This document shows, one piece after another, positions 1 through 40,277 of a DNA stretch of 40,277 bases. Within the stretch, counting starts at the first letter, position 1, and every line of letters begins with the position of its first letter. The stretch is from positions 1-40,277 of the IMG/VR virus record IMGVR_UViG_3300042972_000028, one strand, 5' to 3'. The notes beneath the pieces were generated by a model that saw nothing but the letters and a program-made list of their open reading frames with translations, was not told the DNA's origin and ran no database searches. This DNA is from a virus. Its lineage: Duplodnaviria; Caudoviricetes. The position numbers and the translations under genes were made by a program.

Positions 1-1236
1 ATGGTCAGGAAAAAAGACCGAAGACGAACTAAAGGATCAGGAAGCGTCACCACCGACACACGCGGATACACCATTTACCAACTCGAACTACCACCAGACC
101 CAGCAACAGGAAAACGACGACATAAACGCTTCACCAGTAAAACAGCCGCCGTGGCGAAGGCAAAATATGAGAAGGAACGAGACCGGCTCATAGCCACAGG
201 TGTGTTGCCCTCCGTGAAAACACCGAAACTGGCGGATTGGCTGGATCGGTGGCTCGAGGAATTCAAACGCCCCAACGTCAAGCCTAGAGTTTGGGAGTCG
301 TACCGTTCGGACTGCCGGAACATCATGAACAGTATTGGGGCCGTCCGCATTGGTGATCTCACTGCGGCGCATGTGCGCAAACTGGAGAAGGACATCACCT
401 CGACCCGCAGCAGCAAGACCGCGCTCAATGCGTATCGTCGTCTGAGCAACGCTCTTGATGACGCCATTGGTGAGGGACTCTTGGAATCGAATGTGTGCGA
501 CCATTGCGACCCGCCCAGGGTCGAGGCGAACCCGACTGTGATACTTGATGCCGGGCAGCCGGTGAAGCTCATACAGGCCGCTTCAAGTGGTTCTGGTGAG
601 GTGAAACGCAGGCGCGGGCAGAACAAGTGGCCGGACAGTGCCGAGGATGACGCGATGTGGGGCCTCATGTGGCGGCTCGCTTTCGAGACCGGCATGAGAC
701 AGGGGGAGCGGTTCGCCCTGACCTCGGCCGACCTGGTGCAGGTCGATGGCACGCCAGCGATCCACGTGTGCCACGAGCTGCAGCGCTATGCGAAGGGCGC
801 GGTCATACCCTCATGGCTCAAGGCGGAACCGGTCGCCGGGGGAATATGGATGGTGCCGCCGAAATCGAAGAAGGGCGAGCGCATCGTGCCCGTCAGCAAA
901 GCCCTCTGGGATGACCTCTCCGCGTGGGCTTCCGACCGTGACCTTAAGAAGGGCGATCTGATCTTCACGCGCAAGGGACAACCATTAACCAACACGGTCG
1001 AACGACGCCGCTGGTACCGGGCGTTGGAATCAGCGGGATTGCCGCAGGTGACGATACGCAGCGCACGGCATTATTTCGCCACACAGCTCGCCATAGCCGG
1101 AGCGTCCGAGGATGCGCGCAAAAGCATCATGGGCCATGTTGACATAGCGACCACCGCCAACTACACCCATTGGAACACCAAGGCGCTGGCCGACATCACC
1201 GGTAAAACCGCGCTGACCGTCGAGCCCACTAAATAA
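1..1236 (+). CDS. int: Tyrosine recombinase / phage integrase
   Basis: N-terminal arm-binding-like region, TGMRQGE box I, RHYFAT...IMGH...TANY box II (first His of H-x-x-R appears as R in IRSAR). Confidence 0.95.
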   Translation: MVRKKDRRRTKGSGSVTTDTRGYTIYQLELPPDPATGKRRHKRFTSKTAAVAKAKYEKERDRLIATGVLPSVKTPKLADWLDRWLEEFKRPNVKPRVWESYRSDCRNIMNSIGAVRIGDLTAAHVRKLEKDITSTRSSKTALNAYRRLSNALDDAIGEGLLESNVCDHCDPPRVEANPTVILDAGQPVKLIQAASSGSGEVKRRRGQNKWPDSAEDDAMWGLMWRLAFETGMRQGERFALTSADLVQVDGTPAIHVCHELQRYAKGAVIPSWLKAEPVAGGIWMVPPKSKKGERIVPVSKALWDDLSAWASDRDLKKGDLIFTRKGQPLTNTVERRRWYRALESAGLPQVTIRSARHYFATQLAIAGASEDARKSIMGHVDIATTANYTHWNTKALADITGKTALTVEPTK

Positions 1237-1260
1237 AGAAAGCCCCGCGGAATCGGGGCT
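1231..1260 (-). terminator. Intrinsic terminator between convergent genes
   Basis: AGCCCCG-CGGAAT-CGGGGCT hairpin with A-rich run on its left (U tail on minus strand). Confidence 0.65.
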
Positions 1261-1266
1261 GGGTGT

Positions 1267-1467
1267 TTACTTGAATAGGTCCCAGAAGCTGAAGCTGGTT
1301 TTCCTGTAGACCTTGTTGTATGCGGCTTTGCGCGGGTTCTTCACCCATCCCGCGCCTTTCCTCCCGTATCCCGGGATGATGGCCTTCTTCGCCTGGCGTT
1401 TCCACTTCGACGTGGTCATGGCTTTTAACGATCGTTTCAGACTCGGCGTCCGCATACCAAACTTCAT
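1267..1467 (-). CDS. Small basic conserved prophage protein, function unknown
   Basis: GAGGA SD upstream; sequence resembles the small 'KKAIIPGYGKKG..WIKNPKKA.YNKVY' proteins found beside integrases (recalled, not searched). Confidence 0.8.
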   Translation of the reverse strand: MKFGMRTPSLKRSLKAMTTSKWKRQAKKAIIPGYGRKGAGWVKNPRKAAYNKVYRKTSFSFWDLFK

Positions 1468-1493
1468 GATTCCTCGATCCTCGATGGTTCTGG

Positions 1494-1964
1494 TTATTGG
1501 ATGATTTCCTTGGCGTTTTCGATGACTTCGGCATTCTCCTCGTCGTCGCCGAGTAGGAGCACGTAGCCCGCGTTCTCACCAAGGGATGGCGGTTTCAACT
1601 GGATGAGGAGATTCTTCTTTGCTAGGAATGTCCATGCCCTGCTTATACGGTTCTTCGCGGTTGCCTTACGTTTCTTTATCAAGGCTGCTTCTTCAGAATC
1701 AGTGGTGTTTTTGTTTACCGATGCATATAAGAGTCCGAGACCTTCGGCTATTGTCTTCCAGCCTTGGTCGTAGTATCTGGCAGGTATCGAAGGGTTTTGA
1801 TTCTCGTCTTTGGGATAGTCATATGTTTTTGCTGCCATGTAGAGCAGCACGAGCGTGGCGAAGCTGTCGATGCCGAAGACATCATCCTTGCGCAGCTTGA
1901 GCGTGCCACCATCGCCTGCTTTCTTTATGGCTATCGTTGTGTTTCTGAATCCCACGAAGTCCAC
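1494..1964 (-). CDS. Hypothetical protein, probable winged-helix DNA-binding fold
   Basis: GTG start with GAGGGGG SD; GWKTIAEGLG...RISRAWTFLAKKNLLIQ...AGYVLL pattern is wHTH-like. Confidence 0.75.
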   Translation of the reverse strand: MDFVGFRNTTIAIKKAGDGGTLKLRKDDVFGIDSFATLVLLYMAAKTYDYPKDENQNPSIPARYYDQGWKTIAEGLGLLYASVNKNTTDSEEAALIKKRKATAKNRISRAWTFLAKKNLLIQLKPPSLGENAGYVLLLGDDEENAEVIENAKEIIQ

Positions 1965-2151
1965 ACTTCCCCCTCACATGGCGTATAATCGCTAGTGAGG
2001 TATTATCCTCGAATTCCCCGTGTTTTCTTTGCCGAGAAGCGGGGACTTCTCATAACGTGACACTTAATATAGTATCAGTGTAACACTAAATAGTGTGGCG
2101 TGGAAACAGTTTATATTATGACCATTAGACTACTTATTAAGTGGCGCATGT

Positions 2152-2183
2152 ATACATAACTAATACATAACGTTATACATAAC
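2152..2183. repeat. Three direct ATACATAAC repeats in AT-rich intergenic DNA
   Basis: Copies at 2152-2160, 2163-2171, 2175-2183. Confidence 0.85.
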
Positions 2184-2231
2184 TATGACAGCATCGTTTT
2201 CTCACGAAAACGACGGCGCACACAAAAATGC

Positions 2232-2660
2232 TCAAGCATATTGCCGGCGGTCAAGGACAAGATCCTTGTAGTCTTTGAGCACCTGCATGGTTACGTTCAT
2301 GTCGTTGGCGATCAATGCTGCGTCACCTTCGTATTCGGGGTCCACGCATTCGAATCTTTTGGTTGGCACCAGGAGTTCGGCGGTGAGCCGTCGCGTCCGT
2401 TTCTCTGCTTTCGCGTGCAACACTGGGTCGCAGGAGTTGTCGAAGTACGACCAGTGGAATAGTTCGTGCACCAGTGTGCATCGTTTCTGCGTGTAATCGA
2501 GTGAACGGTCGATGATGATCATTCTGAGGTTCTCGTCGTAGATGCCCTTGACGCCAGCGGGAAGCAGCTCGCTGCTGATGGCGACATCCAACGCTTCCGC
2601 GTAGCGTCGCATGTCGCCATAGGTCATTGAGCAGTCGATGTGAAAATCACGCTCCGGCAT
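2232..2660 (-). CDS. ImmA/IrrE family metallopeptidase (repressor-cleaving)
   Basis: RCTLVHELFH HExxH motif, AEKR..R..A.LL downstream, adjacent to repressor. Confidence 0.9.
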   Translation of the reverse strand: MPERDFHIDCSMTYGDMRRYAEALDVAISSELLPAGVKGIYDENLRMIIIDRSLDYTQKRCTLVHELFHWSYFDNSCDPVLHAKAEKRTRRLTAELLVPTKRFECVDPEYEGDAALIANDMNVTMQVLKDYKDLVLDRRQYA

Positions 2661-3066
2661 CTGGGTAGTAATCCCTCTCCGCTTCCTTGTCTGGATCGTA
2701 GTTCGCCGCGAGGCTCATGTCGCCTCTGCGTACCTTCTCCATTATCAGGCGCTTCTTCTCTTCTTCGCTCAGAGCATCGGGGTTCACGGTGATCGGAGGC
2801 CAGGGACCGAGCTCATCATGAAGGCGTTTGTTCGCGGAGTTTGTGACATCAGATATATCGGCACCGATGTAATCGCATATCTTTCTTGCGACTGCTACGT
2901 CTATGGGAGGCTTCGCGTTCAGCCATTTTGACATCGTGGAGCGAGCGTGCCCGAGCTCGTCCGCCACTTGTCCTTGCGAATACCCATGAGAGGCGATGGT
3001 GCCTTTTAATTCTGCTCCGAAGAGTTGAGCAAACCGCTCTGATCGTTTCTGTATGTTATTAGCCAT
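2647..3066 (-). CDS. XRE-family CI-like repressor
   Basis: SQGQVADELGHARSTMSKWLN HTH; divergent from Cro; followed by ImmA. Confidence 0.88.
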   Translation of the reverse strand: MANNIQKRSERFAQLFGAELKGTIASHGYSQGQVADELGHARSTMSKWLNAKPPIDVAVARKICDYIGADISDVTNSANKRLHDELGPWPPITVNPDALSEEEKKRLIMEKVRRGDMSLAANYDPDKEAERDYYPDAGA

Positions 3067-3160
3067 AACGCCATCATACTACAGATATAAACAACATTGT
3101 TAGCAAAACCCATAACTTTTCAAGTTGACAAATAGCGTTATGACCAATACTGTTATGAAT
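3055..3160. promoter_or_regulatory. Lysis/lysogeny switch: divergent promoters and operators
   Basis: + strand TTGACA(3125-3130)-N17-TACTGT; - strand TATGAT at 3073-3078; GTTAT-N5-ATAAC palindrome 3055-3069 and further GTTATG/CATAAC half sites. Confidence 0.75.
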
Positions 3161-3406
3161 ATGACCAACACAGATATTGACCATGAGATCGCTCAGGCGG
3201 TCAACTCTGCTATCGACCAATCAGGAATTAAGAAAAAGTTTCTGTGCGAAAAAACCGGGATGCCGTATTCAACATTGAACTCGAAGCTCAGAGCTTACAG
3301 CTCATTCACTGTTGCTGAGATCTATGCAATAGCGGACGCAATGAAAATATCACCCAACCCTTTGTTGGCACCCCAACCCGTTTCGTCTCAGGAGCTGACG
3401 GCATGA
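3161..3406 (+). CDS. Cro-like HTH regulator
   Basis: KKFLCEKTGMPYSTLNSKL HTH; divergent from CI; start refined to the ATG 7 nt after the -10. Confidence 0.85.
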   Translation: MTNTDIDHEIAQAVNSAIDQSGIKKKFLCEKTGMPYSTLNSKLRAYSSFTVAEIYAIADAMKISPNPLLAPQPVSSQELTA

Positions 3407-3735
3407 GCAGACAGAAGAAAACCCCCACGGTGCGAGCGCAGGGGAAAGATGGGGAATCGTCAGTCTTCTGTGAGGTGTTCAAAACTAATCGGAGCACCTG
3501 TGGTCCATATTCCGTCGATTTGGGTGTCGTGCAGAACAGAGCCGAACACGACTACTTCTCCGTCCCTCGCGGCCGTCACGATGCTGTCCTTGATGTTCTC
3601 GGTATCAGCGTCGCTAAGCGGCCCGAATTCTTGTCCGTTGAAGTGAATTTTCCACGCCATTTTCTTACCTCCCTTCTTTGGTTGGGTGCTCTCATTGTCG
3701 CACTGATGAAAACCAGCAAGGGGCAGGAATCATGA
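3403..3735 (+). CDS. Hypothetical ORF enclosing an antisense gene
   Basis: ATGA overlaps with both neighbours, but may be a shadow of 3460-3660. Confidence 0.35.
   Translation: MSRQKKTPTVRAQGKDGESSVFCEVFKTNRSTCGPYSVDLGVVQNRAEHDYFSVPRGRHDAVLDVLGISVAKRPEFLSVEVNFPRHFLTSLLWLGALIVALMKTSKGQES
3415..3446 (-). terminator. Probable terminator of the antisense gene 3460-3660
   Basis: Minus strand CCCCTGCG..CGTGGGG hairpin followed by TTTTCTTC. Confidence 0.55.
3460..3660 (-). CDS. Small acidic hypothetical protein, antisense in early operon
   Basis: Strong AAGGGAGGT SD, protein-like composition, downstream terminator. Confidence 0.75.
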   Translation of the reverse strand: MAWKIHFNGQEFGPLSDADTENIKDSIVTAARDGEVVVFGSVLHDTQIDGIWTTGAPISFEHLTED

Positions 3736-3953
3736 GGAACATTAATCGTCATGTTTTGAAGTATGTGCTGTTGAGTGTGGCACTGTCGGTGCATGCGTTG
3801 TTGTGGGTGTTGGCGTTGATTTGGATGCTTTCTCAGACGGTGAGTGTGCATGTGCTGGTGAATATCGTGGCGTTTGCCTGGATAGTTGGTGCGCCAGTAC
3901 TACTGATTTTGTTGCTCGTGGATCGCATCCTCAACAGTGAGGAGCAGTCATGA
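3732..3953 (+). CDS. Two-TM membrane protein
   Basis: Two hydrophobic stretches, AGGA SD, ATGA coupling to next gene. Confidence 0.7.
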   Translation: MRNINRHVLKYVLLSVALSVHALLWVLALIWMLSQTVSVHVLVNIVAFAWIVGAPVLLILLLVDRILNSEEQS

Positions 3954-4162
3954 GTGGGGTTTCTTTTCAACTAATGGGGCTCGCCGTTATCGGCTTGGTT
4001 CTCGTTCAAGGGCAGCCGAGACTGATACGCGAATTGCGCGCAATTAAACAGATTCTTCAGCAATCACCAACCAAGGTGCACTCAATCCCATTTGAAATAC
4101 ATCCGAACAACCCGGACGAGTTGAGCAGAGTCCTCAAGGAACGAGAAAGAAGGGCGGTATGA
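3950..4162 (+). CDS. Hypothetical protein with N-terminal hydrophobic segment
   Basis: GAGGAG SD, ATGA coupling. Confidence 0.6.
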   Translation: MSGVSFQLMGLAVIGLVLVQGQPRLIRELRAIKQILQQSPTKVHSIPFEIHPNNPDELSRVLKERERRAV

Positions 4163-4749
4163 ACAGAGTGAACGGATCAGCAACAATAGTCGAACGTTTA
4201 CACTTGCAACTCATCGCACTGAATGCCTGCCAACTGGAATTGCAACGTCAACGAGGGCAACTACTTGGTATTCAGTCGAGACTCCAAACTCTTGATTCGT
4301 TGGTCCTGATCGATGATGATTCTCGAGACATCACCGAGCTGTTTGACGCTCTGTCCACTGAGGTTGGTCTGTTGAGAAATGGTCTTGGTGATCTCGCCTC
4401 CGGCATCGGTGTGCATGCTGAGCGTTTTGGTGATCTCCTCGAGCACATTGGCTATCTCATAGATCGCATTCTCGCAGTCAGAGATCCTCGACTCAAGAGT
4501 ATTCGTGGATGTCTCGTTATTTCCCGTTTCGGTTGTGCTGTTGCCAGCGACACTGTGAGAAGACGTCGACACCCCGGACGCCTCAAGTGGGGTTTCCGTC
4601 TGCTCGCTGCTGGTTTTCTTCTTGCCGAACAGTTCCTTTATCTTGATGATCACATCGAGACATGCTTTCAACGCTTTACCGTATTCGCCGATGTTTTTGG
4701 CAAGGTCTTCCGAAAATTCCAGTCCCTGGTTAAAAGACTGCGGGTCTAA
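4159..4749 (+). CDS. Hypothetical ORF overlapping an antisense gene
   Basis: ATGA coupled to upstream gene; mostly antisense to 4261-4758. Confidence 0.35.
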   Translation: MNRVNGSATIVERLHLQLIALNACQLELQRQRGQLLGIQSRLQTLDSLVLIDDDSRDITELFDALSTEVGLLRNGLGDLASGIGVHAERFGDLLEHIGYLIDRILAVRDPRLKSIRGCLVISRFGCAVASDTVRRRRHPGRLKWGFRLLAAGFLLAEQFLYLDDHIETCFQRFTVFADVFGKVFRKFQSLVKRLRV

Positions 4750-4758
4750 AGCACTCAT
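4261..4758 (-). CDS. Coiled-coil hypothetical protein, antisense in early operon
   Basis: TTAGGAG SD before ATG 4758; heptad-rich C-terminal half. Confidence 0.7.
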   Translation of the reverse strand: MSALDPQSFNQGLEFSEDLAKNIGEYGKALKACLDVIIKIKELFGKKKTSSEQTETPLEASGVSTSSHSVAGNSTTETGNNETSTNTLESRISDCENAIYEIANVLEEITKTLSMHTDAGGEITKTISQQTNLSGQSVKQLGDVSRIIIDQDQRIKSLESRLNTK

Positions 4759-4915
4759 GATTCTTCTCCTAATTGTGAGGTCACGTACTGGTAATGCGCG
4801 GCTAGCAACCACTTTAGGAGGGGCCGTGCGGAACTCCTAACCCGCACGGTATCTACTTCCACAAATAAATAGAGCCCCGTTGCACCGGGGCTCATCACAG
4901 AAAGAAAAAATAACT

Positions 4916-5686
4916 ATGAGTACTAACAGCATATCGCAGATTCCATTCAACGGGCAGGTGATCGAAGCGCAGAAAGACGGGGACACGGTTCTCGTCGCTT
5001 TGAAGCCTCTCTGCGAAAACCTCGGAGTCTCTTTCACTGGGCAGTTCGAGAGACTGCAACGACAACCTTGGGCAACTGTTCGTGTCACACGAACAGTTGG
5101 TGCAGACGGTAGGCAACGTGACATGACGATGATTGATCGTCGTACGTTCACGATGTGGCTGGCCACCATCGACACGAACCGTTTGAAGAACGAGGCCGCC
5201 AAGGATGTGGTGGTTTCCTATCAGCGTGAGGCTGCGGACGCTTTGGACAGGTATTTCAACACCGGTGTGGCCATAAACGAGCACCTGTTGAACGCCCAGC
5301 ACTTGCGCCGCATGCAAAACATCGAACTGTTGAAAGCAGCCGAGGGTCTGATCCACCCTGATTTCCTGGAGGCGAAGGCACGCATCATCCTAGGCCGTGA
5401 AACAGGAGAGGTGCCGGAGATCGACCCATTGAAGCGCCCCTTGTACGTGCAGGACTTCCTACGCGAACGCGGGTTGAACAGTAGAGAGCTCAAGCACAGG
5501 TCCGGCATGTTCGGCAAACAGTTGAAAAAGCTCTACAAGACCCGTCGTGGCGTGGAGCCAGGCCGCGCCGATATCACCACGGGTTCAGGGCAGATTCGCA
5601 AAGTGTACGCATACACGGAGTTCGACCGCCCGCTGTTCGAACAAATCTGGGCAATCCTCAACAACAGCATCGGGAAGGCGGCGTGA
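4916..5686 (+). CDS. Phage antirepressor (P22 Ant N-terminal-like domain)
   Basis: IPFNG...VALKPLCENLGV..TGQFERL...WLATI...YQRE...L..YF pattern. Confidence 0.88.
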   Translation: MSTNSISQIPFNGQVIEAQKDGDTVLVALKPLCENLGVSFTGQFERLQRQPWATVRVTRTVGADGRQRDMTMIDRRTFTMWLATIDTNRLKNEAAKDVVVSYQREAADALDRYFNTGVAINEHLLNAQHLRRMQNIELLKAAEGLIHPDFLEAKARIILGRETGEVPEIDPLKRPLYVQDFLRERGLNSRELKHRSGMFGKQLKKLYKTRRGVEPGRADITTGSGQIRKVYAYTEFDRPLFEQIWAILNNSIGKAA

Positions 5687-5913
5687 GCATGGCTGAGAAG
5701 AACCCTGTCCCGTTGAAGGATCGTGAGTATTGGACTGCGTTGCAGGCCCATTACGTGTTGAACATCCCTTATAAGAACGTGTCGGCCGCGTATCGGACGC
5801 GCCAGTTTCCTATCAAATTTTTCGATACTCAGCTGGCGAAGGCTGCCGCTGAGGATGTGCGTGCCTGGGCTAGGCGTGCTCCTGAGAGTGCTGGGGGTGA
5901 GTGGATTGACTGA
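5683..5913 (+). CDS. Small DNA-binding protein, possible excisionase
   Basis: YWTALQAHYVLNI...AEDVRAW resembles Xis/HTH_17 pattern; position in early operon. Confidence 0.5.
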   Translation: MSMAEKNPVPLKDREYWTALQAHYVLNIPYKNVSAAYRTRQFPIKFFDTQLAKAAAEDVRAWARRAPESAGGEWID

Positions 5914-6010
5914 TCACAGTTTGCCTCTTGATTTTGAGCGTTTGGATCCGCGCACGTTGCAGTTGATTCGCCGGTGGGAGGTGTCTCATGTCGTTGATCA
6001 CGAGCAGTGA
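5906..6010 (+). CDS. 34 aa hypothetical peptide (not in ORF track)
   Basis: TTG start with GGGGGTG SD; fills the operon gap; MTDHSLPLDFERLDPRTLQLIRRWEVSHVVDHEQ. Confidence 0.4.
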   Translation: MTDHSLPLDFERLDPRTLQLIRRWEVSHVVDHEQ

Positions 6011-6173
6011 GGTGCGTATTCACAGGTTGCGGACGGTGAAACGGTTCGGATTGTTTGGTGCGGACTTGTATGACGCGGACGAGGTTGACGCGTTACTGGA
6101 TGACCTGGTGATTCCCACGCTGCAAGCACATGAGAACGGGTTGATTGAAAACTTTGGAAGGACATTGAAATGA
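5988..6173 (+). CDS. DivIVA-domain small protein
   Basis: LITSSEVRIHRLRTV...YDADEVDALLD matches the DivIVA N-terminal motif; GGAGGTG SD. Confidence 0.75.
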   Translation: MSLITSSEVRIHRLRTVKRFGLFGADLYDADEVDALLDDLVIPTLQAHENGLIENFGRTLK

Positions 6174-6703
6174 GTGAGAGCACGAGTGTGGCGGAGTTAA
6201 TTGAGGCGGGTGAGATCACCCCCATCGAGGCTGCGCAACAGTTGGCGTTGGTGACGGCGATGCTGCACCAATTGAAGGATTCGGAGAGTGCGTTGCGTGG
6301 CTATCTGACCGACCACTTGGACCCGAAGGAGCATCTGACTACGGCGTTGGGCGTGGTGAGTTATAAGCGTGGCGGTGAAGCGAAATGGCGGGTGAAGGAT
6401 CCGGTTGCGTTTGGCCAGTGGCTTGCACGTAATGGTGAGGAGTCGAGCGTGGAGGAGGTGTTGTATCCGGTGGAGTTCATTACGAAACCGGATGCGATCG
6501 AGAAACTGGTGCGCGATCATCTTGGCGAACAGCCCGATGGTGTGGAGCTGTCGGGCGGCAGGGCCGACTCGGTGGCCACATCGAAGGTCAAAGCGTGGAA
6601 CGAGGTCATGAATGACCTGACCGCGCAACGTCAGGCGGGCGCACTGCTTGGTATCGACAGTGGCAGTAAGAAGAAGGAGGTGTCGGAATGGGACAGGATC
6701 TAG
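6170..6703 (+). CDS. Hypothetical protein of recombination module
   Basis: Coupled ORF directly before the annealase. Confidence 0.75.
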   Translation: MSESTSVAELIEAGEITPIEAAQQLALVTAMLHQLKDSESALRGYLTDHLDPKEHLTTALGVVSYKRGGEAKWRVKDPVAFGQWLARNGEESSVEEVLYPVEFITKPDAIEKLVRDHLGEQPDGVELSGGRADSVATSKVKAWNEVMNDLTAQRQAGALLGIDSGSKKKEVSEWDRI

Positions 6704-7476
6704 CCACGCAAAGCCAGTCTGGTTTGCAGTCGCAGATGCAGTGGGCAAAACTCGCCGAAGCGTCCGACATTATCCCCGACTCGTATCGGGGTAAGCCCGC
6801 GAACATTCTTGTGGCCGTAGGGTTTGGCGCGTCGATGGGATTATCACCGGCGGAGAGCCTGTACCGCATCTCAGTTATTAAGGGCAAACCGACGATGAGT
6901 GCGGAGCTGATCGCCTCGCAGGTGCGTCGTGCTGGCCACAAGCTACGCATCCAGAAGGATTCGGCCAGTCAGAGCGTCACCGCGACAGTGCTCCGTTCTG
7001 ATGATCCTGATTATCCGATCAGCGTGACCCGTGACCTAGCGTGGGCGAAAAGCATGGGATTGGCGGGCAATCAGAACTATCAGAAGCAGCCCATGACGAT
7101 GCTCACCTGGCGTGCCATTACCGCGGTGGCTCGTGAAGCATGCCCTGAAGCGCTCTACGGTGCCGGTTACACGCCCGACGAGTTGCAGGATATCCCTGAC
7201 GACGTGCACGCTCACGTCGAACCGGACACGGAACCCGTGCAGAGTGCTCCCTTGGAGCCGTCCCCGTCGAAAGAGGACTGCAAGCATGTTGCCGAGCTCA
7301 TGGAACAGGGCGGTGTCACCGACACAGAGTCGGCACGAGTAGCGTTCCACGCGTTGACCGGCAGGGACATCACCAGCACCAGCGAACTGACGATGGTGGA
7401 AGCCGAACAGTTGCTCTCAGCACCTGAACTAGTCGTCTCCCGCACTCAGCAGGCATTGGGGGCACGCCATGAGTGA
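6688..7476 (+). CDS. RecT/Red-beta-like single-strand annealing protein
   Basis: IIPDSYRGKPANILVAV..G..MGL...ISVIKGKP...YQKQPMTML.WRA...ALYG.GYTPDEL. Confidence 0.8.
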   Translation: MGQDLATQSQSGLQSQMQWAKLAEASDIIPDSYRGKPANILVAVGFGASMGLSPAESLYRISVIKGKPTMSAELIASQVRRAGHKLRIQKDSASQSVTATVLRSDDPDYPISVTRDLAWAKSMGLAGNQNYQKQPMTMLTWRAITAVAREACPEALYGAGYTPDELQDIPDDVHAHVEPDTEPVQSAPLEPSPSKEDCKHVAELMEQGGVTDTESARVAFHALTGRDITSTSELTMVEAEQLLSAPELVVSRTQQALGARHE

Positions 7477-7666
7477 TACCACTATCAACACGGTCTGGTT
7501 CACGCTCATGTTCCTGCTGCTGATCGTTTCCAGCGCTATGGCGTTCCTGAGTTTCGTCTGGCTGGCATGCGCCGCTGCTTCCGGTGTGGGGCTCATGCCC
7601 TGGATCGTCTTGTTCCCACTGTCATTGATAGGTGTGTGGGTTGCTGCTAGGCAGGTGGAGCTATGA
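7469..7666 (+). CDS. Small membrane protein
   Basis: Two hydrophobic helices, overlapping coupling. Confidence 0.7.
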   Translation: MSDTTINTVWFTLMFLLLIVSSAMAFLSFVWLACAAASGVGLMPWIVLFPLSLIGVWVAARQVEL

Positions 7667-7851
7667 CCGTGGATGTTCCTTTGCTGCATGGTGCGGTGCA
7701 TGAATGTGAATTCTGTCATCACCCGGATGTCGGCCAGGATCGCTGTCCTCACGCGATGGGCGACAAATACCCGTGCAAAAACCGTAAGCCTCGCCCGGTC
7801 AAGGGCAATAACCCGTATGTGAATCGTAGAAAGAGAATGAACAATGCTTAA
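7663..7851 (+). CDS. Small Cys/His-rich protein
   Basis: CEFC...C...C, ATGA coupling. Confidence 0.6.
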   Translation: MTVDVPLLHGAVHECEFCHHPDVGQDRCPHAMGDKYPCKNRKPRPVKGNNPYVNRRKRMNNA

Positions 7852-8296
7852 TGGTATTCCAAGCCTGGTGATCGGCAATCTGGGGCGAGACCCCGAATTC
7901 CAGCAGGTCAATGGCAAGCAGATAGCACGTATCAGTATCGGTGTCACACCGAGAGTCAAGAAGCAGGGCCAGTGGCAGGATGCGCCGGTGCTGTGGTATC
8001 GGGTCACGGTGTGGGACACGTTCCAGGCGGAGCACGTGCTCAACAGCCTGCACAAAGGTGATCGGGTGGGTGCGTACGGTCTGGTCACGTCCGACGAGTA
8101 CCAGGGCAAAACGAACCTGGACATGAGCGCGGACATCGTGTTCATCCCCCTGGACCGCAATGACGTGACCATCATCCCCAGACAGCAGACAGGCACCGGA
8201 CAGCAACCGCAATACGGGTCACCACAAGCCCAGCCGCGCACTTCGCAGGCGCAATCCGACCCTTGGGGAGGCAATAATGGCGACCCTGAGTTTTAG
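7844..8296 (+). CDS. ssb: Single-stranded DNA-binding protein
   Basis: GNLGRDPE, WYRVTVW, LHKGDRV, C-terminal DPW...DPEF tail. Confidence 0.95.
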   Translation: MLNGIPSLVIGNLGRDPEFQQVNGKQIARISIGVTPRVKKQGQWQDAPVLWYRVTVWDTFQAEHVLNSLHKGDRVGAYGLVTSDEYQGKTNLDMSADIVFIPLDRNDVTIIPRQQTGTGQQPQYGSPQAQPRTSQAQSDPWGGNNGDPEF

Positions 8297-8429
8297 CGCG
8301 TACGTGTATCCGGCTGAGACGCCTCCCGAGTCGAAGCATTGCCCGTACTGCGGGGACGATCTCAACGCTCAGCATCAGTGCATGAGTGGCGTGAATCATT
8401 ATCTCGACGAGTACTGGGAGCAGGCATGA
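8277..8429 (+). CDS. 50 aa CPYC zinc-ribbon-like peptide (not in ORF track)
   Basis: GGGGAGG SD; MATLSFSAYVYPAETPPESKHCPYCGDDLNAQHQCMSGVNHYLDEYWEQA; ATGA overlap with next gene. Confidence 0.6.
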   Translation: MATLSFSAYVYPAETPPESKHCPYCGDDLNAQHQCMSGVNHYLDEYWEQA

Positions 8430-8929
8430 GCAGGAACAGGAAGAGCGCGAAGACGGCGGGCACGAGGTTCGAGACCGCGGTGCGTGACTATCTGGCTTGG
8501 GCGTTGCAGGATGAACGCATCATGCGTCCCAGACTCCACGGCAGCAAGGATATGGGCGATATTGCGAACGTGTGCTTCATGGGGAAGAAGGTCTGTATTG
8601 AGTGTAAGAACACTGCGGCGAAAGCCTACAAACAGCATCTGCGCGAGGCGGCGGTAGAGGCGGGGAATCTGGATGCCCCCTTCTACTTCGTGGTGCAGAA
8701 AGTGCCGGGCATCGGTATTAGGAGCATCGACACTTTAGGACAGCAGCTCGCCTACACGACACCAGAAGTGATCCATATGATGCGACGGGAAGCACCACAG
8801 GATCTCTTTCTGAACAACACGATGAATTTCGGACCGTTAGAACGATCGGGATTCATTTCACTCAGTCTCAAAAGCCTGGCACTCATCTTGAACCACGGCA
8901 TCACACTAGGAACGGAACAAGAATCATGA
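8426..8929 (+). CDS. Holliday junction resolvase-like PD-(D/E)xK nuclease
   Basis: AKTAGTRFETAVRDYL...G.KD.GDI...IECKN; start refined to ATG 8426. Confidence 0.8.
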   Translation: MSRNRKSAKTAGTRFETAVRDYLAWALQDERIMRPRLHGSKDMGDIANVCFMGKKVCIECKNTAAKAYKQHLREAAVEAGNLDAPFYFVVQKVPGIGIRSIDTLGQQLAYTTPEVIHMMRREAPQDLFLNNTMNFGPLERSGFISLSLKSLALILNHGITLGTEQES

Positions 8930-9279
8930 CACAGGAACATCTGCTTTCGACGCAGAACATTAATGACGCTTTCGTGCAAGGAAGGCTGGGGTTATATACG
9001 GAGATCCCTGTTGAGGCGATCGCGCGGAACGAAGAGAATTTTGACCGTTGGCTGGCTGCTCATGATGCTCAGATACGCGCGGAAGCACTCACGCTTACCG
9101 AGGATGAGCAGAAGCTTGTTGTTGATGCTTTGTATAGCGAATCTTATCGAGACAAAGTCTGTTCGGCTAACACAATTACTGATTATGCCCGCCGCCAGGC
9201 AGAATTTCGAAGAATTAATAACGAATTGAGCCTCGGATTATTCCCAATGATCGCAAAACATCGCAAGGAGCAGCAATGA
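8926..9279 (+). CDS. Hypothetical phage protein
   Basis: Coupled ORF; FDRWLAAHDA motif typical of actinophage early genes. Confidence 0.7.
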   Translation: MTQEHLLSTQNINDAFVQGRLGLYTEIPVEAIARNEENFDRWLAAHDAQIRAEALTLTEDEQKLVVDALYSESYRDKVCSANTITDYARRQAEFRRINNELSLGLFPMIAKHRKEQQ

Positions 9280-9599
9280 GTATTACTGAACAGGAAGCAG
9301 AACGTCGCTGGCCACGTGACGAGGTGTACATAGACCTGTCGTATCCGCGTTTTGCTGTTCGTGGATATATGCAATCTGCGTTCATTGATGGTGCTGAATG
9401 GCAGGCCCAGCGTGAGCCTACTGAAGCGGAGATTGAGGCGGCGGCCGTAGCAATGTGCGAGGAAGACCGAAATCGCGGTGGACACATAGAGAGAATGCCG
9501 CATTGGGATGAAGCAAAAAACTCACTTCAGAAGAAGTATCGAGAATACGCTCGTATCGCTCTTGCTGCTGCACGTAAGGCGGTGAGCGTCGATGAGTGA
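9276..9599 (+). CDS. Hypothetical phage protein
   Basis: AAGGAG SD; PTEAEIEAAA...ARIALAAA pattern. Confidence 0.75.
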   Translation: MSITEQEAERRWPRDEVYIDLSYPRFAVRGYMQSAFIDGAEWQAQREPTEAEIEAAAVAMCEEDRNRGGHIERMPHWDEAKNSLQKKYREYARIALAAARKAVSVDE

Positions 9600-9963
9600 T
9601 ATTGATCATGAATATACCGATGAGATTGTTTGCCCGTATTGCGGCAACGTGTTTGGTGAATCTTGGGAGTGCAGTCCGAATGACGAGAACGGCTGGACTG
9701 AATGCGATGAATGCGGCCGCGTCATTGAATTCACGCGGAACATCATCGTTTCATACTCCACCACCAAGCCGTCATCCACGCGGGCCGAAGTGTTTGGTAT
9801 CCCCGAGGATTATCAATGCTCCATCTGTCATAGGACCGGTGATGTTCGTTTCGATTGCGAATACTGCGGTCATTTCGTATGTGCCGATTGCGAAGAGAAG
9901 AAGGCTGAATGCTGCAGTTGGTACAAGGAGGTCAAGGAACAGGAGGGAGAAGTCGATGAGTGA
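9592..9963 (+). CDS. Zinc-ribbon protein
   Basis: CPYC, CDEC, CSIC, CEYC, CADC pairs. Confidence 0.75.
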   Translation: MSDIDHEYTDEIVCPYCGNVFGESWECSPNDENGWTECDECGRVIEFTRNIIVSYSTTKPSSTRAEVFGIPEDYQCSICHRTGDVRFDCEYCGHFVCADCEEKKAECCSWYKEVKEQEGEVDE

Positions 9964-10309
9964 TTTGAAGGCATTTGAGGTTGATAACGGTGAGGGAATC
10001 TACTACTGCGGCAGTTACAGGTCGGCTGGAGAAGCGAAAGCTGATGCCGCGGGCCTGTTCGGTATGGAATTCACTGATGTTCGGGTGCAGCGAGTTCCTT
10101 ACCTTGATCCGTTCGATCTGGGCGGGTTTGAGGATGAATGTCCGAATGAGACTGTCCTTGCTTGGCTCCGTCATGGGCACGGTTGGTCCATCAGCTACGA
10201 AGAGTATCTCGATCCGGACGATCTCGCTACTGAGTCTGATTGGGAAGCGTTGTGCAACAAGCTTGGTGTGGGGTATCCCGATCGTTATAAGCCGGTGTCT
10301 CATGAGTAA
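9956..10309 (+). CDS. Hypothetical phage protein
   Basis: GGAGGGAG SD before ATG 9956 (3' half of the 237 aa ORF). Confidence 0.7.
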   Translation: MSDLKAFEVDNGEGIYYCGSYRSAGEAKADAAGLFGMEFTDVRVQRVPYLDPFDLGGFEDECPNETVLAWLRHGHGWSISYEEYLDPDDLATESDWEALCNKLGVGYPDRYKPVSHE

Positions 10310-10805
10310 TAGACGAGAGACGACTGAGATGCTGTCTGCTTTGGTGGAGAAGCGGTTGCGTAGCAGTGGAATGTTCTGGGCTCCAGAGGTGAATTTTGAC
10401 AAGGGTACCCCTAGGAATCGGAGGGTTGATTTCGTGGGGTTCAAGCCTTTCACGCCGAATTATGTGGTTGAACCGGCGAGTGTGGAGCTTGGGAGATTCG
10501 AGTTTTACGAGGTTAAGTCGTGCATGGCTGATTTCAAAAGCGGTAATGGTCTCACGTTCTATGGGGATTTGAATTATTTGGTGACCACCAGGGAATTCGC
10601 CGAAGAGCTTCATCAGAAGATAATGCTGCCTAGGGGAGTCAATGGGGTTTTGGTGCCAAACAAGCCACGGACTGCGCTTATTAGTGCATTTCTGGGAATG
10701 GGTGAGGACCAGTCGTATAGAAAGCGACAATCTTCGGAGATGCTTTGGCAGATTATGACCGCACGACACCACTACGACATAGGAGAAGGAGCCACCGATG
10801 AGTGA
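10302..10805 (+). CDS. PD-(D/E)xK nuclease-like protein (MmcB-like)
   Basis: EV...RVDF...YEVKSCMADFKS...G..NYLV. Confidence 0.7.
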   Translation: MSNRRETTEMLSALVEKRLRSSGMFWAPEVNFDKGTPRNRRVDFVGFKPFTPNYVVEPASVELGRFEFYEVKSCMADFKSGNGLTFYGDLNYLVTTREFAEELHQKIMLPRGVNGVLVPNKPRTALISAFLGMGEDQSYRKRQSSEMLWQIMTARHHYDIGEGATDE

Positions 10806-11037
10806 GCATGCTATTCAGCAGTGTTCCCTGCCTCGTGCTTCAAAGCTTGGCGGGCACGTGGCCCGCTGCCCTGACTGCGGCCAGTGGTGGCGTGAGAAAT
10901 GGCACGGATCAGCCTGCATCGACTGCTGCTACAGCAGTTGGGAACATGTCGGCTGGCTCGCCCTTCATACGCGGTACAGGGCGCAATACAAGCATTGGAA
11001 AGGAGGCGGTGATGGTGGCATTGCAGCCGGTGCTTGA
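10798..11037 (+). CDS. Small zinc-binding protein
   Basis: AAGGAG SD; CPDCGQWW. Confidence 0.65.
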   Translation: MSEHAIQQCSLPRASKLGGHVARCPDCGQWWREKWHGSACIDCCYSSWEHVGWLALHTRYRAQYKHWKGGGDGGIAAGA

Positions 11038-11544
11038 TCCGGCGTCCGGTGGGCGCATGTTCTGGTTCGACAAACGTGATGACCGTGTGCTGTTCGGTGA
11101 TGTGCGTGACGAGTCGTGGGAGTTGTGTGATGGGCGTCGCTTCGATGTGAAACCCGACCAGTTGATGGACTACCGGGAACTGCCGTTCCCTGATGCTTCG
11201 TTCCGCATGGTGGTGCTGGACCCGCCGCATTTGGAGAACGTGGGTGCCACCTCGTACATGGCTAAAAAATACGGGCGCTTGACAGGGAGACATGGCAGGA
11301 CGATTTGCGGCGCATGTTCCTCGAATGCTTCCGGGTGCTGATGCCTTACGGGGTGCTGATCTTCAAGTGGAACGAGACGCAGATCCCGTTGAGTCGCATC
11401 CTGGCCTGCACTGATGCAGCTCCGTTGTTCGGCAACAAGCAACCCAAGCAGACCGGGACACATTGGATCGTATGGATGAAAGGAGGTGGTGGTGATGACT
11501 CGACAGTACGCGAAGGTGGCGGTTCAGATTTGGGGGGACAGTGA
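11012..11544 (+). pseudogene. SAM-dependent (DNA) methyltransferase split by a 1-nt frameshift near 11278
   Basis: VLDPASGGRMFWFDK, DPPH in first frame; WQDDLRRMFLECFRVL...FKWNE in second; one added base restores KYGRLDRETW. Confidence 0.85.
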
Positions 11545-12427
11545 TTTCATTGGTCTTTCGGAGCAGGCTCAGGCGTTATATTTCAAGTTGCTCACGCATC
11601 CCACGTTGAGTCTGTGTGGGGTGGCTGACTGGCGTCCCAAGCGTCTGGCTGCTCTGTCCAAGGGGCAGTCGGCACGTCGGGTAACGGAGGCAAGCAGGGA
11701 GCTTGAGGACGGCCTGTATATCGTGACGGACGAGGACACGGAGGAGGTGCTGATTCGTTCGTTCCTGCGTAACGATGAGACGTTGAAAAGCCCAAAGGTC
11801 GCGGTCGCGGTGGCGAACAATTACGCCGCCGTGGTGTCTCCCAAACTCCGTGGCGTCATCGTCCACGAGGTCAAGAGACTGCATGAGGACCGTCCCGATT
11901 GGAGTGGTTTCAGCAAGGTGGAGAACCTGTTTTCAGAGCCGGAAATAAACCCTATCGAACTGATTGAAAATAGGGTATCCGATAGGGTATCGGATACCGT
12001 ATCGCCAGAGTATCCACATCCTTTAACCATTAACCATAACCTACAACCTACAACCATTAACCGTCGCGAAACGACAAAAACCGAGAGCGACATGTTCGAC
12101 CAATGGTATGCGATCTATCCGAAGAAGAAGGATCCGAAGAACGCACGCAAAGCGTTCGTGAAGGCATTGAAGCAGACAACCTTCGAGGAACTGTGCGATG
12201 GAGCCCGACGATACCGCGACGATCCCAACCGCGAGGAACGCTACACGAAGTATCCGGCGTCATGGCTCAACGCAGGCGCATGGGGCAACGAACCGGAGTC
12301 GCCACGCTTCAACGGCTATGTCACGAAGGCGCAGAAGGCTCAGGCCGAATGGGACGAGGATCGGCGCATCCGTGCCGAACTTGAATCGGAGCAGAGGGGA
12401 GGTGGTCGTCTTGCTCTCACCGATTGA
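11495..12427 (+). CDS. Phage replication initiator
   Basis: IWGDSDFIGLS..AQ.LY..LL N-terminus; FDQWYAIYPKK...ARKAF...YPASWLN C-terminal domain; internal iterons. Confidence 0.85.
   Translation: MTRQYAKVAVQIWGDSDFIGLSEQAQALYFKLLTHPTLSLCGVADWRPKRLAALSKGQSARRVTEASRELEDGLYIVTDEDTEEVLIRSFLRNDETLKSPKVAVAVANNYAAVVSPKLRGVIVHEVKRLHEDRPDWSGFSKVENLFSEPEINPIELIENRVSDRVSDTVSPEYPHPLTINHNLQPTTINRRETTKTESDMFDQWYAIYPKKKDPKNARKAFVKALKQTTFEELCDGARRYRDDPNREERYTKYPASWLNAGAWGNEPESPRFNGYVTKAQKAQAEWDEDRRIRAELESEQRGGGRLALTD
11950..12062. repeat. Probable replication origin (iterons) inside initiator gene
   Basis: ATAGGGTATC repeats and variants at 11970-12004, then AACCAT/TACAACC tandem repeats. Confidence 0.7.
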
Positions 12428-12905
12428 TGCCTGGGATCTGATGACCGCCGTCAAGCACATCGACCATCGCAGCGCCACGAAGGACGACGCGATCCTGTTC
12501 GCCCAGATCATCAACGACGCATGCGACCCGACCCTCAAGGAGTGTCTGGCTGCGGTGGCGCGATGGTTCGGCACGCACCACGATTTCGGCATGATCCAAC
12601 CAGGCGATATTGCCGACCTAGTGAAAGCCAACCGTCCCGCCGCGAAACTCACTAAGAACGAGATCGACACCGCGCTCATCGACGTGGGATTGGACGGTGA
12701 CGCGTTATGGCTAGCAGCACAGCAAGTACCAAAACTCGTCAACCAAGGCATCTCGTTCCTGCAAGCCGTGGCGCAAGCCGCCGAACAGTCACGCGGACAC
12801 ATACTCGAACCACCAGAATGCAAACCCCGCAAACACATCGGCCACCACTTCGCAGGACGCATCGACCACATGAACCTACACGACGTTTTAGGAGAAACAA
12901 CATGA
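12411..12905 (+). CDS. Hypothetical protein, possible helicase loader/inhibitor
   Basis: TTG start with GGGGAGG SD; follows initiator; IDHR...AVARWF...IQPGDI. Confidence 0.6.
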   Translation: MLSPIDAWDLMTAVKHIDHRSATKDDAILFAQIINDACDPTLKECLAAVARWFGTHHDFGMIQPGDIADLVKANRPAAKLTKNEIDTALIDVGLDGDALWLAAQQVPKLVNQGISFLQAVAQAAEQSRGHILEPPECKPRKHIGHHFAGRIDHMNLHDVLGETT

Positions 12906-13228
12906 CTGAACGCTATATCAGCCCTCAGAGCGGCCCGGTAGACATCAAGACCGATAAGGATAGCCATTACCGTTCCCAAGACGCTCAGACCACGAAAGAA
13001 ATGGTTTTAGGTACGTTCACGCCAACCGAGAGTGAAGTGAAAACCGCGTACCAGCGTGGCGAGGATGTTAGCTGGGGCATGAGCGAACTCCGCTGGCAAC
13101 GATTCATTAACCAAGTGAAAGCCGCAGCGTGGGAGGAAGGCAGTGACGCTGGATACGCGTTCGCTATACGTCACCCAGACCAAATACCAGTCAACCCCTA
13201 CGAAAGCGAGAAAACAGATGAGTCGTGA
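12902..13228 (+). CDS. Hypothetical phage protein
   Basis: TAGGAG SD; AAAWEEG...NPY motif. Confidence 0.7.
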   Translation: MTERYISPQSGPVDIKTDKDSHYRSQDAQTTKEMVLGTFTPTESEVKTAYQRGEDVSWGMSELRWQRFINQVKAAAWEEGSDAGYAFAIRHPDQIPVNPYESEKTDES

Positions 13229-13364
13229 GAAACAGTACGAGCACGCGATCCAACTCATCCGCGAAGGAGCCGACGATGAACGGATTCGCCGCGAATTCGG
13301 CTACAACCAGAACGTCATCAACGGATTGAGGCAATCACTCGCAGACAAGGGGCCAACATGGTAA
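13218..13364 (+). CDS. Small hypothetical protein (HTH-like)
   Basis: Overlap-coupled 48 aa ORF. Confidence 0.6.
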   Translation: MSREKQYEHAIQLIREGADDERIRREFGYNQNVINGLRQSLADKGPTW

Positions 13365-14110
13365 GCGTTATCGTCGGCTGCCAAGTATGCGGCGCGGAAA
13401 CCAGCGGAGGCAGGGTGTGCGGCAATTGCACGAGCGAGCTGGCGCACACTTTGCGTCACCTGGCCGCGCGCCTGCCCGACCTGCGTATTGTCGCCGCGAA
13501 GAAAGCTACCGTCATGGCGCGTGAACAAGGCCACGGGGCACGCACAGTCGCCCCGATCCCCTTGAACGCGGGAGCATGGCAGTTGCAGCAAAGCATCGAA
13601 AAATACGCCGTCACCCTCGCCGGCGTGCTCACGCTCCCATACCGGAAACTCCCCGCCGAAAGCCTGTTGAAAGGCGCAGCATCACGCACGCCAGCATTGA
13701 TGCAACGCAGGGACGCGGCCAGCATCCACACCCTCGCCACCATCGCCAGCAGACGCCTCGACCGACAATTGGAGCCACCACAAAGCCGCATCCTCATCGG
13801 ACAATGCCCCTACTGTGGAGACGACGTATGGAGCAGCGAAGACGACCTAGCCGTAGGCTGGCAACCATGCAACTGCGGACAAACCATCAACATCCCATCA
13901 GTCCAAGAACAACGAATATTCAAGTTAGCCATATCCGACGCACAAGGCACTGCAGCAGCACTCAGCAAACTGTTGAAAAACTGCGGAATCACAGTACGCA
14001 GGCAGACCATCAGCGAATGGAAACGACGCGGCATCATCAACAGCGTCAGCACTCAAGACGGTAAACCGGTATTCCTGCTCTGGGACGTGTGGGCGGCGGT
14101 CACCCGCTAA
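13358..14110 (+). CDS. Zn-finger + C-terminal HTH protein, probable late transcription regulator
   Basis: CQVC/CGNC, CPYC/CNC, TAAALSKLL...RQTISEWKRRG HTH; last early gene before late promoter. Confidence 0.7.
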   Translation: MVSVIVGCQVCGAETSGGRVCGNCTSELAHTLRHLAARLPDLRIVAAKKATVMAREQGHGARTVAPIPLNAGAWQLQQSIEKYAVTLAGVLTLPYRKLPAESLLKGAASRTPALMQRRDAASIHTLATIASRRLDRQLEPPQSRILIGQCPYCGDDVWSSEDDLAVGWQPCNCGQTINIPSVQEQRIFKLAISDAQGTAAALSKLLKNCGITVRRQTISEWKRRGIINSVSTQDGKPVFLLWDVWAAVTR

Positions 14111-14151
14111 CTGTGGACGTTATTTGCATTCACAAACTGTGGACGTAAAGT
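14109..14151 (+). promoter_or_regulatory. Putative late promoter with 12 bp direct repeats
   Basis: AACTGTGGACGT at 14109-14120 and 14135-14146 flanking TTGCAT-N16-TAAAGT. Confidence 0.65.
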
Positions 14152-14233
14152 TATCTAGATTGATTATTTTCATATGTGGGGCTCGGGAACACCGGGCCCT
14201 CCGCGTTACGAGTGCTATCAAAGGTCGTGAAAC

Positions 14234-14509
14234 ATGATTGATGTCCAGATTCGCGTGCATGACATAGCAGTAGATGGCATCCCAGAAACCATCCACATCG
14301 ATGACAACTCCTTGCACTTTTACCATGAAGGCGAATGGATACAAGGCACCCCAACCAACGAGCTAGATCACGTAGGGAACCCAATTTGGGAACATCACGT
14401 GACCTTCACAGCAACAGAAACCTATTCAGGAATCCGCTACTACACGTATCTACCTGCGCACTCAATCGATTCGCCAGTTAGGGATAATAGCGAACCTCAC
14501 TACCGCTAA
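14234..14509 (+). CDS. Hypothetical protein
   Basis: AAAGG SD, first ORF after the putative promoter. Confidence 0.6.
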   Translation: MIDVQIRVHDIAVDGIPETIHIDDNSLHFYHEGEWIQGTPTNELDHVGNPIWEHHVTFTATETYSGIRYYTYLPAHSIDSPVRDNSEPHYR

Positions 14510-14515
14510 ACACAT

Positions 14516-14777
14516 TCTTGCCGTCAAATAGCGGGCGGCAACACGTAGGGATGCGGTGGTTCGCCATTGCAACCCATGGGCTCACGGATCTAGGTTCATG
14601 AGCATCCTCTGATCGAGACGGCAACTCCATGAACTTAAGAGAGCGGGTTCGACTCCCGCCAGAGGAACGATGGATGCAAGGTCAATGGATCCGAGTGCAT
14701 CCCGTATAGGTTGATCGCTATGCGACTGCCCACCATTGGTGGGCACCACCATAATCCTCACCAGAGGTCAGGCAAGC
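14516..14777 (+). ncRNA. Putative structured ncRNA containing a tRNA-like domain (14605-14670)
   Basis: Perfect 7 bp acceptor TCCTCTG/CAGAGGA, T-arm GCGGG-TTCGACT-CCCGC, D-like arm, several flanking hairpins including a UUCG loop. Confidence 0.6.
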
Positions 14778-14983
14778 TCAAATGGATTACTCCGAAAGCA
14801 GCGTCCAAGCCTCTGCCTACATATTCTTGTGGTTTCTGCGTGATAGGGACACGCACTGGGTTCCCGAATGGGAGCAGGCGAAAGCCGAGAATTCCCAAGT
14901 GCCCAAGTGGAAACCACACATACTTGCCTGGTGGCATTTACACCTTTCACCACCGGGCACCACACTTCACACGGAGGCACACG

Positions 14984-15211
14984 ATGAGCGAAGAGGAAGC
15001 CGAAGCCTTCCGCGAGAAGATCCGCAAAGCCCTCGAACCCGTCCTGCCATACGGCACACCATTCGCCTTCGTATGCGACACCACACCACTCGAGGAAATC
15101 AACAGCGGCGGCAACGGACGCATCAGCTGGGTATCACCACCAGCCCAAGCACCATACGTCACCGTCGGACTATTCAGCATGGGTGCAGACTGCTTCACCA
15201 TCGAAGAATAA
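14984..15211 (+). CDS. Hypothetical protein
   Basis: GGAGG SD before ATG 14984. Confidence 0.7.
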   Translation: MSEEEAEAFREKIRKALEPVLPYGTPFAFVCDTTPLEEINSGGNGRISWVSPPAQAPYVTVGLFSMGADCFTIEE

Positions 15212-15316
15212 ACACTTGCCCTGCCTCGCCACAACATTCAGAGCCCAACAAGGCAGACGAGAGCAGGGCATTCACATTTCCGAACGAACGCATAACCGAA
15301 ACGGGTGGTGGAAGAC

Positions 15317-15742
15317 ATGTTGACAAGAGGAAAGGCAACCGCCAAACTGCAATGGCCTTGGAATGTGCAGCGCGTCTCGTCTCCCTTGACCGTGAAGGTA
15401 CAACGAGTGGAACTCTATGGTTCTGAACGCGAGTCATTCTTCAAAGCGGTGAGCAGTAGTTACGAACCTTCCCTCGACTTCGAGCGCGGCAACACGGTGT
15501 TCACCGATGGTGAGTACCTCTACGGGTATGTTGTCGCCCTTGACGGCGAAGGCCGACAAATCATAGACGATGCCACGAAAAGACTGGTGTCGTACTTCAC
15601 GCAGGTGCGGATACCGTCTCTTTGCCGCAGTCGCTGCGAGGGGTCGGCACATGTCGAATACCTGCCTACATATCAGATCGAAGACACACATGAACCCCTC
15701 TACCCCAACCATGCAGGGAACATCCCCGCATGGCATAGGTGA
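15317..15742 (+). CDS. Hypothetical protein
   Basis: ORF filling the gap before the HNH gene; start uncertain. Confidence 0.55.
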   Translation: MLTRGKATAKLQWPWNVQRVSSPLTVKVQRVELYGSERESFFKAVSSSYEPSLDFERGNTVFTDGEYLYGYVVALDGEGRQIIDDATKRLVSYFTQVRIPSLCRSRCEGSAHVEYLPTYQIEDTHEPLYPNHAGNIPAWHR

Positions 15743-15748
15743 TACCCC

Positions 15749-16090
15749 ATGCCTATGCGTAGATGTGCGTGGGTGAACTGCCCGCAGCTTGTTCCGTTTG
15801 GCACTCGATATTGCAAGCAACATACAGTTGCGCATGAGCGGAAGCGGGGCAGTGCCGCACGTCGCGGATACGGCAGGGCGCACCAGATGGAGCGGACCCG
15901 GTGGCAACACCTACTAGCCCAGGGCGCGCATCCCGTGTGCAAACGATGCGGACAGATTGTCAAACCGAATCAAGCTTGGGACTTGGGGCACAGTGACGAC
16001 CGCACCCGATGGACCGGACCCGAACACGCACACTGCAACAGGAGCGCAGGGCAAGCCAACAGCATCCGCATGCGCGAGCGATGGAAATGA
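15749..16090 (+). CDS. Packaging-associated HNH-like endonuclease
   Basis: C...C...YC..H, GYG..H, CKRCG, WDLGH...PEH..CNR; upstream of terminase. Confidence 0.8.
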   Translation: MPMRRCAWVNCPQLVPFGTRYCKQHTVAHERKRGSAARRGYGRAHQMERTRWQHLLAQGAHPVCKRCGQIVKPNQAWDLGHSDDRTRWTGPEHAHCNRSAGQANSIRMRERWK

Positions 16091-16169
16091 CAGCGACAAC
16101 GAGATCAGACGTAAAGACAAACGACTAAAACAAAACGTTTCGTCAAACCTGAACCGATTCGAACGGTCC

Positions 16170-16235
16170 CGACACACCCCCGGGGGAGGGTCCCTCAAGG
16201 TGGGGTGAAAGACCGCTGGTGAGCTGGCTCGCAAG
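16170..16235. other. Candidate packaging-initiation (cos) region
   Basis: CCCCCGGGGG palindrome and G-rich tract in non-coding DNA between HNH and terminase genes. Confidence 0.45.
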
Positions 16236-16362
16236 AAAATCATAACTAGGGATTTGAGTTTTCCGAGGTTTTCGTAATTTTTCCAGTATGATGGAGGGTA
16301 AGTGAATGCCCCCGCGAAGTTGGCGCTTCCGGGGGCTTGACCAACTCAGTAAGGGAGTTGAT

Positions 16363-17178
16363 ATGGTTAAGTCTATCTGTATTGATTGTGGTTGTCAGAT
16401 TATTTCTGAATGGTATTGTAAAAGATGTAAACCGTGCAATAAAAAGCATCAGATTTCGTATATGAAGGCATATAACGCCAAGCATTACAAGCCGATCAGG
16501 AAAGTTTCAATTATTCGTGTTTGCGCTTTTTGTGGCGTTGAGTTTACAACCTTGAGTTGCAGTCATCAGAAGTTTTGCTCTAGAAAATGCCGGATAGACG
16601 AATGTACTGCTAGGCGCTCTGCGAGAGCGAAGGCTAGAAGGGACTCCAGTACAAAGGTTTGCCCTGAATGCGGAATCGAGTTCATTGCGAAGAATACCAC
16701 CAAGCAGAAATATTGCTCTTCCTGGTGCATGGAAAAGCATAATGGCAAAGACAGCAAGACGAAGATTTGCTCCGAGGGCGGATGCTGCCGTCACGTTCGT
16801 GCGCGTGGCATGTGCAATATGCATTACAAGCGTCTTCTTCGCGCTGAAGGAAAATTGCGGGATCCTTGGGACGAGCGGAGGCGCAAGAACTACGAGAAGC
16901 GCCGGGCACGCAAGAATTCGAATGGACCTGTCGAAGATTTCACTAACTTGGATATCTACGAGCGCGATAAGTGGCATTGCGGTATCTGTGGCCTGAAGGT
17001 AGATGAAGACCTTGCCTATCCCGACCCGATGTCCGCGAGCCTTGACCATATCGTTCCGTTGTCAAAAGGCGGTATGCATACTCGCAAGAATGTTCAATTG
17101 GCGCATTTGCGTTGCAATGTGTCCAAAGGTGACAAGATATTAAACCCGCAGCGTTCTCTTCTGGATATCGCTGTGTAG
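16363..17178 (+). CDS. Free-standing HNH endonuclease with repeated Zn-finger domains
   Basis: CxxCG.EF...K(F/Y)CSxxC repeats; RD.W.C..C...DHIVPLSKGG.H...N.Q..H..CN..K. Confidence 0.9.
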   Translation: MVKSICIDCGCQIISEWYCKRCKPCNKKHQISYMKAYNAKHYKPIRKVSIIRVCAFCGVEFTTLSCSHQKFCSRKCRIDECTARRSARAKARRDSSTKVCPECGIEFIAKNTTKQKYCSSWCMEKHNGKDSKTKICSEGGCCRHVRARGMCNMHYKRLLRAEGKLRDPWDERRRKNYEKRRARKNSNGPVEDFTNLDIYERDKWHCGICGLKVDEDLAYPDPMSASLDHIVPLSKGGMHTRKNVQLAHLRCNVSKGDKILNPQRSLLDIAV

Positions 17179-17193
17179 ATTGTGGGGTGCGTG

Positions 17194-17742
17194 ATGCCTG
17201 TTGGTAGCCCTCGGCCTGCGGGCGGTCGCATGCCTGACCCTTCGTCGGAGCGTTTTCAGTCGAGGGCGCAGGGCTTGTTCGCCTTGCCTGCGAGCGGATA
17301 TAAGCGGAATCATCCGAAGTTCCCCTTGCCGAAATACGTGGTTTGGGACGTCTGGAAGGATGAAGAGGGAACGCACAAGGAGCATGACGACTCCGGCAGC
17401 GATGCGTGGAATGACCGCGAGAAGCAGGTATGGGACACGTTGTGGCGTCTTCCTCAAGGCTTCGCGTGGTCGCGTCCTAAATATGCGTACTTGCAGGTGA
17501 CGTTGGCGCAGTATGTGCGGCAGTATGTGCTTTGCGAGTCCGGCGAGGCTAAGGCCGCTGACCGGACGGCGTTGTGTCGATTCGCGGATACTGTGGGCCT
17601 TACCCCTCAAGGGCTGCGTATCAATGGCTGGACAATTCTGGACGATGCGGCGAAGCCGAAGCGTCCGAAGGGGCGCAAGGCTGATTCGAAGATCGTGGCG
17701 TTTCCGTCGTCGCGCGACCGGTATGCTGATTTGGAGCTGTGA
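17194..17742 (+). CDS. terS: Terminase small subunit
   Basis: Directly upstream of TerL; W..LW..PQ..AW and GLTP.G...W motifs. Confidence 0.8.
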   Translation: MPVGSPRPAGGRMPDPSSERFQSRAQGLFALPASGYKRNHPKFPLPKYVVWDVWKDEEGTHKEHDDSGSDAWNDREKQVWDTLWRLPQGFAWSRPKYAYLQVTLAQYVRQYVLCESGEAKAADRTALCRFADTVGLTPQGLRINGWTILDDAAKPKRPKGRKADSKIVAFPSSRDRYADLEL

Positions 17743-19394
17743 TGATTTCCTCGCTGGGCTTCCTGCTGATCGACTGGGTTGCCGCGCACTGCGTGGTGCC
17801 TGCTGGCTTCGATCTCAATGCGCCGTTCGTCATGACGGGATGGCAGGCGAGGAATGCGATTGACTTCTACCGCGTGAAGCCGGATGTGGCGTTCAATGCG
17901 TCGCGTCCGGCGCAGGCGGCGGCTTTCAAATGGCGGCGCGGGCAGATCGTGGGCGGGCAGAAGCTCGGCAAGTCGCCGTTCGGCGCTGCCGTGGTGTGTT
18001 TCGAGGCGGTTGGCCCGTGCGTGTTCGCCGGGTATGCGAAGGGCGGTGAGACGTTCCGGTGCGAGGATTGGGGCTGCTCGTGCGGCTTCGAGTACGAGTA
18101 TCGCGCGGGCGAGCCGATGGGCATGCCGAGGCGCACCGCGCTCGTCCAATTGTTCGCGAATTCTGAGGAGCAGACGGCGAACGTGTACAGGCCGTTGCAG
18201 ACGATGATACGCAACGGGAATCTGGATGACCTGATGGCGGTGCGCGAGGGGTTCATCCGGCTGCCGAACGGGGGGCGCATCGACCCGGTGACGTCTTCGG
18301 CGAAGTCGAAGCTGGGCAACCCGGTGAACTTCGCATTGCTGGACGAGTCGGGCGTGTACACGAAGCGTTCGGGAATGTTCGAGGTCGCCGACACGGTGCT
18401 TCGCGGCGTCTCCGGCATGGACGGGCGGATGCTCGAGCTGACGAACCCGTGGGACCCCATGGACGCCACGTTCGGGCAGGCCACCTACGAGTCGCGCTCG
18501 GACGACATCATGAAGTACTTCCCTAGGCATGATCCGGAACTGGATTTCATGGATGACGCCGACCGGCGCAAGATTCTCGAATTCGTGTACGACGGCAGCC
18601 CGTGGGTGAATATCGATCAGATCGAGAAGACCTGTTCGGAGCTGCTTCAGCGCGATCCGGCGCAGGCGCGAAGGTTTTTCGGCTGCGAGCTGGTGCAGGG
18701 CCTCGGCTCCTACATGCCCGAGGCGTTGTATGACGCGACCGCGAGCGACCGCGTGCCGCCGTCGTCCGGCGTTGAGATTTGTCTGGGCTTCGATGGCTCG
18801 CAGTCCGGTGATTGGACGGCGCTTCGCGCGGAGAGCGTGGATGGCTACCGGTGGACGCCGACGTATGGGCCTGCGAAACGGCCCGCGTTCTGGAATCCGA
18901 AGGAGTGGGAAGGCCGTATTCCTCGCAGCGAGGTGGATGCTTGCGTTTCCGAGCTGTTCGACCACTACAAAGTGCAGAGATTCTACTGCGATCCGCACCC
19001 TTGGGAGACGCAGGTGGACGCATGGAGCGAACGTTATGGGGAGGATGTGGTCGTGCAATGGCCTACCAACCAGCCTGGTCGCATGTATAACGCTCTCGTC
19101 CGTTTCCGTGAGGATACAGCAGATAAGACCACATCCCATAGTCCAGATTTGACCGCCAAACTACACATGATGGCGGCTCGAATGGTGGCTAAACCCGGTG
19201 ACCGGTTTGTGCTTGGTAAACCTTCTGAGAATCAGAAGATTGATATTTCTATGGCTGACATTCTTGCCCACGAGGCCGCATGTGACATGCGCGCACTTGG
19301 TTGGGGAATGAATAGCAGCAAAGTTTTCTTACTCGGACAAACGAATACGTTAGGAGGATCCTATGGCGGCAGTAATGGAGTTGTCTTCGGATGA
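17739..19394 (+). CDS. terL: Terminase large subunit
   Basis: GQKLGKS Walker A, ALLDE Walker B, LGFDGS...D nuclease, KID. Confidence 0.93.
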   Translation: MMISSLGFLLIDWVAAHCVVPAGFDLNAPFVMTGWQARNAIDFYRVKPDVAFNASRPAQAAAFKWRRGQIVGGQKLGKSPFGAAVVCFEAVGPCVFAGYAKGGETFRCEDWGCSCGFEYEYRAGEPMGMPRRTALVQLFANSEEQTANVYRPLQTMIRNGNLDDLMAVREGFIRLPNGGRIDPVTSSAKSKLGNPVNFALLDESGVYTKRSGMFEVADTVLRGVSGMDGRMLELTNPWDPMDATFGQATYESRSDDIMKYFPRHDPELDFMDDADRRKILEFVYDGSPWVNIDQIEKTCSELLQRDPAQARRFFGCELVQGLGSYMPEALYDATASDRVPPSSGVEICLGFDGSQSGDWTALRAESVDGYRWTPTYGPAKRPAFWNPKEWEGRIPRSEVDACVSELFDHYKVQRFYCDPHPWETQVDAWSERYGEDVVVQWPTNQPGRMYNALVRFREDTADKTTSHSPDLTAKLHMMAARMVAKPGDRFVLGKPSENQKIDISMADILAHEAACDMRALGWGMNSSKVFLLGQTNTLGGSYGGSNGVVFG

Positions 19395-20832
19395 ATCCGC
19401 AATGGTGCGTCACCTGTACACTCGCTTGCAGCGTTTACGTAAGATCCACGAGGATCTCGATCACTACTATCGCGGCGAGCAGCGTATCCAGACGATAGGG
19501 CTCGCCGTTCCTCCCGAGCTTCGCGTGTTCGAATTCCCATTGAATTGGCCTCGGGTGACGGTGGATACCGTAGTGCAACGCCAGCGTGTACGCTCTTTCA
19601 GCCTTCCTGATGATCCCGATTCCAATAATTACCTTTCCGAGGTGTGGGAATCGAACAACATGGATTCCCAGAGTGTGCTGAACCACCTCGAAACGCGCGT
19701 GCAAGGGCATGGCTTCGTTTCTGTGGGAACCAATGAGGACGATAAAGAGCACCCTCTAATCACGGTTGAATCGTCGCGGTCCATGATTGCAGAAATCGAC
19801 CCTCGCACACGCAGGATCACTGCTGCGCTCAGAATCTACTATGATCCGCTGCAACGTGCCGCACCCACCGAAGCGACGCTGTACCTACCTGATTCGACTA
19901 TTTACCTGGAGCGTGTCAAGGGATGGCAATGGGCAATCAGTGATCGCGATGATCACGGTTTGCATCGTGTCCCGGTCGTGCAGTTCCTGAATCGGCCTCG
20001 GGTTGGCAACTTTGTGGGCGAATCGGAGATGAAGGATGTGCTCAAGCCCACGGACATGGCTGCTCGAGCGCTCATGGATTTGCAGGTTGCGATGGAAACC
20101 CACGCAGTGCCCGGTAAGTGGGCCACAGGCGTGAACAAGGATGACTTCATCGATGCAGAGACCGGCAAGATGGCGGCTTCATGGCAGGCGTATTACACGG
20201 CGATGACCGTGACACAGAGTCAAACTGCAAAATTCGGTCAGTTCCAGGCTTCTGAGCTTACGAACTTCAAGACGGTGATTGACATGCTTGCTGAGCAGGT
20301 GAGCTCCGTGACCGGTCTGCCTATGCGATATTTCGGGCAGAATACAGCCAACCCGGCAGCCGAGGGTGCGATTCGTGCCGATGAGGTGCGGTTGGTGAAG
20401 AACGTCGAGTTGAAGAACATGACCGATGGAGACTGTTGGGCAGACGTGATGGCACTGGCATACCGGTTCGGCAAAGGCGAGTGGCTTGATGGCAATCGTA
20501 TCCGCACCGATTGGGACGATCCGAACACCCCCACGTTCTCGCAGAAGGCTGATGCCATACAGAAACTCGTAGCATCAGGGATTCTCAGCCGTGAGGGTGC
20601 TTGGGACGAGATGGGCTGGTCTCAGGCCCGCAAAGATCTGGAACGGCAGCGATTCGATGAAACCGATGCAGCTCAATGGGAAAGCCTGTTGAAACCGGAG
20701 GCCACGAATGCAGACGATGGCGGGACAGGAAATGCCCAAGCTGGCGGTAATACAGGGCAAACACCTGCGGACGGTCAGCAACAGGGCAGTGATGCAAGTC
20801 ATACAAGCCTGGCGGCAAAACCGGTCCGATGA
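19363..20832 (+). CDS. Portal protein (SPP1 gp6-like)
   Basis: YYRGEQ, NWPRVTVD, VPVVQF.NR...GESE; synteny. Confidence 0.92.
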   Translation: MAAVMELSSDESAMVRHLYTRLQRLRKIHEDLDHYYRGEQRIQTIGLAVPPELRVFEFPLNWPRVTVDTVVQRQRVRSFSLPDDPDSNNYLSEVWESNNMDSQSVLNHLETRVQGHGFVSVGTNEDDKEHPLITVESSRSMIAEIDPRTRRITAALRIYYDPLQRAAPTEATLYLPDSTIYLERVKGWQWAISDRDDHGLHRVPVVQFLNRPRVGNFVGESEMKDVLKPTDMAARALMDLQVAMETHAVPGKWATGVNKDDFIDAETGKMAASWQAYYTAMTVTQSQTAKFGQFQASELTNFKTVIDMLAEQVSSVTGLPMRYFGQNTANPAAEGAIRADEVRLVKNVELKNMTDGDCWADVMALAYRFGKGEWLDGNRIRTDWDDPNTPTFSQKADAIQKLVASGILSREGAWDEMGWSQARKDLERQRFDETDAAQWESLLKPEATNADDGGTGNAQAGGNTGQTPADGQQQGSDASHTSLAAKPVR

Positions 20833-21730
20833 CTTCGACCAGGCTTACGCGGATGCCTATGCGCCCATGCTATCCGCACTGGATTCAGCGCAACGGGACG
20901 TGGCCGACTACATGGCGGAAACCACGCCCGACGTGATGCGAAGCCTGGGAAGCCGCAACCTTGACTCCCCGGAATTCACCGTCAACACCACTCAGCTGGT
21001 CGGGTGGGCCGGTAACGGGCAGAACACTTTCGATAACCTGTGGAGCAGTGTTCTGCTCGGCAAACAGTCGATAGCAGACGGCGTATCGACGAACATGGCG
21101 CTCACCATAATAGAGAACAGTCTGGCGCTCCGATCTCGCACGATCCTCGCGGATACGGCGCGGGCATCTTCGCTGCTGTCTGCGAAGTCTCACAGTTTCG
21201 CCGCACATTATGTGCGCATGCTGACACCCCCGTCCTGCGGACGTTGTGCGATTCTCGCGGGGATGCCCTCAGGCAGGAAAGCGTTCGAACGGCATCCGCA
21301 TTGCGATTGCGTGGCGGCGTGGAGCACTGATGAACGTTCTCTGGCCAAGCATTATGCGAATGCCACGGACTATCTGAACTCGCTGAGTTCGCAAGACCTG
21401 GCAAAGACCCTGGGGTCTCAAGCCAACGCCCAAGCGTGGAAAGACGGAGCGGACCTCAACCAACTGGTGAACGCTTACCGCAGGAGCGGCAGTGTGCGGC
21501 CCGCGCAGTTGTACGGCAGAACCATCAAATACACGTCTGATGGAACCACGAAGCGAGGCTGGGCGTATTCCCGTATGAAACAGGCCGGATATGTCAAAGG
21601 GCATGTGAAATACGGGTCGAAATACTGGCGAGCGGACCGGCCCAGATTGATGCCTGAAAGCATCTACCAGATCGCAGGCAGTGACCATGCCAAAGCGATG
21701 AGACTGCTCGACAATTACGGGTGGCTGTAA
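20708..21730 (+). CDS. MuF-like minor head protein
   Basis: SCGRCAILAG...HPHCDC; synteny; start uncertain (overlaps portal end). Confidence 0.75.
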   Translation: MQTMAGQEMPKLAVIQGKHLRTVSNRAVMQVIQAWRQNRSDDFDQAYADAYAPMLSALDSAQRDVADYMAETTPDVMRSLGSRNLDSPEFTVNTTQLVGWAGNGQNTFDNLWSSVLLGKQSIADGVSTNMALTIIENSLALRSRTILADTARASSLLSAKSHSFAAHYVRMLTPPSCGRCAILAGMPSGRKAFERHPHCDCVAAWSTDERSLAKHYANATDYLNSLSSQDLAKTLGSQANAQAWKDGADLNQLVNAYRRSGSVRPAQLYGRTIKYTSDGTTKRGWAYSRMKQAGYVKGHVKYGSKYWRADRPRLMPESIYQIAGSDHAKAMRLLDNYGWL

Positions 21731-21815
21731 ACAGCCTCTCTTATCTAATTTTTACCGCTCGTGCGATGCGAGTGGCTTTTGCCATGCGATGTGGCGCAAT
21801 CAACAAGGAGAAACT

Positions 21816-22367
21816 ATGCATACACGTTGGAACTTTCTTCGGCATGTTCGCATGATCGTCGCTGATGGCGGCGAAGGCAGCGGAACAGACAGCGGTCAGG
21901 GCGATCCTGAACCAAAGCCGGATGAAAACCACGCAGAACAGCAGGGCGTCGAGTCCGAGAAACTTGGCGAGAACGGTCTTAGGGCTTTGAAGGCCGAACG
22001 TGAGGCGAACAAGGCCGCGAAAGCCAAGCTTGCCGAATACGAGGCTCAGATCCAAGCGTTCAAGGACAAAGACAAGACCGAATCCGAGAAGGAAGCCGAA
22101 CGGTTGCAGGCATTGGAGAAATCCAATTCCGAGAACGCTCGAAAGGCCTTGCAATATGAGGTTGCGGCGGAGAAAGGTATCCCCTTGAAGCTCGCCGCAC
22201 GACTTCATGGTGCGGACAAGGATGCCATGCTCGCTGATGCAGATGAACTTCTCCCGTTGATTCAGCAAACCAAGCCGAACATTCCCAAGCCCGACAAGAG
22301 CCAGGGCAGAGGCGGCAAGCCAAAGCCTGCGTCACTGTCTGCGGCGATTGCTGGACATCTGAAATAA
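21816..22367 (+). CDS. Head scaffolding protein
   Basis: AAGGAG SD; acidic N-terminus, charged coiled coil, before capsid. Confidence 0.85.
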   Translation: MHTRWNFLRHVRMIVADGGEGSGTDSGQGDPEPKPDENHAEQQGVESEKLGENGLRALKAEREANKAAKAKLAEYEAQIQAFKDKDKTESEKEAERLQALEKSNSENARKALQYEVAAEKGIPLKLAARLHGADKDAMLADADELLPLIQQTKPNIPKPDKSQGRGGKPKPASLSAAIAGHLK

Positions 22368-22385
22368 CCCTTAAGGAGGGTAAAC

Positions 22386-23357
22386 ATGGCAGTAACACTG
22401 GCGGAAGCCAAAAACAATGCGTTGGAAGACTATGACCCGATGGTCATCGACGAGTTCCGCAAGAACTCGGAAATCCTCGACTCCCTCATCTTCGACGATG
22501 TGGTGAATCCCGCTGGCGGCGGTGCGACGCTCACCTACTCATACCGCCGTCTCGCAACCCAGCCGACCGCCGCTTTCCGTGCGATCAACAGCGAGTACAC
22601 CCCGCAGGAAGTCACCACGCAGAAGTTTTCCGTCGATCTGGCGGTTCTCGGTGGCAGCTTCGAAGTTGACCGCGTGCTCGCAAACCTTGGACCGGAGGCT
22701 TCCGGCTCCATCGCCTTGAACATCACCCAGAAGGTCAAGGCTGCAACCACCTTGTTCCAGGACACTATCATCAACGGTGACACCGCCACTGATGCGAACG
22801 CGTTCGATGGTCTGGACAAGGCGCTGACCGGTTCAAGCACCGAGGATGCAACTTCCATGCCTGACTGGACAGACGTTTCCGACAATGGGTTCAAGATCCT
22901 TGATTCACTTGATTCGTTCTTGAGTCTGCTCGACGGTGACCCAACAGTTCTCGTTGGCAATGCGAAGGCGTTGGCGAAGATTCGTGCGGCAGCACGTCGC
23001 ACCAGCCAGTATGTGAAGGATCCCATCGAGGATCTCCTCGGCGCGAACGGCCGCCCTATCACCCGTGAGACCTACGGCAACATTCTGCTCGTGGATGCAG
23101 GTGCTAAGGCAGGCACCAACGATCCGATCATTCCAGTGGACTCCACTACCGGTACGTCGGACGTGTACGCATACCGTGTCGGACTTGACGGCTTCCATGG
23201 CGTCTCCGTTTCTGGCGGTCAGCTTGTACAGACATGGCTCCCGGACTTCACCACCGCCGATGCGGTGAAGAAGGGCGAGGTCGAACTTGGCCCCATCGCC
23301 GTCGCGCTGAAGGCCACCAAGGCAGCAGCCGTCCTTCGCGGGGTGAAGGTGCAATGA
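22386..23357 (+). CDS. Major capsid protein
   Basis: AAGGAGG SD; FRAIN.EY, INGD...FDGL; synteny. Confidence 0.92.
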   Translation: MAVTLAEAKNNALEDYDPMVIDEFRKNSEILDSLIFDDVVNPAGGGATLTYSYRRLATQPTAAFRAINSEYTPQEVTTQKFSVDLAVLGGSFEVDRVLANLGPEASGSIALNITQKVKAATTLFQDTIINGDTATDANAFDGLDKALTGSSTEDATSMPDWTDVSDNGFKILDSLDSFLSLLDGDPTVLVGNAKALAKIRAAARRTSQYVKDPIEDLLGANGRPITRETYGNILLVDAGAKAGTNDPIIPVDSTTGTSDVYAYRVGLDGFHGVSVSGGQLVQTWLPDFTTADAVKKGEVELGPIAVALKATKAAAVLRGVKVQ

Positions 23358-23530
23358 GCTGGACAGTGAAGACCCCGGTCAAGGGCTTCACCGGTGACGT
23401 CGCAGGTGTTGATTTCCACAACGGTATCGGCACCTGCGATTCCGACATCTCGTACTTCCAACGTCATGGATACGAGATTACGGAAGACAAGCCAGCAAAG
23501 CCAAAGTCAACAGCCACAGCGAAAAAGTGA
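23354..23530 (+). CDS. Small post-capsid protein
   Basis: ATGA coupling; GVDF.NG.G...YFQRHGY. Confidence 0.75.
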   Translation: MSWTVKTPVKGFTGDVAGVDFHNGIGTCDSDISYFQRHGYEITEDKPAKPKSTATAKK

Positions 23531-23537
23531 GGTAGCC

Positions 23538-23984
23538 ATGCCTGACGATTCACAGGTGGCCAAATACGCGACGATCTCCGATGTTGCCGATGAATTAGGC
23601 GAAGATATCGTCGAAGAAAGCGCACGGGGGAAACAGATTCAACGGTGGCTCAACAGGGCTGAGCGCAATATCCGTGCCCGAGTGACCGAATTGGATAATT
23701 GGGCTGCTGCCGATGCTGATTACAAGGCGTCTGTGAACGACGTGGAAGTTTCGGCAGTGGAACGTAAAGCGCGGAACCCCGATGGTATGCGATCCATGAT
23801 GACACAGATCGATGACGGCAACTTCCAGCAAACCGTGGATAACTCACGATCTACTGGTGAGATCGTCATACTCGACTCCGAGTGGTCCATACTGTTGAAA
23901 AGCGCTTCCACCACGGCGTTCAGTGTCATCGCGCAGGCTCAACCGGACGCCTTCCCCTTGCCCTCATACCCCTACGGCTATTAG
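23538..23984 (+). CDS. Head-to-tail adaptor
   Basis: YAT..DV...L, RNPDG, IDD motifs; synteny. Confidence 0.8.
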   Translation: MPDDSQVAKYATISDVADELGEDIVEESARGKQIQRWLNRAERNIRARVTELDNWAAADADYKASVNDVEVSAVERKARNPDGMRSMMTQIDDGNFQQTVDNSRSTGEIVILDSEWSILLKSASTTAFSVIAQAQPDAFPLPSYPYGY

Positions 23985-23993
23985 GAGGTCATC

Positions 23994-24431
23994 ATGGATG
24001 TGCTGAGCATGGTGCAGACTGCGTTGCCGCGACTTCGTGAACAGGCTGATCGGCTCATGACCGATCGCTTCAGCATCCAGAGATACACCGGCAAAACGGT
24101 CACCGACCCTGATACGGGGGTGGATACGCCGGAAGTGCTGCCGGTGGCCGAGACCATCGGCAAGGTGCAGACCTCGGGGGGCATCGCCTCCCAGGTGGTC
24201 ACCGCGTCCGGTGACAGCAGCAACGTGGGCGGCAACGTGCCCGTATGGAGCCTGTACCTGCATTTCCCCGCATCTCTCACCGGACTCAAGGAGAAGGACG
24301 TGGCGGTATGCACCGCCTCGGACGATCCCGACCTGATAGGCAGGAAATTTCGGCTAGTAAATCTGCAATCTGAGAAATCGCATGCCACTGCCAGACGGTG
24401 GAACGTCCAGGAGATGCCGGAAGGAGATTGA
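23994..24431 (+). CDS. Head closure/stopper protein
   Basis: A..LMTD...DPDTG...HATARR; synteny. Confidence 0.75.
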   Translation: MDVLSMVQTALPRLREQADRLMTDRFSIQRYTGKTVTDPDTGVDTPEVLPVAETIGKVQTSGGIASQVVTASGDSSNVGGNVPVWSLYLHFPASLTGLKEKDVAVCTASDDPDLIGRKFRLVNLQSEKSHATARRWNVQEMPEGD

Positions 24432-24432
24432 C

Positions 24433-24804
24433 ATGGCCATGATTGACGTATCCCAAGTGAACGCGCTCGCTCAAAAGCTCGCGGCGGCCCCGTTGAAGAA
24501 GCAGGCTTTGGTCGCGGCGGCGGTGAAGAAGGGCGCGCAGAACATCAAGGAAGCGATCCAAGAGGATGTGCAGGGGTCATCCAACAAGGCCATCCGCCGC
24601 ATTCCCATCGCCTATGAGATGAAAGCCGAGAGCACGCGCATCGAGGCTGACATCGGACCCCGCAAGGAAGGTGCCGGCAATCTCGCCAACATCGCCTTCT
24701 TCGGCACCGAACGCGGCGGTGGCACGCACAAGTTCTACGGGCATGGTGAGGACGAGCTTCCGACAGCCGCCGATTACGTGCGCAAGGCGGCTGAAGGCCT
24801 ATGA
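24433..24804 (+). CDS. Neck / tail completion protein (HK97 gp10-like)
   Basis: IGP...FFGT motif; synteny. Confidence 0.7.
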   Translation: MAMIDVSQVNALAQKLAAAPLKKQALVAAAVKKGAQNIKEAIQEDVQGSSNKAIRRIPIAYEMKAESTRIEADIGPRKEGAGNLANIAFFGTERGGGTHKFYGHGEDELPTAADYVRKAAEGL

Positions 24805-25196
24805 CCTCGTACTCCCAAGCCCGTGCCGCAATTATCTCGCTTATCCCCGCGCTCACAGGATGGACCGTGTATATGGATGGCATAGCCACGGGGAAGAAAC
24901 CCCCATGGATTGTGGTCAGCCTCTCGGAGAACGGGCGTGAGCATACCGAGGGGCTGGCGACCACGAATCATCTCGCCACGCTGGACGTGCGCGTGGTGAG
25001 TACGTCGGAGACCAGCATCGGCGTCATCTGCGACAAGCTGACCTCAGCGCTGGATGGGGCCTCGCCCGGCGGCGGTGTGGGGTCTCTGGTCCCTGACATC
25101 GACTCAGGGGTGTATGCGTCCGAACTCATCGACCCGGACACCTCCGTACCGTTCCTGATGCGCGTGCTCACCTGGCGCACCGGATGGCCCGCCTGA
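24801..25196 (+). CDS. Tail terminator protein
   Basis: VY.DG...PPWIVV; precedes major tail gene. Confidence 0.7.
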   Translation: MTSYSQARAAIISLIPALTGWTVYMDGIATGKKPPWIVVSLSENGREHTEGLATTNHLATLDVRVVSTSETSIGVICDKLTSALDGASPGGGVGSLVPDIDSGVYASELIDPDTSVPFLMRVLTWRTGWPA

Positions 25197-25217
25197 CACA
25201 ACACAATCAACAATTTC

Positions 25218-25246
25218 AAGCCTTGGTATCACGCCAGGGCTTTTTT
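25218..25246 (+). terminator. Intrinsic terminator
   Basis: AAGCCTTGG-TATCACG-CCAGGGC + T6. Confidence 0.7.
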
Positions 25247-25270
25247 CATACCCAAATTAAGGAGTAACAC

Positions 25271-25783
25271 ATGGCATTGCCCAAGGCATCCCTCGAAGAT
25301 GGCAAGTTCCTCACCGTGTTCGTGCCGACTATCGCCGACATCACCACACCCACCGTGGCCGAACTCACAACCCCACTGGTGGCGTTGTCGGATTACCTGG
25401 TAGCCGACGGTTTCAAAATCACCCACTCGCAGGATTTCGCCGATGATGACCGCGAGGCATCACCTGCTGTCGGCCAGATTCCAGGCCAGGAGAAATACAC
25501 GGACGGCTCCCTGCAGGTGATCGACAACACCAACATCTCAGATGAGGAGAATGTGGCGGTCGAGAAACTCACCAAGGGGATGAAGGGATATATCGTGCGC
25601 CGTCGCGGCAGGGACAACAAGGAACCCTTCGCCGCTGGCGACATCGTATCCGTGTACGCGGTCACCATCGGCATCAAGACCCCTGTAGCCCATGCTGCGA
25701 ACGCACGTCAGATGAGCACCATCAGCTATTCGGCGGACCCCAGCTCGCAGGATGAGACCGCCACGGTTTCTGCCGGAGCCTGA
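25271..25783 (+). CDS. Major tail (tube) protein
   Basis: FVPTIAD...PTVAEL...GYIV.RRG; AAGGAG SD; synteny. Confidence 0.88.
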   Translation: MALPKASLEDGKFLTVFVPTIADITTPTVAELTTPLVALSDYLVADGFKITHSQDFADDDREASPAVGQIPGQEKYTDGSLQVIDNTNISDEENVAVEKLTKGMKGYIVRRRGRDNKEPFAAGDIVSVYAVTIGIKTPVAHAANARQMSTISYSADPSSQDETATVSAGA

Positions 25784-25794
25784 CCTTTGATTCC

Positions 25795-25840
25795 CTTGCC
25801 TGTGTGCGCTGGGTCGCTCCCGCATTCAGGCAAGCTTTTT
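25795..25840 (+). terminator. Long hairpin plus T run after major tail gene
   Basis: CTTGCCTG...CAGGCAAG-CTTTTT. Confidence 0.55.
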
Positions 25841-25884
25841 ACTTCTTCCTCTGGTAGCGGCCGCATATCTTTAGGAGCGACAAA

Positions 25885-26382
25885 TTGACTATCACCATTA
25901 CCAAACCCACCGCGAAGGTGGAGGTCATCACCGATGTGAATGTGCTGAGGGACTTGATCGAAGCGTTCAACGTTCTCAACCAGCTGCAAGAGGCGAACAA
26001 GCCCGCCAAGACCGTGCAGGCGCAGAAAACCAAGACCCGTAAAATCATGAAACAGGTGGATGAATCCACGCTGATCTTCGTTTTGCACGGGTTGAATTCC
26101 AGTGCATGGAACCTCTTGGTCGTAAAACACTCATCCGCTAAGGGCAATGTGGTCGTCAAGGATTGGCCCGCTCTGATTATGGATGCGATCCCCGGCATGC
26201 TGGACGGGGTGCGCTGGAAGCTCCCGCATGACGGCGTGCAGGACGTGGCTTTGACGAACGATGAGTTGCATGAACTGCTCGAATCGTTGACAGACTCGCA
26301 GGCGCAGGAGCTGATGGTGCAAATTCAGACGTTGAACACTCCTGTGGCCTCGGTCCCAAAAGAATTGCGGGACCGTCTCTAG
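25885..26382 (+). CDS. Tail assembly chaperone (gpG-like)
   Basis: TTG start, TAGGAG SD; between major tail and tape measure; slippery site near end. Confidence 0.85.
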   Translation: MTITITKPTAKVEVITDVNVLRDLIEAFNVLNQLQEANKPAKTVQAQKTKTRKIMKQVDESTLIFVLHGLNSSAWNLLVVKHSSAKGNVVVKDWPALIMDAIPGMLDGVRWKLPHDGVQDVALTNDELHELLESLTDSQAQELMVQIQTLNTPVASVPKELRDRL

Positions 26383-26750
26383 CTGACCTGCTGGCAGATA
26401 ACCCGCAAATCCTCTCGGAGCTCAGATGCGCGAAGAGCCTCGGCGTGAGCTACAAGCGGTTTCTCGGATGGGAGCCGACACCTGACGATTCGGTGGAATG
26501 GGACTCCACAGAACGCGAGTGGATGCTAGCCCTGCAAACCTACGAGAACGCGCACGTCTGCCCAGTATGCGGCATGGACATCGATTTCTGCCATGACGAA
26601 CACCAGGTGCGAAGCGTTTTCAAACGCAGCGATGTCACCACATGTTTCGTCGGTGAGATGCGTGAGAAAAGCATGCGCGCGTTCGCCGAGTCGGGCGACG
26701 TGATCGCTCCAAACTCCCAGACCACGAAACTCGTCACAACAACCGAATAG
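26355..26750 (+). CDS. Tail assembly chaperone frameshift extension (gpGT-like)
   Basis: C CCA AAA at 26355-26361; the -1 frame is open and continues into the 26445-26750 ORF. Confidence 0.82.
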   Translation, partial: PKRIAGPSLADLLADNPQILSELRCAKSLGVSYKRFLGWEPTPDDSVEWDSTEREWMLALQTYENAHVCPVCGMDIDFCHDEHQVRSVFKRSDVTTCFVGEMREKSMRAFAESGDVIAPNSQTTKLVTTTE

Positions 26751-26759
26751 AGGTGCGTC

Positions 26760-29741
26760 TTGGCGCTTAATGAGAACATCATCATCCGCCTCATGGCGGA
26801 TACGTCGAACTACACGACCAAGATGCAGGCGGCGGGCGCGCAATCCGAAAAACTCGCAACATCGATGGAGAAACCGCGCAGCACCTCGGACAAGCTCAAA
26901 AGCGGTTTCATGACCGCAGGCATCGCGGTAGGAGCGCTCTCCGCAGCTGTGGGCGTGGCAGCAGTGAAGAGCTTCATGGACTTCGACGCATCCATGAGCA
27001 CCGTACAGGCAAACACCAAAGCCAGCGCTAGCGAAATGAGCAAGCTGCGTGACGCCGCACTAGACGCGGGGCAACGCACAATATACAGCGCTACAGAATC
27101 CGCTGACGCAATTAACGAGCTAGCCAAAGCAGGTATGAGCACCGCCAACATTCTCAACGGCGGGCTCAACGGAGCACTCGATCTCGCGGCATCGGACGGC
27201 ATGGCTGTCAGTGACGCCGCTGAACTCATGGCATCCACACTCGCACAATTCAACCTCAAAGGCACGGACGCCACAAAGGTAGCGGACGCGCTCGCAGCAG
27301 GTGCAGGAAATGCTCAAGGCTCAGCCAGTGATTTAGGCAATGCTCTTTCGCAAGCTGGCTTGGTGGCGAATCAGTATGATGTGAGCATGCAGGAGACCAC
27401 GGGCACGCTCGCCGCGTTCGCGAACGCGGGCATGATCGGCTCCGATGCCGGTACCTCGCTTAAATCCATGCTGATTGCCCTTGCTAATCCGAGCAAGAAA
27501 GCTCAACAGGCACTTGACGATCTAGGAATCAGCGCTTGGGACTCGCAGGGTAATTTCATTGGTCTCTCCGGCCTTGCAGGACAGTTGCAGACTAAGATGG
27601 CGGGGCTGACTGATCAGCAACGTCAGCAAGCGATGGCTACCATTTTCGGCACTGACGCGGTGCGGTCTGCTGGCGTCCTTTACAAAGAGGGTGCTAGTGG
27701 GATTGATAAGTGGACAAAAACTGTTTCGGACTCTGGTTATGCTTCCGAGCAGGCTGCCGCACGTACCAACAACCTCAAGGGTGACATCGAACAGTTCACC
27801 GGCTCCATTGAAACAATGCTCATCAAGATTGGCGGTGGCGCGAACGGCCCGTTACGTACGATGGTGCATGGTGCGACCGATCTTGTTACTGCTTTCAGTA
27901 CGTTAGACCCGCATATCCAGCAGACCGTAGTTCTGCTGGGTGTTGCGGCTGGTGCAACCGCTGGACTTCATAAGATGTTCGGAAATCTTTCCACTTCTTC
28001 CAGTGGGTTTGGGCGGAGTATGGGACTCGCGCTTGACCCCATGCAACGGTTGCAGGGGTTGTGGAGTGGGTTGAGTACCGGGGCGCAAACTATGGCCACG
28101 GCATTTCAAAGCCCGACTAGGCAAATGGAATTGTTCGGCACGACCATGAGCCGTGGGAAGGCTATTTCCAATGGTTTCAAAAGCGTCGGTTCCGGACTCA
28201 TGTCCATGATGGGCGGGCCTTGGGGGGTAGCGTTCGCTGCCGCTGGAGCAGCTCTTGCCATCTGGTCGCAGAAGACTGCTGATGCGAAAACGCGCACGGA
28301 CAATATGACCAGTGCGCTCAAATCTGGTCAGACCGCGGTTCAGAAACTCACACAGAATCTGCAGAGTGGGAACGACACTGATTGGGGTTGGTTCCAGAAG
28401 ACACGCACGGGAGCCGATAGCCTCGCCCAGGCGCTGGATAAGGCTGGTGTCAGTCAGAAGACCTTCGTTGACGCGGCGATGGGTGATAAAACCGCAATAG
28501 CCTCGTTCAACCAAGAGTTGGATGATTACATCAACAAACATGGCGGTGCCGGAACCGTAACGGATGAGTTGCGTGCGCATTTGGAGCAGCAGACCAAAGC
28601 TGTTTCCGGTTCCAAGGAGGCCATGAAGGAGCAAGCCGAGGCAGACAAGCAAGCCACTGCCGAAAAGGTGAACAACACCTTGGCGACGGCTGGGCTCACC
28701 GATGCGACCGCCACCAACACGGATGCTACATCAGAAGCAGCCGATGCGAACGATATCCTCGCGGAATCCTTCGGGGCCTCCAGCAAGGGCATTGACGATC
28801 AGGCATCAGCCTTGGGAGAGGCGTTGGATGCACTGAAAACCTACTACGGTTTCTCACTCGATGCTTCAGATGCCACTATTGCATTGCATGATTCCTTCGA
28901 TAATGCTGATAAGGCAATAAGCGATAACGGTAAAACCTTGGATCTCAACACGGAGAAGGGCCGTGCGAATCAGTCAGCGTTGAACGACGTGGCTAAATCA
29001 GCGTTGGATGCGGCTGAGGCGCAGGCCCGTAACGGACAGAGTGTAGACCAGATCCTGCCGACCATTGATAATGCCAGGAACCGATTCGTTGATTTCGCCG
29101 TGAGAATGGGCATGGGCACAACCGAGGCAAACGCACTGGCTGACCAGTCCGGTCTCACCAAGGATGCCGTGAACCGACTCACCCAGTCCGTCAACAATGT
29201 GCCGGCGTTGAAGATAGTAAAAATCAATGGTGACATCAGCGATGCCCAGGCAAAAATCGGGGTTATCAAGAACGATTTGCTGCAAATCAATGACAAAACA
29301 GTACGGGTAACCATGAACTATGTCACAACTGGGAATACCCAAGGCTTGCATGTAGCAGTTGGTGGCAATGGTGGAACCCTGGTCAAAGCTTCCGGTGGTT
29401 ATATTTCCGGCCCGGGTACTGCCACATCAGATTCGATACCCGCACGCTTATCCAATGGAGAGTATGTCATTCGAGCATCCGCGGTCGATCATTATGGCGT
29501 GGGATTGTTCGACCAGTTGAATTACCAACGCTATGCAACCGGCGGGCTGGTGCAGCAGTATCAGGCGACACCGTTGCCGGAGAGCGTACCGGTGGGGAAG
29601 TCCCAGAGGCCAGTGCGTGTGGAACTCCACCAGACCATTAGCAGCCCGTTCCCCCAGAGCCTTGATGTGTTGGCGGCGAAAGTCAAGGTCAAAACGGATC
29701 AGGCAATGAGAGATGCTCTGGTATCTACGGGAGGCATGTGA
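26760..29741 (+). CDS. Tape measure protein
   Basis: 993 aa Ala-rich, TP901-type core, GPGTATSDSIPARLSNGEYV C-terminal motif. Confidence 0.95.
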   Translation: MALNENIIIRLMADTSNYTTKMQAAGAQSEKLATSMEKPRSTSDKLKSGFMTAGIAVGALSAAVGVAAVKSFMDFDASMSTVQANTKASASEMSKLRDAALDAGQRTIYSATESADAINELAKAGMSTANILNGGLNGALDLAASDGMAVSDAAELMASTLAQFNLKGTDATKVADALAAGAGNAQGSASDLGNALSQAGLVANQYDVSMQETTGTLAAFANAGMIGSDAGTSLKSMLIALANPSKKAQQALDDLGISAWDSQGNFIGLSGLAGQLQTKMAGLTDQQRQQAMATIFGTDAVRSAGVLYKEGASGIDKWTKTVSDSGYASEQAAARTNNLKGDIEQFTGSIETMLIKIGGGANGPLRTMVHGATDLVTAFSTLDPHIQQTVVLLGVAAGATAGLHKMFGNLSTSSSGFGRSMGLALDPMQRLQGLWSGLSTGAQTMATAFQSPTRQMELFGTTMSRGKAISNGFKSVGSGLMSMMGGPWGVAFAAAGAALAIWSQKTADAKTRTDNMTSALKSGQTAVQKLTQNLQSGNDTDWGWFQKTRTGADSLAQALDKAGVSQKTFVDAAMGDKTAIASFNQELDDYINKHGGAGTVTDELRAHLEQQTKAVSGSKEAMKEQAEADKQATAEKVNNTLATAGLTDATATNTDATSEAADANDILAESFGASSKGIDDQASALGEALDALKTYYGFSLDASDATIALHDSFDNADKAISDNGKTLDLNTEKGRANQSALNDVAKSALDAAEAQARNGQSVDQILPTIDNARNRFVDFAVRMGMGTTEANALADQSGLTKDAVNRLTQSVNNVPALKIVKINGDISDAQAKIGVIKNDLLQINDKTVRVTMNYVTTGNTQGLHVAVGGNGGTLVKASGGYISGPGTATSDSIPARLSNGEYVIRASAVDHYGVGLFDQLNYQRYATGGLVQQYQATPLPESVPVGKSQRPVRVELHQTISSPFPQSLDVLAAKVKVKTDQAMRDALVSTGGM

Positions 29742-30472
29742 TGAGAATCAGTATTGTTTCCGACGATGATGTCATCCCGTTCGCTAACGGCATGTACCCG
29801 GATTACACCGGGTTTTGGATTGTGGCGGGCGGGATTGACGGATTGTATGGTTCTCCGGGGATCCGGGAAACTCCTGTTGACATTCCCCAAATGGACGGAC
29901 AGTACTGGCCGTCACGACTCACGCAGGGGGGGCGCACCATAACCCTGAAATGCGGCGCGCTATGTCGAACGAGTGTTGAAACAGCGAACGTGCTGGAACG
30001 GTTGAGCGCGTTAATGACCAAAACCCTCAGGTTGCGTGTAGAGGATGAGAGCGGAGTGAAAACACTCTCCGGTTTTATCGCTGATGATTTCGAACCGTCC
30101 ATTTGGTGGAGTCGTGACCGAGTGTATTTCACCATCATTTTCTATTGTCCTGATCCGTTGAAGTATGGGCCTGCGGTGTCGTTTGTGTCGTCGGGTTCGG
30201 TGGTGCGTGTTGAGAATGCGGGCAGGGTTGCTGTGTATCCGAGTGTTCGTGTGAATGGTTCGGTGTCTGCAATGTTGTTGATGTTGGGTTCTCGAACTGT
30301 TCAGTGGACAGGCAATGCTAATGGGCTTGATCTTGATTTACGCGACATGATTCCCAGTTCTGGTGTGGTTTCTGGTCAGGCGTTCAAGATTCCTCCTGGT
30401 GTGAGTGCAGTTCCTGTTTCTTGGTCTGGTAATGGTTCGTTGATATTGACTGTTAGCCCTGCGTGGAGGTGA
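29738..30472 (+). CDS. Distal tail protein (Dit-like)
   Basis: Follows tape measure; CPDPLKYG, NAG...YP, terminal PAW. Confidence 0.8.
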   Translation: MMRISIVSDDDVIPFANGMYPDYTGFWIVAGGIDGLYGSPGIRETPVDIPQMDGQYWPSRLTQGGRTITLKCGALCRTSVETANVLERLSALMTKTLRLRVEDESGVKTLSGFIADDFEPSIWWSRDRVYFTIIFYCPDPLKYGPAVSFVSSGSVVRVENAGRVAVYPSVRVNGSVSAMLLMLGSRTVQWTGNANGLDLDLRDMIPSSGVVSGQAFKIPPGVSAVPVSWSGNGSLILTVSPAWR

Positions 30473-30475
30473 CTC

Positions 30476-30664
30476 ATGGCTCACATGATTGAAATGACGA
30501 AAGCCGGACTGTTTCTGAAGCATGACGAGAGCTGCGAAGACATTATGAACTGCCCTTATACGCGGGCGTTCTGCAGGATTCCAGCCAGTGACGACGGCAT
30601 CGGGGTTGGATTGTCAACCGACGGCAGGCTCTTCATCTGCGAAGGGGAAATCGAGGAAGCGTAG
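30476..30664 (+). CDS. Small hypothetical protein inserted in tail module
   Basis: GGAGGTG SD; 3' end overlaps the antisense ORF. Confidence 0.45.
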   Translation: MAHMIEMTKAGLFLKHDESCEDIMNCPYTRAFCRIPASDDGIGVGLSTDGRLFICEGEIEEA

Positions 30665-30988
30665 CCACTTGTCCTCGTCTTCCGCTGGAACGCGAAATTG
30701 TACGGTCTGTTCCTTGCCGTCCGGTTTCGTGAGGGTCATGTTGACTATCGGCGCTGCGGAGCTGATCTTGATGCTCATTGCTTTGAGCAGTGGCGGTACT
30801 TCGTCTCCGACGACGATCCGGCCTTGATTATCGGTCATGAACGCGTTCTCTGTTTTCAGTTCGAGATAGTGGAATTCGCAAACCTGGAACGGTTGTTTCC
30901 CTGCAGGTCTGAATACGCGGCGTGCCTTTTCCTGGCAGCCTTTGACGTCACATCCGTTGATTCGTTGCAGCAGTTCTGAAGCTTTCAT
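30614..30988 (-). CDS. Antisense moron protein with CxxxC...CxxH motif
   Basis: Protein-like 124 aa ORF breaking the tail operon, AAAGGA upstream. Confidence 0.6.
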   Translation of the reverse strand: MKASELLQRINGCDVKGCQEKARRVFRPAGKQPFQVCEFHYLELKTENAFMTDNQGRIVVGDEVPPLLKAMSIKISSAAPIVNMTLTKPDGKEQTVQFRVPAEDEDKWLRFLDFPFADEEPAVG

Positions 30989-31034
30989 ATGAAAATCATA
31001 ATCCTTTGTTTATTCCATCCGCTTGGAGGTAGTC

Positions 31035-32195
31035 ATGTTGGAACCGTTGGTTGTTGATGTGTTTGGCCCGTTGGGTGATCCGATGTTTCGTTTGCCGTAT
31101 TCGAAGGCTTCTTGGTCGGATTCGATTTCTGAGACTGGGAGTTTGCAACTGGATGTGGATTATTCGCGTGAGGTGTTGCGTATTCCACGGGGTTTGCGTG
31201 AGTTGTTGAAATTGTGGGGTGTGATTATTGCTGCGCACCGGTTTGACCTGGTGTCTGGGGTTGATGTGGTGAAGCATGCTGGCCCATTGACGGATTACAC
31301 GTGGGATCATCAGTCGCGCAAATTGCAGTTAACGTGTGGTGGTGGTTGGAGTTTAACGTCTACTCGTTTGGTGTTGAATCACACGTTGGAGTCGGGTTGG
31401 GTTGATGGTGATGTGCTGGTGGATGAGGAGCATCCTGCTGGCGCGTGGGTGTTGACGTTGACTGGGAGTTATTCCGATATTGCTCGTGGTTTGGTCGCGG
31501 AGGCGATGAAATGGGGAGCGCTGCCGATTACGCTGCCTAGTGTTCAGGGTGGTTCGCGTACACGTACGTATAACGGTTATGACGTGGCGAAAGTGTCTGA
31601 CCGTTTGGATGAGTTAGCGAAGTTGGCTGATGGTAACGAGATACGTTTCGATCCTAGGCTGAAATCTGATGGTACGCTCACGTTTGATTTGCGTAGTGGT
31701 TCAAACATTGTTGGTCATGAAGCTGAGATTATTGACCACTCGTGGTTGGAAGATACTGATTTTGGCGCTTGGCATGCGGATGTTCCTGGACAGCGGGTGA
31801 AGTTAAAAACTGTTGTTGGTAGTGGTTCGGGTATGACGAACCAGGTGTATGTGATTGGTGGCAAGCATGGTGATAAGACCGTCATGGCTCGTGTCACTGA
31901 TAATTCGAGTGTGCTTCCCCTGTTGATTCAGTCGGCTGATACGACGCATACCACGGCGACAGAGTTAGCAACGTTGAGAGCTTATGCGCAGGCTGGTGTT
32001 GCGTATGGTGCGTATCCGGATGAAACGTTTTCGCTTGAGGTTGGTGAAGAGTTTCCTGTTCGTCCTGGTGATTATGCGGATGTGTGGGTTGAGGACGATT
32101 TCCTGGGTGACATGATGTTACAGCTCAAAATCACTGATGTTGATGGGTCTTCGGATTCGGATTGGTTGACTGTTCAGGCGAGGGAGCGTGGCTGA
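31035..32195 (+). CDS. Minor tail protein (baseplate hub/Tal-like)
   Basis: GGAGGT SD; synteny after Dit. Confidence 0.8.
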   Translation: MLEPLVVDVFGPLGDPMFRLPYSKASWSDSISETGSLQLDVDYSREVLRIPRGLRELLKLWGVIIAAHRFDLVSGVDVVKHAGPLTDYTWDHQSRKLQLTCGGGWSLTSTRLVLNHTLESGWVDGDVLVDEEHPAGAWVLTLTGSYSDIARGLVAEAMKWGALPITLPSVQGGSRTRTYNGYDVAKVSDRLDELAKLADGNEIRFDPRLKSDGTLTFDLRSGSNIVGHEAEIIDHSWLEDTDFGAWHADVPGQRVKLKTVVGSGSGMTNQVYVIGGKHGDKTVMARVTDNSSVLPLLIQSADTTHTTATELATLRAYAQAGVAYGAYPDETFSLEVGEEFPVRPGDYADVWVEDDFLGDMMLQLKITDVDGSSDSDWLTVQARERG

Positions 32196-33463
32196 TGACA
32201 GATACGCATATGTTGATGTTTGGTGATGGTAGTCCGGCTGGTACTGGTGTGGCTGTTGAATCGAATCGGTGGCCGCAATTGTTGGCTGCTGCGCTCTCGT
32301 TGACTCCACATGTGTATGCGGTGGAGGGAGCAGGATACACCGTTGGGGGTGGGAGTGTGCTCTCGCAGCTGACGGTTGCTGCTGCAGATACTAGCGTGAT
32401 GTCGGATGCCGTGGGGTTAGTGTGTATCGCTGCAGGGTATAACGATGCCATACTCGGTGGTGATGTTGGTGATACAGCTAGTCAATTGTTTACGATTACC
32501 ACGACGCTACGTAAACGGTACACGAATGCGAAAATCGTGGTCATGATTGGTCCGCAAGGTGTTAAACAGGATGATTTCAATACTACATTTGAGCCGTTTT
32601 ATTTAGGCTTGTCTGCTGCTGCTCGAACGGTGAGTGCGGACAGTGTTGTGGACATGTGGGATTGGCTGTTTAACCATGTGGATGATGTGCAGTCAGACGG
32701 CGTGCATCCTAACGAGGCGGGTCATACGCTGATAGCCACGCAAATGCAACCGTTGATCCCTGATATTAATGTTCCTGATCCTCCTGACCTGAATCCTGTT
32801 GAACCATTAGGGGTACGTAAATATGCTCCTGGGCGTGCGGATTGGACGAAAGATTCATTACGAGCCGAACGAGTGCGTAATCAGGAGAAGAATCAGGCGA
32901 ATAGTGCATCTGGTTCAGAAATCCCTCAGACCACTATCAAATTGGATGCGTTAACCAAAGAGTTAGCCACTCAACAACGGTTAACTACGAGTTTGACTGC
33001 TCAACTGTCACAAAATCAGCAACAGTTACAGGTCGCGCAACAAGAATTACAGTCGCAGCAGAAGAAACTCGAGGATGCACAAGATGAGATTAAACGAGTT
33101 ACTCCCACTATTAGTACTGTGCCAGGAACTTCAGCAGGAGGCTCGCTCGGTTCTGGTTGGACGAATCTGATCTCGTTGACTGCTAAACGTGACACGTCGA
33201 ACGGGAAAACACGAGCACAAGTGACCATCACAGTTACAGCCGTGAAACCAGGAGATGGATTGCCATTATTGGAATGCTTGGTGGGCGGTACCAGGGTAGC
33301 CAGTTTTCCTGGCGTTACCGCTAATGGTGACAGTTTCGGCGGCACTGCCGGCGCGACCATCACTACAGATCAGCCAGTGGTGCTACGTGGTAAATCAACA
33401 ACTGCTGATGCGAGCCCAGTAAGTGGAGTCTCAATGAGCTTGTCCATCATGAGTATCGCATAG
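32195..33463 (+). CDS. Minor tail protein with N-terminal SGNH-like domain (GDG variant), coiled coil and beta-rich C-terminus
   Basis: FGDGS, AVEGAGY, AAGYND, DGVHPN..GH blocks; Gln-rich heptads. Confidence 0.8.
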   Translation: MTDTHMLMFGDGSPAGTGVAVESNRWPQLLAAALSLTPHVYAVEGAGYTVGGGSVLSQLTVAAADTSVMSDAVGLVCIAAGYNDAILGGDVGDTASQLFTITTTLRKRYTNAKIVVMIGPQGVKQDDFNTTFEPFYLGLSAAARTVSADSVVDMWDWLFNHVDDVQSDGVHPNEAGHTLIATQMQPLIPDINVPDPPDLNPVEPLGVRKYAPGRADWTKDSLRAERVRNQEKNQANSASGSEIPQTTIKLDALTKELATQQRLTTSLTAQLSQNQQQLQVAQQELQSQQKKLEDAQDEIKRVTPTISTVPGTSAGGSLGSGWTNLISLTAKRDTSNGKTRAQVTITVTAVKPGDGLPLLECLVGGTRVASFPGVTANGDSFGGTAGATITTDQPVVLRGKSTTADASPVSGVSMSLSIMSIA

Positions 33464-33551
33464 AAAGGCACCCAACATGTCAGGTGTTTACGACGACGAT
33501 CACACAATACAACAAGGACTCGTTAGTGTTAATAAAAATGGAGGCCATTAA

Positions 33552-33902
33552 ATGAACGTTAATGGCTACAAAGTTGCACGCCAGGACATAAGACTAATCC
33601 GCGGCGACTCACATCGGCTGGGAGCTATCTGCCAAACGTATGATGCTGCGGGCAAACTGATACCAGTGAATCTAACCGGATGGTCGGGCTTTGTTGAACT
33701 GCGCTCGATGTCTGGCGTGCTGTGGTGGAGCGGTCAATGCGACATGACGAACGACGGGTATGCAGTGACTGACATGTCTTCTGACACGCTTACTGCCGCC
33801 GTGTGGCATGGTCGAAGTACCGGCCAGTGGAAATGCGTGGTAACGAGTCCTGCGAATGTGGTTAGCACGCTCGCATGGGGCTATTGGTATCTGACAGACT
33901 AA
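33552..33902 (+). CDS. Small tail/baseplate-associated protein
   Basis: GGAGG SD; LIRGD...PVNLTGW pattern typical of baseplate N-terminal-like domains. Confidence 0.7.
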   Translation: MNVNGYKVARQDIRLIRGDSHRLGAICQTYDAAGKLIPVNLTGWSGFVELRSMSGVLWWSGQCDMTNDGYAVTDMSSDTLTAAVWHGRSTGQWKCVVTSPANVVSTLAWGYWYLTD

Positions 33903-33926
33903 CAAAACGATTTTTAGGAGACAATT

Positions 33927-35177
33927 ATGGTGGATCAGATCATCGATTGCGTAAACGCGGGGCTGATAGGCAATCATGGAAGGCAAGGCTTGCCAGGTGT
34001 GAACGCTTTGCCTACTGACGAAGCAGTTGCTGAATATATTACCGATGTCGATGCGAAAACAAGATCTGCGCTAAATGCGACAGCGTCGGATTTAACAGCG
34101 ATCAAGAACCTGCGGGAACGCGTGGATGCAGTAGATTTTGTTACAAATGATGTTTGCGTGGTAATTGGTGACTCTATTGCAGTCGGATTAAATGTCGAGC
34201 CAACGAAACGATGGACAAGTCTATTCTGTTCGGAAATGGGGCTGACTGAAAAAAATTATGCGGTGTCAGGCACTGGATATTTAAATAAAATACCATTCGC
34301 CAATCAGATCGATCAGGCAATAGATGATACTTCGTTCGATAATGATCGGGTTGGACTAGTGATAGTAAGTGGCGGTATCAACGATGTGAGCACAAATGAC
34401 ATCACTTTAGAAGCTTCCAAGGATTTCGGAGTGATCCGTATGGAGTTTCCAGTGGCAAAACTTATGGTCGTGCCGTGTCTTGTTTGTAATAAGTATAATG
34501 ACCAGACGGTCATACAGAAGACTGGTGTTAACGAGATGATTTGCCGTGCTGCAGCACAGAATGGTGCTGATTTTGTAGCGAAGGGCGCAATGACTTGGTT
34601 GGTAGGTACTGACAGTATGGCGCAGCAAGATAATCTGCATCCGAATGAGATGGGACACAGATTCATTGCTTCGAATATCGAATCGCTTTATAACGGTGGC
34701 ACTGCATCTGCAGCTGGTTCGAACATATCATTACCTTTGAAGTTTCAGCTTGCTGACGATCCGAAGTACGTTGTGAATACTCCCACACGATACTATTCTC
34801 TAAATCGGATCGGCGAGAATCTACTTATGTTTACCGGTACGCAAACAATTAATGTTGCAGACGAATCAGATTGGATTGGGAGCAAAAAAATTGAAGTGAA
34901 GCTGTGCACAATCCCTGCCACATACTATAGATTGTTAATTGATATCGTTTCTCACTACCCAGTCACTCCGATGGTCAACCAACAGTATGTAGGATGTGCC
35001 GCATTGTATGCAGTCAATAACGCTGATAATACAATCGACCTGTTCTACCGGCTTGATATGACTTTTGCGTGCATTACTGACGGTACCACCGTGCGACAAA
35101 GTTATTCCCTCAGAAAGGGAGATTCCATCACATTGGAGGTTCAGCCGATAATTTTACCCGCATTTTCTGTGCTTTGA
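33927..35177 (+). CDS. SGNH/GDSL esterase tail or receptor-binding protein
   Basis: IGDSI, NYAVSGTGY, GGIND, DNLHPN..GH; virion-anchor-like N-terminus (G..GLPGVNA.PTDEAVA). Confidence 0.85.
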   Translation: MVDQIIDCVNAGLIGNHGRQGLPGVNALPTDEAVAEYITDVDAKTRSALNATASDLTAIKNLRERVDAVDFVTNDVCVVIGDSIAVGLNVEPTKRWTSLFCSEMGLTEKNYAVSGTGYLNKIPFANQIDQAIDDTSFDNDRVGLVIVSGGINDVSTNDITLEASKDFGVIRMEFPVAKLMVVPCLVCNKYNDQTVIQKTGVNEMICRAAAQNGADFVAKGAMTWLVGTDSMAQQDNLHPNEMGHRFIASNIESLYNGGTASAAGSNISLPLKFQLADDPKYVVNTPTRYYSLNRIGENLLMFTGTQTINVADESDWIGSKKIEVKLCTIPATYYRLLIDIVSHYPVTPMVNQQYVGCAALYAVNNADNTIDLFYRLDMTFACITDGTTVRQSYSLRKGDSITLEVQPIILPAFSVL

Positions 35178-35281
35178 TCTCAGGTGTAGAAGATCGAGAT
35201 CAGTCTGTAAAAACGTCTCTTCTGCTGACGAGTAGAGGCGTTCTGTATTTCATAGAAGTAGTAAATTTTAAAATTTCGTTA

Positions 35282-36412
35282 CTAATGAACGCTAGTGATT
35301 GATGATTCATGCGATACCCACAAAGTGACGGCAGAGTCCCAAATCCGATCGAACCACGCACCGCGATGACGGTCCACGGTCAGAGCGAACAATCCACGCC
35401 GGGCGAGGTCGGCCAATACGCATGCGCCGGATAAGAGCGCAATCCCGGCCGCCGCGGATATGAACAGCCATGGAGAAGTCCAGTACGGGGTCATATCAAA
35501 CAGCTTGGTCCACAAGAGCGTGCGGATGGTCGGGAATTCGGTGATCAGGTATATGGCGAACGCCGAACGGGCGAGAAAATCGATCGCCCGATTGGAGAAG
35601 TGCGACCGTTCAAACCAAATGAACAGACCGAACGCCATGAGGAGGTCACGAAGATACCACATTTCCCCCTTGGTGACCGCGACTATTGCGGGCCCAAGGC
35701 CTGTGGTCGTTTGCAGCAACGAGGCTCCGAGACCCATGGCGACGGTCAGCAGGAAACCGGTGAGGAAAGCGATGAGACCTTCCCGACGGCTCGCCGGACG
35801 TCCATGCCAACGCCAATAGGAGACCAGGACAAATATGAAGCAGAACGGAACGAAGTTGAGGCTCATGCCGAGGCTGATCGACGGGACCACCCCGGCCAAG
35901 ACGGCCCACAATACGATCGTCATGATGCACAGCATCTGGTGCTGACGCTGCCCGAGCGCTTTGAGCCCGACGAGCAGGAACGGCGCCAGCACGAGGAACA
36001 TGGCATAGGCCGTCACATACCACCATGCACCCGTCAGCGTCGGCAGCATCGATTTGAGGACCAGTTTCATCGAAGAACCCGGTAAGCGGAACAGCACTGA
36101 GAGGATGACAAGCGTAAACGACCAGAACAGCACCTCCCGCTCCATCAACCATATGCGCTTAAGGCAATCGCGGACACCCAGACCGGCCTCGCACAGGAAC
36201 CAGGCGCTTATCAGAAAAAACAGTGCGGCGCCTACTTTCCCCATGGGATTAGCTACGAACTCCAGAAGGACACGGTTGAACGACCAAGGCCGACTATCGA
36301 TATCCAACGCGTTGAACCAAACGAAATGATGGAAGACTATGCCGAACATGGCCAGTATACGCAATAGTTCGATGCTGCTGTTTCGTGGTTTTGCCTGACC
36401 TTGCTCTCTCAT
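35282..36412 (-). CDS. Acyltransferase-3 family membrane O-acyltransferase (moron)
   Basis: RNSSIELLRILAM..IV.HH, FFLIS.WF, WWYV.AY, FAIYLI; about 10 TM segments. Confidence 0.9.
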   Translation of the reverse strand: MREQGQAKPRNSSIELLRILAMFGIVFHHFVWFNALDIDSRPWSFNRVLLEFVANPMGKVGAALFFLISAWFLCEAGLGVRDCLKRIWLMEREVLFWSFTLVILSVLFRLPGSSMKLVLKSMLPTLTGAWWYVTAYAMFLVLAPFLLVGLKALGQRQHQMLCIMTIVLWAVLAGVVPSISLGMSLNFVPFCFIFVLVSYWRWHGRPASRREGLIAFLTGFLLTVAMGLGASLLQTTTGLGPAIVAVTKGEMWYLRDLLMAFGLFIWFERSHFSNRAIDFLARSAFAIYLITEFPTIRTLLWTKLFDMTPYWTSPWLFISAAAGIALLSGACVLADLARRGLFALTVDRHRGAWFDRIWDSAVTLWVSHESSITSVH

Positions 36413-36456
36413 GTCGTTCAGCTTACTCTCACAGTTTATACATATTAGGAGGCGTG

Positions 36457-36903
36457 ATGCCTGATTCGATGCCTGTCTGGGCGTGGATATTGGTGACGGC
36501 TTTGAGTAGTAGCGGTTTTATGGCGTTCGCGGGCAGGTTGGCCGACCGGTGGCTGGCGCGTGATCATGCAGTGGTTCGTAGGGGCGATCTCGCCTCGGAG
36601 TTGGAGTCGGCTCTCTCTGCCTCACCGACCATCACTGGTATGGGGGAGAAGCTCAACCGTGATTTTGCGCATATGGAGCATATTGACCGTGAGCTCCGTG
36701 AGTTCAGATTGACGCAGTTGCGGCAATGCCTGTTCGCTCACCCGTATGACCAGAACAGTCACCAGTCGGCGATCGAGAGCGGCGAGGAATACATTCGCCT
36801 CGGCGGGAATGGTGTCGGGCATAAACGCCTGAGCCAGCTCGAGGACAACTACGCGCAACGCGTCGCCGCTGACGACTGGGATTACACCCATAACCGCCCA
36901 TAA
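36457..36903 (+). CDS. Membrane-anchored protein ahead of lysis cassette
   Basis: TAGGAGG SD; N-terminal TM; Y..LGGNG motif. Confidence 0.75.
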   Translation: MPDSMPVWAWILVTALSSSGFMAFAGRLADRWLARDHAVVRRGDLASELESALSASPTITGMGEKLNRDFAHMEHIDRELREFRLTQLRQCLFAHPYDQNSHQSAIESGEEYIRLGGNGVGHKRLSQLEDNYAQRVAADDWDYTHNRP

Positions 36904-36921
36904 CCTCATACTCAATTATTC

Positions 36922-36949
36922 AAACCTCCGAATATTCGGAGGTTTTTTT
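36922..36949 (+). terminator. Intrinsic terminator
   Basis: AAACCTCCGAA-TA-TTCGGAGG + T7. Confidence 0.75.
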
Positions 36950-36972
36950 ATGCCCAATTTAAGGAGATAACT

Positions 36973-37470
36973 ATGTATAAACGATTACTGGGAGTGTTGG
37001 CCGTGCTGGTCATGCTCGGCTCGTTTGCCGCGTGCGGCACCAGCACGCCCGTACCGGATACTACGAAGCCATTACCGTCGTCTAGTCAAAAAGTCAAGAC
37101 GCATACGGCGACGGTCAGGGTTGAGGGTACTGGGACGGCTACTGATGTGACGGTCAGCATTATCGATCCTGATACAGGATTACATCCCACTCAAGGATCT
37201 GAAGGGTTGGAAGGGGCTTCTGCGACTCCGAGCGATGGTGATCAAACCGTAGGAGATAGCACAGCGCAAACGGACAGTAACCCGAATGTTGTTCTCCCGT
37301 TCACGGAATCCTACGAGTTGATTACTGGCCAGAAGCTCACGGTGGCGGCCCAGAACGGTACTGCCGATTCTACTATCACCGTGACTATCACCCTGGATGG
37401 GGAAACCACTATACAGAGCGGGAGCGGAGCAAACACTGCCGTTGCTGCTACTAGTAAGGAGGCCAAATGA
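36973..37470 (+). CDS. Lipoprotein (MmpS-like beta-sandwich)
   Basis: Signal peptide with FAAC lipobox; V.LPF...L.V.AQ...ITV.I..DG pattern. Confidence 0.75.
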   Translation: MYKRLLGVLAVLVMLGSFAACGTSTPVPDTTKPLPSSSQKVKTHTATVRVEGTGTATDVTVSIIDPDTGLHPTQGSEGLEGASATPSDGDQTVGDSTAQTDSNPNVVLPFTESYELITGQKLTVAAQNGTADSTITVTITLDGETTIQSGSGANTAVAATSKEAK

Positions 37471-38756
37471 GCCGGAAACATCGCAGCCCTCATGAACGTA
37501 AACCTGAACCAAGGAACATGAAACGACTGCTTACTGCGGGTTTCGTGTCAGCAATCCTGTGCATGGGGTTAACCCCGTTAGCATCAGCAGACACAGTGGG
37601 CCATGATATTAGTCGCTGGCAAGGGTCCATCAATATTAGTGCGCTCGGCTCATTCGTCATCGTCAAAGCGGGCGGCTCGGATATTGGCTACTACTACACC
37701 GACCCCATGTACGCACGTAATGCTCAAGCCGTACGAGCAGCAGGTAAACAGCTCGGTCATTATTACTACAACGGGTATGCGAATCCGACTGCTGCAGCGA
37801 ATAGTTTCGTCAACAGTCTGGTGGGTTACCAGGCCGGTGATCCGCTGGTGTATGACGCTGAGGAATCCCGATTCGTGAGCCCAGCCAAGGTCATGGCATG
37901 GGTACAACAAGTACGCGCACGTCTTGGTGCTACTGCGAATGTGTACGTGTATATGAGCTCCTCAGTGACTAGAGCCTACAACTGGTCCAGTGTAGCCGCG
38001 TCAGGCGTGAAACTGTGGGTAGCGAACTACGGTTCAAATAATGGTGCCTATCATGGTTCACCTTCTGTGGCGTACTGGGATAAATGGTTGATTCACCAGT
38101 ACACCTCGGTCGGACGGGTATCCGGCTATAACGGTTCCCTAGACACGAATCTCGCCCGTTCAGGAGCATTCGGCAACGGCACCACAACAACCACTGTGCC
38201 GGTCACTGTTACGACCGTGAGCACAGTTCCACACGGCACATACCTAGGATATTCAGTCGCTCAAACACAACGACTCCTTAACGCCAAGGGATACACACTC
38301 GCTGTAGATGACTATTACGGGCCAGGTACCAAAGCAGCAGTGCGTGACTACCAGTCGAAACACGGACTGCAGGTAGACGGTTATGCTGGCCCAGCTACTC
38401 AAGCATCTTTAACAGGCACCCATTCCACATCACGGATTGCAGTTGACGGTGCAGCAGGTTCAGGTACTATCGGACTCTGGCAGAAGATCATGGGCACCAC
38501 CACTGACGGTGTAGTTTCCGGCCAATACGTACCGCGAGGCTATACCCGAGTTGGGTTGGAATCTGTTACCTACGGTGGTACTGGCAGCCAGCTCATTAAA
38601 GCCGTCCAGAAAAAATTGGGCTTGAAACAGGATGGGCTACTCGGACCTACCACTATCAAAGCTATCCAACGTCATATCGGTGTGACCGCTGACGGCCATT
38701 TCGGACACGCGACCGTCAAAACATTGCAAACCAGACTCAACACAGGCAAATTCTAA
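37467..38756 (+). CDS. Endolysin: signal peptide, GH25 muramidase, peptidoglycan-binding repeats
   Basis: DISRWQG, IVKA, GHYYY, YDAE, LWVANY, HQYTS, LDTN; DG..GP.T repeats. Confidence 0.93.
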   Translation: MSRKHRSPHERKPEPRNMKRLLTAGFVSAILCMGLTPLASADTVGHDISRWQGSINISALGSFVIVKAGGSDIGYYYTDPMYARNAQAVRAAGKQLGHYYYNGYANPTAAANSFVNSLVGYQAGDPLVYDAEESRFVSPAKVMAWVQQVRARLGATANVYVYMSSSVTRAYNWSSVAASGVKLWVANYGSNNGAYHGSPSVAYWDKWLIHQYTSVGRVSGYNGSLDTNLARSGAFGNGTTTTTVPVTVTTVSTVPHGTYLGYSVAQTQRLLNAKGYTLAVDDYYGPGTKAAVRDYQSKHGLQVDGYAGPATQASLTGTHSTSRIAVDGAAGSGTIGLWQKIMGTTTDGVVSGQYVPRGYTRVGLESVTYGGTGSQLIKAVQKKLGLKQDGLLGPTTIKAIQRHIGVTADGHFGHATVKTLQTRLNTGKF

Positions 38757-38767
38757 GGAGCATCTTC

Positions 38768-39151
38768 ATGGATACAGCATCAGCGATTCAACTCGCCACC
38801 ATCATCGCCGGAGGTGTGACCTCCAGCGTCATCGTCCAGCTCGTCAAGCGATACATCACCTCGGAATGGAGACTGCCGTTCTCCCTCGCTCTGAGCGCGG
38901 TGGTCTCCGTGGCCGCCATCTGGCTGACCGGAGGATTCACCAGCCCAACCAGTGCGGCAGTCATCATCGCAGCCATCATGGGCGTGGCACAGACCGTGTA
39001 TGCGATCATCGCCAAAGCTTACGTTGATCTCGACACCACACCAGTCAGCGTCACTGCCGCTCCGCAACCGGCAATAGTGGAAGAAGGCATCGCGCATGTA
39101 ACCGTTGCCGAGAAGGCATTGGACGCTACCCAGGCGAGCACCACAGCCTGA
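38768..39151 (+). CDS. Holin
   Basis: Three TM segments, AQTVY motif, follows lysin. Confidence 0.8.
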   Translation: MDTASAIQLATIIAGGVTSSVIVQLVKRYITSEWRLPFSLALSAVVSVAAIWLTGGFTSPTSAAVIIAAIMGVAQTVYAIIAKAYVDLDTTPVSVTAAPQPAIVEEGIAHVTVAEKALDATQASTTA

Positions 39152-39206
39152 GTAGAGACCTGTTGGTCAACATTTAATCTGTACGAATTCGTACATGTTT
39201 ACACTC

Positions 39207-39245
39207 AGCCCCGCTCACGGCATCATGCCGAGGGCGGGGCTTTTT
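39207..39245 (+). terminator. Terminator of late operon
   Basis: AGCCCCGCTC...GGGCGGGGC + T5. Confidence 0.8.
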
Positions 39246-39345
39246 GCGTTTCAGAGCGTAAACTCACTGATATGTCTTCAATACGACGCTTGACATTGAA
39301 TAGGGGAAAATATTAATTTCATTTTAGAGTGCGAATAGGCGTCTC

Positions 39346-39762
39346 TTAATTTGTATGAGGCTGCTGTGGCTCCTGTGGTGGTTCCCTAACTCCCAATGGG
39401 AGCGTAAGTTTGGGTAAACCATAAGACTGAAGTGTGTTAAGGATCGTCATTCTGCTATACGGCCAAGATAGAATCTGTACCGTTCCCAATACTTCTTTAA
39501 AATTCGAAGAAGTCGTATCAACTTTTTCATCCAGCCACACAGCATATGAAATTTTACAGATAAATATTGGAACTTCCTTGTTATTTTCGCTAGGAGTATT
39601 TAGTGAAAGACTAATCTCGAGAGAAAGAGGCCAGTCTTGGTTATTCACTTTGTTGACCTTAACGTTTAGAGAAAAATCTCCTTCTTGCACTTTATTAGGA
39701 GTGAAGTTCTGAGTATATCCGCTCTGCTCAGACAACTTAACCAGCCTGTTAATCTGTACCAT
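39346..39762 (-). CDS. SecB-like chaperone
   Basis: Beta-strand N-terminal half then WPYSR...L...GLPKLTLPL, matching the SecB PY.R...G.P.L.LP signature. Confidence 0.75.
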   Translation of the reverse strand: MVQINRLVKLSEQSGYTQNFTPNKVQEGDFSLNVKVNKVNNQDWPLSLEISLSLNTPSENNKEVPIFICKISYAVWLDEKVDTTSSNFKEVLGTVQILSWPYSRMTILNTLQSYGLPKLTLPLGVREPPQEPQQPHTN

Positions 39763-39770
39763 TGAAATCC

Positions 39771-40277
39771 TTAATCAAGAATACTTTCCAGTGCAGCACT
39801 GCGGCTAAATGTAAGTTCAGTCATATCAGAACTGGTATCAGAGATCAAGCCATTCTGAATCATAGGTTGAATCTTTGAATCTGCATCTTCCTGGTCAATT
39901 TCATAACCTATATGTATTAATCCGGTAGACATAGACATGCTTCCATCCGGCTTCGTTACGCAATAAGGGAATTGGGAATCTTGTGAGCTTTCATGAATTG
40001 CGCGTAAACCACTTGGATGCTGTTGTGCAGGCTCGACTGTATATCGTATCCGTGCACCGACTTCCAAAGCGTAGTTCGTCAGGAGCGTCACAAGCTGCGC
40101 CTGCCCATTTTCTATTTTGGATATGTAAGCTTGAGAGACGTTCATATCATCAGCCAGCTGCTCTTGTGTCATGTTTCGAGATGTGCGAATCTCTACCAGT
40201 TTGTTGAGGAGGTCGTTACCCTCTTTGTAGAGATCATATGCCAATTCACGATAGTCGTATCCGGCTTCGCTAGTCAT
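39771..40277 (-). CDS. HigA-like XRE antitoxin with long C-terminal extension
   Basis: LVEIR...MTQEQLADDMNVSQAYISKIENG HTH, YA..VGA.I...V, then about 80 aa acidic tail; upstream of SecB-like gene. Confidence 0.75.
   Translation of the reverse strand: MTSEAGYDYRELAYDLYKEGNDLLNKLVEIRTSRNMTQEQLADDMNVSQAYISKIENGQAQLVTLLTNYALEVGARIRYTVEPAQQHPSGLRAIHESSQDSQFPYCVTKPDGSMSMSTGLIHIGYEIDQEDADSKIQPMIQNGLISDTSSDMTELTFSRSAALESILD

Follow-up and report, generated by a model that had tools for sequence, protein, structure and literature searches.

A tRNA-derived acceptor/T-arm shell without an anticodon arm is one cassette of a mosaic RNA array in the predicted late leader of a Bifidobacterium-type prophage

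The window analysed here is the whole 40,277-nucleotide stretch of IMG/VR record IMGVR_UViG_3300042972_000028. It is the genome of a temperate siphophage, with an integrase at the left end followed by repressor, RecT-like and replication genes and then by HNH, terminase, head, tail and lysis genes. The host genome has a tRNA-Gly gene directly before the window start. Both named relatives of the phrog_908 gene upstream of the feature sit in Bifidobacterium species (B. mongoliense and B. psychraerophilum), so the host is likely a Bifidobacterium and the prophage of Bifidobacterium type. The RNA region lies between this gene and the HNH/terminase genes (Table 1). The late-leader location given in the original prediction is supported; the phrog_908 gene and a putative late promoter lie on the 5' side of the region and the HNH/terminase genes on its 3' side.

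Judged from its position, the phrog_908 product is a putative late-gene regulator; the protein, whose family is unnamed, is a candidate late activator or antiterminator. In 20 of 53 related regions the regulator gene is followed by two direct repeats placed around a TTGCAT/TTGACA-like hexamer, and both copies of the repeat change together. Sigma-70 promoter and terminator scans of the region gave no match. We infer that 14110-14151 is a regulator-bound late promoter. Its repeat pair flanks a -35-like hexamer and is likely the operator for the upstream phrog_908 protein. The space between the promoter hairpin and the RNA array is a cargo slot, which holds a 91-aa ORF in the window and other ORFs or none in relatives.

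Table 1. Features of the late-leader region, in window coordinates
Feature	Coordinates	Strand	Remarks
phrog_908 gene	13358..14110	+	Cys-rich; C-terminal DNA-binding-like region; anchor for locus comparison
Putative late promoter	14110..14151	+	Direct repeats 14110-14119 and 14136-14145 around TTGCAT, then a -10-like hexamer
First hairpin after promoter	14179..14199	+	Conserved, terminator-like; present in related loci; function inferred
91-aa cargo ORF	14234..14509	+	No family match
Module A hairpin	14518..14541	+	Commonest cassette; 19 viral stretches
Leader hairpin 1	14544..14578	+	UUCG-capped; retained in L233, where one G-U pair has become A-U
Leader hairpin 2	14580..14603	+	In the MFE; covariation with L233; z -2.87 and -4.02; holds strand 14591-14600
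tRNA-like shell	14605..14668	+	Acceptor 14605-14611/14660-14666; T-arm 14643-14659; A73, C74
Variable interior	14612..14642	+	Weak D-like hairpin and 15-nt unpaired linker; anticodon arm absent; natural variant T14630C
Module D hairpin	14672..14702	+	GGATGCA/TGCATCC; conserved loop; also in L009, L137, L138, L159; compensatory changes in L138
Module E	14708..14758	+	Contains TGCCCACC/GGTGGGCA hairpin
Module F	14769..14818	+	Multi-stem; 9 variants; consensus fold with single-sided changes only
Module G	14825..14918	+	Also in L004, L009, L138
Module H hairpin	14924..14960	+	Common to more distant Bifidobacteriaceae prophages
Module I	15216..15270	+	Last cassette 5' of HNH/terminase genes

The region had been described as one structured RNA; it is instead an array of independently moving cassettes. 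In related phages the same slot is filled by module A, hairpins 1 and 2, the shell, modules D to I, modules absent from the window and cargo ORFs, in varying order, and ARAGORN-called tRNA-Trp, tRNA-Tyr and tRNA-Gln genes are cassettes in the same arrays. Contigs place the unit 14541-14668, with a single base change, in front of three or more different downstream neighbours, and the same slot also holds an alternative allele. The feature is one cassette of a mosaic late-leader array that is reshuffled among related phages. The flanking hairpins of the original prediction were found where it had placed them. The pairing it suggested between GGATCCGAG and CTCACGGATC did not hold up in either direction: the downstream module is found in L009, L137, L138 and L159, where this leader is missing, and L233, X10, X12 and X13 have the leader but not that module. 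Modules D and E show four double changes among five sequences, every one from L138. Across 20 array loci, Rfam at gathering level matched only tRNA.

Several other properties of the array were recorded. Modules H and I, the last before the late genes, are the most widely common cassettes (also in L208, L209, L210, L217 and L229), and TTGCC...GGCA ends are common to modules A, H and I. A multi-stem module absent from the window recurs in L004, L007, L009, L156 and L164, with a fixed core, visibly covarying outer and inner stems and no Rfam match. In the contigs of sequencing runs X8 and X9, module A (14518-14532) is joined straight to the T-arm (14647-14665) at a short shared motif, a junction that is possibly a microhomology deletion and would show a route of array rearrangement. 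Module D was considered as an HDV/theta-type ribozyme and rejected: judged by eye against the consensus it is too short between the P1 strands, and it has no Rfam match.

The predicted acceptor stem (14605-14611/14660-14666), ACGA tail and T-arm (14643-14659) are all present. The predicted D-like arm (14615-14627) is present as a 3-bp hairpin with a GG loop, with a predicted pair probability of 0.25-0.35. In isolation the window shell folds with a z of -1.16. The copy has A(-1), its 3' end reads ACGA instead of RCCA, and CCA is not encoded. ARAGORN called neither a tRNA nor a tmRNA in the window, and the copy carries C3-G70 in place of the G3-U70 Ala acceptor, which sets a tmRNA aside. As anticipated, no Rfam family covers it, the best being tRNA (RF00005) at 19.2 bits with a cut-off of 29. 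The 7-bp acceptor stem and canonical T-arm of a tRNA are there; folding of the window interior gives no local stem for an anticodon stem-loop (5 bp + 7 nt). What does exist here is an acceptor/T-arm shell of tRNA origin that lacks an anticodon arm.

The interior had also been credited with an anticodon loop of the YTNNNRN type (TAA). When the 15-nt linker was shuffled 20000 times, 35% of the shuffles contained this pattern, and the partner strand of the supposed loop lies upstream, meaning that it is not a hairpin loop; the 10-bp helix proposed with that strand would consume four of its seven bases. Since the window interior has CTCCATG in common with CCA-loop alleles, TAA is not the best-supported homologue. 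Assigning any anticodon to the window copy was rejected, as loops reading CCA, CTT and TAA are all possible on paper and each lacks a stem.

The central claim of the original prediction was that the 5' leader completes the anticodon stem. The complementarity itself is present as described, with 14591-14600 matching 14628-14637 over 10 bp with one G-U. Such a length is uncommon for a leader of 30-90 nt (0.4-1% of 3000 leader shuffles, p 0.004-0.01; 0.15-0.4% of phage segments), and the duplex energy is ordinary (p 0.18-0.74). The leader strand TAGGTTCATG belongs to a local hairpin, 14580-14603, a competitor overlooked earlier (z -2.87). The sequence 14541-14670 folds as three units, namely hairpin 1, hairpin 2 and the acceptor/T shell, at -46.1 kcal/mol, compared with -44.0 kcal/mol when the leader helix is forced; unforced, the leader helix has a probability of 0.25. 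A 301-nt MFE does form the helix, though it replaces the acceptor stem. These energies come from folding models that cannot score pseudoknots, a blindness that favours a pseudoknotted tRNA mimic or co-transcriptional switch, as do the unusual helix length and the 301-nt fold.

Comparison with relatives points the other way. Only one diverged homologue carrying this leader was found, L233; the leader is absent from all 52 other regulator-downstream regions. L233 has the same three-unit fold (z -3.73). Between the window and L233, four of the 10 pairs of hairpin 2 are unchanged, two show double changes, two are changed on a single side and still paired, and the remaining two are unpaired in one of the two sequences. 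Based on two sequences, this covariation is not significant (133/500 shuffles), and its direction is clear. Covariation was also the proposed check of the leader:anticodon helix, which is absent from L233: four of its 10 pairs are left, none with a double change, and the longest leader:interior match anywhere is 5 bp.

The helix is broken in the commoner natural allele as well. Eight sequencing runs were compared, seven of which cover position 14630. The base is C in five (X10, X12, X13, X20 and X21), which represent five study codes and perhaps few lineages, and T in X8 and X9. X20 and X21 have a depth below 5, and X21, flagged 'probably DNA', was excluded as expression evidence; no RNA sample was listed as carrying the region. 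X20 aligns from 14605 onward only, and its record coordinates suggest a different upstream neighbour. The contigs of X10, X12 and X13 span 14541-14668 and differ solely at 14630, so that the central A-U pair of the leader helix is broken without compensation. With T14630C the predicted leader-helix probability drops from 0.25 to 0.00; seven contiguous pairs survive in the C allele, a point in favour of the helix, and the remaining match is at chance level (7-8 bp, p 0.055-0.18). The allele of L010, L137 and L159 also offers the pseudoknot some support: its leader and interior match over 7 bp in the same CATG register, and three positions differ on both sides. However, both strands of the L010 type lie within their own hairpins (predicted cross-pairing 0.00, background p 0.18), and L136 combines an L010-type interior with an unrelated leader. 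The 10-bp match between leader and interior is most likely a chance alternative fold and not a structural part, and an anticodon stem completed by the leader, already largely refuted, is now most improbable. A circularly permuted tRNA was also rejected: a likeness between hairpin 2 and the L007 D-arm is eroded in L233, and the order of the arms does not fit.

The shell was found in 11 distinct alleles, in which 125 of 132 acceptor/T cells are paired, with one compensatory C-G to U-A change. The seven unpaired cells are 1:72 in L134, 6:67 in four alleles, and T-stem positions in L136 and L233. Covariation across the 11 alleles is not significant (81/500 shuffles). A73-C74 occurs in 11/11 alleles, six of the 10 non-window ones having first been found by patterns that include part of that end, and U(-1) occurs in 8/11. 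The interior takes eight forms of 27-48 nt, ranging from a full cloverleaf to none. It is a full cloverleaf with an unusual anticodon loop in L004, L007/L009 (GTT) and L011, a compact pair of hairpins with a CCA loop in the L010 type and L134, enlarged in L233, and poorly structured in the window and L005. ARAGORN calls full cloverleaf alleles in L004, L007, L009, L011 and L134, and the sister alleles so called score 33-51 bits with the Rfam tRNA model. L011 also has a mini-cassette in which an acceptor-like stem closes directly on a CCA-loop hairpin, with D and T arms absent, and L134 has a similar relic; both seem derived from a Trp tRNA allele and are possible anticodon-loop decoys.

Searches further afield returned little. 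In INPHARED, blastn found nothing beyond 22-nt matches between the T-arm and tRNA-Leu in 179 mycobacteriophage records. An estimated ~950 stretches fitted a loose leader-plus-interior pattern; 0 of 120 loci matched the region by blastn, and these were set aside. A DNA search of 120 relative genomes gave two short matches. A search with a 17-mer of the interior found one viral match, unrelated, and a hairpin-1 pattern found the contig of L233 and one unrelated coding match. The shell pattern occurred in 1 of 235 other family genomes. Two metagenome-scan loci with a similar shell in a context that may not be this array (L165/L166) were left out of the shell alignment, as were L235, L238, L239 and L241, viral tRNA matches with other T-arms and unrelated context. 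L165:940-1030, on an unrelated-looking metagenome contig, combines a similar acceptor/T shell, including A73, with a non-canonical anticodon loop of 8 nt; shells of this type may thus extend beyond this phage group.

These alleles bear on whether the element is kept or decaying. One reading takes it as a neutral relic: a phage gene of tRNA-Asn type, still complete in L007/L009, would be breaking down through deletion and recombination while it rides in a cargo slot that tolerates it. The existence of full cloverleaf alleles, the poorly structured interiors of the window and L005, and the seven unpaired shell cells, which fit relaxed selection, all favour it; a truncated Trp cassette (L155) and the apparent module A/T-arm fusion in X8 and X9 would represent ongoing decay. 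However, interiors are replaced and not eroded, as the L010 type, L134 and L233 have new well-paired hairpins of different sequence at the D and anticodon positions. All 11 alleles retain the 7 nt of the 5' acceptor strand, which lies between two variable regions, and this strand is present in 8/8 loci found by the 3' half alone. We consider a relic rather unlikely. The earlier view of a selected ncRNA instead of simple decay is supported, the shell being kept while its interior is swapped and neighbouring modules carry compensatory changes. Recent common origin plus recombination, instead of selection, could also account for the conservation of the shell.

Our preferred interpretation, held tentatively and already among the options of the original prediction as an RNase P processing element, is that the shell (14605-14668) may act as a punctuation mark for host RNase P, with a predicted cut at 14605. 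The part that is kept is the part that tRNA end-processing enzymes read. Transcription would start on induction from the promoter near 14110-14151, RNase P would cut before T14605, and 3' trimming and CCA repair would follow after A14667. The outcome would be release of a non-decoding tRNA-like RNA, with the upstream hairpin cassettes freed as separate small RNAs; the cassettes would be reshuffled by recombination at shared modules, and the phage encodes a RecT-like protein. The host has a gene of the CCA-adding/poly(A) polymerase family. U(-1) and a 3' RCCA are favoured by bacterial RNase P, whose substrates also include several non-tRNA and phage-induced RNAs (PMC4919922). Because it has A(-1) and ACGA, the window copy is a weaker predicted substrate. 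In M. smegmatis, RNase P cuts the tRNA-like domain of the YrlA RNA, which then gets CCA; the acceptor-like stem of this domain, 7 bp long, is named as a major determinant of cleavage (PMC4201824).

The same conserved half could be read by defences. The element would then be a decoy for tRNA-targeting systems that recognise the acceptor/T-arm/CCA end (Cas12a3-like), its interior varying so as to dodge anticodon nucleases. The conserved part is indeed the part gripped by Cas12a3 (PMC12851939), and full alleles have non-canonical anticodon loops, which nuclease pressure would be expected to produce (PMC10264068), but a copy without an anticodon arm cannot decoy an anticodon nuclease, and we regard this reading as improbable. 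A broader version, in which a fixed shell with a hypervariable D/anticodon slot (eight forms, including none) is a selected scaffold, processed from an array of about ten modules and serving as a diversifying decoy against tRNA-targeting immunity, is unlikely though conceivable. The position of the shell, between a putative late promoter with a terminator-like hairpin and the terminase genes, would suit a cis-acting antitermination component of the late operon. However, many close relatives have no shell (e.g., L138, L147, L151, L156, L158 and L164) and the broadly conserved modules are H and I, which makes this role very doubtful; H and I are better antitermination or protein-binding candidates than the tRNA shell.

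The element can be set beside known RNAs. With phage and prophage tRNA genes (RF00005) the Asn-type window shell shares the 7-bp acceptor stem and canonical T-arm; the window copy differs in that the anticodon arm and encoded CCA are absent and the interior is interchangeable. By analogy, it would work most like a pseudo-tRNA element inside a longer RNA. The B. cereus tRNA-Other pseudo-tRNA is likewise tRNA-like, non-translational and found on a mobile island inside longer RNAs, although it is a single element flanking a genomic island and, in the part of PMC3399842 consulted, is not described as a swappable-interior cassette in a phage late leader. The tRNA-like domain of YrlA Y RNAs (RF02553) mimics acceptor, D and T arms (PMC4201824), whereas in the window shell the acceptor ends are the outer ends of the RNA. 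The YrlA covariance model gave no match in the window (sister L240 reached 20.7 of 69 bits), and Ro60/TROVE, the YrlA partner, had 0 matches in the 99.9%-complete genome. GOLLD and ROOL are likewise structured RNAs of unknown function near prophage tRNA islands, but they are single large folds, whereas the window array consists of 25-100 nt cassettes that shuffle independently (bioRxiv 10.1101/2024.12.08.627333). Identity with them was rejected on the separate movement of the modules and on there being no Rfam match to them in the window or array loci.

Phage tRNA-like RNAs and structured RNAs upstream of terminase have been reported as a class (Fremin et al., PMC10690425). In six supplement files of that paper the shell and module I motifs were unmatched, and overlap is possible. 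No description of the array or shell was found in the portions of the literature covered, including PMC6109161 and PMC10690425. What the locus provides is a natural allele series in which the acceptor/T half is kept and the decoding half is freely swapped or dropped. The series separates decoding from non-decoding roles of phage tRNAs in a way that is testable with short RNAs, and the array offers several modules absent from Rfam, some of them with compensatory changes.
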